Below, one piece after another: positions 1 through 64,000 of a stretch of DNA of 64,000 nt. The translations under genes and the position numbers were made by a program. This DNA is from an uncultured Desulfosarcina sp. (GTDB lineage Bacteria > Desulfobacterota > Desulfobacteria > Desulfobacterales > Desulfosarcinaceae). Every line of letters begins with the position of its first letter. Positions within the stretch are counted from its first letter, which is position 1. The notes below the pieces were generated by a model. That model searched no databases, was not told the origin of the DNA, and saw only the letters and a list, made by a program, of their open reading frames with translations. Where the stretch lies: contig CAXXWQ010000002.1 in the NCBI GenBank assembly GCA_963674945.2, positions 320,001-384,000 on the forward strand, written 5' to 3'.

Positions 1-1071
1 TTTGCGATAGATGGGGCGAAGCAGGTCGAGGTACTCGATGATGGCCGCCGGCCTCAGATCAAACACCTCCTTGACGATCTCTTCCACACGTTCCTTGGGG
101 ACTTTGCCCGTGTGCATGAGATCGATCATGACCGACACCGGCTCCGCCACACCGATGGCATAGGCGATCTGAACTTCGCACTTGTTGGCCAGACCGGCTG
201 CCACGATGTTCTTGGCCACATGACGCCCCATGTAGGAGGCACTGCGGTCCACCTTGGAAGGATCCTTACCCGAAAAACAGCCGCCACCGTGGCTGCCCTG
301 TCCGCCATAGGTGTCGACGATGATCTTTCGTCCCGTGAGTCCGCAGTCTCCCATGGGGCCACCTACCACGAATCGTCCCGTCGGATTGATGAAATAGCGG
401 GTGTCGCCATCGATCATCTCCCTGGGGATGACCTTCTTGATCACCTCTTCGATGATTGCCTCCCGAAGGTCTTCGTGGGTGACGTCCGGTTTGTGCTGGC
501 TGGATACCACGATGGTGTCCACCCGGGCGGGCTGGCCGTCATGATATTCGATGGTAACCTGGGATTTTCCATCGGGCCGGAGAAAATCCAGTGCGCCGTT
601 TTTTCGCACCTGGGTCAACCGCTTGGTGAGTTTATGTGCGTACATGATGGGCATGGGCATCAATTCGGGTGTTTCGTCCGTGGCAAAACCAAACATCAGC
701 CCCTGGTCTCCGGCGCCCTGGTCCTTGAACAGGCCCTGGCCAACGGTCACCCCCTGTGAGATGTCCGGGCTTTGGTGGTCGATGCTGGTAATCACCGAGC
801 AGGTACGCCAGTCGAATCCCATCTGGGAAGAGTGGTAGCCGATATCTTTAATGGTATCCCTGACGATCTGGGGCATGTCCACGTAGCACTCGGTGGTAAT
901 TTCACCGGCGATAAAGGCCAAGCCGGTGGTGACGAGTGTCTCACAGGCGACGCGGCATCCTTTATCCTGGGCCATGATGGAATCGAGAATGGAATCGGAA
1001 ATGGCATCGGCGACCTTGTCCGGATGTCCCTCGGTAACCGATTCAGAGGTAAACAGAAATCTGTTGGTCAT
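1..1071 (-). CDS. metK: S-adenosylmethionine synthetase (3' end runs off the window)
   Basis: Manual minus-strand translation from ATG at 1071 gives [30 protein letters not shown]...[13 protein letters not shown], the MetK N-terminal signature; AGGAG RBS upstream. Confidence 0.97.
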
Positions 1072-1093
1072 GTAGGCTCTCCTTTATGAATTA

Positions 1094-1732
1094 TCATTTA
1101 TCAGCTGCGGATGTGTTCTCCTTATCTTTCACCATACTGCAGACCATGTCCCGTGCCGCCTTTAGATTCACCCGGCCCATATTGACAACGAGGTGATACA
1201 GCCGTGGATCCTCATAATCGGTCTTCCCCAGCCGTTTAAAGAGGTTGGCCCGTCTGCGGTCTTCACTGTTCACCACCCGTTCCGCTTTTTTCCGGTCCAT
1301 GCCGTAGCTGTTTATCAGGAACTGAATACGGTTCTCAAGTTCGTTTACCAACAGGATATGAACCGCGTCGGGGTGGTCGTTGAGAATGTACTGGCTGCCC
1401 CTTCCCAGGATCACCACATCTCCCTCATCAGCAAATTGGGCGATGATCAGCACCAGATAGTCCAAATAGATTTTTTCGTCAAGGTATCCCCGTTCATCAC
1501 CGAGGATCCGGTCTACCAGGTGTTTGGAGATCATGCTGGAGACCAATCGGGTCAGTTTGCTACCGGCCTCCTTTTCGAAGGATTCGACCCAGTTGGTCGA
1601 TACATTGGCCTCCTTGGCTACGCGTTGGATGATATCGCTATCGGCAAAGGTGTACCCCAGCTCTTCGGCAATCATTTTCCCGAGGGAGACACCCCCTGCG
1701 CCGAACTGCCTCGATATGGTTATAACCGCCAT
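1094..1732 (-). CDS. Cytidylate kinase-like family protein
   Basis: VITISRQFGAGG P-loop variant, VILGRG and YHLVVN motifs. Confidence 0.85.
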   Translation of the reverse strand: MAVITISRQFGAGGVSLGKMIAEELGYTFADSDIIQRVAKEANVSTNWVESFEKEAGSKLTRLVSSMISKHLVDRILGDERGYLDEKIYLDYLVLIIAQFADEGDVVILGRGSQYILNDHPDAVHILLVNELENRIQFLINSYGMDRKKAERVVNSEDRRRANLFKRLGKTDYEDPRLYHLVVNMGRVNLKAARDMVCSMVKDKENTSAADK

Positions 1733-1777
1733 TTACGCCTCCTCAATATCATTGCAGGTTATAAGATCCTTACCATG

Positions 1778-2671
1778 CTATAACGCTTTGCTATCGTTTG
1801 TCGGGGGAGGGATGAGCAGGACCGGAAATACAGATTTTTCCACGAGTGCTTTGCCGATACTCGTTCCCCACCGGTCTCTCCACAAGTTTTTTTTCGGGGA
1901 ACCGGCGATAATCATGGAAGATTGGCACTCTCTGGCGGCTTTGTCAATTTCCGTAACCGTATCACCGATATAAACATGGGGTTTTGCCAAAATGCCGAAA
2001 TCTTCCAGGTCGTCACACAGGGCATCGAGTTTTTTCCGATTTTCCCTTCGGGTTTTTTGGATGGCCATGGCGGACGTCTCTTTCAGGTCCTTTTCGCTGG
2101 CAACATAGCAGACATCGACCCGCTGAATCACCTCTTTGAGGGGTTTGATGTATTCAATCGCAAGCGTATCGGATGCGGTCCAATTCGTTGCCAAAAGCGG
2201 TTTTTCGAAGGGATTTTCCGCAAGCGGCCCCTTTCGGTAAAGATACTTGTAGACCAGGACGGGGGTGGCGGAGCGGCGCACGATTTCGGTGATGTCGGAA
2301 CCCGAATAGAGCTGTTCGAGCTTTCCTTTTTTCTCCGGACTCAAAACGATGAGGTCCACCGACTCCTTCTCTGCAGCCTGAATGACCTGGCTGGCGAACT
2401 GCCCCACAACGATATAGACGCCAACTTCCATGCCTTGTTCGAAAAGGGTCTCCGCCCAGTCGATGAAGCGGATGTTGGCCTTTTCCCGCAGCCGTATCTC
2501 GGCACTTTTCTCATACCCTTTGCCCCGCCGCATGGCCACTTTTTCCCGGTCGATGATATTCAGAAAGACCACGTGGTTGAGGGAGGCCTTTCTCAGGTCC
2601 ATCAGAGACTGAAGTGCATCAAATCTGAGCTTGTCAAACCGGGTGACAAACAGCAGTTTTTCGATCTCCAT
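1778..2671 (-). CDS. Universal stress protein (tandem USP domains)
   Basis: Two USP-like halves: DLIVL...GSDITEIVRRSATPVLV and MIIAGS...KSVFPVLLIP. Confidence 0.85.
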   Translation of the reverse strand: MEIEKLLFVTRFDKLRFDALQSLMDLRKASLNHVVFLNIIDREKVAMRRGKGYEKSAEIRLREKANIRFIDWAETLFEQGMEVGVYIVVGQFASQVIQAAEKESVDLIVLSPEKKGKLEQLYSGSDITEIVRRSATPVLVYKYLYRKGPLAENPFEKPLLATNWTASDTLAIEYIKPLKEVIQRVDVCYVASEKDLKETSAMAIQKTRRENRKKLDALCDDLEDFGILAKPHVYIGDTVTEIDKAARECQSSMIIAGSPKKNLWRDRWGTSIGKALVEKSVFPVLLIPPPTNDSKAL

Positions 2672-2725
2672 GTTTCCCCATCCTTACCGCCCAAGCAGAT
2701 GATTGCAGCTTTTCCATGCCGCCAT

Positions 2726-3118
2726 CTAGCCGATTAGTTTCTTGATTTCACCGGCGAGTTCTTCCGGCTCGACGGGTTTTTCCAAATAGACATCCGGTTC
2801 GGGAACCGGTTTGTCTCCGAATTCCGTCAGCGCTTTCTGGGAACGCAAGAAGGTACGCTTGGCAACGCCGGAAAGGATGATCACCGGAATGCCCATCAAG
2901 GTCTTATCCGTCTTCAACTCCCGGTAGAGTCGAATACCGCTCTGTTTGGGCATCAAGACATCCAGTACCACGAGGTCCGGCGGGTCCTTTTTTATAATAT
3001 TCAACCCCTCTTCACCGTTCGCCGCTTCCACCGGTGTATAGCCATTCTCTTCAACGACGGTGGAGTTAAACATCCGTACATCCGGATCGTCGTCGACAAT
3101 CAACACTTTCTTACTCAT
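2726..3118 (-). CDS. Single-domain response regulator
   Basis: KKVLIVDDD, DLVVLDVLMP, YLEKP receiver motifs. Confidence 0.93.
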   Translation of the reverse strand: MSKKVLIVDDDPDVRMFNSTVVEENGYTPVEAANGEEGLNIIKKDPPDLVVLDVLMPKQSGIRLYRELKTDKTLMGIPVIILSGVAKRTFLRSQKALTEFGDKPVPEPDVYLEKPVEPEELAGEIKKLIG

Positions 3119-3209
3119 GAGTATCCTCCTTTTCGGGGCATCCTGTCTTATAACCTTCTTTCATCGTTTGATAAATAGTAGGCAACGGTTTTGCTTTCGG
3201 GTTTACAAA

Positions 3210-6200
3210 TCAAAGGGATACCGAATTTTCTTCTTCGTGGGCAATGGGAAACCGAAGCGTGAATGTGGTTCCCGCACCTTCGGTTGAGACGACATCGATC
3301 GTGCCCTTGTGCTCTTCCATCAGTTTGGCCGTGACCAACAGACCGAGTCCCGTTCCCTTTACCCCCTTCGTGCTGAAAAAGGAGGTGAACAGCTTGTCCT
3401 TGACCTCTTCCGACATGCCGGAACCGTTGTCCGATATATCGAAACGGATGATTTCGTCCCCCTCCCGTTCGGTGGTAACGGTCACCGTGTGCGCTTTGTC
3501 CATGTTCGGATCGAAGATACATGCATCGATGGCATTCGTCACCATATTCAATAAACAGCGGTGGACCGTGCGCGGGTCCATCATCATCGGTGCAATCTTA
3601 TCAGAAAATTGTTTGATCAGGGAGACATCGTTCTCTTTGGCCACGTTTTCCATCAGTTCGCAAACATCGTCTGCGATTTCGTTCGGATGGACCAGTTCGA
3701 ATTCGGGCACCCGTTCCTTGGAGTAAGAGAGCAGGTCCATGACCAGGTCCGAGGTCCGGGAGATGTTGCGCTGGATCATCTGCCACCCGTTCTTCAGCTT
3801 TTCGGTGTCGTCCCGTTTCAATCCAACGTCCATCAGAAAGCTGCCGCCTTTGAATCCATGGAGGATATTCTTGATGCAATGGGCCATGCCGGCAACGGTC
3901 TGGCCCACGGCCGCCAATCTTTCGCTGTTGACCAGTTCTCTCTCCAGCCGTTTGATTTCCCGCAGATCCTGGAAAAAGGCCACGGTACCCATCATTTTCC
4001 GTCTTTCACGGAGTACGGATCCGGATACGCGAACGGGGATGGTCTCTCCACTGCAGGAGGTGACTTCGGTCTCCGTCCAGGCAAGGGTGTCGCTGTCGTC
4101 ACCGTCCAGTCCGGTACGCCCAAGTGTTTCCTGCACCCATTGGGGCAGATAGTCCCGGGCATCCTTTCGTTCCACCACGTCTTCGCTGCAATAGCCGAAG
4201 ATGTGCTCTGCAGCGGGGTTGAAGATGACGGTGTTCCACTGGTCGTCCGTGGCGATGATGCCGTCACGGGCGCTTTTGATCAGTTTTGATTGGAAATTGG
4301 ATTGTCGAACGATCTCCTCCTGCAACAGGGCGTTTTCCATAGTGGCGCCGATCCGGTTGCCCACCAGATCCAACAGGTGCAGTTCCTCGGACGAGAAGCG
4401 TTGGGTATCCCTCTCGACGCGCATCACGCCCAATCCTTTGCTCTCCTTGGCGCTGATGGGAATATAGGCGAAGGTTGGAAAGGTTTTGTCTCGATTATCG
4501 GTAAGTTGGCCCTGGTGATCGCCCTCACTGTAAACGACGGGTTTATCGGTTCGCAAAACCTTTCGCATGATTTCCGTTTCCGCTTCGGGACCGGCCTGAC
4601 CGTACCCCGGCGCGGCATAGCAGGCGTTGAAATAGCGAAGGTCGAACCGCTCCTGGTCTTCCGACATATACAGGCAGACACTGTCCGCCTTCATAAAGTC
4701 GCGGATCTCCAATACGGCCTCTTCGATGCGTTCTGTCAGGGGATGTTGGGTGTTGAGGGCCGTGTAGATGGAATACAATGTGGTGAGTTCCCGGTTGCGC
4801 CAGATCTGCTCTTCCTCCGCCTGTTTGGACGCGGTGGTGTCCAGCAATGTCTCGATGGCGCCGATGACGGTTCCATCGGCGGCCTTGATGGGTGCCGCGG
4901 TGAACCAGCACCATCGGCCACCGGAGCCCAGTTTGGCAAAAAAAATTTCAGCCTCGTACCCACCTTCGATCAGTTTGGATTCTTTCCACTTTCCGCCGAA
5001 AAGATCCCAAAACTCCTGTTCGTTCTTCTGGTCCAGGATCAGGTCCGCCATGGTCGGGCGCTTTGTGTCCCAAAAAGGAGCCCATTGTCGATTGGTACCC
5101 ACCATGTCGGAAGATGGGTGACCGGTGAGGTTCTCCAATGCCTGGTTCCAGTGGGTGATCACATGATCCTGATTGATGACGAACGTTGGAATTGTGCTGC
5201 CTTGAATGATCTGGGACAGCGTCCGCTGGTTCTCTTCCAGTTTGCGGGTGTATTGCTGGCGGTCGGCTTCGGCCCGTTTCTTTTCCGTGTTGTCCCAAAA
5301 TGTTTCGATGGCGCCGATGACGGTTCCATCGGCAGCCTTGATGGGTGCCGCGGTGAACCAGCACCATCGGCCACCGGAGCCCAGTTTGGGGAAGAAGTTT
5401 TCCGCTTCGTAGGCACCTTCGATGATTTCGGACTTTTTCCACTTGCCGCCGTATAGATCCCACACTTCCTGGTCGCTTTTTTGATCCAGAATCACATCGG
5501 CCATACTCGGGCGTTCGGTCTCATAGAAGGGGACCCATTGGCGGTTGGTGCCGATCATCTGGGGCGCGGTGTAATCGGTCAGTAACTCCAGGGCCCTGTT
5601 CCAGTGGGTGATGACGTGATCCTGGTTGATGACGAATGTGGGAACGGTGCTTCCCTGGATGATTTGGGCCAGGGTTCTGCGACTCTCCTCCAGTTCCCGA
5701 TTATGGCGCAGGCGCTGGGCATCGCTTTCTTTCTTCCCGGTGGTGTCCCAGAAGGTTTCGATGGCACCGATGACGCCGCCATCGGTGGCGCGGATGGGGG
5801 CTGCGGTGAAAAAAAGCCATTTCCCCCCGGAGCCCAGTTTGGGGAAAAAGAGTTCGGCTTCATAGGCACCGTCGATGAGTTCGGATTTTCTCCACTTGCC
5901 GCCGTAAAGCTCCCACACCTCCTGTTCACTTCGTTGCTCCAGGATCACATCGGCCATGGATGGACGCTGTTTATCCCAGAAGGGTACCCACTGGTTGCGC
6001 GTTCCTACCATCTTGGTGGACAAATAGCCGGTCAATTTCTCCAGGGCCCTGTTCCAGTGGGTGATAACATGGTCCTGATTCAGGACAAAGGTGGGGATGG
6101 TGCTGCCCTGGATGATCTGGGTAAGCTGGTTTTCACTTTCTTCGATGCGAGTCAGGTCGCGGCGATGTTCGGCTTCCTTCCGTTTTTTATCGGTGATGTC

Positions 6201-7997
6201 CCAAAGGGTTTCGATGGCCCCCACCAATGACCCGTCGGAGGCCTTGATGGGAGCGGCCGTGAAGGTCAGCCATCGGCCGTTTTCGCCGAGATGTTCGAAA
6301 AACTCCTCGGCCTCGTAGGCACCGTCCACCAGAGACGACGGCCGCCAACTGGCGCCGTAATACTGGCTGATCTCACCGGTCTCCAACTGGTCGAGGATCA
6401 TGTCCGCCATGATCGGCCGGGCCTTGCTTCGAAACGGCTTCCAGTGGTGGTTGGTTCCCACCATTTCACTGGTGGAATAACCGGTGAGTTTTTCCAGAGC
6501 CCTGTTCCAATGGGTGACGATGTGGTTACGGTTGATGACGAAGGTGGGAACCGTGCTTCCCTGGATGATTTGTGACAGGGTCTGCTCGGTCTCCTCCAAC
6601 TCCTTGACGTGGCGACGGCTTTCCGTTTCCGCCCGTTTCTTTTCGGTTGTATCCCAAAGGGTTTCCATGGCTCCCACCACGGTGCCATCGGCGGTCTTCA
6701 ACGGGCTTGCCGTAAACCAGCACCACCTTCCCTTTCTTCCGAGTTTCGGGAAAAACGTTTCGGCCTCATACGCGTCCTCGACGAGGCTGGATTTTCGCCA
6801 GTGGTTACCGTAGAGATCCCGGATCTCATCCTCGCCGATCTGTTCCATGATCACGTCGGCCATGGAGGGGCGTTCGCTGTCCCAAAAGGGCTCCCACTGA
6901 CGCCGTGTACCGACCATGCGGGCCGCCGGATATCCCGTCAGTTTTTCCAGGGCCGGATTCCAGTGGGTAATTACATGATTCCGATCGAGAACGAAGGTGG
7001 GAATGGTGCTGGCCTGGATGATCTGGGACAGGGTTCGCTCACTCTCCTCGATGCGGCGAATGTGTTTGCGGCGCTCCACATCGGCCCGCTGGTTTTCGGT
7101 ATTGTCCCAGATGGTCTCGATGGCACCGATGATGGCGCCATTGGAGGCGCGAATGGGAGCGGCGGTAAAGAAAAGCCAGCGACCGCCGTCGCCCATATGC
7201 TCGAAAAACTCTTCTGCTTCGAAACCGCCGTTTACCAGGGTGGAAATCCGCCATTTGGAACCATAGTAATGGTCGATTTCCCCGGTCTCCAGCTGGTCGA
7301 GAATCACGTCTGCCATAATCGGACGCTCTTTTCGGCGAAACGGCTTCCAGTGGTCCCGGGTGCCGATCATGGATTCGGCCGCGTATCCGGTCAACTCCTC
7401 CAGGGCATGGTTCCAGTGGGTGACGACATGGTCGCGGTTGATGACGAAGGTGGGAATGGTGCTTCCCTGGATAATCTGGCTCAGGGTCTTTTCGTTTTCA
7501 TACAATTCCGTTTCGATCTGTTTGAACCGACGGTTTCGGTGCATCAGGATGTCTGCTGTCTGTCGGAAGGCGTCGTGGAGCCGCTGCGTTACCGTTTCAA
7601 CGGTAAGGGACGATTCATCCAGAAGATCCAGGGTGTTCTGACGGATGGTTTCGAGTTGCAGCAGATCCCACAGAAAACGTGAATCCTGGTGATCGATCAA
7701 TTCCACCTGTGAGGGTTTGAATCGGGATATGGACCTTGCCAGATCGAGGTCCCAGGTCACTTCGACAATGGTCTCCAACCCCTCCAGCCGGCAGATTTCG
7801 CGCCAGTTGCGGAAGGTCGGAATATTCATGGAACGGGCGTAGACCATGCCCGGAGCGTCTTCATTGAGATCGGCGACACCGAGAACTGTTGGATGGCGGC
7901 CGGAAAATGGCGCGCCGAGCAGGTGGCGGAGCAACTTGTCACAAAACCGGCCGCCACCGACGATGGAGATTTTCGCATTTTCAATATTTCGGATCAT
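3210..7997 (-). CDS. Sensor histidine kinase with N-terminal Rossmann-like domain, six tandem PAS repeats, GAF-like domain, further PAS, HisKA and HATPase
   Basis: Six SQIIQGSTIPTFV..DHVITHWN repeats; H-box AGMAHCIKNIL; DNGSGM and GTGLGL boxes. Confidence 0.93.
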   Translation of the reverse strand: MIRNIENAKISIVGGGRFCDKLLRHLLGAPFSGRHPTVLGVADLNEDAPGMVYARSMNIPTFRNWREICRLEGLETIVEVTWDLDLARSISRFKPSQVELIDHQDSRFLWDLLQLETIRQNTLDLLDESSLTVETVTQRLHDAFRQTADILMHRNRRFKQIETELYENEKTLSQIIQGSTIPTFVINRDHVVTHWNHALEELTGYAAESMIGTRDHWKPFRRKERPIMADVILDQLETGEIDHYYGSKWRISTLVNGGFEAEEFFEHMGDGGRWLFFTAAPIRASNGAIIGAIETIWDNTENQRADVERRKHIRRIEESERTLSQIIQASTIPTFVLDRNHVITHWNPALEKLTGYPAARMVGTRRQWEPFWDSERPSMADVIMEQIGEDEIRDLYGNHWRKSSLVEDAYEAETFFPKLGRKGRWCWFTASPLKTADGTVVGAMETLWDTTEKKRAETESRRHVKELEETEQTLSQIIQGSTVPTFVINRNHIVTHWNRALEKLTGYSTSEMVGTNHHWKPFRSKARPIMADMILDQLETGEISQYYGASWRPSSLVDGAYEAEEFFEHLGENGRWLTFTAAPIKASDGSLVGAIETLWDITDKKRKEAEHRRDLTRIEESENQLTQIIQGSTIPTFVLNQDHVITHWNRALEKLTGYLSTKMVGTRNQWVPFWDKQRPSMADVILEQRSEQEVWELYGGKWRKSELIDGAYEAELFFPKLGSGGKWLFFTAAPIRATDGGVIGAIETFWDTTGKKESDAQRLRHNRELEESRRTLAQIIQGSTVPTFVINQDHVITHWNRALELLTDYTAPQMIGTNRQWVPFYETERPSMADVILDQKSDQEVWDLYGGKWKKSEIIEGAYEAENFFPKLGSGGRWCWFTAAPIKAADGTVIGAIETFWDNTEKKRAEADRQQYTRKLEENQRTLSQIIQGSTIPTFVINQDHVITHWNQALENLTGHPSSDMVGTNRQWAPFWDTKRPTMADLILDQKNEQEFWDLFGGKWKESKLIEGGYEAEIFFAKLGSGGRWCWFTAAPIKAADGTVIGAIETLLDTTASKQAEEEQIWRNRELTTLYSIYTALNTQHPLTERIEEAVLEIRDFMKADSVCLYMSEDQERFDLRYFNACYAAPGYGQAGPEAETEIMRKVLRTDKPVVYSEGDHQGQLTDNRDKTFPTFAYIPISAKESKGLGVMRVERDTQRFSSEELHLLDLVGNRIGATMENALLQEEIVRQSNFQSKLIKSARDGIIATDDQWNTVIFNPAAEHIFGYCSEDVVERKDARDYLPQWVQETLGRTGLDGDDSDTLAWTETEVTSCSGETIPVRVSGSVLRERRKMMGTVAFFQDLREIKRLERELVNSERLAAVGQTVAGMAHCIKNILHGFKGGSFLMDVGLKRDDTEKLKNGWQMIQRNISRTSDLVMDLLSYSKERVPEFELVHPNEIADDVCELMENVAKENDVSLIKQFSDKIAPMMMDPRTVHRCLLNMVTNAIDACIFDPNMDKAHTVTVTTEREGDEIIRFDISDNGSGMSEEVKDKLFTSFFSTKGVKGTGLGLLVTAKLMEEHKGTIDVVSTEGAGTTFTLRFPIAHEEENSVSL
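4820..7490 (-). repeat. Six intragenic tandem 453-bp (151-aa) PAS repeats
   Basis: Equivalent positions at about 7482, 7029 and 6576 are 453 bp apart; protein blocks are near-identical. Confidence 0.9.
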
Positions 7998-8039
7998 AAG
8001 GGTTTCCGATCGAACAATGTAATTTTCATCAAGCGTTTA

Positions 8040-8927
8040 TTATGGGACCAATAACACCGGCAGTTCGCTCAACTCGGCGATCCGATGGGAGATGCCTCCC
8101 AGCCAATACTCGTGAAACCAGTCCTTCCCGGTACGTCCCATGACGATCATGGATGCGGAAAATTCGCGTGAAATCCTCAAAATCTCTTCCACGGTTCGTC
8201 CCATGGCCAGGTGACATTCGCCTTCGATGCCGGCGGCATCGATCTGGCGACAGTATTCGGCGAGCCGTTTTTCGCTCTCTTTTTCCAATTGTTGAATCGC
8301 CGTTTGATCCAGGTGCTTGGTTCGCCGGGCTCCCAACACATGGGTGACGATGACCTTTTCCGCCAGCCCTTTCAGGGACAAAGCGGTTTCCAACGCTTTC
8401 CCAGAGGGCTGTGACCAGTCGGTGGCAATAAGGGGACGCTTCCAGATTTGATCATTGGTACGAATCGCCGATTCGCCCTGCCATTCGTAGTGAACGACGT
8501 ATTTGCTCATTATGACCGGTATATCACTGCGGCGAAGGATATCCAAGATATGGGTGCCGACGTAGATTTTTTCAAGGGGCGTCCTTTTTTTTCGTCCAAC
8601 GACGATCAGATCGACATTCTCCTCCTTGGCGATATCCAGGATGAGGGCATTGGGAGCCCCCACTTCGATGCGCTGGCAAAATGAAATCTCCGGATCATCG
8701 ATGGTCCGGATCCAGTCATCGAATGTGACGCGGGCCTTTTCGACAAACCGCTTCTGATCCTCCTTCAACACGCCGCCGTAGGGGACGAAGGCCACATCCT
8801 CTCGGGGAATCACATGGGTCAACACGATTTTTTTCAGGCCCACGGTTTTCAATTCAAGAAAGGACTTCAATGAGTTAAATGCCAATTCCCGAAAACGGGT
8901 GTGAAAAAGCAATGTTTGAAATGGCAT
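8040..8927 (-). CDS. Universal stress protein (tandem USP domains)
   Basis: DLIVVGRK...GTHILDILRRSDIPV and MIVMGRTG...LGGISHRIAELSELPVLLVP. Confidence 0.9.
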   Translation of the reverse strand: MPFQTLLFHTRFRELAFNSLKSFLELKTVGLKKIVLTHVIPREDVAFVPYGGVLKEDQKRFVEKARVTFDDWIRTIDDPEISFCQRIEVGAPNALILDIAKEENVDLIVVGRKKRTPLEKIYVGTHILDILRRSDIPVIMSKYVVHYEWQGESAIRTNDQIWKRPLIATDWSQPSGKALETALSLKGLAEKVIVTHVLGARRTKHLDQTAIQQLEKESEKRLAEYCRQIDAAGIEGECHLAMGRTVEEILRISREFSASMIVMGRTGKDWFHEYWLGGISHRIAELSELPVLLVP

Positions 8928-8942
8928 CGTTTGCCTGCCTCG

Positions 8943-10541
8943 TCAAAAGAAGATCAGGGTTACCACCGCAAAGGACGGCAGCAGAAATACAATCGAATAT
9001 TTCAAAATATAACCGAAAAAGCTGGGCATTGGCGTCCCCGCCTCTTCCGAGATGGACCGGACCATGAAGTTGGGGGCGTTGCCGATATAGCTGAAAGCAC
9101 CGAAGAAAACGGCGCCGGCGGCGATGGCTTCCAGGTACAGGGCCTTTTCCGTCATGAGAAGGGGAACCGCCTGTGCTTCGGCCATGCCCGGGTAATGGCT
9201 TCCCAAGGCCGTATTGAAAAATGTCAGATAGGTGGGGGCGTTGTCCAGAAAACCGGAGAGGGCGCCGGTAACCCAGAAGTAGTGAACCGGCTCCTTTACG
9301 GCGTTGATCAATAATGCCAGCTGGCCGTTGGCACCGGCCTTTAAAAGCAACAGGCACGGAATCATGGTGATGAAGATGCCAACGAACAAATAGGCCACCT
9401 CGATGATGGGAAACCACGTGAAATCATTGTCCTCCCGGATCTCCACGGCCGTTGTGGCCATGGAAAGAAGGCCCATGATGATCAACAGGCCGTCCCGGAC
9501 CCAGTCTTGAACGCCGCGATGGACGCCCATGATGTTGATATGCCCCCAGTCCACCATGCCGCTCATCAACACGGAACCGACGATTCCGATCAAAAAGAGA
9601 AAATTATGGGTGCCCACGAGTTTTAGAGATGATTTTTTCGCCTCATCCGCCGGAACGCGTCCGGTCTCTTTTCGATAGTGATACCAGTCGAGAAAAAAGT
9701 AGACGCAGAGCAGCAGGCCGACGACGGTGAGCATATGGGGCAGGATCTTGAAAGTCCAGAAAAAGGAGACACCGTGCAGGAATCCCAAAAAAAGTGGCGG
9801 ATCTCCCAACGGGGTCAAGGACCCGCCCACGTTGGCCACGAGGAAAATGAAAAAAACCACCATGAAGGTTCGGTTCTTGCGAAAATTGTTGGCCCGCAAA
9901 AGTGGTCGAATCAGGAGCATGGCCGCTCCGGTGGTACCCATCCAGGAGGAAAGGACGGTTCCCAGCAGCATGATGATTACGTTGACCACGGGAGTTCCCC
10001 GAAGGGAGCCTTTCAGCAAAATGCCTCCGGATACGGTGTACAAAGACCACAGCAATATGATGAATGGAACATAGTCGGCCAAAAGGATGTGGATGATTTC
10101 ATACAAGGCCGCTGTCTTGTAAGTGATCAGAAACGGAACGGCCATGGTGGCGGCCCAGAAAGCAGACACCTTTCCGAAGTGGTGGTGCCAGAACTCCGGC
10201 GCTGCCAGGGGAAAAAGGGCGATAGACAGCAGCATGCAGGCAAAGGGAATACAACTCCACAAGGGCAAAATCGGCCCCAGGTCGACATGTCCGTGGTGTC
10301 CTCCCACGGAAGTCGCGTCTTCACCATGTTGTGTCGTGTGGTCTGCGTCCCCATGGGGAGTTGCCGCGGCAACGGCCTTTTGGTGGGAATCGGATCCTTG
10401 TGCCGGCACAAAGGCCCAGGAAGAAGAGGGGGGGGAGGAAACGGCGATGAAAAAAGAAAAAAGCCACAGCGTGATTTTGATCAAGGGGCCACAAGATTTG
10501 TTCATGGGTTGTCCGATCTCCCCCATTGTAACCTGAGCCAA
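8943..10541 (-). CDS. Putative Na+/H+ antiporter (ion transporter superfamily) with His-rich N-terminal segment; start uncertain
   Basis: Many transmembrane segments; ANVGGSLTPLGDPPLFLGFL, LDNAPTY and YIGNAPNFMV motifs. Confidence 0.8.
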   Translation of the reverse strand: MAQVTMGEIGQPMNKSCGPLIKITLWLFSFFIAVSSPPSSSWAFVPAQGSDSHQKAVAAATPHGDADHTTQHGEDATSVGGHHGHVDLGPILPLWSCIPFACMLLSIALFPLAAPEFWHHHFGKVSAFWAATMAVPFLITYKTAALYEIIHILLADYVPFIILLWSLYTVSGGILLKGSLRGTPVVNVIIMLLGTVLSSWMGTTGAAMLLIRPLLRANNFRKNRTFMVVFFIFLVANVGGSLTPLGDPPLFLGFLHGVSFFWTFKILPHMLTVVGLLLCVYFFLDWYHYRKETGRVPADEAKKSSLKLVGTHNFLFLIGIVGSVLMSGMVDWGHINIMGVHRGVQDWVRDGLLIIMGLLSMATTAVEIREDNDFTWFPIIEVAYLFVGIFITMIPCLLLLKAGANGQLALLINAVKEPVHYFWVTGALSGFLDNAPTYLTFFNTALGSHYPGMAEAQAVPLLMTEKALYLEAIAAGAVFFGAFSYIGNAPNFMVRSISEEAGTPMPSFFGYILKYSIVFLLPSFAVVTLIFF

Positions 10542-10875
10542 TGGCGTCCTTCCCCCCTGATGGATACAAAAAAACGTTTCGATGGACCCGATGGGGGCAT
10601 GGACAAGCGTGCAAATCAGGTCAGTCCGTGGATGGAACGAATTGTCGGATGATTCGCAGCGGCGCCTTTTTGTCTTTCGTTCCCGTCGTACATCCAGTAC
10701 AGCAACGAGAAGGGATCTCCATCCACTCCATGATGTTGTATAACTATTAGATATGAAATGAAATGTTTACTTTATAATACGGATTCCGATTTATTGTCAA
10801 CCGGTTTGACAAGGGTGGCGGATTGTGAAATTTACGAATCGTTTTGGAAAGAAAAATCGATATGGGAGAAATAAA

Positions 10876-11409
10876 ATGGAAAAAAATACAAATCCGGACA
10901 TGATCGTTGACTTTATTTCCGGTCATTCGGTCGCCAACGTCGGCGCCGAGGCCAATCGCCAGCAGGTGGAACGGTATCTGATCCAAGAAAAAGGGTATCT
11001 GCGCGAGGATGTGCAGGTGGATGCTCCCATTGATGTGGAAATCGATGGAGAAGTATATCGATCGGTGGTGGATTTGGTCGTTCGCATCGACGGCAGGCCG
11101 CTGATTGCATTTAAATGCGCTGCCGGCTCATTGGGTTCGAGAGAGCGGGAGATCGTTTCGGCGGCTCGGCTTTTCGCCGATACACCCATCCCTCTGGCCG
11201 TGGTTTCCGATGGGGTCGATGCAACGGTTTTGGAGGTGACGAAGGGGAAAAAAGTCGGGAACGGGCTGTCTGCCATTCCCGATCGTGCCCAAGCCGTCGA
11301 TCTGGCCCAAAAGGATCTGTTGCCACCCATCGCCCCCGACCGGCTGGAAAGGGAAAAATTGGTGTTCCGGTCCTACGATTCCATGAATGTCAACGTGCGG
11401 GGGCGATAA
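10876..11409 (+). CDS. HsdR N-terminal-domain-like (PD-(D/E)xK-fold) protein, orphan
   Basis: EANRQQVERYLIQEKGY...VDLVV...AFKC...AVVSDG pattern; no hsdM/hsdS nearby. Confidence 0.65.
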   Translation: MEKNTNPDMIVDFISGHSVANVGAEANRQQVERYLIQEKGYLREDVQVDAPIDVEIDGEVYRSVVDLVVRIDGRPLIAFKCAAGSLGSREREIVSAARLFADTPIPLAVVSDGVDATVLEVTKGKKVGNGLSAIPDRAQAVDLAQKDLLPPIAPDRLEREKLVFRSYDSMNVNVRGR

Positions 11410-11443
11410 GTGATGGGAAAGAAGGCGTTTCGCCTATCGCCTT

Positions 11444-11974
11444 CTATGTAAACTCATAGGCCTGCACGATCTTGTCCGTAAACCGCATCCAGGGACCGCG
11501 TCGCTGTGACGCGTACCGGCACAGTCGCCCCCACCATTGTTCCCCCGACAGCACCAGATGAACGGAGTAGTCCCGTTTGTCAACGATGCCGTCGATCTCA
11601 ATCTGTTCGATTCCGAATCGGCCATAATCCGGACCAAGCATCATGGCCGCGGCGATGACATCGATGCTGTGTTTCCGGGCCAGCACCGAGCCGTACAATT
11701 TGGCCAGGGCCACCGGCCGGCTGTCATAGCGAAGGCTTTTGGCAATGGCCCGTATCCGGTCGACGGTAAAATGGTGGAGTTGCACCGGGCAGCCGTAGTT
11801 TTTTTTCATGATGGACAACGGAGGGTTGTTGGTGACGGCAAGAAGATCGATATCCTTGGGGGGGTGGTCCACCGGGGCGCCGGTCTTCAGTCGTGCAAGG
11901 GAACCGAAGAGTACGAGCGCCTTGATGTGGTAATCCTTCATCTCTGCCGTGATTCGGTCCACGACAGAGATCAT
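11444..11974 (-). CDS. Nucleotidyltransferase-domain protein; start uncertain
   Basis: VLFGSLAR...DIDLL minimal NTase motif; the ORF-track start at 12100 overlaps the upstream gene. Confidence 0.6.
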   Translation of the reverse strand: MISVVDRITAEMKDYHIKALVLFGSLARLKTGAPVDHPPKDIDLLAVTNNPPLSIMKKNYGCPVQLHHFTVDRIRAIAKSLRYDSRPVALAKLYGSVLARKHSIDVIAAAMMLGPDYGRFGIEQIEIDGIVDKRDYSVHLVLSGEQWWGRLCRYASQRRGPWMRFTDKIVQAYEFT

Positions 11975-11999
11975 CGACGCCAGCTTCTTTTCATCGGTA

Positions 12000-12677
12000 T
12001 TAACAGCCGGCAACTTCTTTCCCACAATGCTTGCACACCTTGGCTCGCTTTTTAATGATTTCGGCGCAAAATGGGCACTCACGGGTATAGAATCGTTCAT
12101 GGATCTTGGTAACGGCCGAATTCACCTGTTCCTGGAGACGCTCATTGCCGAATTTCAGGTTTCGAATGGGTTCGATCGACTCCAATTCTCCGATGTCGCC
12201 AATCATCTCCGCCGCTTTCAGACGCACTCGCACCGGCTCCGCCGCATCCATGAGGAGCCGCAGTATGGTGACGCCATCTTTATTCACGTAGCAATCCGCA
12301 AGGATCGAAAATCCCTTTTTGATGTTCTGTTTCAACGCCTCCTGTTCGGCAAGGATCTTGTCGTCGATCATCTGGCCCTTTGCCCCGATCGGACTGAACA
12401 CGGGAATCAATTCGAACTGCCTGGTTCCGGGAAAGTTGATGCAACGATAGGAGGCGTGGTGGGCATAATTATCCATCATATTTTCCCACCCTTTGGTATA
12501 CAGGGGGCACTCGTCGTTGAAACACATGAACAAATAGGGGGTTCCCCATCCCAGTCCATCTCCAACGTTTATGGGCGGCACTTCCCAGATGTTCATTGCG
12601 GTGCCACAGTGGGGGCAGATCGGTTTTTCCATGCCCATTACCTTTTCCAACACTTCCTCTTTTGTTTCAAAAGCCAT
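12000..12677 (-). CDS. Zinc-ribbon and HEAT-like repeat protein
   Basis: CPHC...CFNDEC at the N terminus, VRLKAAEMIG, C-terminal CPFC...CKHC; GGAGG RBS. Confidence 0.7.
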   Translation of the reverse strand: MAFETKEEVLEKVMGMEKPICPHCGTAMNIWEVPPINVGDGLGWGTPYLFMCFNDECPLYTKGWENMMDNYAHHASYRCINFPGTRQFELIPVFSPIGAKGQMIDDKILAEQEALKQNIKKGFSILADCYVNKDGVTILRLLMDAAEPVRVRLKAAEMIGDIGELESIEPIRNLKFGNERLQEQVNSAVTKIHERFYTRECPFCAEIIKKRAKVCKHCGKEVAGC

Positions 12678-12968
12678 CCATATGCCTCCATGTTCTCGGT
12701 CGCTTACGAATCCGTGGAAATTTATGAAATACCCGACGGGCAGTCAGTTGCGTTAACCTAAGGCGTGCTTGTTGGTTGTCAACCACTGACAACTTCGAAA
12801 ACGCTTTTCCAGGCCAGGCACGGCCAGACAACCCTATCGTAAAGGGCTCATTTTTCCGTTTATTGCCGATGGTCAAAATGGAAAAAAGTCTTTTCTTGTT
12901 TCGTTCCCCCATAAATCCCATATCTGCGTTACGCTTCATCGGCTGTGGGAAAAAAGTGAAAAAAAGAT

Positions 12969-12996
12969 TAAAGTTACCAAAAGAGTCTGCCGATAC
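12969..12996 (+). promoter_or_regulatory. Putative sigma28 (FliA) promoter
   Basis: TAAAGTT...GCCGATAC with TAAA-N16-GCCGATA spacing, about 100 bp upstream of the 13098 ORF. Confidence 0.6.
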
Positions 12997-13097
12997 CACT
13001 TTCGGGTGACATAGGCTCCTTTGATCGATACGATGAAACATCGGTCAGCGGATTCACACTCGGTGACAAAGGATGAACGAACCGAAAGGAGGTGCTC

Positions 13098-13439
13098 ATG
13101 GAGATCAACACAACCAAACCTGTTGGTGATCCGACCCGAGGACCGGAAAAGACGCAATCAGTAGAACGAACCAGACGGGAAGAGCCGGAAACGAAAGATC
13201 AACCCTCAACACAGGAGACCTCACGAACACAGGAGACCCAGGGCGATCGAATCAGCCTGTCCAGGCAGGCCCTGGCGGAATTGAAGAGTGATCGATCCGT
13301 GGGGCAGTCCGGCGATGAAGTCGATCTATCCGAGGATGAGGCCAGTCGGATATCCCAGAAGGCTTCCGTCCAGCTGGCCCAAACCAATGCCTCCATCTCC
13401 AACAATGCCATTCAAAGGGCGATTGATCTGTTTACCTGA
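13098..13439 (+). CDS. Small low-complexity hypothetical protein, possibly in the flagellar regulon
   Basis: AGGAGG RBS; two D-x-[IV]-x-LS-x-x-A-like motifs (DRISLSRQA, DEVDLSEDEA). Confidence 0.65.
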   Translation: MEINTTKPVGDPTRGPEKTQSVERTRREEPETKDQPSTQETSRTQETQGDRISLSRQALAELKSDRSVGQSGDEVDLSEDEASRISQKASVQLAQTNASISNNAIQRAIDLFT

Positions 13440-13709
13440 TCTTGCTTACCGCCTGTTTTCGGTTCTTTTCCCCCCTTCGTTCCGATACTGACGGATGGCG
13501 TCCGTCGTCCTGCGTCCAGCCCATGGCCAGAATGATCCGTGGTCAGGGCGATGACATCGTGGCTGCCCAGCATCCTCCTGGGCATGGTGAAATCCAGCAT
13601 TTCCTTTCCTTTTGAAACGAATTTGGCTATTATTCACGACTTCGTTCGATTGTCAGGATAAAACAGGTTGTATGCCGACGCCACACATGATCAGATGATT
13701 GAAAATGAG

Positions 13710-14504
13710 ATGAAGATATTTGATAGTCACTGCCATCTGGATGATCCAATTTTCGAATCCGATTTTGCCGCTGTGCTGGACCGTGCCCATGAATCGAATG
13801 TTCACGGCATGGTGATCGCCGGGATTGACTACCATACATCGAAACGTGCCATAGCGCTGTCAAATCGTTACAAAGGCCTTTTCGCATCGGTTGGCGTTCA
13901 CCCCCATGATGCGCGATCCTGTTCGGAAAAGGTGTTGGATCGTCTAACTGCATTGGCCGATGATCCAAATGTGGTGGCTTGGGGAGAGACCGGACTGGAT
14001 TTCAATCGGATGCACTCTTGCAAAGAAGATCAGGAGCGATGGTTCATTCGGCAACTGGAGATTGCCGATGGACTGGAATTGCCGTTGATCCTGCATGAGC
14101 GGGACAGCGGAGGGCGACTATTGGAAATTTTACAATCCACGCCTGCTCGCCGTCGGGACGCCGTGGTCCATTGTTTCAGCGGTACCAAAACCGAATTGGA
14201 CAACTACCTGGACATGGGCTTTTATATCGGTATTACCGGGATCGTCACGATCAAGAAGAGAGGTGAGGCATTGCGGCGGATGATTCCGGACATCCCGTTA
14301 CATCGATTGCTGGTGGAGACGGATGCCCCCTACCTGACGCCAGCACCCCAAAAAAACAGGCATCGGCGGAACGAGCCGGCCTTCGTCCGCCAGGTGCTGC
14401 GGAAGGTGGCGCAGGTCCGCCATGAGGACCCCGAAGTGCTGGCCGAACAGATTTGGGATAATACGTGTCGGTTGTTTCGACTTCCAAATACAGGCTGTAG
14501 GTGA
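13710..14504 (+). CDS. tatD: TatD family DNase
   Basis: DSHCH, GVHPH, GETGLD, VHCF and ETDAPYL motifs. Confidence 0.93.
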   Translation: MKIFDSHCHLDDPIFESDFAAVLDRAHESNVHGMVIAGIDYHTSKRAIALSNRYKGLFASVGVHPHDARSCSEKVLDRLTALADDPNVVAWGETGLDFNRMHSCKEDQERWFIRQLEIADGLELPLILHERDSGGRLLEILQSTPARRRDAVVHCFSGTKTELDNYLDMGFYIGITGIVTIKKRGEALRRMIPDIPLHRLLVETDAPYLTPAPQKNRHRRNEPAFVRQVLRKVAQVRHEDPEVLAEQIWDNTCRLFRLPNTGCR

Positions 14505-14587
14505 ATAGGCTGTAGACGATAGGACAAAGACGCAACGCCTTCGACCCAACCACCTAACAGCCTAAATACCTATTATGGCCTGAATAC

Positions 14588-15781
14588 CTATTTTTCCGCC
14601 ATCAGATGCCGCACCGCCTTTTCCAATCCATCGATGGAAAGTTCGAACATGGGAAATATCTGTTGGATCATGACGGTGGTGCGGGTATAGGACCAATGGG
14701 AAGCAGACGCGGGATTGAGCCAGACGCTGTGGGGAAAGGTACTGACAAGCATTCGCAAACATTCGATACTGGGCCGTCCGCTTCGGTCCCGGACATGAAT
14801 GGAGCCGTCACGGGACATCAATTCGTAAGGCGCCATGCTGGCATCGCCGACAATAATCAACCGTGACTCCGGATCCATTCGGGCCATTTCGTTCATGGTC
14901 ACCGGCCGGCGATAGCGCGCCGGATCCTTCCAGATGGTCTCGTAAATGGTGTTGTGAAAATAAAGGGTTTTCACCTCTTTGAACTGCGCATTCGCATAGT
15001 CGAAAAGGGTCTGCACGACGGAAACGTATGGATCCATGGACCAGCCTCCGTTGTCGATGGCCAGAATGACCTTCAGGCGATCCTTCATGCGCCGATCGAA
15101 GGCGATCTCGATCTCTCCACCGTTTTTCATGGTGCGGTAAATCGTTTCTTCTATGTTCACCTGATCCTTGGGGCCTTCGGGCCTCATGTTTCTCAGTCGT
15201 TTCAGCGCTTCCCCCACCATGTCCTGGGTGAGGGGCCCGGAAAGAGCGTAGTTGCGGTAGCGACGATCCATGGCCACCTTGACGGCCGACATGTTTCGCG
15301 CTACGCCGAACACCCGCATGCCGCCCGGATGGTCGCCGTAGTTGCCCAAGGGCGATACCCCTGCCGTGCCGATCCACTTGTCTCCGCCGTCGTGACGACG
15401 ATCCTGTTCCTTCAATTTTTTCTTGAAGTATTCGATGAGTTCTTCCGGGGTCATCCGGGCCATCGCGCTTTCGTCCAGCCCCATGATCCTTGCCATCTCC
15501 TTGGGATCCTTCAACCACTGCTCCAGCAACGTCCGCGCCAGTTCATCGATCTGCAGCCCCTCCGTTTCGGGCAGTTCGACGCCGTGAAAATGGTTGGCGA
15601 ATACCTGATCGAAGATGTCGAAATAGCGTTCGCTTTTCACGAGGATCGCCCTGGACGCCGTGTAGAACTGATTCAGCGTGGAGATGAGCCCACTGGACAG
15701 GGCCCGGTGGAGGGTAAGAAACGCCGTCGGGCTGACGGGTATCCCCATCTCCTTTAACTTGTAGAAAAAGGCCAGAAACAT
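14588..15781 (-). CDS. VWA-domain (CoxE-like) partner of MoxR ATPase
   Basis: AIDNGGWSMDP MIDAS-like motif, YFHN, IVGDASMAPYEL, WLNP; directly downstream of moxR. Confidence 0.8.
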   Translation of the reverse strand: MFLAFFYKLKEMGIPVSPTAFLTLHRALSSGLISTLNQFYTASRAILVKSERYFDIFDQVFANHFHGVELPETEGLQIDELARTLLEQWLKDPKEMARIMGLDESAMARMTPEELIEYFKKKLKEQDRRHDGGDKWIGTAGVSPLGNYGDHPGGMRVFGVARNMSAVKVAMDRRYRNYALSGPLTQDMVGEALKRLRNMRPEGPKDQVNIEETIYRTMKNGGEIEIAFDRRMKDRLKVILAIDNGGWSMDPYVSVVQTLFDYANAQFKEVKTLYFHNTIYETIWKDPARYRRPVTMNEMARMDPESRLIIVGDASMAPYELMSRDGSIHVRDRSGRPSIECLRMLVSTFPHSVWLNPASASHWSYTRTTVMIQQIFPMFELSIDGLEKAVRHLMAEK

Positions 15782-15783
15782 GA

Positions 15784-16638
15784 TCAGAAATTCTTGCGGC
15801 GGGTTACGAAGCCATTGGCCCGTTCATAATCACCGCTTTTTTTGAACAATACGCCGAGAAAGGGAACGTCTCCCTTGTTCAATCGTTTCGGTTTGAAATC
15901 CGGATCGGCACTCAATGCACGGATCCAGTTGATCAGCTCCCGCGTGGCGGGACGCTTTTCGATGCCCTCTATGTCGCGCATGCGATAGAAGGTGGCGATG
16001 GCATTTTCCGCCAGTTCATCGTGAATGTCGGGAAAATGGACGCCGATGATTTTCCGCATGATCTTGGGGTCCGGGAAGGCGATATGGTGGAAGTTGCATC
16101 GCCCCAGAAAGGGATCGGAAAGGTCCTTTTTGGCGTTGGATGTGATGATGATCACCGGGCGGTTGCGGGCCGATATGGTCTTGTCGATTTCGATGATGTC
16201 GAACTCCATCTGGTCCAGCACGTCCAGCATATCGTCCTGAAAGTCGGTGTCCGCCTTGTCGATCTCGTCGATGAGCAGCACCGTTCTTTTTTCGGCCATG
16301 AATGCCTGGCCGATCTTTCCCATCTTGATGTATTCTTCGATGTTGCTCACGTCCCGCCTGCTGTCGCCGAAACGGCTGTCGTTCAGCCGCGTCAGGGTGT
16401 CGTACTGATACAGACCTTCCACCAGTTTCATACTGGATTTGACGTTAAGAACGATAAGGGGCATGTGCAGTCTCTCGGCGATGGCGTGGGCCAGCATGGT
16501 CTTGCCGGTGCCCGGTTCACCTTTGAGCAGAAGCGGCATTTCCAGGGCCATGGAGATGTTTACGATTTGGGCCAGTTCCTCGTCGAGGACATAACGTGTC
16601 GCGCCGGTAAAGACGGCATTGGGTTTGCTTGTGGACAT
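15784..16638 (-). CDS. MoxR family AAA+ ATPase
   Basis: Walker A GEPGTGKT, Walker B LLIDEIDKAD, IITSN. Confidence 0.92.
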   Translation of the reverse strand: MSTSKPNAVFTGATRYVLDEELAQIVNISMALEMPLLLKGEPGTGKTMLAHAIAERLHMPLIVLNVKSSMKLVEGLYQYDTLTRLNDSRFGDSRRDVSNIEEYIKMGKIGQAFMAEKRTVLLIDEIDKADTDFQDDMLDVLDQMEFDIIEIDKTISARNRPVIIITSNAKKDLSDPFLGRCNFHHIAFPDPKIMRKIIGVHFPDIHDELAENAIATFYRMRDIEGIEKRPATRELINWIRALSADPDFKPKRLNKGDVPFLGVLFKKSGDYERANGFVTRRKNF

Positions 16639-16695
16639 GAATACCTCTTTTTGTGGACCATAAAGTGTGATGAACTCGTAAAAAGTTGGATTTCG

Positions 16696-16819
16696 GACCG
16701 CTTCGTAAAAAGTTCGAGATCAAGGCTTGCGAATCCCGAGAAATGAGGCGTATTACCGATATGTCGCAGTGACGAGGGATGAAGCGTAACGCCGATATCG
16801 GACTTTTTACGAAGCGGTC
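16696..16819 (+). repeat. Dispersed hairpin element, family A, copy 1
   Basis: Perfect 18-bp terminal inverted repeat gaccgcttcgtaaaaagt/actttttacgaagcggtc; homologous to 51278-51402. Confidence 0.85.
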
Positions 16820-17885
16820 ACGTTTCACGAAGCCTGGCGGATAGATCCCGGGTAAGGGCCAGCACCCGCTTGGCCAGTTCCAGGGAAAGTGAGCCCATTC
16901 CGCAACTGGGCGTGATGAAGGATTGGTTCCGAATGGTTTCGGGCGCGATGCCAAGGGCTTCGACCTGCGCGAAGTGTTGTAACAACATGCCACGCAGAGA
17001 ATCCACGGTTTCTTTTTCTATGGCTTCTTGCTGCAATGTGGGAACGATACCCCAGGCGAGAAATCCACCGGCTGCCAGATAATCGCGGATTTGGGCGCCG
17101 TAGAGGATGAATCGGTCGAAATAGGCATAGGCGTCGAAGTTGACGATGTCCGCGCCTGATTCCAAAACCAGCGACCAGTCCGTATTGGCGCATACGTGAA
17201 TACCGGCCAGGCCGCCATCGGCATGGATGGCGGCGATGACCTCACGCAGCGATGCGAGGATCTCGTCCTTGGAAATGCTGATCATTTCCGACGAGCCGAA
17301 TCCTGCCAGGGCCGGTTCGTCCAAAAAGATAATTACCGGGCAACCCGGGCCGGACAAGGACTGGATTTGCCATCGGGCATTCAACGACAGGTGTTTGATC
17401 GCCGCATCACGAAGGGTGTCGTTGTAGAATATCGCGCGGCCGTCTTGATCCTTTGCACCGGTGCAAAAGGTGATGGGGCCGGTGACCTGACCCTTGACAG
17501 CCACCGGTGCATTGTCCATCCGACCCAAGGTGTCAACCAGCGCCGCGACCCCTTTTCCGGTTTCTTCGGTCAGGGCAAAACGGGAGCCGGCCAAGCGCTC
17601 GGGTGCCTCGGAGATCGTCATGTAATCTTCGAAAAATGCCAGCAGCTCTTCATCGAAGGATTCGGCGGCCGTATCGATGTAGCAGGTTCCATCCCGGTCT
17701 ACAACGGCCGGCATGCCCGGCATAAACTGTGGTACCATGCCCTCTTGCCGGAAAACCGGTAACTGCACCCATAATGGGATGTCCGGGGTATGGGCCATGA
17801 CCAATTGAGAGGCGGCGCCATGATCGTCCATTGGGAGGCTTCCGATAAGCAGTGGCCGGAATCCGGGCGTAAAATTTTCAGTCAT
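16818..17885 (-). CDS. Core MetE-like (catalytic domain only) methionine synthase family protein
   Basis: KGQVTGPITF, FLDEPAL, GIHVC, AWGIVPT and ITPSCG motifs; 355 aa, no N-terminal folate-binding half. Confidence 0.7.
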   Translation of the reverse strand: MTENFTPGFRPLLIGSLPMDDHGAASQLVMAHTPDIPLWVQLPVFRQEGMVPQFMPGMPAVVDRDGTCYIDTAAESFDEELLAFFEDYMTISEAPERLAGSRFALTEETGKGVAALVDTLGRMDNAPVAVKGQVTGPITFCTGAKDQDGRAIFYNDTLRDAAIKHLSLNARWQIQSLSGPGCPVIIFLDEPALAGFGSSEMISISKDEILASLREVIAAIHADGGLAGIHVCANTDWSLVLESGADIVNFDAYAYFDRFILYGAQIRDYLAAGGFLAWGIVPTLQQEAIEKETVDSLRGMLLQHFAQVEALGIAPETIRNQSFITPSCGMGSLSLELAKRVLALTRDLSARLRET

Positions 17886-18161
17886 AAATGTTTTTCCGTT
17901 TGTTTTTTTATCGTTGAACTTTTATAGAACTCGTTTATCAATACAAAGCAAAAGAGAAATTTTCAGGAATCCATCAATATTTAAAAGCATATTTTTTACC
18001 ATGGTTGGTCTTTTCGCACAAGGATTGATCGATGCTTTTCCAATGCCTGGATTGACACCCACAGGCCCCGGTGATAATATTTATTGCACGCCTTGCCGAC
18101 GATCCATCGATGAACACCGGCAAACATTGGCGAATTCGATCAGAACAATGTGGGATAGAGA

Positions 18162-18560
18162 ATGAACAACATCATCCCCCTCGATAAAAAGCGCAAGCTA
18201 TCCCGGGATAAACAGGATGCCATCGAACGAAAGCGAAAGCTTTTGGCCGTCAGACAGGTTTTCCGATGTACGCACTGTGTTTCCAAGTGTGAAAAATGCG
18301 GTATCCATATCGATTCTGCCAACAGGCCGGACGAAACGAAATGGCGGGTTCCCTATCATTTCTGCGACAACTGTTCGGAAGAGTACATCGATTACATTAA
18401 GGTCCTCCAAGGGAAAAAAAACGAGGCGCTTTACTGGCATAACGATAGTTGGATGAAGGTGTGGGCCACCTGGATCGAACATCAAGGTGCCATCGACAGT
18501 TACCTGAAATCCAAAGAGTTCGAGCGGTTGCTGGAAGAATTGAGATTTCATCCGAAATAA
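18162..18560 (+). CDS. Cys-rich hypothetical protein (putative metal binding)
   Basis: [11 protein letters not shown] and CDNC; coherent ORF. Confidence 0.65.
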
Positions 18561-18648
18561 GCCGAATCTTCATGTTCTTGCACCCCTTTGCGACGGTTCA
18601 ACAAATTCGAGCCCATCATTTTACACCGGTTCATCACAGGAGGAAAAA

Positions 18649-18831
18649 ATGTTTGGAATAGGCATGCCTGAGTTGATTATCATATTGGTCATTATTCTCA
18701 TCATTTTCGGCGTGGGAAAGTTGCCGGAGATTGGTGGCGGCATGGGAAAGGCGATCCGAAATTTCAAAGACGCATCAAACAAAACCGAATCCGAAGAACC
18801 CGAAAAGCTGGAAGACAACAACAAAGCCTAA
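18649..18831 (+). CDS. tatA: Twin-arginine translocase subunit TatA/E
   Basis: [49 protein letters not shown]. Confidence 0.95.
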
Positions 18832-18866
18832 AAAGCCACTTTATCATCGACGAATCCCCTCGTTTC

Positions 18867-18906
18867 ACGGGCCGGCAGAACAGACATGAATCTGCCGGCC
18901 CGTTTT
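18867..18906 (+). terminator. Rho-independent terminator after tatA
   Basis: 13-bp stem acgggccggcaga/tctgccggcccgt followed by a short T run. Confidence 0.65.
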
Positions 18907-19009
18907 CCGTTGTCGGGCGGCACCGAATCAAAAATACGAAAACCGGCTGTTCCCATCGGCAATTTGTTCATCTCCGGACATCGTCCCTGTCAAATTCTTA
19001 TTTTTTTTC

Positions 19010-19036
19010 TCAAGATTTCTTATTTTGATCCGAGAA
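19010..19036 (+). promoter_or_regulatory. Possible sigma28-like promoter upstream of the hydrogenase
   Basis: TCAAG-N14-TCCGAGAA (two mismatches to GCCGATAA). Confidence 0.3.
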
Positions 19037-19130
19037 AAACAGCATTCATTGATTGATGATTACCCCGAAAAGTTGATGTTCAACCATATTTTTGTCCGAA
19101 CGCACCGTTGGTGTCAGAAAAAGGAAAAAA

Positions 19131-20639
19131 ATGACTGTCCAGCTGCAGATCGATCCCATCACCCGCATCGAAGGCCACATGGCCGTCAACATTACCGTCG
19201 ATTCTCATCGTGTCATCGAAGCGCATAGCAAAGGCGAAATGTTTCGCGGGTTTGAAGTCATTTTAAAGGGCCGCGATCCCATGGATGCCCAGCAGATCAC
19301 CCAGCGGATCTGCGGCGTCTGCCCGGTGTCCCACGGTACCGCCTCCATTTTGGCCCAGGATGCCGCTTACGGCGTATTGCCGACGGAAAACGGCCGACTG
19401 CTTCGAAATCTGATTCTCGGCGCCAATTACATTCAATCCCACATCATTCATTTTTATCAGCTCAGCGCGTTGGACTACATCGATATTACGGCCATCTGTC
19501 AATACACTGGACGTGATCCGCTCCTGCAGGATCTCAAATCCTGGGTCGAATCCGGGCAAAAGGCCAATGTGCTATACCCGGCGGCGCCCTTTTTACCGCG
19601 CTACGACGGCGATTACATCCCTGACACCGAACTGAATCTATCGGCCATCCATCATTACCTGAAATCCCTTGAGATGCGCGCTTTGGCGCACCAGATGGGA
19701 GCGCTCTTTTCCGGTAAATTGCCCCACGCGGCCAGCCTTGTGCCCGGCGGCGTCACCGAAGTCGTGACCGCCCATAAAATTGCGGCCTGCAAAAGCATGC
19801 TGACAAAACTGCGGCAATTCATCGATTCCACCTATTTGCCCGACGTCCTGGCGGTCGCTTCCGCCTATCCGGAATATTTTGAAATCGGAAAGGGGCCGAA
19901 AAATTTGCTTTCCTATGGTGTCTTTTCCGAAAAGGATGCCACAACCTTTGTCCCGGACGGGGTATGGATGGACGACCGGCTCCACGGATTTGATAGGGAA
20001 AAGATCACCGAAGACGCCTCCCATGCCTTTTACCGGGCCAACCAACCGTTCGCCCCGGACGCGGGAGAGACACAACCGGCTCCGGACAAAAAGGGCGCCT
20101 ACTCCTGGGTCAAGGCACCGCGTTACGATGGACATGTGTTCGAGGTGGGACCACTGGCGCGCATGTGGATCGCATATAAAAAGCAGCCAAGTTCCGATAT
20201 CGGCATATGGATGGGCCGTCTTTTGGATCGACTGGATCGTGATCCGGCGGATCTGTTTTCCACCATGGGGCGTCACGCCACTCGGGCGTTGGAGTGCAAA
20301 CTCGTGGCCCAGCGCTGCGAACAATGGCTGTCCCAACTCAAACCGGGGGAATCTGCATGCAATGATTTTCGCATTCCCGAAACGGGTGTCGGGATCGGTC
20401 TCACGGAGGCCCCGCGGGGGGCGTTGGGACACTGGTTGAAGATAAAGAACCATAAGATTCACCGCTATCAGTGTGTGGTCCCCACCACCTGGAATTGTTC
20501 TCCCAGGGATGGAAAGGGTCAGCCCGGTGCCGTGGAGCAGGCATTGGTCGATACCCCCATCGGCGATGAGAAAAATCCCATTGAAGCGGTCCGGGTCGTT
20601 CGTTCTTTTGATCCGTGCCTGGCATGTGCCGTTCATTAA
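19131..20639 (+). CDS. [NiFe] hydrogenase large subunit, NiFeSe/group-1a-like, Cys-only, with no C-terminal extension
   Basis: DPITRIEGH, L1 motif RGFE...QRICGVC, L2 motif SFDPCLACAVH followed directly by TAA. Confidence 0.95.
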   Translation: MTVQLQIDPITRIEGHMAVNITVDSHRVIEAHSKGEMFRGFEVILKGRDPMDAQQITQRICGVCPVSHGTASILAQDAAYGVLPTENGRLLRNLILGANYIQSHIIHFYQLSALDYIDITAICQYTGRDPLLQDLKSWVESGQKANVLYPAAPFLPRYDGDYIPDTELNLSAIHHYLKSLEMRALAHQMGALFSGKLPHAASLVPGGVTEVVTAHKIAACKSMLTKLRQFIDSTYLPDVLAVASAYPEYFEIGKGPKNLLSYGVFSEKDATTFVPDGVWMDDRLHGFDREKITEDASHAFYRANQPFAPDAGETQPAPDKKGAYSWVKAPRYDGHVFEVGPLARMWIAYKKQPSSDIGIWMGRLLDRLDRDPADLFSTMGRHATRALECKLVAQRCEQWLSQLKPGESACNDFRIPETGVGIGLTEAPRGALGHWLKIKNHKIHRYQCVVPTTWNCSPRDGKGQPGAVEQALVDTPIGDEKNPIEAVRVVRSFDPCLACAVH

Positions 20640-20714
20640 GTAAATCTTTGTCCAGGGGTCTGGCTTTGGACTCCTCCTGAAAGGGTAGATGCACTGCGAA
20701 CACGGTAAACGTCA

Positions 20715-20901
20715 CAGGGGTCAGAAGCCAGTATTCAGGAGACAGAATGAATCTGAGTCGCTTCGCTCCGTCGATTGGATAATACGGTTCGAGCCGACCG
20801 AAGGCGAATACCTTATTCTCGTATCTGACTTCATTTTCCCGAAGTCAGGTTTTAGTTCAAACCGGTTGAAAGCCGGCGGCAGCGCTGAATTCTGACTCCA
20901 G
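20715..20901 (+). repeat. Dispersed hairpin element, family B, copy 1 (with internal insert)
   Basis: caggggtcagaa...ttctgactccag termini; matches the reverse complement of 23687-23811. Confidence 0.75.
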
Positions 20902-20989
20902 GATTCTTGTAAAAATCATACGGCAGAGCCAATGAAATTTGACTTGGTCCAGAGGGCCAGGTTTTCTACAACTCAATAAAAGGATTTCT

Positions 20990-21910
20990 ATGTCACCCAT
21001 TTCCCGAAGAGAATTTCTTTCCATCGGTGCAAAATTGGCCGCGATGATGAGCCTCTCACCGGTAGTCGTTGCCGATATCGCGGACGCATTGGAAAAATTG
21101 ACCACAGGTACGGTGCCGGTGGTATGGCTCCAGGGACAAAGCTGTTCGGGTTGCTCCGTCTCTTTGCTCAACGCGGACCATCCGGATCCGGCCGAGCTGT
21201 TGACCGGGTATATTTCCCTGATGTTTCACAGTACGCTCTCGGCGGCGACCGGCCATCGCGCCATGGACGTCGTCGACGACACCATCGCCGCCGGCGAGTT
21301 TCTCCTCGTCGTAGAGGGAAGCGTGCCGAGGAAAATGCCCAGTGCATGTGTAATGGGGGAAAAGTCCATCGCGGAGATGATTTTGCAGGCTGCCCGTCGG
21401 GCCAAGGCCGTCGTTGCCGCAGGGACCTGTGCGGCCCATGGCGGGATTCCCGCTGCCGAAAACAATCCCACCGGTGCCGTCGGGGTTCCCCAATTCCTTG
21501 CGGAAAGCGGCGTGAATCGCCCGGTCATTGCCATTCCCGGGTGCCCGATGCATCCCGACTGGCTGGTGGGCACCTTGGTTCACGTGATTCAATTCGGTAT
21601 TCCCGCACTGGACGCCATGGGGCGGCCGAAGGTGTTTTTCGACACCCTTGTTCATGATCAATGTCCCCGGTTTGCCGACTACGAGCGGGAGAAGTTCGCC
21701 AAGGCCTTTGGTGAACCGGGATGCCTTTTCAAGCTGGGATGCGTCGGTCCCAATACCCATGCGGACTGTTCTACGCGAATGTGGAACGCCGGCACCAATT
21801 TTTGTATCAAATCAGGCGCTCCCTGCATCGGATGTACCGAGGAAACCTTTGCCCGGCACGTCAACTTTCCCTTTTACCGAAAAAACGAAGATCTGACTTC
21901 TCAGGGATGA
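20990..21910 (+). CDS. [NiFe] hydrogenase small subunit with Tat signal and no C-terminal membrane anchor
   Basis: SRREFL twin-arginine motif; [46 protein letters not shown]. Confidence 0.95.
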
Positions 21911-21914
21911 ATCG

Positions 21915-23603
21915 ATGAAACTTCACACCAAACTCACTGTTTCCCTGGTCGTGGTGCTGATGGCCGTCATGGGTGGCGCCCTTGCATTTCAATATGGCGC
22001 CATGGACCGGCTTATCGCCGAATTTGCCAGTTCCAACGTTCAGCTGCTGAAAGAAAGGGAAGAGAGGGCCGCAGAAAATATCTTCTCATCCATCGAACGG
22101 GCCGTGGCAGGTTCCCTGGAACGTGGAGAGATGGAAAAGTTCAGCCGAATCCTGCAGCAACAGCGAAATGTCCGTGGTTTGATGGAATTCTCTCTCCATG
22201 ACCGGCAAGGTGTGGTCACCCATTCATCCAATGATCAATTCCTGAAAAAAACCTTGCCAAAACACATCCAGGATCGTTTGGGTCGCCAGACGGACATGGA
22301 ACTGACATGGACCGATGACGCCGTATCCATATTCAAACCGCTGTTGGTCAACAATGATTGCGTTCGCTGTCATGTGGGGTGGCAACCCGGTGAGATCGGC
22401 GGCGTCCTTCATTTCCGTTTTTCCAAGCAGACGTTGGCGCGGGCCGAAGCGCAGGCCGCGGATATCGTTTCCACCATTCACGCCTTCATGATGAAATACG
22501 TCGTGGCGACGTTGTCGGTCGTCGTGCTGGTCCTGGTCATCGGGATTCACCTTCTGGTTACCCGGTACGTGTCCAAACCCCTTACGCGGATCAACGTGCG
22601 GCTCCACGATATCGCCGAAGGCGGTGGTGATCTGACGGCACGCATCGATGTCACGGGTCGTGACGAAATCGGCAGATTGGCCATCTCGTTCAACACCTTC
22701 ATCGAAAAACTGCAGGAGATGATTGGTCGAATTGGAAAAAATGCGGTGGTGCTGCACGACTCCTCCAGCCGGCTTTTCGAACTGTCGGACCAGATTTCCC
22801 GGGAGGCCAACCAAATGTCGTCGCGATCCCGAAGCGCTGCCGCGGAGATTTCCCGCATGAACGACGGCATGACTTCGGCCGCCTCCATCATGGCGCGTTC
22901 ATCATCCAATGTCGGCGACATGTCCAGTTCAACGGAACAGATGAACAGCCATATCGATGCCATCGTTCAGAGTACGGAAAACGCCCATCGGGTCAGCGAA
23001 GAAGCCGTGGAAAAGACCAAAAATGCCACGATCATGATGGAAGAGCTGGACACGGCGGCAAAGGACATCGTCTCGGTCACCCAGACCATCACCGACATCT
23101 CTGAACAGACCAACCTGCTGGCCTTGAATGCCACAATCGAGGCTGCGCGTGCCGGCGAGGCGGGAAAAGGGTTTGCCGTCGTGGCCAATGAGATCAAGGA
23201 GCTGGCCAAACAAACCGCCGAATCGACAAGATCGATACACGATAAGAACCTGAGAATCCAACAGTCGTCCAATCGAACGATGCAGGAGATCGAGGCGGTC
23301 AGTCAGACCATTGCCAATGTCAACGAGATCGTCTCTTCCATCGCATCGTCCATCCAGGAGCAGTCTCTGTTGACCCAGCAGATCGCCAATAACATTTCCC
23401 AGGCAACCGAAGGGATTCTGGACGCCACGACCAATGTCACGGAGAGCGCCCAGGAGAATGAAAAAATCGTCGAAAAAATTTCATCGGTCAATGTGGCGGC
23501 AGAGCAGGTGGCCAAGAACAACCAGAGTATCAACCAAAACGCCGATGAGATGGTATCTTTGGCCAAGCAGCTCAAGGATATGGTGGGGAGATTTACAGTG
23601 TAG
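21915..23603 (+). CDS. Methyl-accepting chemotaxis protein with periplasmic c-type heme motif
   Basis: TM1, periplasmic domain with CVRCH (22359-22373), TM2, HAMP (DEIGRLA), MA hairpin [31 protein letters not shown]. Confidence 0.95.
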
Positions 23604-23686
23604 AATTTTTTTAGGTGAAGAAAAACTATGTCCTCTGAGACTAGGTCATCGTTCATTGGCTTTGCCGAACGATTGTTAGAAAAATC

Positions 23687-23811
23687 CAGGAGTCAGAATT
23701 CAGAATCCAGAATAATGTATTCGCCTTCGGCTCGATCTATCTTATTCAATCGATTAAGCGAAGCGACATCAAATTTCATTCTGGCTCCTAAATACTGTCT
23801 TCTGACTCCTG
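23687..23811 (-). repeat. Dispersed hairpin element, family B, copy 2
   Basis: Perfect 12-bp terminal inverted repeat caggagtcagaa/ttctgactcctg; inverted relative to the 20715 copy. Confidence 0.8.
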
Positions 23812-23993
23812 CAGCTCCCCCGCGACCGTAGCGCATCACACTTTCCAAGGGGCGCCTAAAGCCTGACCAACTGGCTCCCGTTTTTACTTTCCTTTTCCCA
23901 CCGGACTTGAAAAAATTCAACTTTGTTTGGTATTACCAGAGGCGATTTCATCCCTGCCGGATCTGTTTCGGCAATCGTCGTGTGGAAAAGACT

Positions 23994-24362
23994 ATGGTGC
24001 GACACAAGGATCGAGGTACCAGACTGGTTTACTCAACGCAGGACGGCAGGATCTGTCCTCGGTGTAACAAACAGTTCACCCATTGTCTTTGCGGGAAAAA
24101 TCAGATCCGGCATGCGATTGATGATGGCGTGGTTCGGATTGGACGTTCCACCAAAGGGCGCAAAGGAAAAGGGGTCACCACCATCTCCGGTATCCCAGCA
24201 GATGGTGAAGGACTGAAATCACTGGCCAAGAAGTTGAAGCAGAAATGCGGCAGCGGCGGGACGGTTAAGGACGGAACCATCGAGATCCAGGGAGACCACC
24301 GGGACGTATTGGTGGCCGAACTGAAAGCCATGGGATATCGCGTAAAAAGATCGGGAGGGTGA
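23994..24362 (+). CDS. yciH: Translation initiation factor Sui1/YciH
   Basis: LVYST, KGRKGKGVT, LKQKCGSGGTVKDGTIEIQGDHR. Confidence 0.93.
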   Translation: MVRHKDRGTRLVYSTQDGRICPRCNKQFTHCLCGKNQIRHAIDDGVVRIGRSTKGRKGKGVTTISGIPADGEGLKSLAKKLKQKCGSGGTVKDGTIEIQGDHRDVLVAELKAMGYRVKRSGG

Positions 24363-24366
24363 CGCA

Positions 24367-25041
24367 TTGAACGATTCGAGGCCCCGTACTTTTCAAGCCG
24401 TGATCTTCGACCTGGACGGGACACTGCTGGACACCCTTGCCGACATCGGTGATTCGGTGAATCAAATGCTGGCGGAATATGGGTTTCCCAACCACACAAT
24501 GGACGATTACCGGAACTTTATCGGAAACGGTATTCAGATGCTGGTGACCCGTGCCTTGCCCGTGGACGGCAGAACCGACGAGGTGGTCGGCGCCTGTGTT
24601 CGTCGCGCCCGTGAAATCTATTGGGAAAATTGGAATCGCAAGACCCGTCCCTACGACGGCATCATGAACCTATTGGAACGGTTGGAGACCATGGGCGTGC
24701 CCAAAGCGGTGCTTTCCAATAAACCCCATGATTTCACCGTTCGATACATAAAGTCCTATTTCCCTGGTATCTTTTTTGCCACTGTCATGGGGCAAAACGA
24801 CCAGTTTCCCGTCAAGCCCGATCCGGCAGCTGCCCTGGAGGTCGCCAGACGCATGGGTTTGCCGCCACGGGCCTTTCTCTTCGTGGGGGACAGCACCGTG
24901 GATGTAAAGACCGCCAATGCCGCCGGTATGCATCCCGTGGGCGTCTCGTGGGGATTCAAGGGGCCTGCGGCGCTCGTGGATATGGGATGTCAGACCCTCG
25001 TGCAGCATCCATCCGAAATCATCAAATTGATTCAGTCCTGA
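24367..25041 (+). CDS. HAD family phosphatase (Gph-like)
   Basis: FDLDGTLLDT, SNK, KPDP, VGDSTVD. Confidence 0.9.
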   Translation: MNDSRPRTFQAVIFDLDGTLLDTLADIGDSVNQMLAEYGFPNHTMDDYRNFIGNGIQMLVTRALPVDGRTDEVVGACVRRAREIYWENWNRKTRPYDGIMNLLERLETMGVPKAVLSNKPHDFTVRYIKSYFPGIFFATVMGQNDQFPVKPDPAAALEVARRMGLPPRAFLFVGDSTVDVKTANAAGMHPVGVSWGFKGPAALVDMGCQTLVQHPSEIIKLIQS

Positions 25042-25077
25042 AAATCTGGTCCGCCGGTCCGGATCTAAATCGTGTCC

Positions 25078-25127
25078 ATCCGGAAATGGCCAATTTGCCC
25101 GATATCGGACTTTTTATGAAGCCGTCA
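25078..25127 (+). repeat. Chimeric fragment of family A-related elements
   Basis: 5' half matches 39740-39770 and 3' half matches 16802-16820, joined at ccgatatcgg. Confidence 0.7.
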
Positions 25128-25130
25128 AAT

Positions 25131-25475
25131 TTACTGCGATTCTTCCGCCTCCAGGGCAGTGTGTAAAATTCCGCAGAGATTGGTCAGTTCCTTTTGCATT
25201 TCCAACAATTTTCCCTGCATCAATGTCCCTAACACCGCCATCCGTCCCTGCTGATTGCCGGCTTGATCCAGCAACCGATCGATTTCCGCCTGCTCCTGCC
25301 GAAGGTGTGGATGTTTTTCTAAAAATTTTTCCCTTTCGGCCAAGGCAGCCTGCAGGTTGTTTCTGACCAATGCGGGGGCATGATTTTGGGGGGTGCCGCC
25401 GCTGTTCATGTGTTCTTGCATTCCTTCTTCGAATCCTTTCCACGAGATCGCACGATTCAAACTCGCATCTGCCAT
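25131..25475 (-). CDS. Hypothetical helical protein
   Basis: Coherent ORF (REKFLEKHPHLR..QAEIDRLL) preceded by a sigma54 consensus. Confidence 0.6.
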   Translation of the reverse strand: MADASLNRAISWKGFEEGMQEHMNSGGTPQNHAPALVRNNLQAALAEREKFLEKHPHLRQEQAEIDRLLDQAGNQQGRMAVLGTLMQGKLLEMQKELTNLCGILHTALEAEESQ

Positions 25476-25525
25476 CGCATTAAAAAAGGTAACGCTCCTG
25501 TAGTAATCCTTCTGTGGGGATGCAA

Positions 25526-25541
25526 AGCAAAACATGCGCCA
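25526..25541 (-). promoter_or_regulatory. Sigma54 promoter
   Basis: Minus strand reads TGGCGC-ATGTT-TTGCT, matching the -24/-12 consensus. Confidence 0.7.
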
Positions 25542-25755
25542 AAACTTCTAATGGTTTTATATATAATTAAAACAAATGGATACACACTTCGGTGTAGCCG
25601 GCTGTGGAAGAAAAAAGGAAAAAAACAACCCATAACTATACGTTTTTATGTATTCTTATGGGAAATAAAATACACAATTGTTCGGTTCAGGAAACCTGGT
25701 CCGCTGGGCCAAGTCAAAAGATAAACGGCACTGCCATAGGACTGTTACAAGAATA

Positions 25756-25812
25756 CAGGAGTCAGAAGTCAGAATCCAGAATTAGGCATTCGCCTTCGAC
25801 TCGATCCATCCA
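25756..25812 (-). repeat. Family B element, partial copy 3
   Basis: caggagtcagaagtcagaatccagaatt...attcgccttcgactcgatc matches 23687 onward. Confidence 0.65.
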
Positions 25813-25821
25813 TTGAAGAAT

Positions 25822-26030
25822 AAATCCCAAATTACAAGCACCAAAAGCTAATGCAAATTCCAAATTACAAGCACCAAATAACAAACAAATCTCAAATCAC
25901 AATGATCAAATAGCAAACAAGCCCCAACGCCTATGTGAACTTGCCTTGTTCCACGTTCATCGTTTGGAATTTGGAAAATTGGTCATTGGAATTTATTTGT
26001 GATTTGGAATTTGGATATTGAGATTTTTAC
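25822..26030. repeat. AT-rich imperfect palindrome of short-period arms
   Basis: CA-rich arm (caaattacaagcaccaaa twice) followed by a GT-rich complementary arm (tttggaatttgg...ttgtgatttggaatttgg). Confidence 0.65.
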
Positions 26031-26094
26031 AATGATTGGAGCAAGGCGAAGTCAGATTTATCATGTGCACATAAAACGAATCCCGAAAGTTGAC

Positions 26095-27618
26095 TTATTT
26101 ATGAAAGAAAGGAGCATGATTGGATGTGAAAAATGGCGGATCATTGGAGAGAATGGATCTTATGGCGGCCTGCTTTTTAAATTGCTTTGATAAAAAGCGT
26201 CTCACCCGTTGCCGGTCCCAGCCTTTTGGGTGGAGAAAGTCGCTGTACAAGGAGAGATCGCCGGCATAAAAGTCCAGTGTGGTCAGCTTCTCTGCATCCG
26301 GGCTTTCCCTGGGCAGGTTGAAGATGGCAAGATTGAGATAATCGATATATTTTGCGTTTCGTTTTGTAAATGTAAGGGTTTTTTTCGCACTCTCTTCGTC
26401 TTCCGCCGGGGTTCCGAAAAGCAGGTAGACGTAGATGGCGATGCCGGCACCGTGGATGACCCGGAGGGCCTTTTCCACCACCTGAACGTCGACTCCTTTT
26501 CCCAAGGCGTCCAGCACCCTCTGGTCTCCGGATTCCACCCCCACCTTTAGCATCACGCATCCCGAAGCCTTCAAGCCACGCACGAAATCGGGATCGGTCA
26601 GGTGCCGGGTGATACGCGTAAAGCCGTACCAGGAAACGCCGGGGGGATGGTTGATCAGGTGCTCCATGAACCGGGGGGACAGGGCGTTGTCCAGAAAATG
26701 AATCAGTCCGGCATGGATGTCCGTCGCGCTTCGTACGATATCCTTACCGACAATCCGCGGGGTCTCGGTCCTGTATGGCGAATCTTCCGCCGATTCCGGG
26801 CAGAAGGCGCACTTTTTCCAATAACATCCCCGTGAGGCGGCGTAGGGCAGGATGGGTACAGGGGACAGATAGGCGTCCATGTCAAAACCAGAATAGTCGT
26901 AGCCGGCAACGGGTCCGTTGTCCCGGGGTTGTCCCGCGCACAATCGAAGGAGACACTCTTCGCCGGGCCCGGAAATCCAGTCGTTCACCAACCCGGCAAA
27001 CCGCTCCGTCGGTTTCCCGATTCGCATCCAGCTGGTGACCAGCCCGCCCCCGCAGAGGATCGTCACCCGGGGAAGCTGCCGACGGATGTAGCCGATCATG
27101 GCAAAGGCACACAATGCCTGGCTCAAGAAATTGATGGAGACACCGACGATGTCCGGCTGCCGTTCATGGAACAGATTGCGCAGCCTTTGGGAGAATGCCG
27201 GGTAGAAGGGGTTTTGTGAAAACGATTCTGCCGATTGTATGAGATCCGTGCTACGGACCGGGCTTACGGTCGAAGAGACGTAGTTGGCCAGAGACAAGTT
27301 GACCCCGTGGGACCGGCCCGCCTCGAACAGGACGCGGTTGACGTCCATCACCGCCCGTTTGTAGCGGTCCCGGTTGGAATAAAGATCCGGTGTCCGAAGG
27401 GCGTTTACATTGGCGGAAAGATGGGCAACCGCGCGACGGGTCCAGGTGTCTTCGGCGGATGGGGGCCGACCGCGCATCTTTTCAATGCCGTGGATGCCGG
27501 CGTCGTAAAGCCGGCAGTCAACGCCATTGTTTTTCAAGGACCGGGCGAGCTTGGCAATTCCCGCCGGGGGCTCGCAGGGTTTGGTGATGGGCGGTGAGAT
27601 GAGGAGGATGGATTTCAA
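26095..27618 (-). CDS. Radical SAM protein with B12-binding-like N-terminal region
   Basis: SRGCYWKKCAFC (CxxxCxxC), GVESG, PDIVGVS...CGGG. Confidence 0.85.
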   Translation of the reverse strand: MKSILLISPPITKPCEPPAGIAKLARSLKNNGVDCRLYDAGIHGIEKMRGRPPSAEDTWTRRAVAHLSANVNALRTPDLYSNRDRYKRAVMDVNRVLFEAGRSHGVNLSLANYVSSTVSPVRSTDLIQSAESFSQNPFYPAFSQRLRNLFHERQPDIVGVSINFLSQALCAFAMIGYIRRQLPRVTILCGGGLVTSWMRIGKPTERFAGLVNDWISGPGEECLLRLCAGQPRDNGPVAGYDYSGFDMDAYLSPVPILPYAASRGCYWKKCAFCPESAEDSPYRTETPRIVGKDIVRSATDIHAGLIHFLDNALSPRFMEHLINHPPGVSWYGFTRITRHLTDPDFVRGLKASGCVMLKVGVESGDQRVLDALGKGVDVQVVEKALRVIHGAGIAIYVYLLFGTPAEDEESAKKTLTFTKRNAKYIDYLNLAIFNLPRESPDAEKLTTLDFYAGDLSLYSDFLHPKGWDRQRVRRFLSKQFKKQAAIRSILSNDPPFFTSNHAPFFHK

Positions 27619-27673
27619 TATTCAACGTTCGATGTTGGGAGTTCGATGTTCGACGTTCAAATAGCCATGGTTT

Positions 27674-29548
27674 TTATTCCATTCTTCCACCTTCCACTGC
27701 TTGCATCCGTCTGGCAAATTTTTTCTCCATTCGTCGTCGCTCTTCGTCCATGGACTCCATATCGGCGAAACGGGTCTCGATGATATTCTGACAGGCACGG
27801 ATCTCCTGGGACAATGTGGCGATGCGATCCCCGGCCCCGTCCTGGGAGGCCTGCATCATCTGTTCATTCAGTTCCTCCAGTCGACCTTCGTTTTCTTCGA
27901 TCTCCTTTTCGGCGTTGGTAATGGCATCTTCCATGGGTTTCAGCACCTTGGACTTTTCGGTGATGATCTCCGAACGAAGACGCCGAAGTTCCTTTTTTGT
28001 GAGGCGGGAAAGGGCTGCGGTCGGCTGGTCGTCAGACCCGTCGCCGTGGCGGGTTATGGATGCATCGTCCCCCCATCCCCCCTTTTCCAGAAAGTCCTGG
28101 TAGCTGCCGTGAAACATGCGGGCGCCGGCATCGTCGAAGACGATCAGCCGATCCGCCAGGGCATGGAGAAACATTTCGTTATGGGTCACCATGACCACCG
28201 CGCCGCCGAAATTGTCGATGGCGGCCAACAGGGCGTCACAGGCATCCATGTCCAGGTGGTTGGTGGGCTCGTCCAGCATCAACATATTTACCGGGGTAAC
28301 CAGCAGTTGGCCGAGCATCACGCGACTCTTTTCGCCACCGGAAAGGACGCTTACCTTTTTCAGGGCGCTGTCGCCTTCGAACATCATGGCGCCGCAGATG
28401 TTCCTCGCCTTCTGCCGATCCACGTCCGGCTGGGCGTACAGAATCTCTTCCTCCACCGTTCGGCTGTCTACCAGGTGCTGGATGTTGGTCTGCTCGAAAA
28501 CACCCGACGCCACCTGCGGATTATAGGTGATCTTCCCCGATGAGGGCGTCAGGGCGCCGGCCAATACTTTGAGCAAGGTGGTCTTGCCTTTGCCGTTTTT
28601 CCCCACGACGCAGATTCGTTCTCCGGCCAGAATGGAAAAGGAGAGCGCCTGGAACAGGGGGCGGCCGGTCTCCCAGGCAAAGGAGAGGTCTTCCACCGAG
28701 ATTACCTGCTTGGCCTTGAAGGGTTTTTCCCGGAATGCAAAATCCAATTCCCGGACCTGTTCCAGCTTCTCTCTTTTTTCCATCTTCGCCAGGGTTTTGA
28801 TTCGTGACTGGACCATGTTGGCCAGGCGCGCCTTGGCACGAAAACGGGAGATGAAGAGGCGAATCTCCTTTTCCCGGCGTTCGTCGTTGATCCGGGTCTT
28901 TTCGTAGATCTCCTCGTCCTGGGCAATGCGGTCGTAGTACTTTTCCGTATTGCCCGTGATCTTTCTGGCTTTTTTCCGGTGAATGCCAACGGTATGGGTT
29001 ACCAGCTTGTCCATGAATCCACGGTCGTGGGTGATGAGCATCAACTCGTGGGGCCAGGCAAAAAGAAAGTTTTCGATCCATCGGATGCTGGTGATGTCGA
29101 GGTAGTTGGTGGGTTCGTCGAGCAAAAGCAGGTCCGGTTCGGAAACCAGGATCTTGGCCAGGTTGAGCCGAACCTGAAATCCACCGGAAAAATCATGCGG
29201 GCTTCTTACCATGTCGCCATCGCTGAACCCCAATCCTGCCAGAATCTTCTCCACCTTCCAGTGGTGATCCTTTTCGCTGGCCAAAAGCCCTTTCATGCCT
29301 TCTGCGAGAACGGTCTTTTCGGTGAAGTGAATATGCTGGGTAACGTGGCCGATGCGATACCCCTTGGGCATGGTGATGCCGCCGCCGTCGGCGCTCTCTT
29401 CACCGACGATGATGCGAAACAACGTGGATTTGCCGTGGCCGTTGCGGCCCACCAGACCCACCCGTTCCTTTGCATTGATTTTGAAGCTGACGCCGTCGAA
29501 CAGCACCCGACCGCCATAACTCTTGCACAGATTTTCGATGTTGATCAT
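27674..29548 (-). CDS. ABC-F family ATP-binding protein
   Basis: Two ABC domains (GRNGHGKST, FSGG, LDEPTN; GKNGKGKTT, LSGGE, LDEPTNHLD), no TM, C-terminal coiled coil; start taken at MINIENL. Confidence 0.92.
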   Translation of the reverse strand: MINIENLCKSYGGRVLFDGVSFKINAKERVGLVGRNGHGKSTLFRIIVGEESADGGGITMPKGYRIGHVTQHIHFTEKTVLAEGMKGLLASEKDHHWKVEKILAGLGFSDGDMVRSPHDFSGGFQVRLNLAKILVSEPDLLLLDEPTNYLDITSIRWIENFLFAWPHELMLITHDRGFMDKLVTHTVGIHRKKARKITGNTEKYYDRIAQDEEIYEKTRINDERREKEIRLFISRFRAKARLANMVQSRIKTLAKMEKREKLEQVRELDFAFREKPFKAKQVISVEDLSFAWETGRPLFQALSFSILAGERICVVGKNGKGKTTLLKVLAGALTPSSGKITYNPQVASGVFEQTNIQHLVDSRTVEEEILYAQPDVDRQKARNICGAMMFEGDSALKKVSVLSGGEKSRVMLGQLLVTPVNMLMLDEPTNHLDMDACDALLAAIDNFGGAVVMVTHNEMFLHALADRLIVFDDAGARMFHGSYQDFLEKGGWGDDASITRHGDGSDDQPTAALSRLTKKELRRLRSEIITEKSKVLKPMEDAITNAEKEIEENEGRLEELNEQMMQASQDGAGDRIATLSQEIRACQNIIETRFADMESMDEERRRMEKKFARRMQAVEGGRME

Positions 29549-29787
29549 GATTGCCTTCGCTGGGGCGGGGTCATCAGAAGCTTGCCCGGTATGATTTTTC
29601 CTGAATTGAGCGCAGGTTTTTGTCCTCCCTATAGAGGAAGGCGACGGCGGTGTCAACGGGGAGGGGAGGACAGGCTGTAGGCGATAGGCTGTAGGCGATA
29701 GGGAGAAGAGCTCATAGGAGATAGCGAATAGGAAGGAATAAAACTGCAGGTCGCCTATTGACACAACCCCAAATTCATTGAATTTTC

Positions 29788-29873
29788 GCTATCAGCTATC
29801 AGCTATCAGCTATCAGCTATCAGCTATCAGCTATCAGCTATCAGCTATCAGCTATCAGCTATCAGCTATCAGC
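29788..29873. repeat. Perfect heptamer tandem repeat (GCTATCA)x12
   Basis: Directly visible; contains the vapC stop codon. Confidence 0.97.
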
Positions 29874-30263
29874 CAGGATAAGCGTATCGATCTGATCCAC
29901 ATATTCAAAGTGATGATCCCGGGTCAGCAATGTGCCGCCGACCTCCATGCAGCAAGCCGCAATCCATACATCATTTAATGGTATTTTTCTGCCTTTCCGT
30001 ACGAGCGACGAATAGATCAGGCCATATTTGGAAGCGACGGATCTCGTCACGTCCACTATCCGGATATCTAAAAATCTGATGATTTCATCGAGTTTTCGTT
30101 CATTGGCGATCCGCCGGCGGCCTTTTGCAAAACCATAGGACAACTCGCCGATCACGATGGCCGGCATGAATAAATTGTTTCCAAGATCTGCCAACGTATC
30201 GACTGTTTGTGAAATGCCTTCGGCAAAGTCACAATAGATGTTCGTGTCAAGAACCAGCTTCAT
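29862..30263 (-). CDS. vapC: PIN-domain toxin (VapC family)
   Basis: LVLDTN, VIGEL, NDVWIAA, TRDHHF. Confidence 0.9.
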   Translation of the reverse strand: MKLVLDTNIYCDFAEGISQTVDTLADLGNNLFMPAIVIGELSYGFAKGRRRIANERKLDEIIRFLDIRIVDVTRSVASKYGLIYSSLVRKGRKIPLNDVWIAACCMEVGGTLLTRDHHFEYVDQIDTLILADS

Positions 30264-30499
30264 GGCCAATCCTTGTCATCAACCGCTTCGAACTCGGACA
30301 CGAGACGGCGCAGTTCTTTGCATTCTTCCGTGGACATCCAGCCTGCCAGTTCGCGAATCAGCTGAGAGCGGTCTTTTTTTAATGCATATTTCTCATCAAA
30401 CGCTTCTAATATCAGAGCGGTCTTCGTTTTGCCGGTTTTTTCCGCCAAAGACTGTAGACGAGCACCGGTTTTTTTGGGAATTCTGAGACTTACCTGCAT
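30260..30499 (-). CDS. RHH/CopG-type antitoxin
   Basis: MQVSLRIPKK...LQSLAEKTGKTKTALI; overlaps the vapC start; GGAGG RBS; palindrome tgtaatgtattaca upstream. Confidence 0.8.
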   Translation of the reverse strand: MQVSLRIPKKTGARLQSLAEKTGKTKTALILEAFDEKYALKKDRSQLIRELAGWMSTEECKELRRLVSEFEAVDDKDWP

Positions 30500-30710
30500 G
30501 TCACACCTCCGTGTATTACAAATTGCTTGTAATGTATTACATGACGGGTGAAACGTCAATGGGAGGGAAAGAGAGACTGCGGGTTGTAAACTACCAATTT
30601 TGAATTATGAATTGATAATCTTGAATTTAAAATTCAACCTGCGACCTCTGCGGCTCGAGCGAAGCGGGCGAGCTACAGCCTACAGCCTACAGCCTGCGTT
30701 TTACCACTCA

Positions 30711-31436
30711 TCACCCATCACTGATTTTCGCTGCTTCATCGATATCGATGATTTGCGTCGTTGCATCATGGGGTTTCGTTCGATAGGCGGTCACACGCAT
30801 CAATTTCCCGGTGATCGTTCCGATGCGATCCACCTGTTTTTTGATTTTTCGGGCATAGGCGGTCAACGGGTTTTCGTCATCGGCCTTCATCATCATCAAT
30901 TCGGTGAAACCACTGATGGTCTGGATGGGTTGGTTGAGTTCGTGGCACACGGCACCGGCCATTTCCACGACTCCCTGAAGTTTTTGATTTTGGACCCGTT
31001 CCATTTCAACACCTTCCAGTTGTGCTGCCTTCTTGTGCAGTTTTTGGATCAACATGGACTTGTCGATGTGGACCCGCAGCCGAGCCAGCAGTTCCTCTCG
31101 AAGAAACGGCTTGACCAGGTAATCGGTGGCCCCGGCGTTGAACACCCGGAGCAGCTGCGTTTGATCGGCCGTGGCGGTGAGGAAAATCACCGGAGGCGCG
31201 TCGAGATGCAGTTCGCTGCGAATCCTCCGGCAAAGAGCGACGCCGTCCATTTTGGGTGTATCGATATCCATGGCGATCAGATCCGGCGGATCTTCGGACA
31301 CGGCTCTGGCCAGGGCCTCGATTTCGTTTTTTGCCTCGATGACCCGGTAACCCTCGGGTTCCAGAATTTTTTTTATCAGATTGCATTTGGCGGCGCTGTC
31401 ATCAACGATCAGAACGCTTCCTCGGTTTTCTATCAT
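30711..31436 (-). CDS. Response regulator receiver domain fused to a HisKA-like segment (no HATPase)
   Basis: VLIVDD, DLIAMD, DYLVKP followed by AGAVCHELNQP. Confidence 0.85.
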   Translation of the reverse strand: MIENRGSVLIVDDSAAKCNLIKKILEPEGYRVIEAKNEIEALARAVSEDPPDLIAMDIDTPKMDGVALCRRIRSELHLDAPPVIFLTATADQTQLLRVFNAGATDYLVKPFLREELLARLRVHIDKSMLIQKLHKKAAQLEGVEMERVQNQKLQGVVEMAGAVCHELNQPIQTISGFTELMMMKADDENPLTAYARKIKKQVDRIGTITGKLMRVTAYRTKPHDATTQIIDIDEAAKISDG

Positions 31437-31525
31437 CACGGCCTCTGTAAAATGGGGAAACGGGATCGGCGCTTTGTCCCGGTTATTCTCTTGCCACCCG
31501 AACCATTTACCGATGTATGGCAACA

Positions 31526-31552
31526 TTATCGGTATTTGTCCGGTCGACTAAA
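31526..31552 (-). promoter_or_regulatory. Possible sigma28 promoter
   Basis: Minus strand reads TTTA-N15-ACCGATAA. Confidence 0.35.
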
Positions 31553-31672
31553 GGAAGGGAAAAACATTGACTTCTATACCACGAAGTGGCATTGATCCCT
31601 CATTCTGAGGAAGTCGCTCATCAAACCCTTTCATACACTATTTTTTGATTTTTCCAGACAGGGACCGGCCCT

Positions 31673-32068
31673 ATGAAACCCAAAGAATTCAGTGCGTATC
31701 GGAAAAAATTGAGCAAAACCCAGAAACAGATGGGCCAGCTGTTGGGAATATCCATAAAAGCCATCCACAGCTACGAACAGGGTTGGCGCACCATTCCCGT
31801 TCACGTGGAACGGCAGCTCTATTTTCTGCTTGTCCGGAAATTGTGCCGGACAAACGGGGCCAAACCATGCTGGAAGGATCGAAGATGTCCCAGAACGCAG
31901 CGGAATCAATGTCCCGCCTGGGAGTTTTCTGCCGGGGATCTGTGTTGGTTCATCAATGGCACCATTTGCGACGGCACGGTCCATGACACGTGGACCGAAA
32001 AGATGAAGTCGTGTCGGACCTGTCCTGTCTTCAAAAAGATTCTTGAGAAGATCGACGACCATGAGTGA
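31673..32068 (+). CDS. XRE-type HTH regulator with C-terminal Cys/Trp-rich (two-CW-like) domain
   Basis: RKKLSKTQKQMGQLLGIS...SYEQG then CW..C..CPAW..CW..C..C..C. Confidence 0.8.
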   Translation: MKPKEFSAYRKKLSKTQKQMGQLLGISIKAIHSYEQGWRTIPVHVERQLYFLLVRKLCRTNGAKPCWKDRRCPRTQRNQCPAWEFSAGDLCWFINGTICDGTVHDTWTEKMKSCRTCPVFKKILEKIDDHE

Positions 32069-32164
32069 GCATCGGCGCTCCGGTGGGTCGCGTGGAAAAA
32101 ACGCCCTCGCCATCGCATTCAACGAAGTGGCCCGGCAGTCCACCATGGCCGATCCCAATTGGAA

Positions 32165-32319
32165 AAAGGGGGATTACCCTTTCCGATTTCAGGCGCTATG
32201 CCAGGCGGGTGGGGTTTACCATCGTCAAAGAGGTGGGCATCAACACCCGCAGACAGGATCGATCCGGGAAGGTGGTGCGCTTCTGGCCGGATCTGTTCGC
32301 CTTTTATGGGTGTTTATGA
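32165..32319 (+). pseudogene. Possible C-terminal remnant of a MetW-like gene
   Basis: ITLSDFRRYARRVGFTIVKEVGIN...VVRFWPDLFAFYG resembles the MetW C terminus; N-terminal part absent. Confidence 0.4.
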
Positions 32320-32336
32320 TTACCGGATAGAATTAT

Positions 32337-32717
32337 TTATCGGGTGCACTGGGCGTTCTTGACGCAACCTTGTTTTTTTTCATGATGCTGAATGGCCCGT
32401 TTGCGTGTAATTCCCGCTACGAGCAAAAGGGTGATCCCTAAAAACAGGATGCTGACGGCTTCGTCAGACGGACTGAAAGATCCAGCTGTCGGCGATGCCT
32501 TGACGGGTTGTGCCAGGGCCGGGGCAGTTCCACCAAACGCCTTGCTCGTATCTACAAGGTAAGCAAGGTCGGCCACCGGTTTGCCTTCTTGCAGCCCCAT
32601 TGATTTTTCTTGGGAAAGGGGACCGGTCATTGAAAAACCACTTTTTGCAAAGCTGACGATTGCAGCGATAATTAGGACGACTGTTAGGACAATTGAATAT
32701 CTACTTCGCACTCCCAT
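32337..32717 (-). CDS. Small secreted protein with degenerate PEP-CTERM-like sorting signal
   Basis: N-terminal signal peptide; C-terminal SPSDEAVSILFLGITLLLVAGITRKR (TM plus basic tail). Confidence 0.6.
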   Translation of the reverse strand: MGVRSRYSIVLTVVLIIAAIVSFAKSGFSMTGPLSQEKSMGLQEGKPVADLAYLVDTSKAFGGTAPALAQPVKASPTAGSFSPSDEAVSILFLGITLLLVAGITRKRAIQHHEKKQGCVKNAQCTR

Positions 32718-32842
32718 TATATTTTCCTCTTAAGAAATTCTGACCAAATGGCGAATAAGAGATCACACGTATCGTTATCGCAGGCGTTTCATATGGTTTT
32801 TTGAATGGATCCAGAACTAATACGTAAGCGACACGCAGTTAT

Positions 32843-32859
32843 ATTCAATCGACATGCCA
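32843..32859 (-). promoter_or_regulatory. Sigma54-like promoter (TTGA -12 variant)
   Basis: Minus strand reads TGGCAT-GTCGA-TTGAAT upstream of the PEP-CTERM-like gene. Confidence 0.45.
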
Positions 32860-33323
32860 ATAAAATGTAAAAATGTTTGTATGGGGGGTATGGTCTTTAA
32901 ATCAGAGCAGATTCGAAATGTTTTGATATTTGATTATATCTGGAGCCGTTGATGTATTGGCTGTGATTGTGAAATATGTGTAATAGAAAGTGTGTAATTA
33001 TGGCATTGGTTACATAGCCGTAACGAGAGTTTTTTAAGCTATTTGACAAGTAAAAAGTACGTACCTTAAACACGTTTTGATGCGTTGAACAGCCATTTCG
33101 ACAGAGAAAAGAGGGAAGTGCTTATATTGTCTATGTTTTACATCATTTCTAACTCGTAAAATCAAAGTAGTATTTAGGAGTTTTATATGATATAAGTGGT
33201 GTCTTTTTTAAAGAGTGTGAAAGATTTTTCTCTTTTCTTGGACTGCTTTCGATGACAGACTCCTTTTCGGCGAATCCTGTTTCGCAGCTGCCGAAGAGGC
33301 GTGTAAAGGAGAGGCGTCAAATC

Positions 33324-35309
33324 ATGTGCGGCATTGCCGGAATCGTAAATTTTAACCGACCCGAAGAAAAACGCGCGCTGCTCACCCGAATGGTGGGAAT
33401 GATGCGCCATCGCGGGCCGGATGCGGCAGGTCTGTACATTCGCGGGCCGGCGGGGCTTGCCCATGCACGCTTGAGCATCATCGATCTGAGTCGTGCCGGC
33501 AATCAGCCGATTCACAACGAGGACGAGACCATATGGATCGTATTCAACGGTGAAATCTTTAATTATCCGGAACTCAGAACGGAACTGGAGAAAAAGGGCC
33601 ACCGTTTCTACACCCGGACAGACACCGAGGTCTTGATTCACCTTTACGAAGAGTGCGGTACGGATCTGTTTGAACGGCTGAACGGGCAGTTTGCCCTTGC
33701 CATCTGGGACGAAAAACAGCAGTGTCTTGTCTTGGGAAGGGACCGCGTCGGTATTCGCCCTCTCTTCTATCACCATGACGGCGGCCGATTGGTTTTCTCT
33801 TCCGAGATCAAGGCCATCTTCGCCGATCCGAACGTGAACCGGGCATTGGACGCGATTGCATTGTCCGACATTTTTACCTGCTGGGCCCCTTTGGGGCGCC
33901 GTACGCCGTTTCAAGACATCCATCAACTGCTTCCCGGACATTATGCCCGGATAACCCGGCAGGGGATTCATACCGCATCCTATTGGTCACCGCGATTTGA
34001 CCGGCCCGATGACCGGGAACGCCCGCTGAGCGATTGGGTGGAGGAACTTCGGGCGTTGCTTTTGGATGCCGTCCGGATCCGGCTGCGGGCGGACGTGCCG
34101 GTGGGCGCCTATCTTTCCGGCGGAATCGACAGCACCTATATCAGTTCCGTGGTGAAGCGAAACTTCAACAACCGGCTTCGAACCTTCTCCGTCCGGTTTT
34201 CAGACCATCGTTTCGATGAATCCTCCTATCAGCGCATGGCCATCGATGCCCTCGGAACCGATCACCGGGATATCCAGTGCGAGGAGGGGGAAATCGGCGC
34301 CCTTTTTCCGAAAATCGTCTGGCACACCGAGGCACCGATCATCAGAACCGCACCGGTCCCCCTTTTCATGCTCTCCAAACTGGTGCGGGAAAACGATTTC
34401 AAGGTCGTCCTCACCGGAGAAGGTGCCGACGAGATCTTCGCCGGCTACAACATCTTCAAAGAAGACAAGATCCGACGCTTCTGGGCGTGCCGGCCCGATT
34501 CCCGGATCCGCCCACGGCTGCTGGCGCGGCTATATCCCTATATTTTTTCGGCGGATAACAGCCGATCGCGAAAATTTATGGAAGGATTTTTCAAAAAAGA
34601 TCTGACCAACACGGATTCACCCTGCTATTCCCACCTGCTGCGGTGGTCCAATACATCGCAGGTTCAGTCTTTTTTTTCCGAAGACGTAAGATCGGCGGCC
34701 GGGACCACGGACGGTTTCATCGAACGCTTTCGTGCCATGCTGCCGGACCGGTTCATGTCGTGGGATCCTTTGTCACGGGCCCAATACACGGAAATTCGCA
34801 TCTTTCTTTCCAACTATCTGCTGTCGTCACAGGGAGACCGCATGGCCATGGCCAATTCCATCGAAGGCCGTTTTCCCTATCTGGATCACCGGGTGATCGA
34901 ATTTGCCGCAATGGTGCCCCCGGCGCTTCGCATGCGGGGCCTGGACGAAAAATTTATTCTGAAACAGGCCGCCCGCAACCAGATCCCGGATGCGCTCATT
35001 TCCAGGCCGAAGCAGCCGTACCGAGCGCCCATCAGCAGCTGCTTTTTCGGTGATCGAAAGCTGGAATACGTGGCGGAGCTGCTGTCCGAAACACGGATCG
35101 CGGAAGGTGGATATTTCGACCCCGAGAAAGTATCACGACTGATTGCCAAATGCCGTTCCCAACGGGGGAGCCTTTTAAGCGAGCGGGAGAACATGGCCCT
35201 GGTGGCGATTTTGTCGACGCAATTGATCGACCAGCAGTTTATCCGTGCGTTTCCGGCCCATCCGGCTGTGATGCCGGAACATTGTATCATACACGGAGAC
35301 CTAAGCTGA
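33324..35309 (+). CDS. asnB: Asparagine synthase (glutamine-hydrolysing)-like amidotransferase
   Basis: MCGIAG Ntn start, RHRGPD, FNGEIFN, LSGGIDS, TGEGADE, EGRFPYLD. Confidence 0.93.
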   Translation: MCGIAGIVNFNRPEEKRALLTRMVGMMRHRGPDAAGLYIRGPAGLAHARLSIIDLSRAGNQPIHNEDETIWIVFNGEIFNYPELRTELEKKGHRFYTRTDTEVLIHLYEECGTDLFERLNGQFALAIWDEKQQCLVLGRDRVGIRPLFYHHDGGRLVFSSEIKAIFADPNVNRALDAIALSDIFTCWAPLGRRTPFQDIHQLLPGHYARITRQGIHTASYWSPRFDRPDDRERPLSDWVEELRALLLDAVRIRLRADVPVGAYLSGGIDSTYISSVVKRNFNNRLRTFSVRFSDHRFDESSYQRMAIDALGTDHRDIQCEEGEIGALFPKIVWHTEAPIIRTAPVPLFMLSKLVRENDFKVVLTGEGADEIFAGYNIFKEDKIRRFWACRPDSRIRPRLLARLYPYIFSADNSRSRKFMEGFFKKDLTNTDSPCYSHLLRWSNTSQVQSFFSEDVRSAAGTTDGFIERFRAMLPDRFMSWDPLSRAQYTEIRIFLSNYLLSSQGDRMAMANSIEGRFPYLDHRVIEFAAMVPPALRMRGLDEKFILKQAARNQIPDALISRPKQPYRAPISSCFFGDRKLEYVAELLSETRIAEGGYFDPEKVSRLIAKCRSQRGSLLSERENMALVAILSTQLIDQQFIRAFPAHPAVMPEHCIIHGDLS

Positions 35310-35788
35310 ACGATTGTTTCGGGATGCAAACGCGTGGACGATACGGAGGCCGGGGTGATCGTATGTAGATTTGATACAGGACATGGGCTTGTCCTGCTGA
35401 ACACGGGGGAGGCGGACGGGAGTGCCTTACGTGCGCCAAATTGCCTAAAGTTAAGGTATTCTCCCTTTTCCATAAAACGGCGAAGGGAAACGACGCCCGA
35501 TAGCTGCGGCAAGCTCGACAATCGCTCACTTCGGCTTGACTAAGGTCTGGAAATTGTTTTATTAAAATGCGTTTTCATATGGCAGCGCCCTTTAATACCT
35601 GTCCGAATAGGAAATATTTTTCACAATATGATATCTATTCGCTATTCTTGAGGATTGAAAGCCGGCCAAATGGCGCGTCGGGACGAGTGGACACGGATTT
35701 TGGGTGCAGATATAACCAATTTATATATAAGTGTATATGAATTAGGGGGAGATTATTGGACAGTTTCTTTCCGGTTTTTTCCATTTCC

Positions 35789-35805
35789 TGGTACAAAAGT
35801 TGAAT
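35789..35805 (+). promoter_or_regulatory. Sigma54-like promoter (TTGA -12 variant) of the EPS operon
   Basis: TGGTAC-AAAAG-TTGAAT about 80 bp upstream of the chain-length gene. Confidence 0.5.
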
Positions 35806-35880
35806 CAAACGGAATTTCCAGCTTGATGATCACCATTCGGTTCCTGAACAGGCTTCCTGGAACCGATACGAAAAGGGACG

Positions 35881-37500
35881 ATGACCATGGCCTCACAGCC
35901 CATTCCCATGGACCCCAAATATATTATCGATCTGCTGATTAAACGTCGGTGGATACTCTTGGTCCCTTTTTGTCTGGCCATGATTGCGGGTATCTACCTG
36001 GCCATCACACTGCCAAAAATCTATGAAGCCAGCACGCTGATTTTAATTCAACCCCAGCGGGTTCCGGAGAACTACGTCCAATCTCTCGTCGAGGATGAGC
36101 CCAGCGAGCGGATCAACACTTTGTCCCAGCAGGTGCTCAGTAGGACCAATCTTGAAAATATCATAAATGAATTCAATCTGTTTGCATCTGCTGAGTACCA
36201 GGCGATGTACATGGAAGAAAAGGTTGGCCAGCTTCGTAAGCAAATATCGGTCAATGTAACCAGTGACAGGCGCAGGGGGACCGACTCCTTCTCCATATCG
36301 TTTCGGGGAAAAGATCCCAAAACCGTCATGCATGTGACCAATGCCCTGGCGTCCTATTTTATCGATGAGAATATCCGTCAACGAGAAGCTCAGGCCATCG
36401 GTACCAGCGACTTTCTTGATGCGGAGTTGAATAATATGAAGGGGCGTTTGGAAGAGGTCGAGGCTCAACTGAAGCAGTATCGCGAATCCTTCATGGGAGA
36501 ACTTCCGGAACAGCTGGATTCAAATCTGAGAATTCTCGATCGATTGCAGGAGCATCTTGGAGAGAGCCAGCAAAGCCTCAGTGAGGCGAAGATTCGATTC
36601 GCCGCCTTGCAAAGCGAGGTGGCTGTCACCAGAACTCAACCCACTGCAACGGTTGTGGGTTCAGAGCCCCAGGAAACCGTAACCGACATCGTCCAGATGA
36701 AGGCCCAACTGGATGCCATGCTCGCCCGGTACACGCCCCGTCACCCCGATGTGTTGCGATTGCAGGCGAGAATCGAGGAGTTGGAAAGACAAGCTCGGAT
36801 GATTGCCGAAACTGCCGAGACGGAGTCGAAAGAACAACAAACCGGTGAAGCAACTTCGCTCCCCCCCGATTCTGCCGTTTCCCCAGAGTACCGGGCGCAA
36901 TACACGGAGATCACCCAGGAGATGCGTCGCCTCGAGGCGGATGTCGAAGATACGAAGCGTCAGATCGCAATCTATAAAAAAAGAGTGGAAAACACACCCA
37001 AAAGAGAGCAGGAGTTGCTTTCTCTTCGACGGGATTATCAAAATATCCAAACCACCTATGACTCCTTGCTGGCCAGAAGGCTCGAGGCGGAAATTGCCGT
37101 AAACATGGAGCGCAAGCAAAAAGGCGAGCAGTTTAGGATCCTTGATCCGGCCAGGCAACCGCAAAAACCGGTGGAACCGGATATGAAAAAGCTGTTTATG
37201 ATGGTCGTCGGCGCCGGACTGGCCATCGGCTGTGGCATCATATTCCTTTTGGAGTATTTGAACAGTTCATTCAAGCGGCCCGAGGATATCGAAGAAGATC
37301 TTCAATTGCCGGTGCTGTGCTCGGTTCCAGAAATCATAGACCGAAAGCGGCGCATCTTGCGCCGTTTCGAATACGGCTTTTTTAGCATTTTTTTCATGAT
37401 CGCAGTGATTCTGTTCGGTGGTTTTACATTGCTTTCCCTTAAGGGCGTGGAACCCACCTTTGAATTGGTGAAGAGAATAGGAAGCGTGGCAGGCGTATAA
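35881..37500 (+). CDS. Polysaccharide chain-length determinant (Wzc/GumC-like, XrtA system)
   Basis: N-terminal TM, LPKIYEAS, long coiled coil, YTPRHPDV, FRILDPA..P..PVEP, C-terminal TMs. Confidence 0.9.
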   Translation: MTMASQPIPMDPKYIIDLLIKRRWILLVPFCLAMIAGIYLAITLPKIYEASTLILIQPQRVPENYVQSLVEDEPSERINTLSQQVLSRTNLENIINEFNLFASAEYQAMYMEEKVGQLRKQISVNVTSDRRRGTDSFSISFRGKDPKTVMHVTNALASYFIDENIRQREAQAIGTSDFLDAELNNMKGRLEEVEAQLKQYRESFMGELPEQLDSNLRILDRLQEHLGESQQSLSEAKIRFAALQSEVAVTRTQPTATVVGSEPQETVTDIVQMKAQLDAMLARYTPRHPDVLRLQARIEELERQARMIAETAETESKEQQTGEATSLPPDSAVSPEYRAQYTEITQEMRRLEADVEDTKRQIAIYKKRVENTPKREQELLSLRRDYQNIQTTYDSLLARRLEAEIAVNMERKQKGEQFRILDPARQPQKPVEPDMKKLFMMVVGAGLAIGCGIIFLLEYLNSSFKRPEDIEEDLQLPVLCSVPEIIDRKRRILRRFEYGFFSIFFMIAVILFGGFTLLSLKGVEPTFELVKRIGSVAGV

Positions 37501-38352
37501 ATGGGAAAGATCACAAAAGCTTACGAAAAACATGATCAGGAAAGGGACATGAAGGTTGCGCCTGCCATCACCCCCTTGTCCGTGAACCGTCGGGCGACCA
37601 CCCGGAAGATCAGGGTGATCGACACCAACGGGAACTCGTCCGGGAGAAGAATGAAAGATATGCGTCTCGATCCCCACCTGATAACGTACCACGATCCAAC
37701 CGGTGTCGAGGCGGAGATTTTCAAGATTCTGCGCACCAACATCCTGTTTCCCAAGAGCGGTCGGCCACCCCGCACCATCATGGTGACCAGTGCGATCCCC
37801 GGCGACGGAAAATCCTTTGTCGCCGCCAATCTGGCCATCAGCATCACACACGGCATCGAAGAGCATGTGTTGCTGATCGATTGTGATATGAGACGTTCGG
37901 CGATTCACACCCGCTTCGGATTTCCGGATGATACGCCGGGGCTGAGTGACTACTTGGCAGGCAAAAAGCCCCTGGCGTCGATGTTAAAGAAAACAATCGT
38001 CGACAAGTTGACGATCCTGCCGGGTGGCCAACCACCGCCGAATCCATCGGAACTCCTGTCGAGTCAGGCCATGAAGCAATTTCTGGAACAGGCCAAAAAT
38101 CGATACGACGACCGATACATCATCATCGATTCGCCTCCTCCCCAGATGTCGGCAGAGACCACTGTATTGGCCAATTACATCGATGGGATCATCTTGGTGG
38201 TAAGATACGGATCGACCCCCAAAGATTTAATAAAAGCGCTATTGGAAAAGTTAGGCCGGGAAAAGGTGATCGGTGTGGTCATGAACGGGTATCGCGTTCC
38301 GACCACCGAGCGCTATGGCTACGGAAAATATAAAAAATACAAAAAATACTGA
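37501..38352 (+). CDS. Polysaccharide biosynthesis tyrosine autokinase (CpsD/CapB)
   Basis: LRTNI, VTSAIPGDGKS, LIDCD, IIDSPP, Tyr-rich tail YGYGKYKKYKKY. Confidence 0.93.
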   Translation: MGKITKAYEKHDQERDMKVAPAITPLSVNRRATTRKIRVIDTNGNSSGRRMKDMRLDPHLITYHDPTGVEAEIFKILRTNILFPKSGRPPRTIMVTSAIPGDGKSFVAANLAISITHGIEEHVLLIDCDMRRSAIHTRFGFPDDTPGLSDYLAGKKPLASMLKKTIVDKLTILPGGQPPPNPSELLSSQAMKQFLEQAKNRYDDRYIIIDSPPPQMSAETTVLANYIDGIILVVRYGSTPKDLIKALLEKLGREKVIGVVMNGYRVPTTERYGYGKYKKYKKY

Positions 38353-39734
38353 TGCTTCACCTATTTAAAAAATACTATCCGGTTCGCAATGCTTTTTTTG
38401 TCGTCGGTGAAGGGGTGTTCATCTTTCTTTCGGTGATGATTGCCAGTGCCATTCTCATGGATGGTAATTTGTTTTTACCGAATCAGGCGATATTATTAAA
38501 AACCTGCCTGATTACCATCGTATGCCAGTCGAGCCTATACTATTTCGACCTATACGATCTCAATGTAACAAATTCATACCAGGAACTTTTCATCCGTCTT
38601 CTTCAGTCCCTGGGATCTTCCGCCATTTTTCTATCCCTCGTCTATTTTGTATTTCCCATCTGTATCATCGGCAGGGGGATCTTCTTTTTCAGTATATGTA
38701 TTCTCATTGGTTTCATTTCACTGTGGCGGGTCGCCTATACCCATGTTCTCAACCTGGGACTCTTCGATAAAAAGATTATCCTTCTGGGATCCGGTGACCT
38801 CGCCCAAAATATCGCCAAAGCCATTGAATCCAGTCGCGATTGCGGGTACCAGGTTGCGCAGGTCATCAACGATGACGCTCAAAAGGCCATTTCTTCGGTC
38901 GAAATTGGCCTGAATGGATACGACAACCTGTGCCAGGAGGCCAAGGATCATCATATCGATAAGATCGTCGTCGCAATCGAAGATCGTCGGAGTACATTTC
39001 CCACAGGACAATTGCTTCAATGTCGGGTCGAAGGTATCGAGGTGCTCGAAGGAACCAGTTTCTACGAGATGCTCACCGGGAAATTGATCGTCGAAAACAT
39101 TAACCCGAGCTGGCTGATCTTTTCCGACGGATTCAGGACGTCGTGGTTGAGAAGTTTCATCAAGCGATCCGTGGATTTGACACTCGCGGTGATCATGCTG
39201 ACAGTCCTTTCGCCGGTGTTGATTGCGACGGCGATACTCATCAAAGTGGACTCCAAGGGGCCGGTCTTCTTTTCCCAGGAGCGCGTGGGGCAAAACCGAA
39301 AACCGTATATGGTTCACAAGTTTCGTTCCATGGTTGATAATGCCGAAAAAGAGAGTGGGCCCGTATGGGCCAAAAATAATGACACCCGAATCACGCGGGT
39401 GGGGAAGTTCATTCGAAAATGGCGCATCGATGAATTTCCCCAATTGTTCAATGTGATCAAGGGTGAGATGAGTTTCGTGGGGCCCCGTCCGGAGCGGGAA
39501 TTTTTCGTCAAAGAGCTGGAATCCCAGATTCCCTATTATGGTGAACGTTTTTCCGCCAAACCCGGGGTCACCGGATGGGCACAGGTTTGTTACTCTTACG
39601 GGGCATCGGTGGAAGATGCCGTGGAGAAGCTCAAATACGATCTGTTTTATATCAAAAACATGTCCATCTTCATGGACTTGATGGTGATCATGAGAACGGT
39701 GAAGACCGTACTATTCGGGGAAGGGGCAAGATAG
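38352..39734 (+). CDS. Polyprenyl glycosylphosphotransferase (PEP-CTERM/XrtA-associated sugar transferase)
   Basis: N-terminal TMs; KFRSM, RIDEFPQL, GEMSFVGPRPER, KPGVTGWAQ. Confidence 0.92.
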   Translation: MLHLFKKYYPVRNAFFVVGEGVFIFLSVMIASAILMDGNLFLPNQAILLKTCLITIVCQSSLYYFDLYDLNVTNSYQELFIRLLQSLGSSAIFLSLVYFVFPICIIGRGIFFFSICILIGFISLWRVAYTHVLNLGLFDKKIILLGSGDLAQNIAKAIESSRDCGYQVAQVINDDAQKAISSVEIGLNGYDNLCQEAKDHHIDKIVVAIEDRRSTFPTGQLLQCRVEGIEVLEGTSFYEMLTGKLIVENINPSWLIFSDGFRTSWLRSFIKRSVDLTLAVIMLTVLSPVLIATAILIKVDSKGPVFFSQERVGQNRKPYMVHKFRSMVDNAEKESGPVWAKNNDTRITRVGKFIRKWRIDEFPQLFNVIKGEMSFVGPRPEREFFVKELESQIPYYGERFSAKPGVTGWAQVCYSYGASVEDAVEKLKYDLFYIKNMSIFMDLMVIMRTVKTVLFGEGAR

Positions 39735-39739
39735 CGGCC

Positions 39740-39868
39740 ATCCAGAAATGGCCAATTTGCCCGATATCGGCGTTACACAAAAAATTTTATCCTCGGAATA
39801 TCAACTATATACCTGTGGTAAAATTTTTTGTGCGCCTTGATTTCGACCAAATTTTCCTATTTCTGGAT
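39740..39868 (+). repeat. Long hairpin element related to family A (reverse orientation)
   Basis: Outer stem atccagaaat/atttctggat, inner stem cacaaaaaattttatc/ggtaaaattttttgtg; shares ccgatatcggcgttac and gccttgatytcga with the family A reverse complement. Confidence 0.75.
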
Positions 39869-40565
39869 AAACACAGTAAATGTAAATTTAGGTAATGGGT
39901 GATAGGCGATAGGTCAAAACGTAAAATTTACGGATCATCCCTTCTGTCTTATAGCTAACGGGCGATAGTCAATGGGTTATAGACAGGGAGCTTGGAGCGG
40001 GGAGTAGCAGAAAATTAGTTGATCGATGACGAGCGGTGCGCAGTGGGAGATAGGTGATAGCTCATAGCTGATAGATCATAGTTCAAAGGCAACACAATAT
40101 GAGTCATTACCTTTTACAGCGAGTCGAAGACAGACGGCAATCTTGTTGCTGTTTGATAGAAAAGAAGATTTATACGGTTGGTTCTGGCCAAAGATGGCTT
40201 GTAACCCACCAGGCGGAGCTATGTAGAAAAGGGATGAAGAGCAGGCTGTAGGCGGGGAGCGTAGAGGGGGCGAAAAGCGGAAGATCGGAAGAGCCGAAGA
40301 GAGAAAGTTGGGAAAATCGGAAAAGCGGAAGATTGAAAGAGCGGAAAACCATTGGATAGAAAACGGGATATTAGACATTTCAGGGATTTGGACGTTTACC
40401 GATTGGCCTTTCAATGTGCCATGATAATATTTGAAATTACCAAGTCCTTTCCCGCTGAAGAGCGATATTCTATGATTGATCAAATCAGACGATCCTCAAG
40501 ATCTGTTTGCTCCAATCTGGCTGAAGGATGGCGAAAGAGAAAATATGAAGCTGTTTTTAGGAATA

Positions 40566-42221
40566 CCTGAATCAGTGGCCTAATTTTTGCTGTTAGGATT
40601 GGCGCGGGGCGATTGCCTCACACACCATCATTTGTTGATAATTTTTCTCACTATTTTCAAATTTCGAAGGAATTTTGCTCCTGTTTCTCATTCTTTAGCC
40701 ATAGCAAATCACCAAGCAAATGCCTGTAAAATTGTTCTTTTAAAAATTATAGCTACTTCATAGCGGAAAGCAAATTCAGACGAAGATAAATCCGATCCAT
40801 CAGTTTGGAAAATGGATTGAGTTGGCCAAAGGATATGTACCATTTTCTACTTCTGGTTACTAATCGACCGGCCATATACATCAAGTCCTGCATGACTGTC
40901 CGGATTCGACGCCGGGTAACTTTCTTCCGGCGTATACCGGGCAATTCAGTCGGATCACTCTCTTCGATGCTGATTTGTCCGATAATCCGTAGCATGTTGT
41001 ACGTCAGCATCGCCAAATGAAGAATCAAGCTATTGGTGGAAAAATGACCGCTCGGCAAGCGCTCCAGGCCCATGTCGGATTTGAGTTCGGAGTGAAACTG
41101 CTCGCTGGTACCGTGATCGTGATAAAGTCGAATCACCTCATCCGGTGGCAACTGTGCGAGGCTGCACCAATAGGTATCGATCTGATACTCGGGGAACAGC
41201 AGTACTTGGCCCTTTTTGGTATGCCTTTCGGTAACCTCAAAGATGATTGGGTAGCGCAATGGATTGCCGTTGATGTCTTCAATCGTCTTTCCGATCCATA
41301 CACATTTTCCTGAGCGGCAATGCTGTTGCTTGCCGGATTTTTTTGCCAGATCAACCCACTTTTGAACAGATTCTCTACGCAAATTGCGTTTGATGATAAA
41401 GTGGACATTCTTTCGTGAATCGTCAGGAAAGTTGTCTTGACTGTCGTTTCCTGAATCCAACCTCATCAAAATAGGCTGATCGGTAATTTGCCTGGCATAA
41501 TCCAAGGTGGCGTTGATAAATTCGGGGGTGTTTTTCTGGCAGTGTTGTTTTCCTTCTCTGAACTCAAGATTCACCAGATACCCCTCGGTGCCCAGGTAGG
41601 CAAAGATCGGAGCGAAGCCATCCGTGCCTTTGTAGGTTCTGGAAACGCCTTCCTTTTGAGTCTTTGAGTTGTCAAACGGACTCACATCCATATCCAAAGG
41701 AAGGAAATCACCCGCACTGGTTTGGATGGGTGAAATCGCCGGAGCGCAGGATCGAACCAAATCAACGCCTGCATCCTTAATCAGCTTATCGGCTTGGTTG
41801 CCGATCAAATCGATTCGCTGACGCAATGTCGGGCTTGACGGGCATGCACGATTGCCAATGGCCTTGTTGAAAAATTCTTGCTTCTCACGAAAAATCTCGA
41901 TCGCATCGTAATCAGGTTTACCAATACTCATGAGAGCAATCATCGAAGCTAAAATGTCACCATGAGAAATTTTCGGGTCTACACAATGGACGCCGTTGAT
42001 CTTTTCGAAACGGAACCTGAAATTTATCGCATCAAGTAATGCGCCGATATTGATCAATCCGCTATGACTGGCAAGTTTTTCCATCTCGTGTTTTATGGTG
42101 ATCGGACGCCGCATTGATTTCACCTCCGAAGTGAGCGTTTAGTGCCCTAATATTACCATAATATATATGTTTTATCAATTGGTTATAGTGTTTTAATCAG
42201 GTTTTGTGCCACGGAAACAGG
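40566..42221 (-). mobile_element. IS1380-family insertion sequence, 1656 bp
   Basis: Imperfect terminal inverted repeats cctgaatcagtggc/gccacggaaacagg; 5-bp target duplication GAATA at 40561-40565 and 42222-42226. Confidence 0.92.
40753..42123 (-). CDS. IS1380-family DDE transposase
   Basis: LDMDVSPFDNS, RLDSGND, YHDHGTSEQFHSELKSD. Confidence 0.9.
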   Translation of the reverse strand: MKSMRRPITIKHEMEKLASHSGLINIGALLDAINFRFRFEKINGVHCVDPKISHGDILASMIALMSIGKPDYDAIEIFREKQEFFNKAIGNRACPSSPTLRQRIDLIGNQADKLIKDAGVDLVRSCAPAISPIQTSAGDFLPLDMDVSPFDNSKTQKEGVSRTYKGTDGFAPIFAYLGTEGYLVNLEFREGKQHCQKNTPEFINATLDYARQITDQPILMRLDSGNDSQDNFPDDSRKNVHFIIKRNLRRESVQKWVDLAKKSGKQQHCRSGKCVWIGKTIEDINGNPLRYPIIFEVTERHTKKGQVLLFPEYQIDTYWCSLAQLPPDEVIRLYHDHGTSEQFHSELKSDMGLERLPSGHFSTNSLILHLAMLTYNMLRIIGQISIEESDPTELPGIRRKKVTRRRIRTVMQDLMYMAGRLVTRSRKWYISFGQLNPFSKLMDRIYLRLNLLSAMK

Positions 42222-42489
42222 GAATAAATTGACTGATTCCATGCAGGAGGCGTCTGAGACACAATGCTGGATCGAATTCGCACATGCCTGTTCCTACATA
42301 ACAGCATCTACTTTCAGTGAATTGGACAAGGAATACGAACGAATTATTGCGATGCTAAATGGCATTGAGAAGCAAGCCAAGAAGTTCTGTTATTAATCAC
42401 AGTGAAAATCGGCTTTTCGGCTCTTCCGAGCTTCTTATCTTCGATGTTGCTGTAAGTTTAAGCTCCAAGCCATAAAACCGGGGGGCAAG

Positions 42490-43074
42490 ATGAACAAACA
42501 CCTTCAATACGCTATCTTTTTTATTGTCATCCTGATTCTGGCAACCTCCGTTGCCTATTCCCAAGAGACGCCGAAAGAAGAGTCAAAGGATATTTATGTC
42601 ATCGGAAATGGTGATGTTCTCGAAATCGTGACATGGAAAGAACCGGACTTTTCCCGGGAAGAGATCCTGGTTCGACTGGACGGCCGGATTTCCTTTCCAC
42701 TTCTTAACGATCTGGTTGCGGCCGGCAAAACCCCCATTCAATTGAAATTTGAAATCGAGAATCAGCTCAAGGATTTCGTAACCGATCCCAATGTTACCGT
42801 TACGGTGACGATCGGGGCGAGCAAACGGTTTTACATTTTGGGGGAAGTGGTCAATACGGGTGAATATCCTCTTGTAAAAAAGCTCACTGTCTTGCAGGCG
42901 TTCGCGGTTGCCGGTGGTTTCACCGAATGGGCATCCAAGAAAGAGATCATTTTGTTTCGACGGGAGGGCAAGAAGGAAACCGTTCTCAGAATCGATTACC
43001 GGGATATTATAAAGGGCAAGGACTTCAGCAAGAATGTGGAAATCCAGCCTGACGATACGATCATCGTACCGTAG
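42490..43074 (+). CDS. Polysaccharide export protein (Wza-like, Poly_export plus SLBB)
   Basis: Signal peptide; YVIGNGDVLEI, DGRISFPL, GEVVNTG, AGGFT, PDDTIIVP. Confidence 0.92.
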   Translation: MNKHLQYAIFFIVILILATSVAYSQETPKEESKDIYVIGNGDVLEIVTWKEPDFSREEILVRLDGRISFPLLNDLVAAGKTPIQLKFEIENQLKDFVTDPNVTVTVTIGASKRFYILGEVVNTGEYPLVKKLTVLQAFAVAGGFTEWASKKEIILFRREGKKETVLRIDYRDIIKGKDFSKNVEIQPDDTIIVP

Positions 43075-43448
43075 AATTCGCCACGGCCCCACACGGACGC
43101 ACACAGATAAAAGAGAAAAGATAATTCGCCACGGACCCACACGGACGCACACGGACAAGAAAGAAAAGATAATTCGCCACGGCCCCACACGGACGCACAC
43201 GGACAAGAAAGGAAAGATAAATTGGCCACGGACCCACACGGACCCACACAGACAAAACAAGTAAATACTTGCCTTCGGCAAAAAACAAAGAAGCCCATAA
43301 AAACGCAGAAGTTGATCATTCGGTTTACGTTTTTCCAGCCGCAGGCTGCAGTTAACCCGTCCGTGTGCGTCCGTGTGTGTCCGTGGCCAATTTCCAGCCG
43401 CAGGCTGCAAACATAACCCGTCCGTGTAAGTCGGTGTGTGTCCGTGGC
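43075..43448. repeat. Modular palindromic decamer element (family C) E1
   Basis: Four ~48-bp left units (ccacggacccacacggacgcacac), a ~95-bp core, and right units (gtccgtgtgcgtccgtgtgtgtccgtggc). Confidence 0.93.
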
Positions 43449-43472
43449 AAAAATTAAAAAACAGGAAAAAAG

Positions 43473-44462
43473 GTGAAAAAAAATTTTAACGAAGCGATCC
43501 TGAAGCTCGATCCGGAAGTTGAAGCCGAAGCCATCTGCAATCAGATCAAAACCCTCATGGCCAGACAGATCAAACGGCGTGGTCTTGTGGTCGCTCTTTC
43601 CGGCGGTATCGACAGCAGTGTCAGTGTGGCACTGGCAGCAAAGGCGTTGGGACCCGAACGGGTCGTCGCCCTCTTGATGCCCGAACGGCACTCGTCGGAG
43701 AATACCCTGGACCTGAGTCGATCGGTCGCCGAGGCCTTCGGGGTGAAATGGTTCCACGAGGACATCTCCGGCGTTCTCGAGGCGTTGGGGTTCTACCGGC
43801 GATACGACGATGCGGTCCGCCGGGTGATACCCGAGTATGGCGATGGATGGAAATCCAAGATCGTCATTCCAAACGTGATGGACTCCAAAGGGTTCAACCT
43901 GTTTTCCATCGTGGCCCAGCGTCCCGATGGGAGCCAGCTCCGAAAGCGGCTGCCGCTTACGGCCTATCTGGAGATCGTCGCCGCCACAAACTTCAAACAG
44001 CGGACCCGTAAGATGTTCGAGTACTATTACGCCGACCGCTTCAATTATGCCGTGGTGGGAACGCCCAATCGACTGGAATACGACCAGGGGTTCTTCGTCA
44101 AGCTCGGCGATGGTGCCGCCGACATCAAGCCCATCGCCCACTTATACAAGACGCAGGTGTACCAGATGGCCAAACACCTGGGTGTGCCGGAGCGAATCTG
44201 CCATCGGCCGCCCACCACCGACACCTATTCCATGGCCCAGGGGCAGGACGAATTCTACTTTTCCCTGCCGTACCACAAGATGGATCTGTGCCTGTACGGC
44301 AAGAATAACGGCTACGCACCCCATGAGATTGCCGATACCCTGAACTTGACCGCCGAACAGGTCCAGCGGGTGTACGACGATATCGACACCAAGCGATCGA
44401 CGACCCGATACCTGCATCTGGCACCGCAGCTGATCCGGGATGTGCCTGAGATTAGAAATTAG
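43473..44462 (+). CDS. nadE: NH3-dependent NAD+ synthetase-like protein (EPS-locus paralog)
   Basis: ALSGGIDSS, NFKQRTRK, GTPNRLE, GFFVKLGDG, PIAHLYKTQVY, PPTTD. Confidence 0.85.
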   Translation: MKKNFNEAILKLDPEVEAEAICNQIKTLMARQIKRRGLVVALSGGIDSSVSVALAAKALGPERVVALLMPERHSSENTLDLSRSVAEAFGVKWFHEDISGVLEALGFYRRYDDAVRRVIPEYGDGWKSKIVIPNVMDSKGFNLFSIVAQRPDGSQLRKRLPLTAYLEIVAATNFKQRTRKMFEYYYADRFNYAVVGTPNRLEYDQGFFVKLGDGAADIKPIAHLYKTQVYQMAKHLGVPERICHRPPTTDTYSMAQGQDEFYFSLPYHKMDLCLYGKNNGYAPHEIADTLNLTAEQVQRVYDDIDTKRSTTRYLHLAPQLIRDVPEIRN

Positions 44463-44749
44463 CCACAGGCACACACAGACGAAAAAGAGAAGATAAATTG
44501 GCCACGGACGCACACGGATAAAAGAGAAAAGATAAATTGGCCACAGACCCACACGGACCCACACAGACAAAACAAGTAAATACTTGCCTTCGGCAAAAAA
44601 CAGAGAAGTCCATAAAAAAGCGGAAGTAGATCTAGATCATTCGGTTTACGTTTTTCCAGCCGCAGGCTGCAGTTAACCCGTCCGTGTGCGTCCGTGGCAA
44701 AACTTCAGCCGAAGGCTGCACGCATAACTTGTCCGTGTGTGTCCGTGGC
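44461..44749. repeat. Family C element E2
   Basis: Left units, core and right units; starts at the nadE stop. Confidence 0.92.
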
Positions 44750-44780
44750 AATAAGTTAGAATCAGGAGCAAGTACATATA

Positions 44781-45026
44781 ATGAGTGAAACGAAAACGAA
44801 AATCAGAGAATTCATCGTAGAAAACTTCCTCTTCGGCAACGCCAATGGCCTTGCCGACGACACCTCTTTCTTGGAAGAGGGGATCATCGATTCAACCGGC
44901 GTGCTGGAGCTGGTCACGTTTCTGGAAGAGACGTTTGAAATTCAGGTGGACGACGAAGAGCTGATCCCGGAAAACCTCGATTCCATCGGCAACGTTACGG
45001 CCTATCTGGAACGTAAATTGGGGTAA
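44781..45026 (+). CDS. Acyl carrier protein
   Basis: Acidic 81 aa; GIIDSTGVLELV phosphopantetheine site; LIPENLDSI. Confidence 0.92.
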   Translation: MSETKTKIREFIVENFLFGNANGLADDTSFLEEGIIDSTGVLELVTFLEETFEIQVDDEELIPENLDSIGNVTAYLERKLG

Positions 45027-45050
45027 AAATAGACTCTCGCAGCGTCGCAG

Positions 45051-45275
45051 AGCCCATAAAAACGCAGAAGTTGATCATTCGGTTTGCGTTTTTCCAGCCA
45101 ACGGCTGCATTTAACCCTTCCGTGTGGGTCCGTGTGGGTCCGTGTGGGTCCGTGTGTTTTCGTGGCCAATTCCAGCCGTAGGCTGTAAAAAAACCGTCTG
45201 TGTGAGTCCGTGTGTGTCCGTGGCCAATTCCCAGCCGCAGGCTGAACAAAAACCCGTCCGTGTGCGTCCGTGGCA
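45051..45275. repeat. Family C element E3 (partial core plus right units)
   Basis: agcccataaaaacgcagaagttgatcattcgg core followed by (ccgtgtgggt)n. Confidence 0.88.
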
Positions 45276-45290
45276 AAATAATATAGCCAC

Positions 45291-45680
45291 CTACTGCCAA
45301 GAATATAGTGACAGACCGGCAATATTTTGTAACAGTTCGAAATGATGGTCGAACGAAAAAAGTGTGCATTGGTGTTGGACAGCATTCTGAGCGATGATTA
45401 AATCGGGAACCCCGATTCCATTTATCCCGTTTTTCAAACATCTGTATTGCCAATGGACAAGTTGATGCCATTGGATGTTGATGTCAAGCCGATAGATGCT
45501 ATGTAACAACCCGATGAGTTTCCGTTGATTGCGGAGCCTTAGAAAAGGGACGAGTTCGGTAAGAATCATATCATTGATGGCAACAAGGTTTTCATCGATC
45601 AGAAAATTCAGCTGCGTGTCATCGCCATCACCCCTGAAATAGGCGATCCAAACTGAAGAATCGATAAGAACCGTCATCAT
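45291..45680 (-). CDS. vapC: PIN-domain toxin (VapC family)
   Basis: VLIDSSVWI, ILTEL, PDLIIA, SFDHHF. Confidence 0.88.
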   Translation of the reverse strand: MMTVLIDSSVWIAYFRGDGDDTQLNFLIDENLVAINDMILTELVPFLRLRNQRKLIGLLHSIYRLDINIQWHQLVHWQYRCLKNGINGIGVPDLIIAQNAVQHQCTLFSFDHHFELLQNIAGLSLYSWQ

Positions 45681-45871
45681 CGGCCCCGTAAATGATTCAG
45701 GTCAATCTCCAGATCTTTCAAACTACCTTTAAATTGTTTTAATTCAGCGATCTTGGTTTTGCGGATCAGTTCTTCCAACGCGACGATAATAACCTTGGTT
45801 TTTGTGTTAATGCGCGTTGCCTTCATTGCCTCGACCAAAAGATCGTTCGGTAAATCCAATGTCGTTCGCAT
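45677..45871 (-). CDS. vapB: VapB-type antitoxin
   Basis: MRTTLDLPNDLL..AM...TKTKVI..ALEELI; overlaps the toxin start. Confidence 0.85.
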   Translation of the reverse strand: MRTTLDLPNDLLVEAMKATRINTKTKVIIVALEELIRKTKIAELKQFKGSLKDLEIDLNHLRGR

Positions 45872-45954
45872 GATAGCTTCCTGTTAAGATTGGAACATTG
45901 GTTAACTTTATGCATAAAATTAACAATTAATGCATATATAGTCAAACACATTCG

Positions 45955-46316
45955 TCCGTGAGTGCCTTTGGCAAAAGAATAGATTGCCACCGACCCACAC
46001 AAACGGCCACCGACAAAAAAGAAAAGATAAATTCGCCACAGACCCACACAAACGGCCACAGACATAAGAAATAAAAGGTAACCTTCGACAAAATAACGAA
46101 TAAAATAGCGAGAACTACCGTTTCGACCGTATTTGCCTGTAACTAACCTGTCATTCAGCCGCAGGCTGAACAAAAACCCGTCCGTGTAGGTCCGTGTGTG
46201 TCCGTGGCCAATTCCAGCCGCAGGCTGTAAAAAAACCGTCTGTGTGAGTCCGTGTGTGTCCGTGGCCAATTCCCAGCCGAAGGCTGCAAGTTAATATGTC
46301 CGTGTGTGTCCGTGGC
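45955..46316. repeat. Family C element E4 (diverged core)
   Basis: Left units gccacagacccacacaaacggccac; right units with cagccgcaggctg hairpins. Confidence 0.85.
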
Positions 46317-46409
46317 AAAAATAAGAAAATAATCAAAATGCTCTGCGCCTCAGCGTTCTCGGGCGAAGCGGGCGAGAGATAAAGTAAGAATCTATGCCCA
46401 ATTATTAAA

Positions 46410-48077
46410 ATGTTAATTCATCAATTCTTAGAAAAATCCGCCAAACGCTATCCCGACAAGGTGGCCGTCGTTCACGAGAAGACGCGTGCTACCTACAGGC
46501 ATATAAACGAGAATGCAGAAAGACTTGCATCCTTTCTGATCGGCCGGGGCGTTACAAAAGGCGACCGGGTCGTGATCCAGCTGGAAAACAGCGTCGAATA
46601 CATCGTCGCCTACTACGGCATCCTGAAGGCCGGCGCCGTCGCAGTTCCCCTGAGCACGGACCTGAAGCCGGAAGGTCTCAACCCCTTGCTGGCAGAACTC
46701 GGACCTTCGGCGATCATTTCTGCTGCCCGTTTTGAGAGACTGCTGCAGGCGTCGGACCTGACCGTTCCCAATCTGAACACCCTGATCATCCATAACCCAA
46801 AGTTAAGCTGGGACGATCAGCCAATCACCGTCATCGCCTTCCAAGCCGTTATTGATCCAATAACGCTTCATAGAAATAAGATTCCGGCTCCAGATCAAGG
46901 CGGAGCCGAGTTTCAACCCGCAGTAATACAAAAGTATGTCGAGGACTTGGAAGGAGGCTCCAACGCCGATATTGAGCTGGAAGCTGTTTCGGTTACTTCT
47001 TCAGATATGGCCAGTATAATCTACACCTCCGGTTCTACCGGCAAATCCAAGGGGGTCATGCTCACCCACGGCAACATCGTCGCCAATGCGAATTCCATCT
47101 GCCAATACCTGCAATTGAGGGAGAGCGATATCCAGATGGTGGTGCTGCCGTTTTTCTATGTGATGGGAAAATCGCTTCTCAACACCATCATCGCCATCGG
47201 CGGAACGCTGGTGATCAACAATACATTCGCATTCCCCGCATCGGTGATCAACCAGATGATCGAAGAACGGGTTACCCTCTTTTCCGGCGTTCCTTCTACC
47301 TATGCGTACCTGCTTCATCGGTCACCTTTGAAAAAGAGCAGAGAGAAGCTTACAGATCTGCGAATGGTCACCCAGGCAGGCGGACACATGGCCCATTCGT
47401 TAAAAAAGCAATTGCAGGCCGCGCTCCCCGAACATACCCGGATCTGCATCATGTACGGTGCCACCGAGGCTTCGGCCCGTTTGACCTATTTGGATCCGGA
47501 TCGTTTCGAAGAGAAGATTGATTCCATCGGCCGGGCCATTCCCGGCGTGACAATAACCATCCGCGATGCCAATGGAGAAATCGTGCAACAGGGGGGGAAA
47601 GGGGAGATCGTCGCCACCGGTCCGAACATCATGCGGGGGTATTGGCAAGATCCCGAAGGGACGAAGGCCGTCCTGGATCAACATGGTTATCACACCGGCG
47701 ATATGGGATGGCAGGATGAACAGGGATTTATTTTCGTCGAAGGTCGGAAAGACGACATGCTCAAGGTGGGCGGGCATCGAATCAATCCCCAGGAGATCGA
47801 AGATGCGGTCCTGGCGACGCAGCTGGTTGTGGAAGCGTCGGTGGTGGGCATACCGGATTCCCTTCTCGGTACCCGCATGGCCGCCCTGGTCGTTTTGCTA
47901 AACGGCGATGTCTCTATCACAACAATCATGGAAAAATGCGCTGGGACCCTGCCCAAATACAAACTGCCAAGTGAAATCAAGGTGGTTCGATCCTTGCCGA
48001 AAAACGCCAACGGTAAAGTCGACAAGAAGAGGTGTATGGAAATTCTCACCAAAGAGAATTTAGCGAATAGCTCATAG
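46410..48077 (+). CDS. Adenylate-forming acyl-CoA/acyl-ACP ligase (exosortase A-associated type)
   Basis: IIYTSGSTGKSKGV, MYGATE, HTGD, GRKDDMLK, LPKNANGKVD. Confidence 0.9.
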   Translation: MLIHQFLEKSAKRYPDKVAVVHEKTRATYRHINENAERLASFLIGRGVTKGDRVVIQLENSVEYIVAYYGILKAGAVAVPLSTDLKPEGLNPLLAELGPSAIISAARFERLLQASDLTVPNLNTLIIHNPKLSWDDQPITVIAFQAVIDPITLHRNKIPAPDQGGAEFQPAVIQKYVEDLEGGSNADIELEAVSVTSSDMASIIYTSGSTGKSKGVMLTHGNIVANANSICQYLQLRESDIQMVVLPFFYVMGKSLLNTIIAIGGTLVINNTFAFPASVINQMIEERVTLFSGVPSTYAYLLHRSPLKKSREKLTDLRMVTQAGGHMAHSLKKQLQAALPEHTRICIMYGATEASARLTYLDPDRFEEKIDSIGRAIPGVTITIRDANGEIVQQGGKGEIVATGPNIMRGYWQDPEGTKAVLDQHGYHTGDMGWQDEQGFIFVEGRKDDMLKVGGHRINPQEIEDAVLATQLVVEASVVGIPDSLLGTRMAALVVLLNGDVSITTIMEKCAGTLPKYKLPSEIKVVRSLPKNANGKVDKKRCMEILTKENLANSS

Positions 48078-48249
48078 GGGGTAGCGTCTATGAAAGAAAA
48101 AACCTTCATATAAACTATTGACATTGCATAAGTTACAAGGAAATCAGCTATCAGCTGTCACGTCCGTGTGAGTCTGTGGCGAAATTTAGAATTCAAAACT
48201 CAAAATTAATAATTGCTGATTGATGGTGTGTCCGTAGCCAAAGATAAAA

Positions 48250-49107
48250 ATGCCCAAGACCAATATCACCAATTATCTAACCATCGACGTCGAGGATTAT
48301 TTTCAGGTATCGGCCTTTGAAAAGGCGATCGATCCAGCATCCTGGGATACGTATGAATCCAGAGTTGTCGATAACACAAAGTTATTGCTTGATATTTTAT
48401 GCGATCGAGGCGTGAACGCCACTTTTTTCATCGTGGGCTGGATCGCCGAACGCTATCCAAAGATGGTTCGCATGATATGCGACCAGGGCCATGAAATCGC
48501 CTGCCACAGCTATATGCATCGAAAGGTGTATGACCTGGGGCCGAAATCCTTTATGGCTGATACCATCCGGGCCAAATCGACCTTGGAGGATATTATCGGG
48601 GATCCCGTCATCGGGTATCGGGCACCGAGTTATTCCATCACCCGCAAATCGTTGTGGGCATTGGATATTTTGGCAGAATTGGGATTCGAATACGACTCCA
48701 GTATCTTTCCCACCTACCACGACAATTACGGCATTCCCGATGCGCCACGATTCGCCTATACCTTGCCGAAACAACAGATGACCGAGTATCCCATCTCCAC
48801 GTTACAATTTATGGGGAAAAACGTTCCCGTATCCGGCGGCGGCTATTTCCGGCTGTTTCCCTATGCAGTCACGAGAAAGGCCCTGAAACGGATCAATGAG
48901 AAGGAGAGACAACCATTCGTTTTCTATCTTCATCCCTGGGAGGTCGACCCCGATCAACCGCGCGTTCGAAATTCCAGTCCCCTGTCCCGTTTTCGACACT
49001 ACATTAACCTGAAGTCGACGCGAGACAAGTTCCAACGATTGTTGGATGATTTTTCATTTGGCCCTTTCAGGAAATTAGCCACAGACACACATAGAAGCAT
49101 CAGCTGA
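48250..49107 (+). CDS. XrtA-system polysaccharide deacetylase
   Basis: TIDVEDYFQV, ATFF, GHEIACHS, GYRAPSYSI, GGGYFRL, YLHPWEVDPDQPR. Confidence 0.92.
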   Translation: MPKTNITNYLTIDVEDYFQVSAFEKAIDPASWDTYESRVVDNTKLLLDILCDRGVNATFFIVGWIAERYPKMVRMICDQGHEIACHSYMHRKVYDLGPKSFMADTIRAKSTLEDIIGDPVIGYRAPSYSITRKSLWALDILAELGFEYDSSIFPTYHDNYGIPDAPRFAYTLPKQQMTEYPISTLQFMGKNVPVSGGGYFRLFPYAVTRKALKRINEKERQPFVFYLHPWEVDPDQPRVRNSSPLSRFRHYINLKSTRDKFQRLLDDFSFGPFRKLATDTHRSIS

Positions 49108-49145
49108 TAGCTCATAGCTGATAAGCTTATAGTGAATAGCAATAT

Positions 49146-49505
49146 ATGAAACTTTCTTTCGAAAATCTCAAAGTTTACCAAAAGGCTTTAGATTTTTCAG
49201 TAAGCGTCATAGATGCAATTGAGGAATTTGAAACACCACGAAAACATTATCGGCTGATAGAACAACTGGAGGCAGCATGCACGTCAATACCGATGAACAT
49301 TTCGGAGGGAAAGGGTCGTTACTCAAAGAAAGAATTCAAGCACTTTCTTTACATAGCCAGAGGCAGTCTTTATGAGACCGTTACGATGCTCCAAATATTC
49401 AGAAAAAAGGACTGGCCAAAAACCGAGAATTACAATTTATTATACCATGACGCAGAAGAAATAAATAAAATGTTATCCGGCCTGATCGCTACCATCAAAA
49501 CATGA
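49146..49505 (+). CDS. Four-helix-bundle protein (23S IVP/Avd-like)
   Basis: FENLKVYQKA, QLEAACTSIPMNISEGKGR, FLYIARGSLYE. Confidence 0.9.
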   Translation: MKLSFENLKVYQKALDFSVSVIDAIEEFETPRKHYRLIEQLEAACTSIPMNISEGKGRYSKKEFKHFLYIARGSLYETVTMLQIFRKKDWPKTENYNLLYHDAEEINKMLSGLIATIKT

Positions 49506-49516
49506 TCTATTTTTTT

Positions 49517-49584
49517 TATCAGCTATCAGCTATCAGCTATCAGCTATCAGCTATCAGCTATCAGCTATGAGCTATGAGCTATGA
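49517..49584. repeat. Heptamer tandem repeat (GCTATCA)x6 plus (GCTATGA)x3
   Basis: Directly visible; complementary arm gctgatagctcatagctgata at 49103-49123; the last unit supplies the ATG at 49581. Confidence 0.95.
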
Positions 49585-50927
49585 CCTATCACATCACCCA
49601 CCTGGGAGCAGAACACTGCGTTACCGGATCATGCCACCTGATCCGGGCCAACGGTCTGACCATCATGGTCGATTGCGGCGCGGCCCAGGGAAGCGATCCG
49701 GATACCCGGATGGACCAATGGCCCGTCAGGCCAAGCGAAATCGACTACCTTTTTTTGACCCACGCCCACATCGACCACATCGGGCGTGTACCGGAGCTGA
49801 TCCGGCATGGTTTCAACGGTGAGATCATCTGTTCCCATCCCACCCGGGCGCTGCTTTTTCCCATGCTGGCCGATGCCATGAAGTTCGCCGATATTTCGGA
49901 AAAGGCTGCCGCAAGCATGCAACAGACCCTCGACGATTTGTCATGGGGTTTCGAATACGAAGAACCCTTCGACCTGGAAAAGGGGATCTCGTTTCAGCTG
50001 AAACGGGCAGGACATATTCTGGGATCCACATTCATCCGCTTTCAGGACGACGCCACCGGGTGGTCGGTGATCTTCTCCGGCGATCTGGGCGCCACGGACA
50101 CTCCCATTTTGCCGGATCCCGATCCTCCCCAATGTGCCGACCTGGTGATCATGGAATCCACTTACGGGGATCGGTTCCATGACGACCGCAAAGAAAGGGT
50201 GCGACGCCTGGGGCAGGTGCTGGCCCATGCACTGGCCGACCGGGGAAAGGTGTTCATTCCGGCGTTTTCTTTGGGACGCGCCCAGGAATTGCTCTATGAA
50301 ATGGACCGCCTGTTTTCGGATCCGGATTACCGGAGTCTGTTTCCCGCGCTCCAGGGCCAGAAACGGCTGCCGGTGTTCGTCGACTCCCCCCTCGGCCTGG
50401 AGATCACCCGGATCTATGCCCGTCTTTCCGAATTCTGGGACAAGGACGCCAAGGATCTTCATCGTGCCGGCGACCATCCACTGGATTTCGAAGGTCTGTA
50501 TGCGGTAGAAAGCCATCGTGATCACCTGGCGCTGTGCGATGCAAACGGTCCGGCGGTCATTCTCGCCGGAAGCGGCATGTGCACCGGCGGAAGAATCCTC
50601 GATCATCTCAAAACGGGAATCGATGATCCTGCCAACGACGTTCTTTTCGTCGGCTACCAGGCCCATGGTACGCCCGGACGAACGATCCGGAATCATGCCG
50701 CCAAGCCTGGTGCGTTCGTCGAACTCGATGGCGCGCATTTTCCCATCAAGGCGCAGATTCATACCCTTTCCGGATATTCGGCCCACGCGGACCAGAAAGG
50801 CCTCATCCATTGGATTGCGTCCATGCCTGGAAAGCCGGGGGCCATCAAATTGGTGCATGGGGAAAAGCGGGCACGTGCGGTACTTGCCGAAGCGTTAACA
50901 AAACGGGGACATTCCATAGCGCCATGA
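49581..50927 (+). CDS. MBL-fold beta-CASP hydrolase (putative RNase)
   Basis: VTGSC, VDCG, THAHIDH, AGHILG, FSGDLG, MESTYG, SGMCTGGRI, SAHAD. Confidence 0.92.
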   Translation: MTYHITHLGAEHCVTGSCHLIRANGLTIMVDCGAAQGSDPDTRMDQWPVRPSEIDYLFLTHAHIDHIGRVPELIRHGFNGEIICSHPTRALLFPMLADAMKFADISEKAAASMQQTLDDLSWGFEYEEPFDLEKGISFQLKRAGHILGSTFIRFQDDATGWSVIFSGDLGATDTPILPDPDPPQCADLVIMESTYGDRFHDDRKERVRRLGQVLAHALADRGKVFIPAFSLGRAQELLYEMDRLFSDPDYRSLFPALQGQKRLPVFVDSPLGLEITRIYARLSEFWDKDAKDLHRAGDHPLDFEGLYAVESHRDHLALCDANGPAVILAGSGMCTGGRILDHLKTGIDDPANDVLFVGYQAHGTPGRTIRNHAAKPGAFVELDGAHFPIKAQIHTLSGYSAHADQKGLIHWIASMPGKPGAIKLVHGEKRARAVLAEALTKRGHSIAP

Positions 50928-51187
50928 GGCTGGCGGATAAAAGTGATCAGTGATGGGTGATAGGAAAAGAGGCCGTAGGCGATAGGCTACAGGTTATCGG
51001 CGGACGGTAGCGTGGGCGACAAATGTTGAATTATGAATTGATAATGTTGAATTCAGAACTCAACATGAATAATTGCTGTTTGATGGTGTGTCCGTGGCTA
51101 AAATAAAAGAAACCTCTTTGCGGTCTTGGCGTCTTGAGCAAAGCCGGCGGTGAAAAGAGATGCTTCACAGAAGCCAAAAACGCCGCA

Positions 51188-51231
51188 TTGACATTGCCGT
51201 CAGTAAGATTTATAAATGGTCAAGATGACCA
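51188..51231 (+). promoter_or_regulatory. Sigma70 promoter with adjacent palindromic operator for the TA pair
   Basis: TTGACA-N17-TATAAA followed by the tggtcaagatgacca palindrome. Confidence 0.7.
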
Positions 51232-51277
51232 TTTTGACTATCTTTTAGTGATGAACCAGCAAAAAAGTCAGATTCAG

Positions 51278-51402
51278 GATGGCTTCGTAAGAAGTTCGAG
51301 ATCAAGGCTTGCGAGCCCGGAGGAATGAGGCGTATGGTTGGATACGTCGCAATGACGAGGGGTGAAGCGTAACGCAGATATCGGGCTTTTTACGAAGCCA
51401 TC
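51278..51402 (+). repeat. Dispersed hairpin element, family A, copy 2
   Basis: gatggcttcgtaagaagt/gctttttacgaagccatc termini; homologous to the 16696 copy. Confidence 0.85.
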
Positions 51403-51419
51403 AAATATGGAGGCACTAC

Positions 51420-51698
51420 ATGCCGACTATATCGGTAGCCGAGGCAAAAAGCCATTTATCGGAACTCTTGGCGAAGAGCGCTTACAATAATGAAAAGTTT
51501 ATCATTACACGTCGCAACAAACCGATCGCCGCACTGGTCAGCATAGATGATTTACGGAAAATCGAACAATACGAAGAAAGAAAAGGGCTTTCCGATCTGA
51601 TCGGAAAATGGAGCGGGTTCGAGGAAATTTCCGAATTTATCGATGATGTAAAGGCCATTCGAAAAAAGGGCGGTACGGGTAGGGATGTATCTTTTTGA
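51420..51698 (+). CDS. Phd/YefM antitoxin
   Basis: ISVAEAKSHLSELL...IITRRNKPIAALVSIDD; GGAGG RBS. Confidence 0.9.
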   Translation: MPTISVAEAKSHLSELLAKSAYNNEKFIITRRNKPIAALVSIDDLRKIEQYEERKGLSDLIGKWSGFEEISEFIDDVKAIRKKGGTGRDVSF

Positions 51699-52101
51699 TA
51701 CAGACGTGATCAGCAATATTTTCAAGCCAAATCCATCTGAAGGGCTGCTCGTGAAGTTGGGCGGATTGGCCCAGACGGAGCAATTCATCTCAACGATTAC
51801 GATTTTCGAAATTGTTTATGGTGCAATAAAGAGCGGGCGTGCTGATTACCATTTGAATAATTTGAGAAACATTTTATTGCCCTCCGTCAATATCGTCGGA
51901 TTTGATACCAAAGCGGCTTTCGAATGTGGCCGCATTCGTGCCGAATTGGAAAATCAGGGGCGAAGGCTATCACTTGCGGATCTTCAGATCGCTTCCATTG
52001 CAATGGCCAACGAGTTGACACTGGTAACGGGAAATACAAAGCATTTTACGAGGGTCGATGGCCTGAAAGTTGAAAATTGGTTGCATCCCCTGAAAAAGTA
52101 G
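51685..52101 (+). CDS. vapC: PIN-domain toxin (VapC family)
   Basis: YLFDTDVIS, ISTITIFEI, ADLQIASIA, LVTGNTKHF. Confidence 0.92.
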   Translation: MYLFDTDVISNIFKPNPSEGLLVKLGGLAQTEQFISTITIFEIVYGAIKSGRADYHLNNLRNILLPSVNIVGFDTKAAFECGRIRAELENQGRRLSLADLQIASIAMANELTLVTGNTKHFTRVDGLKVENWLHPLKK

Positions 52102-52452
52102 ACACGGACCCACGCTGACACTCACAAAAAAATAAATCAGCCACGGACCCACACCGACAAAAAAGAAAAGATAATTCGCCACGGACCCACACGGACGCAC
52201 ACAGACAAAACAAGTAAATACTTGCCTTCGGCAAAAAACAGAGAAGTCCATAAAAACGCAGAAGTTGATCATTCGGTTTACGTTTTTCCAGCCAACGGCT
52301 GCATTTAACCTGTCCGTGTGCGTCCGTGTGTGTCCGTGGCAAAAAATCCAAGCCGCAGGCTGCAAAAAACCCGTCAGTGTGAGTCCGTGTGTGTCCGTGG
52401 CCAATTCCCAGCCGAAGGCTGCAAACATAACCCGTCCGTGTAAGTCCGTGGC
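52101..52452. repeat. Family C element E5
   Basis: Left units, full core, three right units. Confidence 0.92.
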
Positions 52453-52557
52453 AAAACTTCGGCCCGAATCCGCTTATGCTCCAAGTGACACCCCATTGTC
52501 CCTGGCTTTATGGTACAATGGCTTTTTATCCTGTCTTACTATAATGGAGTAATATCA

Positions 52558-54204
52558 ATGCCTGAAATTCAGGAAAACATTTCGGTAAGCCCCGATGGTG
52601 AAGCTTTCCCATTACCAACGCCAGCTGACTACGAACAGGAGTCGGTCCGGCTTACCCGGCTCGTCGAACGTCACAAAAAAGAAGGGCGCGAAATCGTCGT
52701 GGTCCAGGGAGTCGGGTTCGTCGGCGCCGTGATGGCCGGCGTCGTCGCCGACTCGACGGACGAAACCGGCAAGCCGGGAAAGTTTGTCATGGGCATGCAG
52801 CGCCCGTCGACGCGATCCTACTGGAAGATTCCCTGCCTGAATCGGGGCGTGGCACCGGTGGAGGCGGAAGATCCGGATGTCGAACCGTTGATCCGGCGTT
52901 GTGTGCTCGAAAAACAGACCCTGACCGCCACCTTCAGCTACGATGCGCTGTCCATGGCCGATGTGGTGGTGGTGGATGTTCAGTGTGACTACCACAAGGA
53001 GACACTGGGCGAGGTGAGAAAAGGGCATGCCGCCATCGGTGCATTGGAGGAAAGCCTGGCCGTGATCGGCGAGAGGATCGATCCCCATTGCCTGGTATTG
53101 ATCGAAACCACGGTGCCGCCGGGAACCACCGAATACGTGGCCTATCCCATCCTGAAAAAGGCGTTCGAGAAACGGGGGCTCAAAGAGGCCGAACCACTGC
53201 TGGCCCATTCCTTCGAAAGAGTCATGCCGGGGCGCAACTATGTCGCCTCCATCAGGGATTTCTGGCGGGTGTGCAGCGGCATCAACCAGGTCGCCCGAGA
53301 CAAGGTGGTCAAGTTCCTGTCGGAAATCCTCAATGTCGACCAATACCCGTTGACCGTTCTGGACCGCCCCATCGAGAGCGAGACCTGCAAGATCGTGGAA
53401 AATTCCTATCGTGCCGCCACTTTGGCCTTTCTGGACGAATGGAGCGTTTTTGCCGAACGAAACGGCGTCGACATCACCAAGGTGGTGGAGGCCATCAAGA
53501 TCCGGCCGACCCACTCCAACCTGATCTTCCCAGGGCCGGGCATCGGCGGTTATTGCCTGCCCAAGGACGGCGGACTGGGCGTGTGGGCCTACCACACGCT
53601 CATGGGCTTCGACGACGACCTGTTCAAGATCACCCCTTTGTCCATCGATATCAATGACACGCGGGCCTTACGGCCTCCCCAGCTGGTGCGGGATGCACTT
53701 CGCAACATGGGAAAGATCGTACCCACCTCCAGGATTGCCGTGCTGGGCATCTCCTACCGCCAGGATGTGGGCGACACCCGCTATTCCGGATCGGAAATCA
53801 TCGTCCGCAAGCTTGCCGAAATGGGTGGGGAAGTCGTCGTCCACGACCCCTACGTCAAGCACTGGTGGGAGTTCGAAAAACAGGATACCTACCCGGCGCC
53901 GGGACACTCGTGGAAACGCTTTTTCAGAAACCAGGACCACCTCGTCGACTTGAGAGTCAAATCCGATCTGGCCGACGCCCTCGAAGGTGTGGACGCGGTG
54001 GTATTGGCCGTTCGGCACTCCGCGTACCTGAACCTCGCGCCGGACCAGGTGGTCGAAATGACCGGCCGGCCCGTGGCCGTCATCGACTGCTTCGGAATTC
54101 TCAGCGATGACCGGATCAGCCGCTATTTTGAGCTCGGCTGTGAAGTCAAGGGGCTCGGCCGGGGGCATGTAAAACGGCTCAAGGATCGGGTGCAAAAAAA
54201 GTGA
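52558..54204 (+). CDS. Nucleotide-sugar dehydrogenase (UDP-glucose/GDP-mannose dehydrogenase family)
   Basis: QGVGFVG, IETTVPPGTT, ETCKIVENSYR, PGPGIGGYCLPKD, LGISYR..VGDTR. Confidence 0.92.
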   Translation: MPEIQENISVSPDGEAFPLPTPADYEQESVRLTRLVERHKKEGREIVVVQGVGFVGAVMAGVVADSTDETGKPGKFVMGMQRPSTRSYWKIPCLNRGVAPVEAEDPDVEPLIRRCVLEKQTLTATFSYDALSMADVVVVDVQCDYHKETLGEVRKGHAAIGALEESLAVIGERIDPHCLVLIETTVPPGTTEYVAYPILKKAFEKRGLKEAEPLLAHSFERVMPGRNYVASIRDFWRVCSGINQVARDKVVKFLSEILNVDQYPLTVLDRPIESETCKIVENSYRAATLAFLDEWSVFAERNGVDITKVVEAIKIRPTHSNLIFPGPGIGGYCLPKDGGLGVWAYHTLMGFDDDLFKITPLSIDINDTRALRPPQLVRDALRNMGKIVPTSRIAVLGISYRQDVGDTRYSGSEIIVRKLAEMGGEVVVHDPYVKHWWEFEKQDTYPAPGHSWKRFFRNQDHLVDLRVKSDLADALEGVDAVVLAVRHSAYLNLAPDQVVEMTGRPVAVIDCFGILSDDRISRYFELGCEVKGLGRGHVKRLKDRVQKK

Positions 54205-54479
54205 TCTCTCGCAGAGGCGCAGAGAGCATAGAGAATTTAGCATATAGCTCATAGCTGATAGGTTTGAAAAACCTACAAATGACCTGTTCACAGACCATTC
54301 ATGACTTTTGCGCTATCAGCTAAAAGCCTACAGGCTACAGCCTAATCACCTATTTTCGTGAAGCGGGCGAGAGATAATAGAATCAGCCATTCGTCATGGG
54401 GATTGAAAATGGCTATGTAATTGGCTATGTTGGATGGTGGGATTGATATGATGGAAAATTTCAGTAGGGGAACAAAAAA

Positions 54480-54755
54480 ATGGAAACTCAATATACCATA
54501 TCCGAAGCCAAGAACAAGTTGCCGTCGATCATACATTCGGTGGAAAAAGGACCATCTGTAAAATTGACGAGGCGTGGACGACCTGTTGCGATATTGTTGT
54601 CAATTAAGGAATACGAGAAATTAGTACGAAAAAATATCAGCTTCTGGAATGCTTTAACAAATTTTCGAAATAAGGCTGGGGAATTTGAAATTTCAGATGA
54701 AGATTTTGTGGGCCTCCGAGATCGTTCTTCCGGAAGGATAGTTGAATCGTTTTGA
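54480..54755 (+). CDS. Phd/YefM antitoxin
   Basis: YTISEAKNKLPSII...LTRRGRPVAILLSIKEYE. Confidence 0.9.
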   Translation: METQYTISEAKNKLPSIIHSVEKGPSVKLTRRGRPVAILLSIKEYEKLVRKNISFWNALTNFRNKAGEFEISDEDFVGLRDRSSGRIVESF

Positions 54756-55174
54756 TGAAATATCTATTGGATACAAACGTTATATCGGAGGCAATCAAAA
54801 CGGTGCCCAATCAAAACGTAATGAATCAACTGCAGAAACATCAAGATGAAATTGCAACGGCTTCACTCGTTTGGCATGAACTCCAGTATGGCTGCAGACG
54901 TTTGCCCAATTCCCGAAAACGATCCCTTATCGAATCGTATCTTTCAGAGGTTGTGTGGCATACGATTGCGATACTCCCCTATGATGCGGCTGCTGCAGAC
55001 TGGCATGCCGAACAGCGAGCACAGTTGACCGCCGCCGGCAAGTCTCCCCCCTTCATTGACGGCCAAATTGCCGCCATCGCCAAGGTAAACAATCTGATTC
55101 TCGTGACCCGAAATATATCGGATTATATGTGCTTTCAGGGTGTAACGTTACGAAACTGGCACGTGCGGAATTAA
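54752..55174 (+). CDS. vapC: PIN-domain toxin (VapC family)
   Basis: YLLDTNVISE, WHEL, IDGQIAAIA, LVTRN. Confidence 0.92.
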   Translation: MMKYLLDTNVISEAIKTVPNQNVMNQLQKHQDEIATASLVWHELQYGCRRLPNSRKRSLIESYLSEVVWHTIAILPYDAAAADWHAEQRAQLTAAGKSPPFIDGQIAAIAKVNNLILVTRNISDYMCFQGVTLRNWHVRN

Positions 55175-55317
55175 TTTGCAAACTGGGCGCGGGGAGCTTG
55201 GAGCCGGGAGCGGATAATAACTGACAAAGAGCAGATGTTGGAAGGGACGAAGGCTGCAAAAATTCTTTCCAACTCAAAATTTAAAACTCAAAATTTAAAA
55301 TTAACCGGAGGTCCCCA

Positions 55318-56163
55318 ATGCCCAAAATTCCCCCAATACTAGTCCCACTGCTAATCTCAACATTATTGATGACGATCTCTTGCTCCGGAGGCGAAATGGA
55401 ACAAAAGAAGGAAGAAAAAAAGGTCACCTACAACAGCCTGAAAGATATCCCCGACAGCGCGTGGGAATCCCTTTCCAAGAAGAAAATATACTTTGGCCAT
55501 CAATCCGTGGGCTACAATATTCTCGATGGTGTCCGGGACATCATGAAGGAGAATCCCAAAATCAAATTGAACATCGTCGAAGGCAACGATGCAAACTTAC
55601 TGGTACCAGGGACATTGCTGCATTCGAAAGTGGGAAAAAACACGGAACCGAAAACCAAAATAGACGAGTTCGTTTCATTTGTCGAAAACGGCATGGGAAA
55701 AAAAGCCGATGCGGCCGCATTGAAACTCTGCTACGTGGACATCCGGGAGAATGCCGACCCGAAAGCTCTTTTTGCCGAATACGAAGCGGAAATTGAAAAG
55801 CTTCGAAAGGCGTACCCTGACTTGACAATCATTCATTTCACGTCTCCTTTGACGAAATTGCAGGCCGGCCCGAAAGCCTGGGTCAAAAAAATCATCGGCC
55901 GCACATTAGGTGGAACAAAAGAGAATATTAACAGGCACGCTTACAACGAACTTTTACGTGCCAGGTATAAGGGGAAAGAGCCGATCCTGGACATTGCCGA
56001 GATCGAATCCACGAAACCGGATGGCACCCGTTCTTCTTTCCAAAGCGATGGTAAGACCTATTATTCCATGGTTCCCGAATATACCAATGATGGCGGGCAC
56101 CTGAATGAAGTCGGCCGCAAAAAGGTTGCCGAACAGTTTATTCTTTTGGTGGCCAATCTGTAA
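55318..56163 (+). CDS. Putative lipoprotein with SGNH-hydrolase-like fold
   Basis: Lipobox-like TISC; IYFGHQSVG block I-like motif; C-terminal DGGHLN. Confidence 0.65.
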   Translation: MPKIPPILVPLLISTLLMTISCSGGEMEQKKEEKKVTYNSLKDIPDSAWESLSKKKIYFGHQSVGYNILDGVRDIMKENPKIKLNIVEGNDANLLVPGTLLHSKVGKNTEPKTKIDEFVSFVENGMGKKADAAALKLCYVDIRENADPKALFAEYEAEIEKLRKAYPDLTIIHFTSPLTKLQAGPKAWVKKIIGRTLGGTKENINRHAYNELLRARYKGKEPILDIAEIESTKPDGTRSSFQSDGKTYYSMVPEYTNDGGHLNEVGRKKVAEQFILLVANL

Positions 56164-56169
56164 AAAGAT

Positions 56170-56485
56170 AATTAGCCACGGACCCACACGGACGCACACG
56201 GACAAAAGAGAAAAGATAAATCAGCCACAGACCCACACGGACCCACACAGACAAAACAAATAAATACTTGCCTTCGGCAAAAAACAGAGAAGCCCATAAA
56301 AACGCAGAAGTTGATCATTCGGTTTACGTTTTTCCAGCCAACGGCTGCATTTAGCTCGTCCGTGTGCGTTCGTGGCAAAATTCCCAGCCGCAGGCTGTAA
56401 AAAAAACCGTCCGTGTGCGTCCGTGTGCGTCCGTGGCCAATTCCCAGCCGCAGGCTGCAAAAACTTGTCCGTGTGATTCAGTGGT
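56170..56485. repeat. Family C element E6
   Basis: Left units, full core and right units ending about 12 bp before the GxxExxY ATG. Confidence 0.92.
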
Positions 56486-56496
56486 AAAAATCAAAA

Positions 56497-56859
56497 ATGA
56501 AAGAAGATAAACTAACCTATGAAATAAACGGTGCTGTTTTCGAAGTAAACAAGGTGCTCGGCGCTGGTTTTCTTGAAAAGGTCTATGAAAATGCACTGAT
56601 AGAGGAACTCAAGGCGAGGGGAATTAAAGCAGAAAGCCAAGTTCCAATCAAAGTACAATACAAGGAAAAAATTGTCGGCGAATATTTTGCCGATATTTTA
56701 GTCGAAAATAAAATTATCCTTGAGATTAAAGCAGTAGAAAGATTGTCCGGTATCCACGAAGCCCAAATTTTGAACTACTTGAAAGCCACCGATTACAAAG
56801 TTGGTTTGCTGATTAATTTCACCTACCCAAAGGCTGAAATAAAACGATTTGTTGTTTAA
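56497..56859 (+). CDS. GxxExxY protein (PD-(D/E)xK nuclease-like)
   Basis: GFLEKVY motif, ADILVE..IILEIK, QILNYLKA, GLLINF. Confidence 0.93.
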   Translation: MKEDKLTYEINGAVFEVNKVLGAGFLEKVYENALIEELKARGIKAESQVPIKVQYKEKIVGEYFADILVENKIILEIKAVERLSGIHEAQILNYLKATDYKVGLLINFTYPKAEIKRFVV

Positions 56860-57163
56860 TTCGCCACGGACCCACACAGACCCACACAGACAAAAAAAGA
56901 AAAGCGAATTGGCCACGGACGCACACGGACGCACACAGACAAAAAAGAAAAGATAAATTGGCCACGGACCCACACGGATGCACACGGACAAAAAAAGAAA
57001 AGATAAATCAGCCACAGACCCACACGGACCCACACAGACAAAACAAGTAAATACTTGCCTTCGGCAAAAAACAGAGAAGCCCATAAAAACGCAGAAGTTG
57101 ATCATTCGGTTTACGTTTTTCCAGCCAACGGCTGCATTTAGTTCGTCCGTGTGCGTCCGTGGC
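56859..57163. repeat. Family C element E7
   Basis: Four left units, full core and one right unit; begins at the GxxExxY stop. Confidence 0.92.
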
Positions 57164-57424
57164 AAACATTGCGGTTTATGTGCCTCAAATGAAAAGGCCG
57201 AGATGAAGTAGCCCAAAAATCATGAATTTTCTCCCAAATTTAATTAACTTTTTAGTGATTTCAGCCGATTTTATTATGTGTCCATCCCAAAGCTGGTGAC
57301 GCGCCTCGGAATCCAGGCGGCGGAGCTTTGTACTTGATTCCCACCTGTTTCATCCTGCACCGCAAAGACGCAGAGTGCGCAAAGAGGGCAAACATTATTG
57401 GGCATCGCCGAAAGATACAAAGAA

Positions 57425-57689
57425 TCAGCCACAGACCCACACAGACCCACACAGACAAAAAAGTAAATACTTGCCTTCGGCAAAAAACAGAGAAGCCCAT
57501 AAAAACGCAGAAGTTGATCATTCGGTTTACGTTTTTCCAGCCAACGGCTGCATTTAACTCGTCCGTGTGTGTCCGTGGCCAATTCCCAGCCGAAGGCTGC
57601 AAAAAACCCGTCAGTGTGCGTCCGAGTGTGTCCGTGGCCAATTCCCAGCCGAAGGCTGCAAACATAACTCGTCCGTGTGAGTCCATGGC
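57425..57689. repeat. Family C element E8
   Basis: One left unit, full core and three right units. Confidence 0.9.
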
Positions 57690-57730
57690 AAAAACTCAAA
57701 AATTAATAATTACTGTTGGTAGAGGCAACC

Positions 57731-59143
57731 ATGTATGACGACAAAATGATCGAGATGAGCAGGGTCGTGTACCTTTTTGATCTCCTCATTACCAATATCG
57801 CGTTTGTACTGGCCATTTGGGGTCGCCAATTATTACTGCCTGACGGCAATATCGATTTTTACACCCATTTATACATCCTCCCCTTGCTCCTATTTTTCAC
57901 CATTGGTTTTTTCTTTTACACCGGTGTCTACAGCAACCCGCGATATACGACGCTAATTGATTTCGCCAAGTCGATATTCAAGGCCGTTGTCCTTTCAATC
58001 GGCACGATGCTGACGCTTCTGTTTTTTCTTAAAGTCGATTTCATCAGCCGCGCGGTAATTCTGAATTTTTCGGTGATCGAGTTTTTTTTGGTATTCACTT
58101 ATCGAGGTTTCATAAAATCACATTATGAAAAAATAGCAAAAGATGGATCGGGAGCGCTTCATGTGCTGATCATCGGAACGGGGGAACGGGCAAAAGAGTT
58201 ATCGGCCATGCTTCGGGAAAAAGCCGAATTGGGAATAAAGATTATCGGCCACCTGGATCCGGATCCGTCGTGTGTCGGAAGTACGGTTCTTGATGTCCCG
58301 GTTATCGGTGTGGTTGACGATATCAGTTCAGTGCTGGAAAAAAACGTGGTCGATGAAGTCATCATCGCCATCCCGCGGACCATGCTGCAAGACGCTGAGC
58401 CCATCGCCCATGCCTGTGAAGAGGAGGGGATCAAGCTGAGACTGATGGCGGATGTGTTCAACCTGAATACGGCGAGAATTCGATTGAAAGAACTCGGAAA
58501 AACGCCGTTGTTGACCTTGGAGCCGGTGGCACAGGATGAGATCAAGTTACTGGTAAAACGTATTTTCGATTTTGCCGCTTCATTGACCCTTCTCATCATC
58601 GCTTTGCCGGTGATGGTTATTGTTGCCATTGCCATAAAATTGGATTCGACGGGGCCGATCCTTTTTGTTCAACAGCGGGTGGGCTTGAACAAAAGACGTT
58701 TTCCCATGTTTAAATTTCGATCCATGTGCGCTGATGCGGAGAGCTAAATGCGTGATCTGGAGGCGCTGAATGAAGCAGAAGGTCCCATTTTCAAGATAGA
58801 ACATGACCCGCGGATAACCCGTGTCGGCAACTTTATCCGAAAAACAAGCATAGATGAATTGCCCCAGCTCTTCAATGTATTGCGGGGAGAAATGAGTCTT
58901 GTGGGTCCGCGGCCCATGTCCATCCGCGATGTGGATCGGTTCGATCAAGGCATTCAGCGAAAGCGCTTCAGTGTCAAGCCTGGACTCACGTGCATCTGGC
59001 AGGTGTCGGGCCGTAGCAATTTGCCGTTTGAAAAGTGGCTGGAATTGGATCTTGAGTATATTGAAAATTGGGGCCTGTTGTTAGATCTTAAGATCTTGTT
59101 TAAAACAATTCCAGCGGTATTGATGACAAAAGGGGCGGCGTAA
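57731..59143 (+). pseudogene. Second sugar transferase (WcaJ/CpsE-like) split by an in-frame TAA at 58745-58747
   Basis: ...KFRSMCADAES-TAA-ATG RDLEALNE...IDELPQL..GEMSLVGPRP continues in the same frame. Confidence 0.85.
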
Positions 59144-59192
59144 GAAAAGCGCATACCTCATGGCTAATAGCAGTCGAAGAACTGGAAACAAT

Positions 59193-59397
59193 AATTGGCC
59201 ACGGACCCACACGGACGCACACAGACAAGAACAATAAATTTACATGGCCTTTGGCCAAAAAAGCATTGTATCAATAATAAGCCTATTTTTTTTCAGCCGA
59301 AGGCTTACCCGAGTTGCTGTCCGTGTGAGTCTGTGTGTGTCCGTGGAAAAACCCCAGCCGCAGGCTGAATAAAAACCTGTCCGTGTGTGTCTGTGGC
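59193..59397. repeat. Family C element E9 (diverged core)
   Basis: Left unit, AT-rich core and two right units. Confidence 0.85.
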
Positions 59398-59415
59398 AAA
59401 GAATTCTTAAAAAAC

Positions 59416-60546
59416 ATGTCTAAAGAAGCAAACACAGTCATAATCGGTGCCGGCGTGGTCGGCCTGGCGATTGCGGCAGAATTATCCCGAGAACGCAAAA
59501 ACATATTCGTTATCGAGAAAAATGGCCGTTTCGGCCAGGAAACAAGCAGTCGCAACAGTGAAGTGATTCATTCGGGGATATATTATCCGCCTGGCTCACT
59601 CAAGGCAAGTCTTTGTGTCGAGGGCAACCGACAATTGTATGAGATTTGCGAAAGGCATCGCATCCCTCACAACAAATGCGGCAAAATCATCATTGCTACT
59701 CGCGAAGATGAGGTGGAGCAACTCTATCGGATTCGTAAGAATGCGCAAAAATGCGGTGTCGACAACCTCTCGTTTTTATCTGCCAAAGACATAAAAGCCT
59801 ATGAGCCAACTGTTACGGCAGTCGCAGGTCTTTATTCGCCAGACACCGGTATCATCAATGCGCATCAACTCATGCGGCTCTATTTCGCCCAATCACAAAA
59901 AAACAAGGTCAATTTTGTTTTTCATGCGGAAGTGGACCAAATCAAGCCGGCCTCGCGTCAGGGATACATCATTCGTGTGATCTATCCCGACGGACAGAGC
60001 GACAGCCTGGAAACCAGCCACCTGATCAATTGCGCCGGATTGGAATCGGACATGGTTGCGCAAATGATGGGTGTCGATATCGATAAACACAACTTCCGTC
60101 TGCAATACTGGAAAGGGGACTATTTTTCTTTAGACTCAAAATTTACCTTCAAACATCTTGTGTATCCGGTTCCACGCCCAAACAATGAGGGGTTGGGCAT
60201 TCATTTAACAATCGATTTAAGCGGAAGGTCAAAATTGGGGCCGGATGCAGCATATCTTCCCGAAAGAAATATCGACTATTACGTATCGGAAGACAAAACA
60301 GATGCATTTTTAAGAGCCGTAAAATGTTATTTGCCATTTATTGAGCGGGGCCATCTTAAACCGGACATGGCGGGCATTCGCCCCAAACTTCAAAAACCGG
60401 GGGAGGCTGTCAGGGATTTTATCATCCAGGAAGAGTCAACCAATGGTTTGCCTGGAGTAGTAAATTTGATCGGTATTGAATCCCCAGGATTGACCTCAAG
60501 CCCCGCAATTGCCAAATATGTGGGTAACCTTCTGGCTGGAACGTAG
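59416..60546 (+). CDS. FAD-dependent oxidoreductase, L-2-hydroxyglutarate oxidase (LhgO)-like
   Basis: IIGAGVVGLA, ETSSRNSEVIHSGIYY, LGIHLT, GIRPKL, GIESPGLT. Confidence 0.88.
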   Translation: MSKEANTVIIGAGVVGLAIAAELSRERKNIFVIEKNGRFGQETSSRNSEVIHSGIYYPPGSLKASLCVEGNRQLYEICERHRIPHNKCGKIIIATREDEVEQLYRIRKNAQKCGVDNLSFLSAKDIKAYEPTVTAVAGLYSPDTGIINAHQLMRLYFAQSQKNKVNFVFHAEVDQIKPASRQGYIIRVIYPDGQSDSLETSHLINCAGLESDMVAQMMGVDIDKHNFRLQYWKGDYFSLDSKFTFKHLVYPVPRPNNEGLGIHLTIDLSGRSKLGPDAAYLPERNIDYYVSEDKTDAFLRAVKCYLPFIERGHLKPDMAGIRPKLQKPGEAVRDFIIQEESTNGLPGVVNLIGIESPGLTSSPAIAKYVGNLLAGT

Positions 60547-60566
60547 TACCCATATTCCAAGTCATC

Positions 60567-60968
60567 TCAAAATAAACGAAACAAAATTATAGAGCATCCA
60601 AGCTGGACGAGAGCGAGAAAATTCTCAACATGGTATTCATACCTCACAACCAAGCGCCTGAAGTTTTGAATCCAGGCAAAAAGACGCTCAACCTTCCATC
60701 TACGCTGATAACGGCGAAGTTTACGGCCATCTTGGGTACGCAACCTTTTTCGGTTCCGTTTATGGGGCGCGATCAATTCAATGGCGCGCTCATCAGAAAG
60801 CTGTTGATCAAGTTTATCGCTGTCATAAGCCTTATCGCCAATAAGACGATCAGGTGCATAATATGTGAACCCGCTGTCGATCGTCGCTTCAACCAGTTTT
60901 ACTTCGTGGGGAGAAGCGCTTTCAACGTGAGCGGCGACAGGAAAACCAGCAGCGTCTGCGATGGCCAT
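60567..60968 (-). CDS. IS5 transposase C-terminal DDE ORF
   Basis: [28 protein letters not shown]. Confidence 0.88.
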
Positions 60969-61339
60969 GATCTTGGTACCTTTGCCGCGCTTTGTCTTGC
61001 CGACAGCAAGACTCCTTTTTTTGCCGGCACAAAAGTTCCGTCGATAAAGGCTTCGCGGATGTAAATACCGCCTCGCTCATACAGATCTTGTGCAAGCTCA
61101 TGGGCGATACGCCTAAAGGCGCCTTGTTTAACCCATTGCTGGAACCGTCTGTGGCATGTCTGGTATGGCGGGTACCTTGCTGGTAAATCCTTCCAAGGTG
61201 CGCCGGTTCGTAATATCCATAATATCCCGTTCATGACTTCTCGGGGATCACGTGCTTTGCGACCCCTTGGATCTTTACCAGGAGTTGTTGAGATAATTAT
61301 GGGCTCTATCCGATTCCATTGTTCGTTTGTTAGTTCCAT
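60899..61339 (-). CDS. IS5 transposase N-terminal ORF
   Basis: [47 protein letters not shown] with an A7 slippery run. Confidence 0.88.
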
Positions 61340-61441
61340 CCTGATTATATAGTATATTCAGGACGTTATGTCTAGTTTTAAATTTGTTGTGAATTCAATT
61401 GGTTAAGGCTTATTTTTTTTTGAGATAGGTTCTCATAAAGG

Positions 61442-61748
61442 ATCCGCGATGTGGATCGGTTCGATCGAGGCATTCAGCGAAAGCGTTTCAGCGTCAAGCC
61501 CGGACTCACGTGCATCTGGCAGGTGTCGGGGCGGAGTAATTTGCCGTTTGAAAAGTGGTTGGAGCTGGATCTTAAATACATCGAAGATTGGAGCCTTTGA
61601 CTGGATATAAAGATTTTGTTTAAAACAATTCCTGCAGTATTGATGACAAAGAGGGTGGCGTAAGAAAAGCGCATAGCTTATGGTTAATAGCAGTCAAAGA
61701 ACTGGGAACAATAATTGGCCACGGACCCACACGGACGCACACAGACAA
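61442..61748 (+). pseudogene. Diverged duplicate of 58922-59228 (sugar transferase 3' end plus downstream spacer), with internal TGA
   Basis: Colinear ~307-bp direct repeat at an offset of 2520 bp. Confidence 0.9.
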
Positions 61749-62046
61749 AGGAAAAAAAGGTAGAAGGTTGTCGGTGCAAGGTGGCGCTAAAGCTGACAAG
61801 CGATCAACAACACTCCAAATACAATTTTTATCACCTCCGCGCCTCCGCGTTCTCGAGCAAAGCGGGCGTGAGATAAAAATAATAGCTTCTCGCAGAGCCG
61901 CAGGGCTCACAGAGAGTAACAGCAGTATTTTGGGCCTATGCCCAAAAAACAGTTGCAGACGCACTAAGGCAAAAGAATCAAATAAACGTCCCAGCCGCAG
62001 GCTGCAAATATAACCCGTCTGTGTGAGTCCGTGTGGGTCCGTGGCA
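61713..62046. repeat. Family C element E10 enclosing 9-mer family arms
   Basis: Left unit at 61713, right unit at 61991-62046, ctccgcgcctccgcg and cgcagagccgcag arms inside. Confidence 0.8.
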
Positions 62047-62059
62047 AAATAGCGAAAGA

Positions 62060-62464
62060 ATGAAAGTGAATCCCAGATTCGCCATACCAGCAATAATTAT
62101 CACCCTGCTAATTTTCTACGCATCATCCGTTCCGGACATGACCATCGTTTCTGCGAACGAACATGTTGACAATATCGTGTCAAATCTTGCCCACATACCG
62201 GCCTTTATGTGTCTGAGCTTCCTTTGGTTGTTTGGATTCAGTAATAAACAAAGTAAAAAGAAAGAGATTGGAATCCTGATCTTCCTTTTGCTTTTTGCAA
62301 CATCAGACGAAATTCACCAATCCTTTGTTCCTGGACGTACTGCAGCAATATCTGATCTGATCCTCGATGCTATAGGGATATCGTTTGGATATATTTTGTA
62401 TCGGTTTTGGGGAAGGAACAACTTCATTTTGCACCGCAAAGACGCAAAGTGCGCAAAGGAGTAA
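62060..62464 (+). CDS. VanZ-like family membrane protein
   Basis: LIFYASSVP, AHIPAF, SDEIHQSFVPGRTA..SDLILD. Confidence 0.88.
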   Translation: MKVNPRFAIPAIIITLLIFYASSVPDMTIVSANEHVDNIVSNLAHIPAFMCLSFLWLFGFSNKQSKKKEIGILIFLLLFATSDEIHQSFVPGRTAAISDLILDAIGISFGYILYRFWGRNNFILHRKDAKCAKE

Positions 62465-62571
62465 GGGGTTTCCCCACAGGGGAAAAGGAAGACCCTCTGC
62501 GGTCTCTGCGTCTTGAGCGAAGCGAGCGGTGAAATAAAAAATCCTGAAAATCCAGTAAATCCTGTCTATAA

Positions 62572-63636
62572 ATGAAAGACGGTATAGTCAAAATCAGAAT
62601 CGCCACCGACGCAGACCAGAAGCGATGGGACGAATTCGTTCTACAACATCCCGAGTCATCGCCTTATCATCTGTGGGCATGGAGAAAGGCAATTGAGGAA
62701 TCCTACGGACACAAGTGTATTTATTTCTACACCGAACAAAACGATGAAATCACAGGTATATTACCAACAGTTCGATTTCATGTACCAGGAATAATAAATC
62801 AAATCGTAGCCCTTCCATTTTGTGATGTTGGGAACTGCGTTGCTGATAAAAGCGAAGTACAGGACTTACTAATAAGTGAGATCTTAGAATATTGTAAAAA
62901 TAGGAAGATTAAGAATCTTCAGTTTCGAGGTGATTTATTACAAACAGTACTTATCCAGACTAGATTGGAAATAGTTGAAACCAACAAAGTTCGCATGTTC
63001 CTCAACTTACCATCTACAGCCAACGATCTGCTAAAATCTTTCAGATCAAAACTTCGCAGTCAGGTTAGAAAGGCAGAAAAAAATGGCGTAACCTTTCGTT
63101 GGGGAAATATTGAAGACATCGAAAACATTTTTCGTGTCTTTTCGAAAAATATGCATGAACTTGGTTCACCCGTCCATTCAAAAGCCTTTTTGAAATCAGT
63201 TTTGGAGCAATACGATGAACGAGCAAAAGTTGGGATAGCTGAATTTGAGAATAATATTATCGGAATAGGGATAATCTTGCTTGGTGCAAGGGGCGTTTCC
63301 ATTCCATGGGCATCGACTCTGAGAGAATATAATCGGCTCAGTCCAAATATGCTGCTATACTGGAATTTATTAAAATATAGTGCCGACAATGGATATGAGT
63401 ATTTCGATTTCGGACGATCATCTGAAGGTGAAGGGACTTACAGGTTTAAAAAACAATGGGGTGCGATTTCAAAGCCATTGGTCTGGTATGAATTGAAAGA
63501 TAACGACAAGAAAGAAAAGTCATCGAAGGAATCGAAGATTGACAAGCGTGAACTGTTGGCGGGAATGTGGCGAAAGCTTCCGCTTGGAATGGCAAATGTT
63601 ATCGGTCCGCACATCCGTAAATATATTAGCCTGTAA
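62572..63636 (+). CDS. FemAB-related GNAT protein, PEP-CTERM system-associated
   Basis: WDEFV..HP..SPYH..AW, KLRSQVRKAEK, PWASTL, PNMLLYW, FDFGRS..GTYRFKKQWGA. Confidence 0.9.
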   Translation: MKDGIVKIRIATDADQKRWDEFVLQHPESSPYHLWAWRKAIEESYGHKCIYFYTEQNDEITGILPTVRFHVPGIINQIVALPFCDVGNCVADKSEVQDLLISEILEYCKNRKIKNLQFRGDLLQTVLIQTRLEIVETNKVRMFLNLPSTANDLLKSFRSKLRSQVRKAEKNGVTFRWGNIEDIENIFRVFSKNMHELGSPVHSKAFLKSVLEQYDERAKVGIAEFENNIIGIGIILLGARGVSIPWASTLREYNRLSPNMLLYWNLLKYSADNGYEYFDFGRSSEGEGTYRFKKQWGAISKPLVWYELKDNDKKEKSSKESKIDKRELLAGMWRKLPLGMANVIGPHIRKYISL

Positions 63637-63743
63637 GGGCAGGTATAAGGCAGACGGTATGAGCAATAAGAAAAAAACTAATTTATACAGCTGTTTAGGG
63701 GTTCTGGTGTTTTGGGTTCAGGTGTTAATGAAACTGGATTGCA

Positions 63744-64000
63744 ATGGCTATAAACCGATTTGAGGATATTGAGGCATGGCAGCGATCAAGAATCCTTGCT
63801 CGCAAGGTTTATAGTTTAACTAATAATGCCAGTTTTTCTCGTGATTTTGGTTTGAAGGGACAGATTCAAAATGCAGCTGGTTCAACCATGCACAATATTG
63901 CGGAAGGATTTGATTCTGAATCAAACTTTGAATTTGTTCGATTCCTCCGTTACGCTAAACGATCTTGCACTGAAGTTCAAAGCCAGCTTTATATGGCATT
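63744..64000 (+). CDS. Four-helix-bundle protein (partial, runs off the window)
   Basis: Manual translation MAINRFEDIEAWQRSRILARKVY...DFGLKGQIQNAAGSTMHNIAEGF...FLRYAKRSCTEVQSQLY. Confidence 0.9.
   Translation, partial: MAINRFEDIEAWQRSRILARKVYSLTNNASFSRDFGLKGQIQNAAGSTMHNIAEGFDSESNFEFVRFLRYAKRSCTEVQSQLYMA

Follow-up and report, generated by a model that had tools for sequence, protein, structure and literature searches.

A tail-less [NiFe] hydrogenase inherited with a heme-c-motif chemoreceptor as a candidate periplasmic H2 sensor

The locus raises the question of whether a predicted periplasmic [NiFe] hydrogenase encoded immediately ahead of a chemoreceptor provides that receptor with an H2 input or is simply its neighbour. 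The window, a 64,000-nucleotide stretch from an uncultured Desulfosarcina sp., carries three genes on the forward strand: a hydrogenase large subunit (19131..20639, 502 aa, PF00374), a small subunit (20990..21910, 306 aa) with an SRREFL twin-arginine signal and no membrane anchor and, after a gap of 4 bp, a methyl-accepting chemotaxis protein (MCP; 21915..23603, 562 aa) with the layout TM1-sensor-TM2-HAMP-MCPsignal and a CVRCH heme-c attachment motif. The gene content and coordinates proposed in the initial annotation were confirmed, as was its remark that no cytochrome or protease gene lies beside the cluster.

Layout and upstream region of the module

The two hydrogenase genes are separated by 350 bp, a point overlooked earlier, against mostly 5–60 bp in relatives. 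This spacer (20640..20989) consists of genome-dispersed repeats (about 50 copies), includes a terminator-like hairpin on the forward strand (20823..20850), and is strain-specific and outside the conserved module. The tatA gene does lie just upstream (18649..18831, forward strand), but its adjacency is incidental: it has a strong downstream hairpin of its own with a T-run (about 18867–18903, −28.5 kcal/mol), and none of the other fetched loci yielded a tatA homolog; these include 92 with a tail-less hydrogenase, of which 81 extend 1 kb or more upstream. It was therefore rejected as a module component and is treated as a neighbour only.

Transcriptional signals upstream proved equally uninformative. 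The sigma28-like box noted ahead of the large subunit scores 9/12, a value equalled or exceeded in 82 of 300 shuffles and thus attributable to chance, and the exact sigma28 consensus pattern has no match across the whole window. Ahead of the small subunit lies a 10/12 box, a score that 10 of 300 shuffles also attained; it was set aside, as it has a 14-bp spacing and sits inside a dispersed repeat. At the receptor, small-subunit and receptor genes overlap by 4 bp at 38 of 93 junctions, leaving no room for a separate receptor promoter, which would have spoken against a joint function.

Conservation of the hydrogenase–receptor linkage

The adjacency is retained in both search directions and across phyla. 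Searching by large subunit places a receptor beside the hydrogenase in 20 of 29 loci, and searching by receptor places a hydrogenase beside it in 70 of 78; kin and repeat sampling inflate such counts (17 of these 78 metagenome loci have one assembly prefix in common). In a sample of 401 genomes drawn evenly from the phylum, the window's own among them, the best 20 sensor matches all follow a small subunit, compared with 1 of the next 10 weaker ones. Thermodesulfobacteriota, Myxococcota, Planctomycetota and Pseudomonadota are among the host phyla, Novipirellula herctigrandis CA13 (L007) is a culturable carrier, and the linkage persists through changes of gene order (L-S-R, S-R-L, R-L-S, R-S-R-L and convergent L / S-R, where L, S and R denote large subunit, small subunit and receptor). 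Moreover, across 55 triples the sensor distances track the hydrogenase distances closely (rho 0.77 and 0.80), while those of the signalling domain do so weakly (rho 0.25 and 0.29). Together, the two-way conservation across phyla and the lack of promoter room make a dedicated hydrogenase–receptor signalling module, with three genes inherited as one unit, well supported.

Several loci depart from this pattern and count against the model. Three genomes (G459–G461, metagenome-assembled, completeness not stated) hold a tail-less enzyme with no sensor match, a 99% complete genome (G317) has a close intact sensor with no group-1 hydrogenase match, and four receptor loci (L069, L116, L117, L121) show no hydrogenase despite at least 1.9 kb of upstream sequence. 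Two further candidates were dismissed as exceptions: L017 is a split module whose small subunit and receptor lie on another contig of the same genome, and L227, receptor-less by a threshold call, encodes a weak two-heme sensor fused to Hpt/HATPase. The latter and L132 carry histidine-kinase outputs on the homologous sensor.

FliG is present in 21/21 sampled carriers and in 224/379 other genomes (59%), and the host itself encodes three CheA-type and three cytochrome-c-assembly genes, flagellin and HypD. A separate uptake hydrogenase lies beside hyp genes in the host genome, and another group-1 large-subunit match occurs in 20 of 24 carrier genomes; in the remaining four the module enzyme is the sole group-1 type found, which makes a metabolic role possible there.

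Features of the hydrogenase and of the sensor domain

The large subunit ends in the motif DPCLACAVH and stops at its final His, with no C-terminal extension. Since there is no tail to cleave, the absence of a protease gene is accounted for. All 90 scorable clade members end in the same manner (8 further rows are incomplete or unscorable). A tally of 152 large subunits gives 86 that lack the tail and have a receptor, 57 with a tail and no receptor, 9 with neither and none with both; as many as 26 of the 57 tailed loci offered just 1.5 kb of flanking sequence. Receptor-less relatives carry tails of 12–19 aa, several with cytochrome b or HycI neighbours, and the closest tailed relatives adjoin cytochrome b, protease or MetF/MvhD genes. 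Known H2-sensing hydrogenases likewise lack the C-terminal tail, according to the portions of PMC7294309 consulted.

The small subunit lacks a membrane anchor in 91/91 members and carries the twin-arginine RR motif in 89/89, which points to export to the periplasm. Its ligands predict three [4Fe-4S] clusters, formed by C52/C55/C147/C185, H222/C225/C245/C251 and C260/C272/C279/C282. The closest structural relatives of the large subunit are PDB 1cc1 and 4kl8 (E 6e-133); it passes NF033181 and does not reach the HysA model cut-off (545 against 780). By sequence, the large subunit is a Cys-type group-1a/[NiFeSe]-like enzyme and not a member of group 2b. In trees, the tail-less enzymes are placed within group 1, apart from the main branch of tailed enzymes, and group 2 splits off as a branch of its own (SH-aLRT 100). 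One quick tree united 43 rows of tail-less enzymes (SH-aLRT 98) and two others gave no resolved clade; in a tree with no second group-2 lineage, HoxC fell among the tail-less rows with weak support (56/92).

With group 1a and the [NiFeSe] enzymes (HysAB), its closest structural matches, the window enzyme shares the Tat signal and the Cys at the medial cluster, from which three [4Fe-4S] clusters are predicted. It differs from HysAB in using Cys rather than selenocysteine (DPCLACAVH, no in-frame TGA) and from both in lacking tail, protease and cytochrome, in its large-before-small gene order and in its fixed receptor partner. With HydDB group 2b (HoxBC-HoxJ, HupUV-HupT) it shares a signal transducer next to the hydrogenase and a large subunit free of C-terminal extension. 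However, it is only 33% identical to HoxC and belongs to group 1, its small subunit bears a Tat signal that HoxB lacks, and its partner is a transmembrane heme-c-motif receptor, mostly with MCP output, instead of a cytoplasmic histidine kinase. It also reads CGVC and HFYQL where HoxC has CGIC and HFYLFF, with Val/Leu in place of the bulky Ile/Phe gas-channel residues of group 2b. These residues of the window enzyme (Val63 and Leu111) are standard, and catalytic and channel positions match ordinary uptake enzymes, which counts against a sensor role.

The periplasmic part of the MCP (21993..22484) is a single Cache/PAS-like domain between TM1 (aa 7–25) and TM2 (aa 196–214), with Foldseek E 2.7e-4 to 3b42, and is distant kin of GSU0582/GSU0935 and Tll0287 (sCache_heme, DUF3365). 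Like these and DcrA, it combines a Cache-type fold flanked by two TM helices with CxxCH, here CVRCH at aa 149–153 (22359..22373), a putative site of covalent heme attachment. Among 23 MCP-core ORFs of the host genome, CxxCH occurs only in this one. Met73 (22131..22133), the predicted switchable distal heme ligand, precedes the motif with a spacing of 76, against 80 in GSU0935. Searching PDB with the sensor sequence returned no significant match, and no alignment with Met60 of GSU0935 at the level of residues was obtained. The domain scores 13.9 and 13.1 bits against PF11845 and PF21563, below curated cut-offs, and of 87 subfamily members 24 and 19 match these at E <= 0.05 (best E 4e-4 and 9e-5); Atlas neighbours of the sensor carry both. 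It differs from described sCache_heme proteins as a conserved subfamily of its own (227 representatives at E <= 1e-30) tied to the hydrogenase, and the word "hydrogenase" does not occur in the main text of the sCache_heme family preprint (bioRxiv 10.64898/2026.02.01.703092). Among matches in 150 representatives, CxxCH and Met73 are both present in 143, both absent in 4, mixed in 1 and gapped in 4. Their joint retention in 143 of 148 scorable matches favours a functional redox-switching heme in most members.

Proposed signalling mechanism and rival explanations

We propose, with a probability of roughly 60%, that the tail-less Tat-signal hydrogenase and the heme-c-motif chemoreceptor form a periplasmic H2 sensor. 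Electrons from H2 oxidation by the enzyme would travel through its chain of FeS clusters to the heme of a docked receptor. Once reduced, the heme would change its ligation at Met73, in analogy with GSU0935, and TM2 and HAMP would relay the change to CheA, driving taxis. The GSU0935 heme changes from His/water to His/Met on reduction with an Em of −251 mV, as given in the consulted parts of PMC8396549, and a heme of this potential would, by calculation, be half-reduced at about 2 nM H2 at pH 7. The module encodes no electron sink, and the heme may therefore equilibrate with H2/H+ and report log[H2]. A complex prediction of small subunit and sensor, with FeS clusters and heme, scored 0.05 against a mark of 0.32 and weighs neither way.

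The heme might instead respond to an oxidant or gas, the hydrogenase just keeping it reduced while O2, NO, CO or ambient redox oxidises or binds it, resulting in aero- or redox-taxis. DcrA and GSU0582/GSU0935 set a precedent, responding to redox or O2 and binding NO/CO in the consulted parts of PMC8396549, and the consulted portion of bioRxiv 10.64898/2026.02.01.703092 describes a signalling protein of the sCache_heme family as an NO sensor, a result that counts against the H2 model. Additionally, weaker sensor-family members adjoin multiheme cytochromes (L166, L168, L169), suggesting a domain that reads whichever electron donor is adjacent. Yet periplasmic cytochromes as a general reductant would suffice for that purpose, the host having 18 ORFs that each contain at least three heme motifs, and H2 as the input better accounts for a tail-less hydrogenase that is devoted to the receptor and inherited with it; we consider this reading unlikely, though the foremost of the alternatives. 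Ranked after it, and improbable, is signalling by contact, in which the receptor would bind and membrane-anchor the hydrogenase and read its redox-linked conformation, as proposed for HoxBC-HoxJ, with the heme as an accessory. The invariably anchorless small subunit agrees with such a role, as do planctomycete receptors devoid of CxxCH and Met73 (5 of 87 non-redundant), which remain behind the small subunit and retain the LxRGE part of the motif, so that the heme is not needed for linkage there, which counts against the heme-based model; the accompanying small subunits differ at residues 224–233 beside the distal cluster (one lineage). The paired conservation of CxxCH and Met73 elsewhere argues against it.

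The least probable explanation is that an ordinary soluble periplasmic uptake hydrogenase feeds free cytochromes and is merely co-transcribed with a non-interacting redox- or energy-taxis receptor. Intact catalytic motifs, standard channel residues, carriers with no other group-1 type and a receptor-less member beside hyp genes (L013) are consistent with it. The near-exclusive two-way linkage that survives gene-order shuffles, the coincidence of tail loss with the receptor, the co-divergence of the hydrogenase with the sensor and not with the signalling domain, and the other uptake enzyme in most carriers all favour the H2-sensor model over it.

In the literature searched, no description of a hydrogenase paired with a heme-c receptor was found, and the parts of HydDB consulted give no sensory role for any group-1 enzyme. 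The nearest proposal there, [FeFe] group C2, listed as "chemotactic (putative)", resembles the module in that H2 sensing via methyl-accepting chemotaxis proteins is suggested; it differs in being an H-cluster class rather than PF00374 [NiFe], in a function given as undetermined and, within those parts, in having no heme-c sensor described. H2 taxis has been shown in a methanogen, with the receptor not identified in the consulted part of PMC3817446. The module offers a specific receptor and input enzyme, with residues open to testing, in motile bacteria that reduce sulfate or metals, in magnetotactic bacteria and in planctomycetes. Tentatively, it may represent an undescribed, widespread group-1 subgroup acting as a periplasmic "hydrogen electrode" off respiration, reading log[H2] over several thousand-fold near nanomolar levels, its sensor–hydrogenase unit re-fused to MCP or kinase outputs; if so, hydrogenotaxis would have its first defined receptor. 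Among the enzymes that genome surveys tally as group-1a uptake hydrogenases for respiration, some may be sensors, and a tail-less exported hydrogenase needing no protease merits attention in maturation studies and for H2 biosensors.

Organization and conservation of the module

The [NiFe] large subunit (19131–20639), the hydrogenase small subunit (20990–21910) and, 4 bp past the latter, the MCP (21915–23603) lie in series, and this gene content bears out the initial annotation of a large subunit, a Tat-signal small subunit lacking an anchor and a heme-motif MCP. The small subunit opens with a twin-arginine signal and lacks a hydrophobic C-terminal segment, the large subunit ends on the final His of its Ni-binding motif, and the MCP sensor, bearing CVRCH, is bracketed by two TM helices. 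The 350-bp gap between the hydrogenase subunits consists of dispersed repeats and a terminator-like hairpin, which makes it uncertain that one transcript spans all three genes in this strain. Intergenic dispersed repeats, with ~50–75 genome copies, occur on both sides of the module (20640–20989 and 23604–23906). Two further elements proposed as context fall away: the sigma28-like box scores no better than chance (equalled or beaten in 82/300 shuffles), and tatA, which is followed by a separate hairpin, did not turn up at any other locus fetched. Upstream of tatA, a 132-aa ORF (18162–18560) carries CxxC motifs and has no Pfam or NCBIfam match.

The hydrogenase–receptor module is real and conserved, and it fits no described hydrogenase class cleanly. 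The annotated adjacency persists despite a gene order that varies among loci: the receptor lies ≤3.5 kb away in 20 of 29 genome loci found by large-subunit search (the others being three contig-end cuts, one tailed relative, one split module and four loci without a receptor), and a clade hydrogenase gene adjoins the receptor in 70 of 78 metagenome loci found by receptor N-terminus search, 17 of the 78 having one assembly prefix in common. Small-subunit and receptor genes overlap by 4 bp at 38/93 junctions. Representatives recovered with the sensor profile number 587 at E ≤ 0.001 and fall to 227 at 1e-30, and the profile matches 32 of 401 genomes in an evenly drawn phylum sample; the small subunit is directly upstream of the sensor in the best 20/20 loci (own genome included) versus 1/10 of the next, these 30 loci being fetched from 39 places. 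The module is patchy, its large-subunit type occurring in 3/60 close relatives and 1/30 within the genus. The sole same-genus carrier, G016, has a receptor split over three frames (L060:4934–6614), reflecting a frameshifted gene or an assembly error. A further copy of the module (L012; large subunit ~62% identical to the window's) sits on a contig of 3.4 kb that was assigned to an archaeal bin, likely by mistake.

A tail-less group 1 hydrogenase

The nearest solved relatives of the enzyme are [NiFeSe] hydrogenases, whereas the window's enzyme has Cys. Every FeS ligand is invariant across 89 clade small subunits, the medial Cys is present, as in three-[4Fe-4S] enzymes, and the gas-channel residues of the large subunit are of the standard type. 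Trees separate the enzyme from HoxC, the regulatory group 2b subunit, and place it in group 1 beyond the main branch of tailed enzymes; they do not consistently unite the tail-less enzymes in one clade. Scoring 152 non-independent large subunits for the C-terminal maturation extension, or tail, gives 86 tail-less with a receptor, 57 tailed without, 9 tail-less without (two being HoxC-type references) and none tailed with a receptor, up to 26 tailed loci having just 1.5 kb of flank. The closest tailed relatives are of two kinds: cytoplasmic ones encoded next to MetF/MvhD genes, and ones accompanied by cytochrome b and a protease. Most enzymes of L201–L218, loci of close tailed relatives, are Tat-less, group-1a-like and located between MvhD/FolD-type genes and MetV/MetF, which suggests a cytoplasmic hydrogenase linked to methylene-THF reduction. 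Among naturally tail-less hydrogenases, PMC7294309 names groups 2b, 2d, 4c, 4e and 4g, and none in group 1.

The putative heme sensor and its host

The sensor is modeled by AlphaFold as a single Cache/PAS-like domain (pLDDT 92.5), whose structure matches are led by WalK and include the heme-c chemoreceptor sensors GSU0935 (E 2.7e-4) and GSU0582 (E 1.3e-3); matches to Pfam PF11845 and PF21563 are under cut-off. Met73, the predicted distal ligand, and CxxCH are retained or lost jointly (143 matches have the pair, 4 have neither, 1 is mixed and 4 are gapped), a sequence pattern as expected of a His/Met heme. Across 55 complete triples, with pairs non-independent, divergence of the sensor correlates with that of the large subunit (rho 0.77) and the small subunit (0.80), unlike divergence of the signalling domain (0.25 and 0.29); part of the sensor–hydrogenase correlation is accounted for by co-inheritance alone. 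The same sensor heads histidine kinases in L116, L117, L132 and, weakly, L227. Two-heme versions occur at L029:10483–12609 and L227:2468–4816, the L227 sensor being fused to Hpt and HATPase domains (second module in genome G313), and tandem extra paralogs occur at L123:8456–10534 and L140, one with a C-terminal hemerythrin domain.

The host genome encodes 3 CheA-type genes, flagellin, FliG, 3 cytochrome-c assembly genes, HypD and 23 MCP-core ORFs, with the module's sensor in one copy. FliG is present in 21/21 sampled carriers versus 224/379 others (Fisher p 3e-5, overstated because the carriers fall in 11 families), and another group-1 large-subunit match occurs in 20/24 carriers, one match being partial. 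The host also has a tailed uptake hydrogenase next to hyp genes (G000:C4:3305905–3307554, equivalent to L063:7906–9555). In its N-terminal CxxC motif the second Cys is replaced by an in-frame TGA, possibly encoding selenocysteine at a position unusual for [NiFe] hydrogenases; its C-terminal motif is normal, and hairpins lie downstream. A TGA occurs once in many relatives. A Tat-less group-2-like hydrogenase pair with a probable histidine kinase encoded behind it (G000:C4:399662–403558) is likely a cytoplasmic H2 sensor.

Predicted signalling and alternative readings

In the proposed mechanism, electrons from H2 oxidized at the NiFe site would enter the FeS wire and pass from its distal cluster to the receptor heme, the reduced heme would bind Met73 by analogy with Met60 of GSU0935, which is reported to become a heme ligand upon reduction (PMC8396549), and TM2 and HAMP would relay the change to CheA. 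The module encodes no electron sink, and the heme may equilibrate with H2. On that basis, and with assumed midpoints, a one-electron heme at −251 mV would be half-reduced at ~2.4 nM H2 at pH 7, with a 6561-fold 10–90% range, and one at −156 mV would be saturated.

Several observations stand against this H2–heme reading: planctomycete receptors without the heme motif, orphans (genomes G459–G461 and G317, and four receptor loci), four carriers without another group-1 enzyme, and an NO-sensing member of the sCache_heme family reported in bioRxiv 10.64898/2026.02.01.703092. The planctomycete receptors (L018, L019, L022, L023, L024, L027) lack both CxxCH and Met73, still lie behind the small subunit and could be a heme-independent variant. 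Among the alternatives, oxidant sensing with the hydrogenase serving as reductant appears unlikely, contact signalling between hydrogenase and receptor slightly more so, and an uptake enzyme working independently of the receptor the least probable of the three. A full-text literature search, covering main texts and few subscription journals, found no description of the module; HydDB tables (PMC5037454) and the sCache_heme preprint datasets may include these proteins. The module most likely acts like a regulatory hydrogenase, relocated to the periplasm and, as proposed here, wired via heme.
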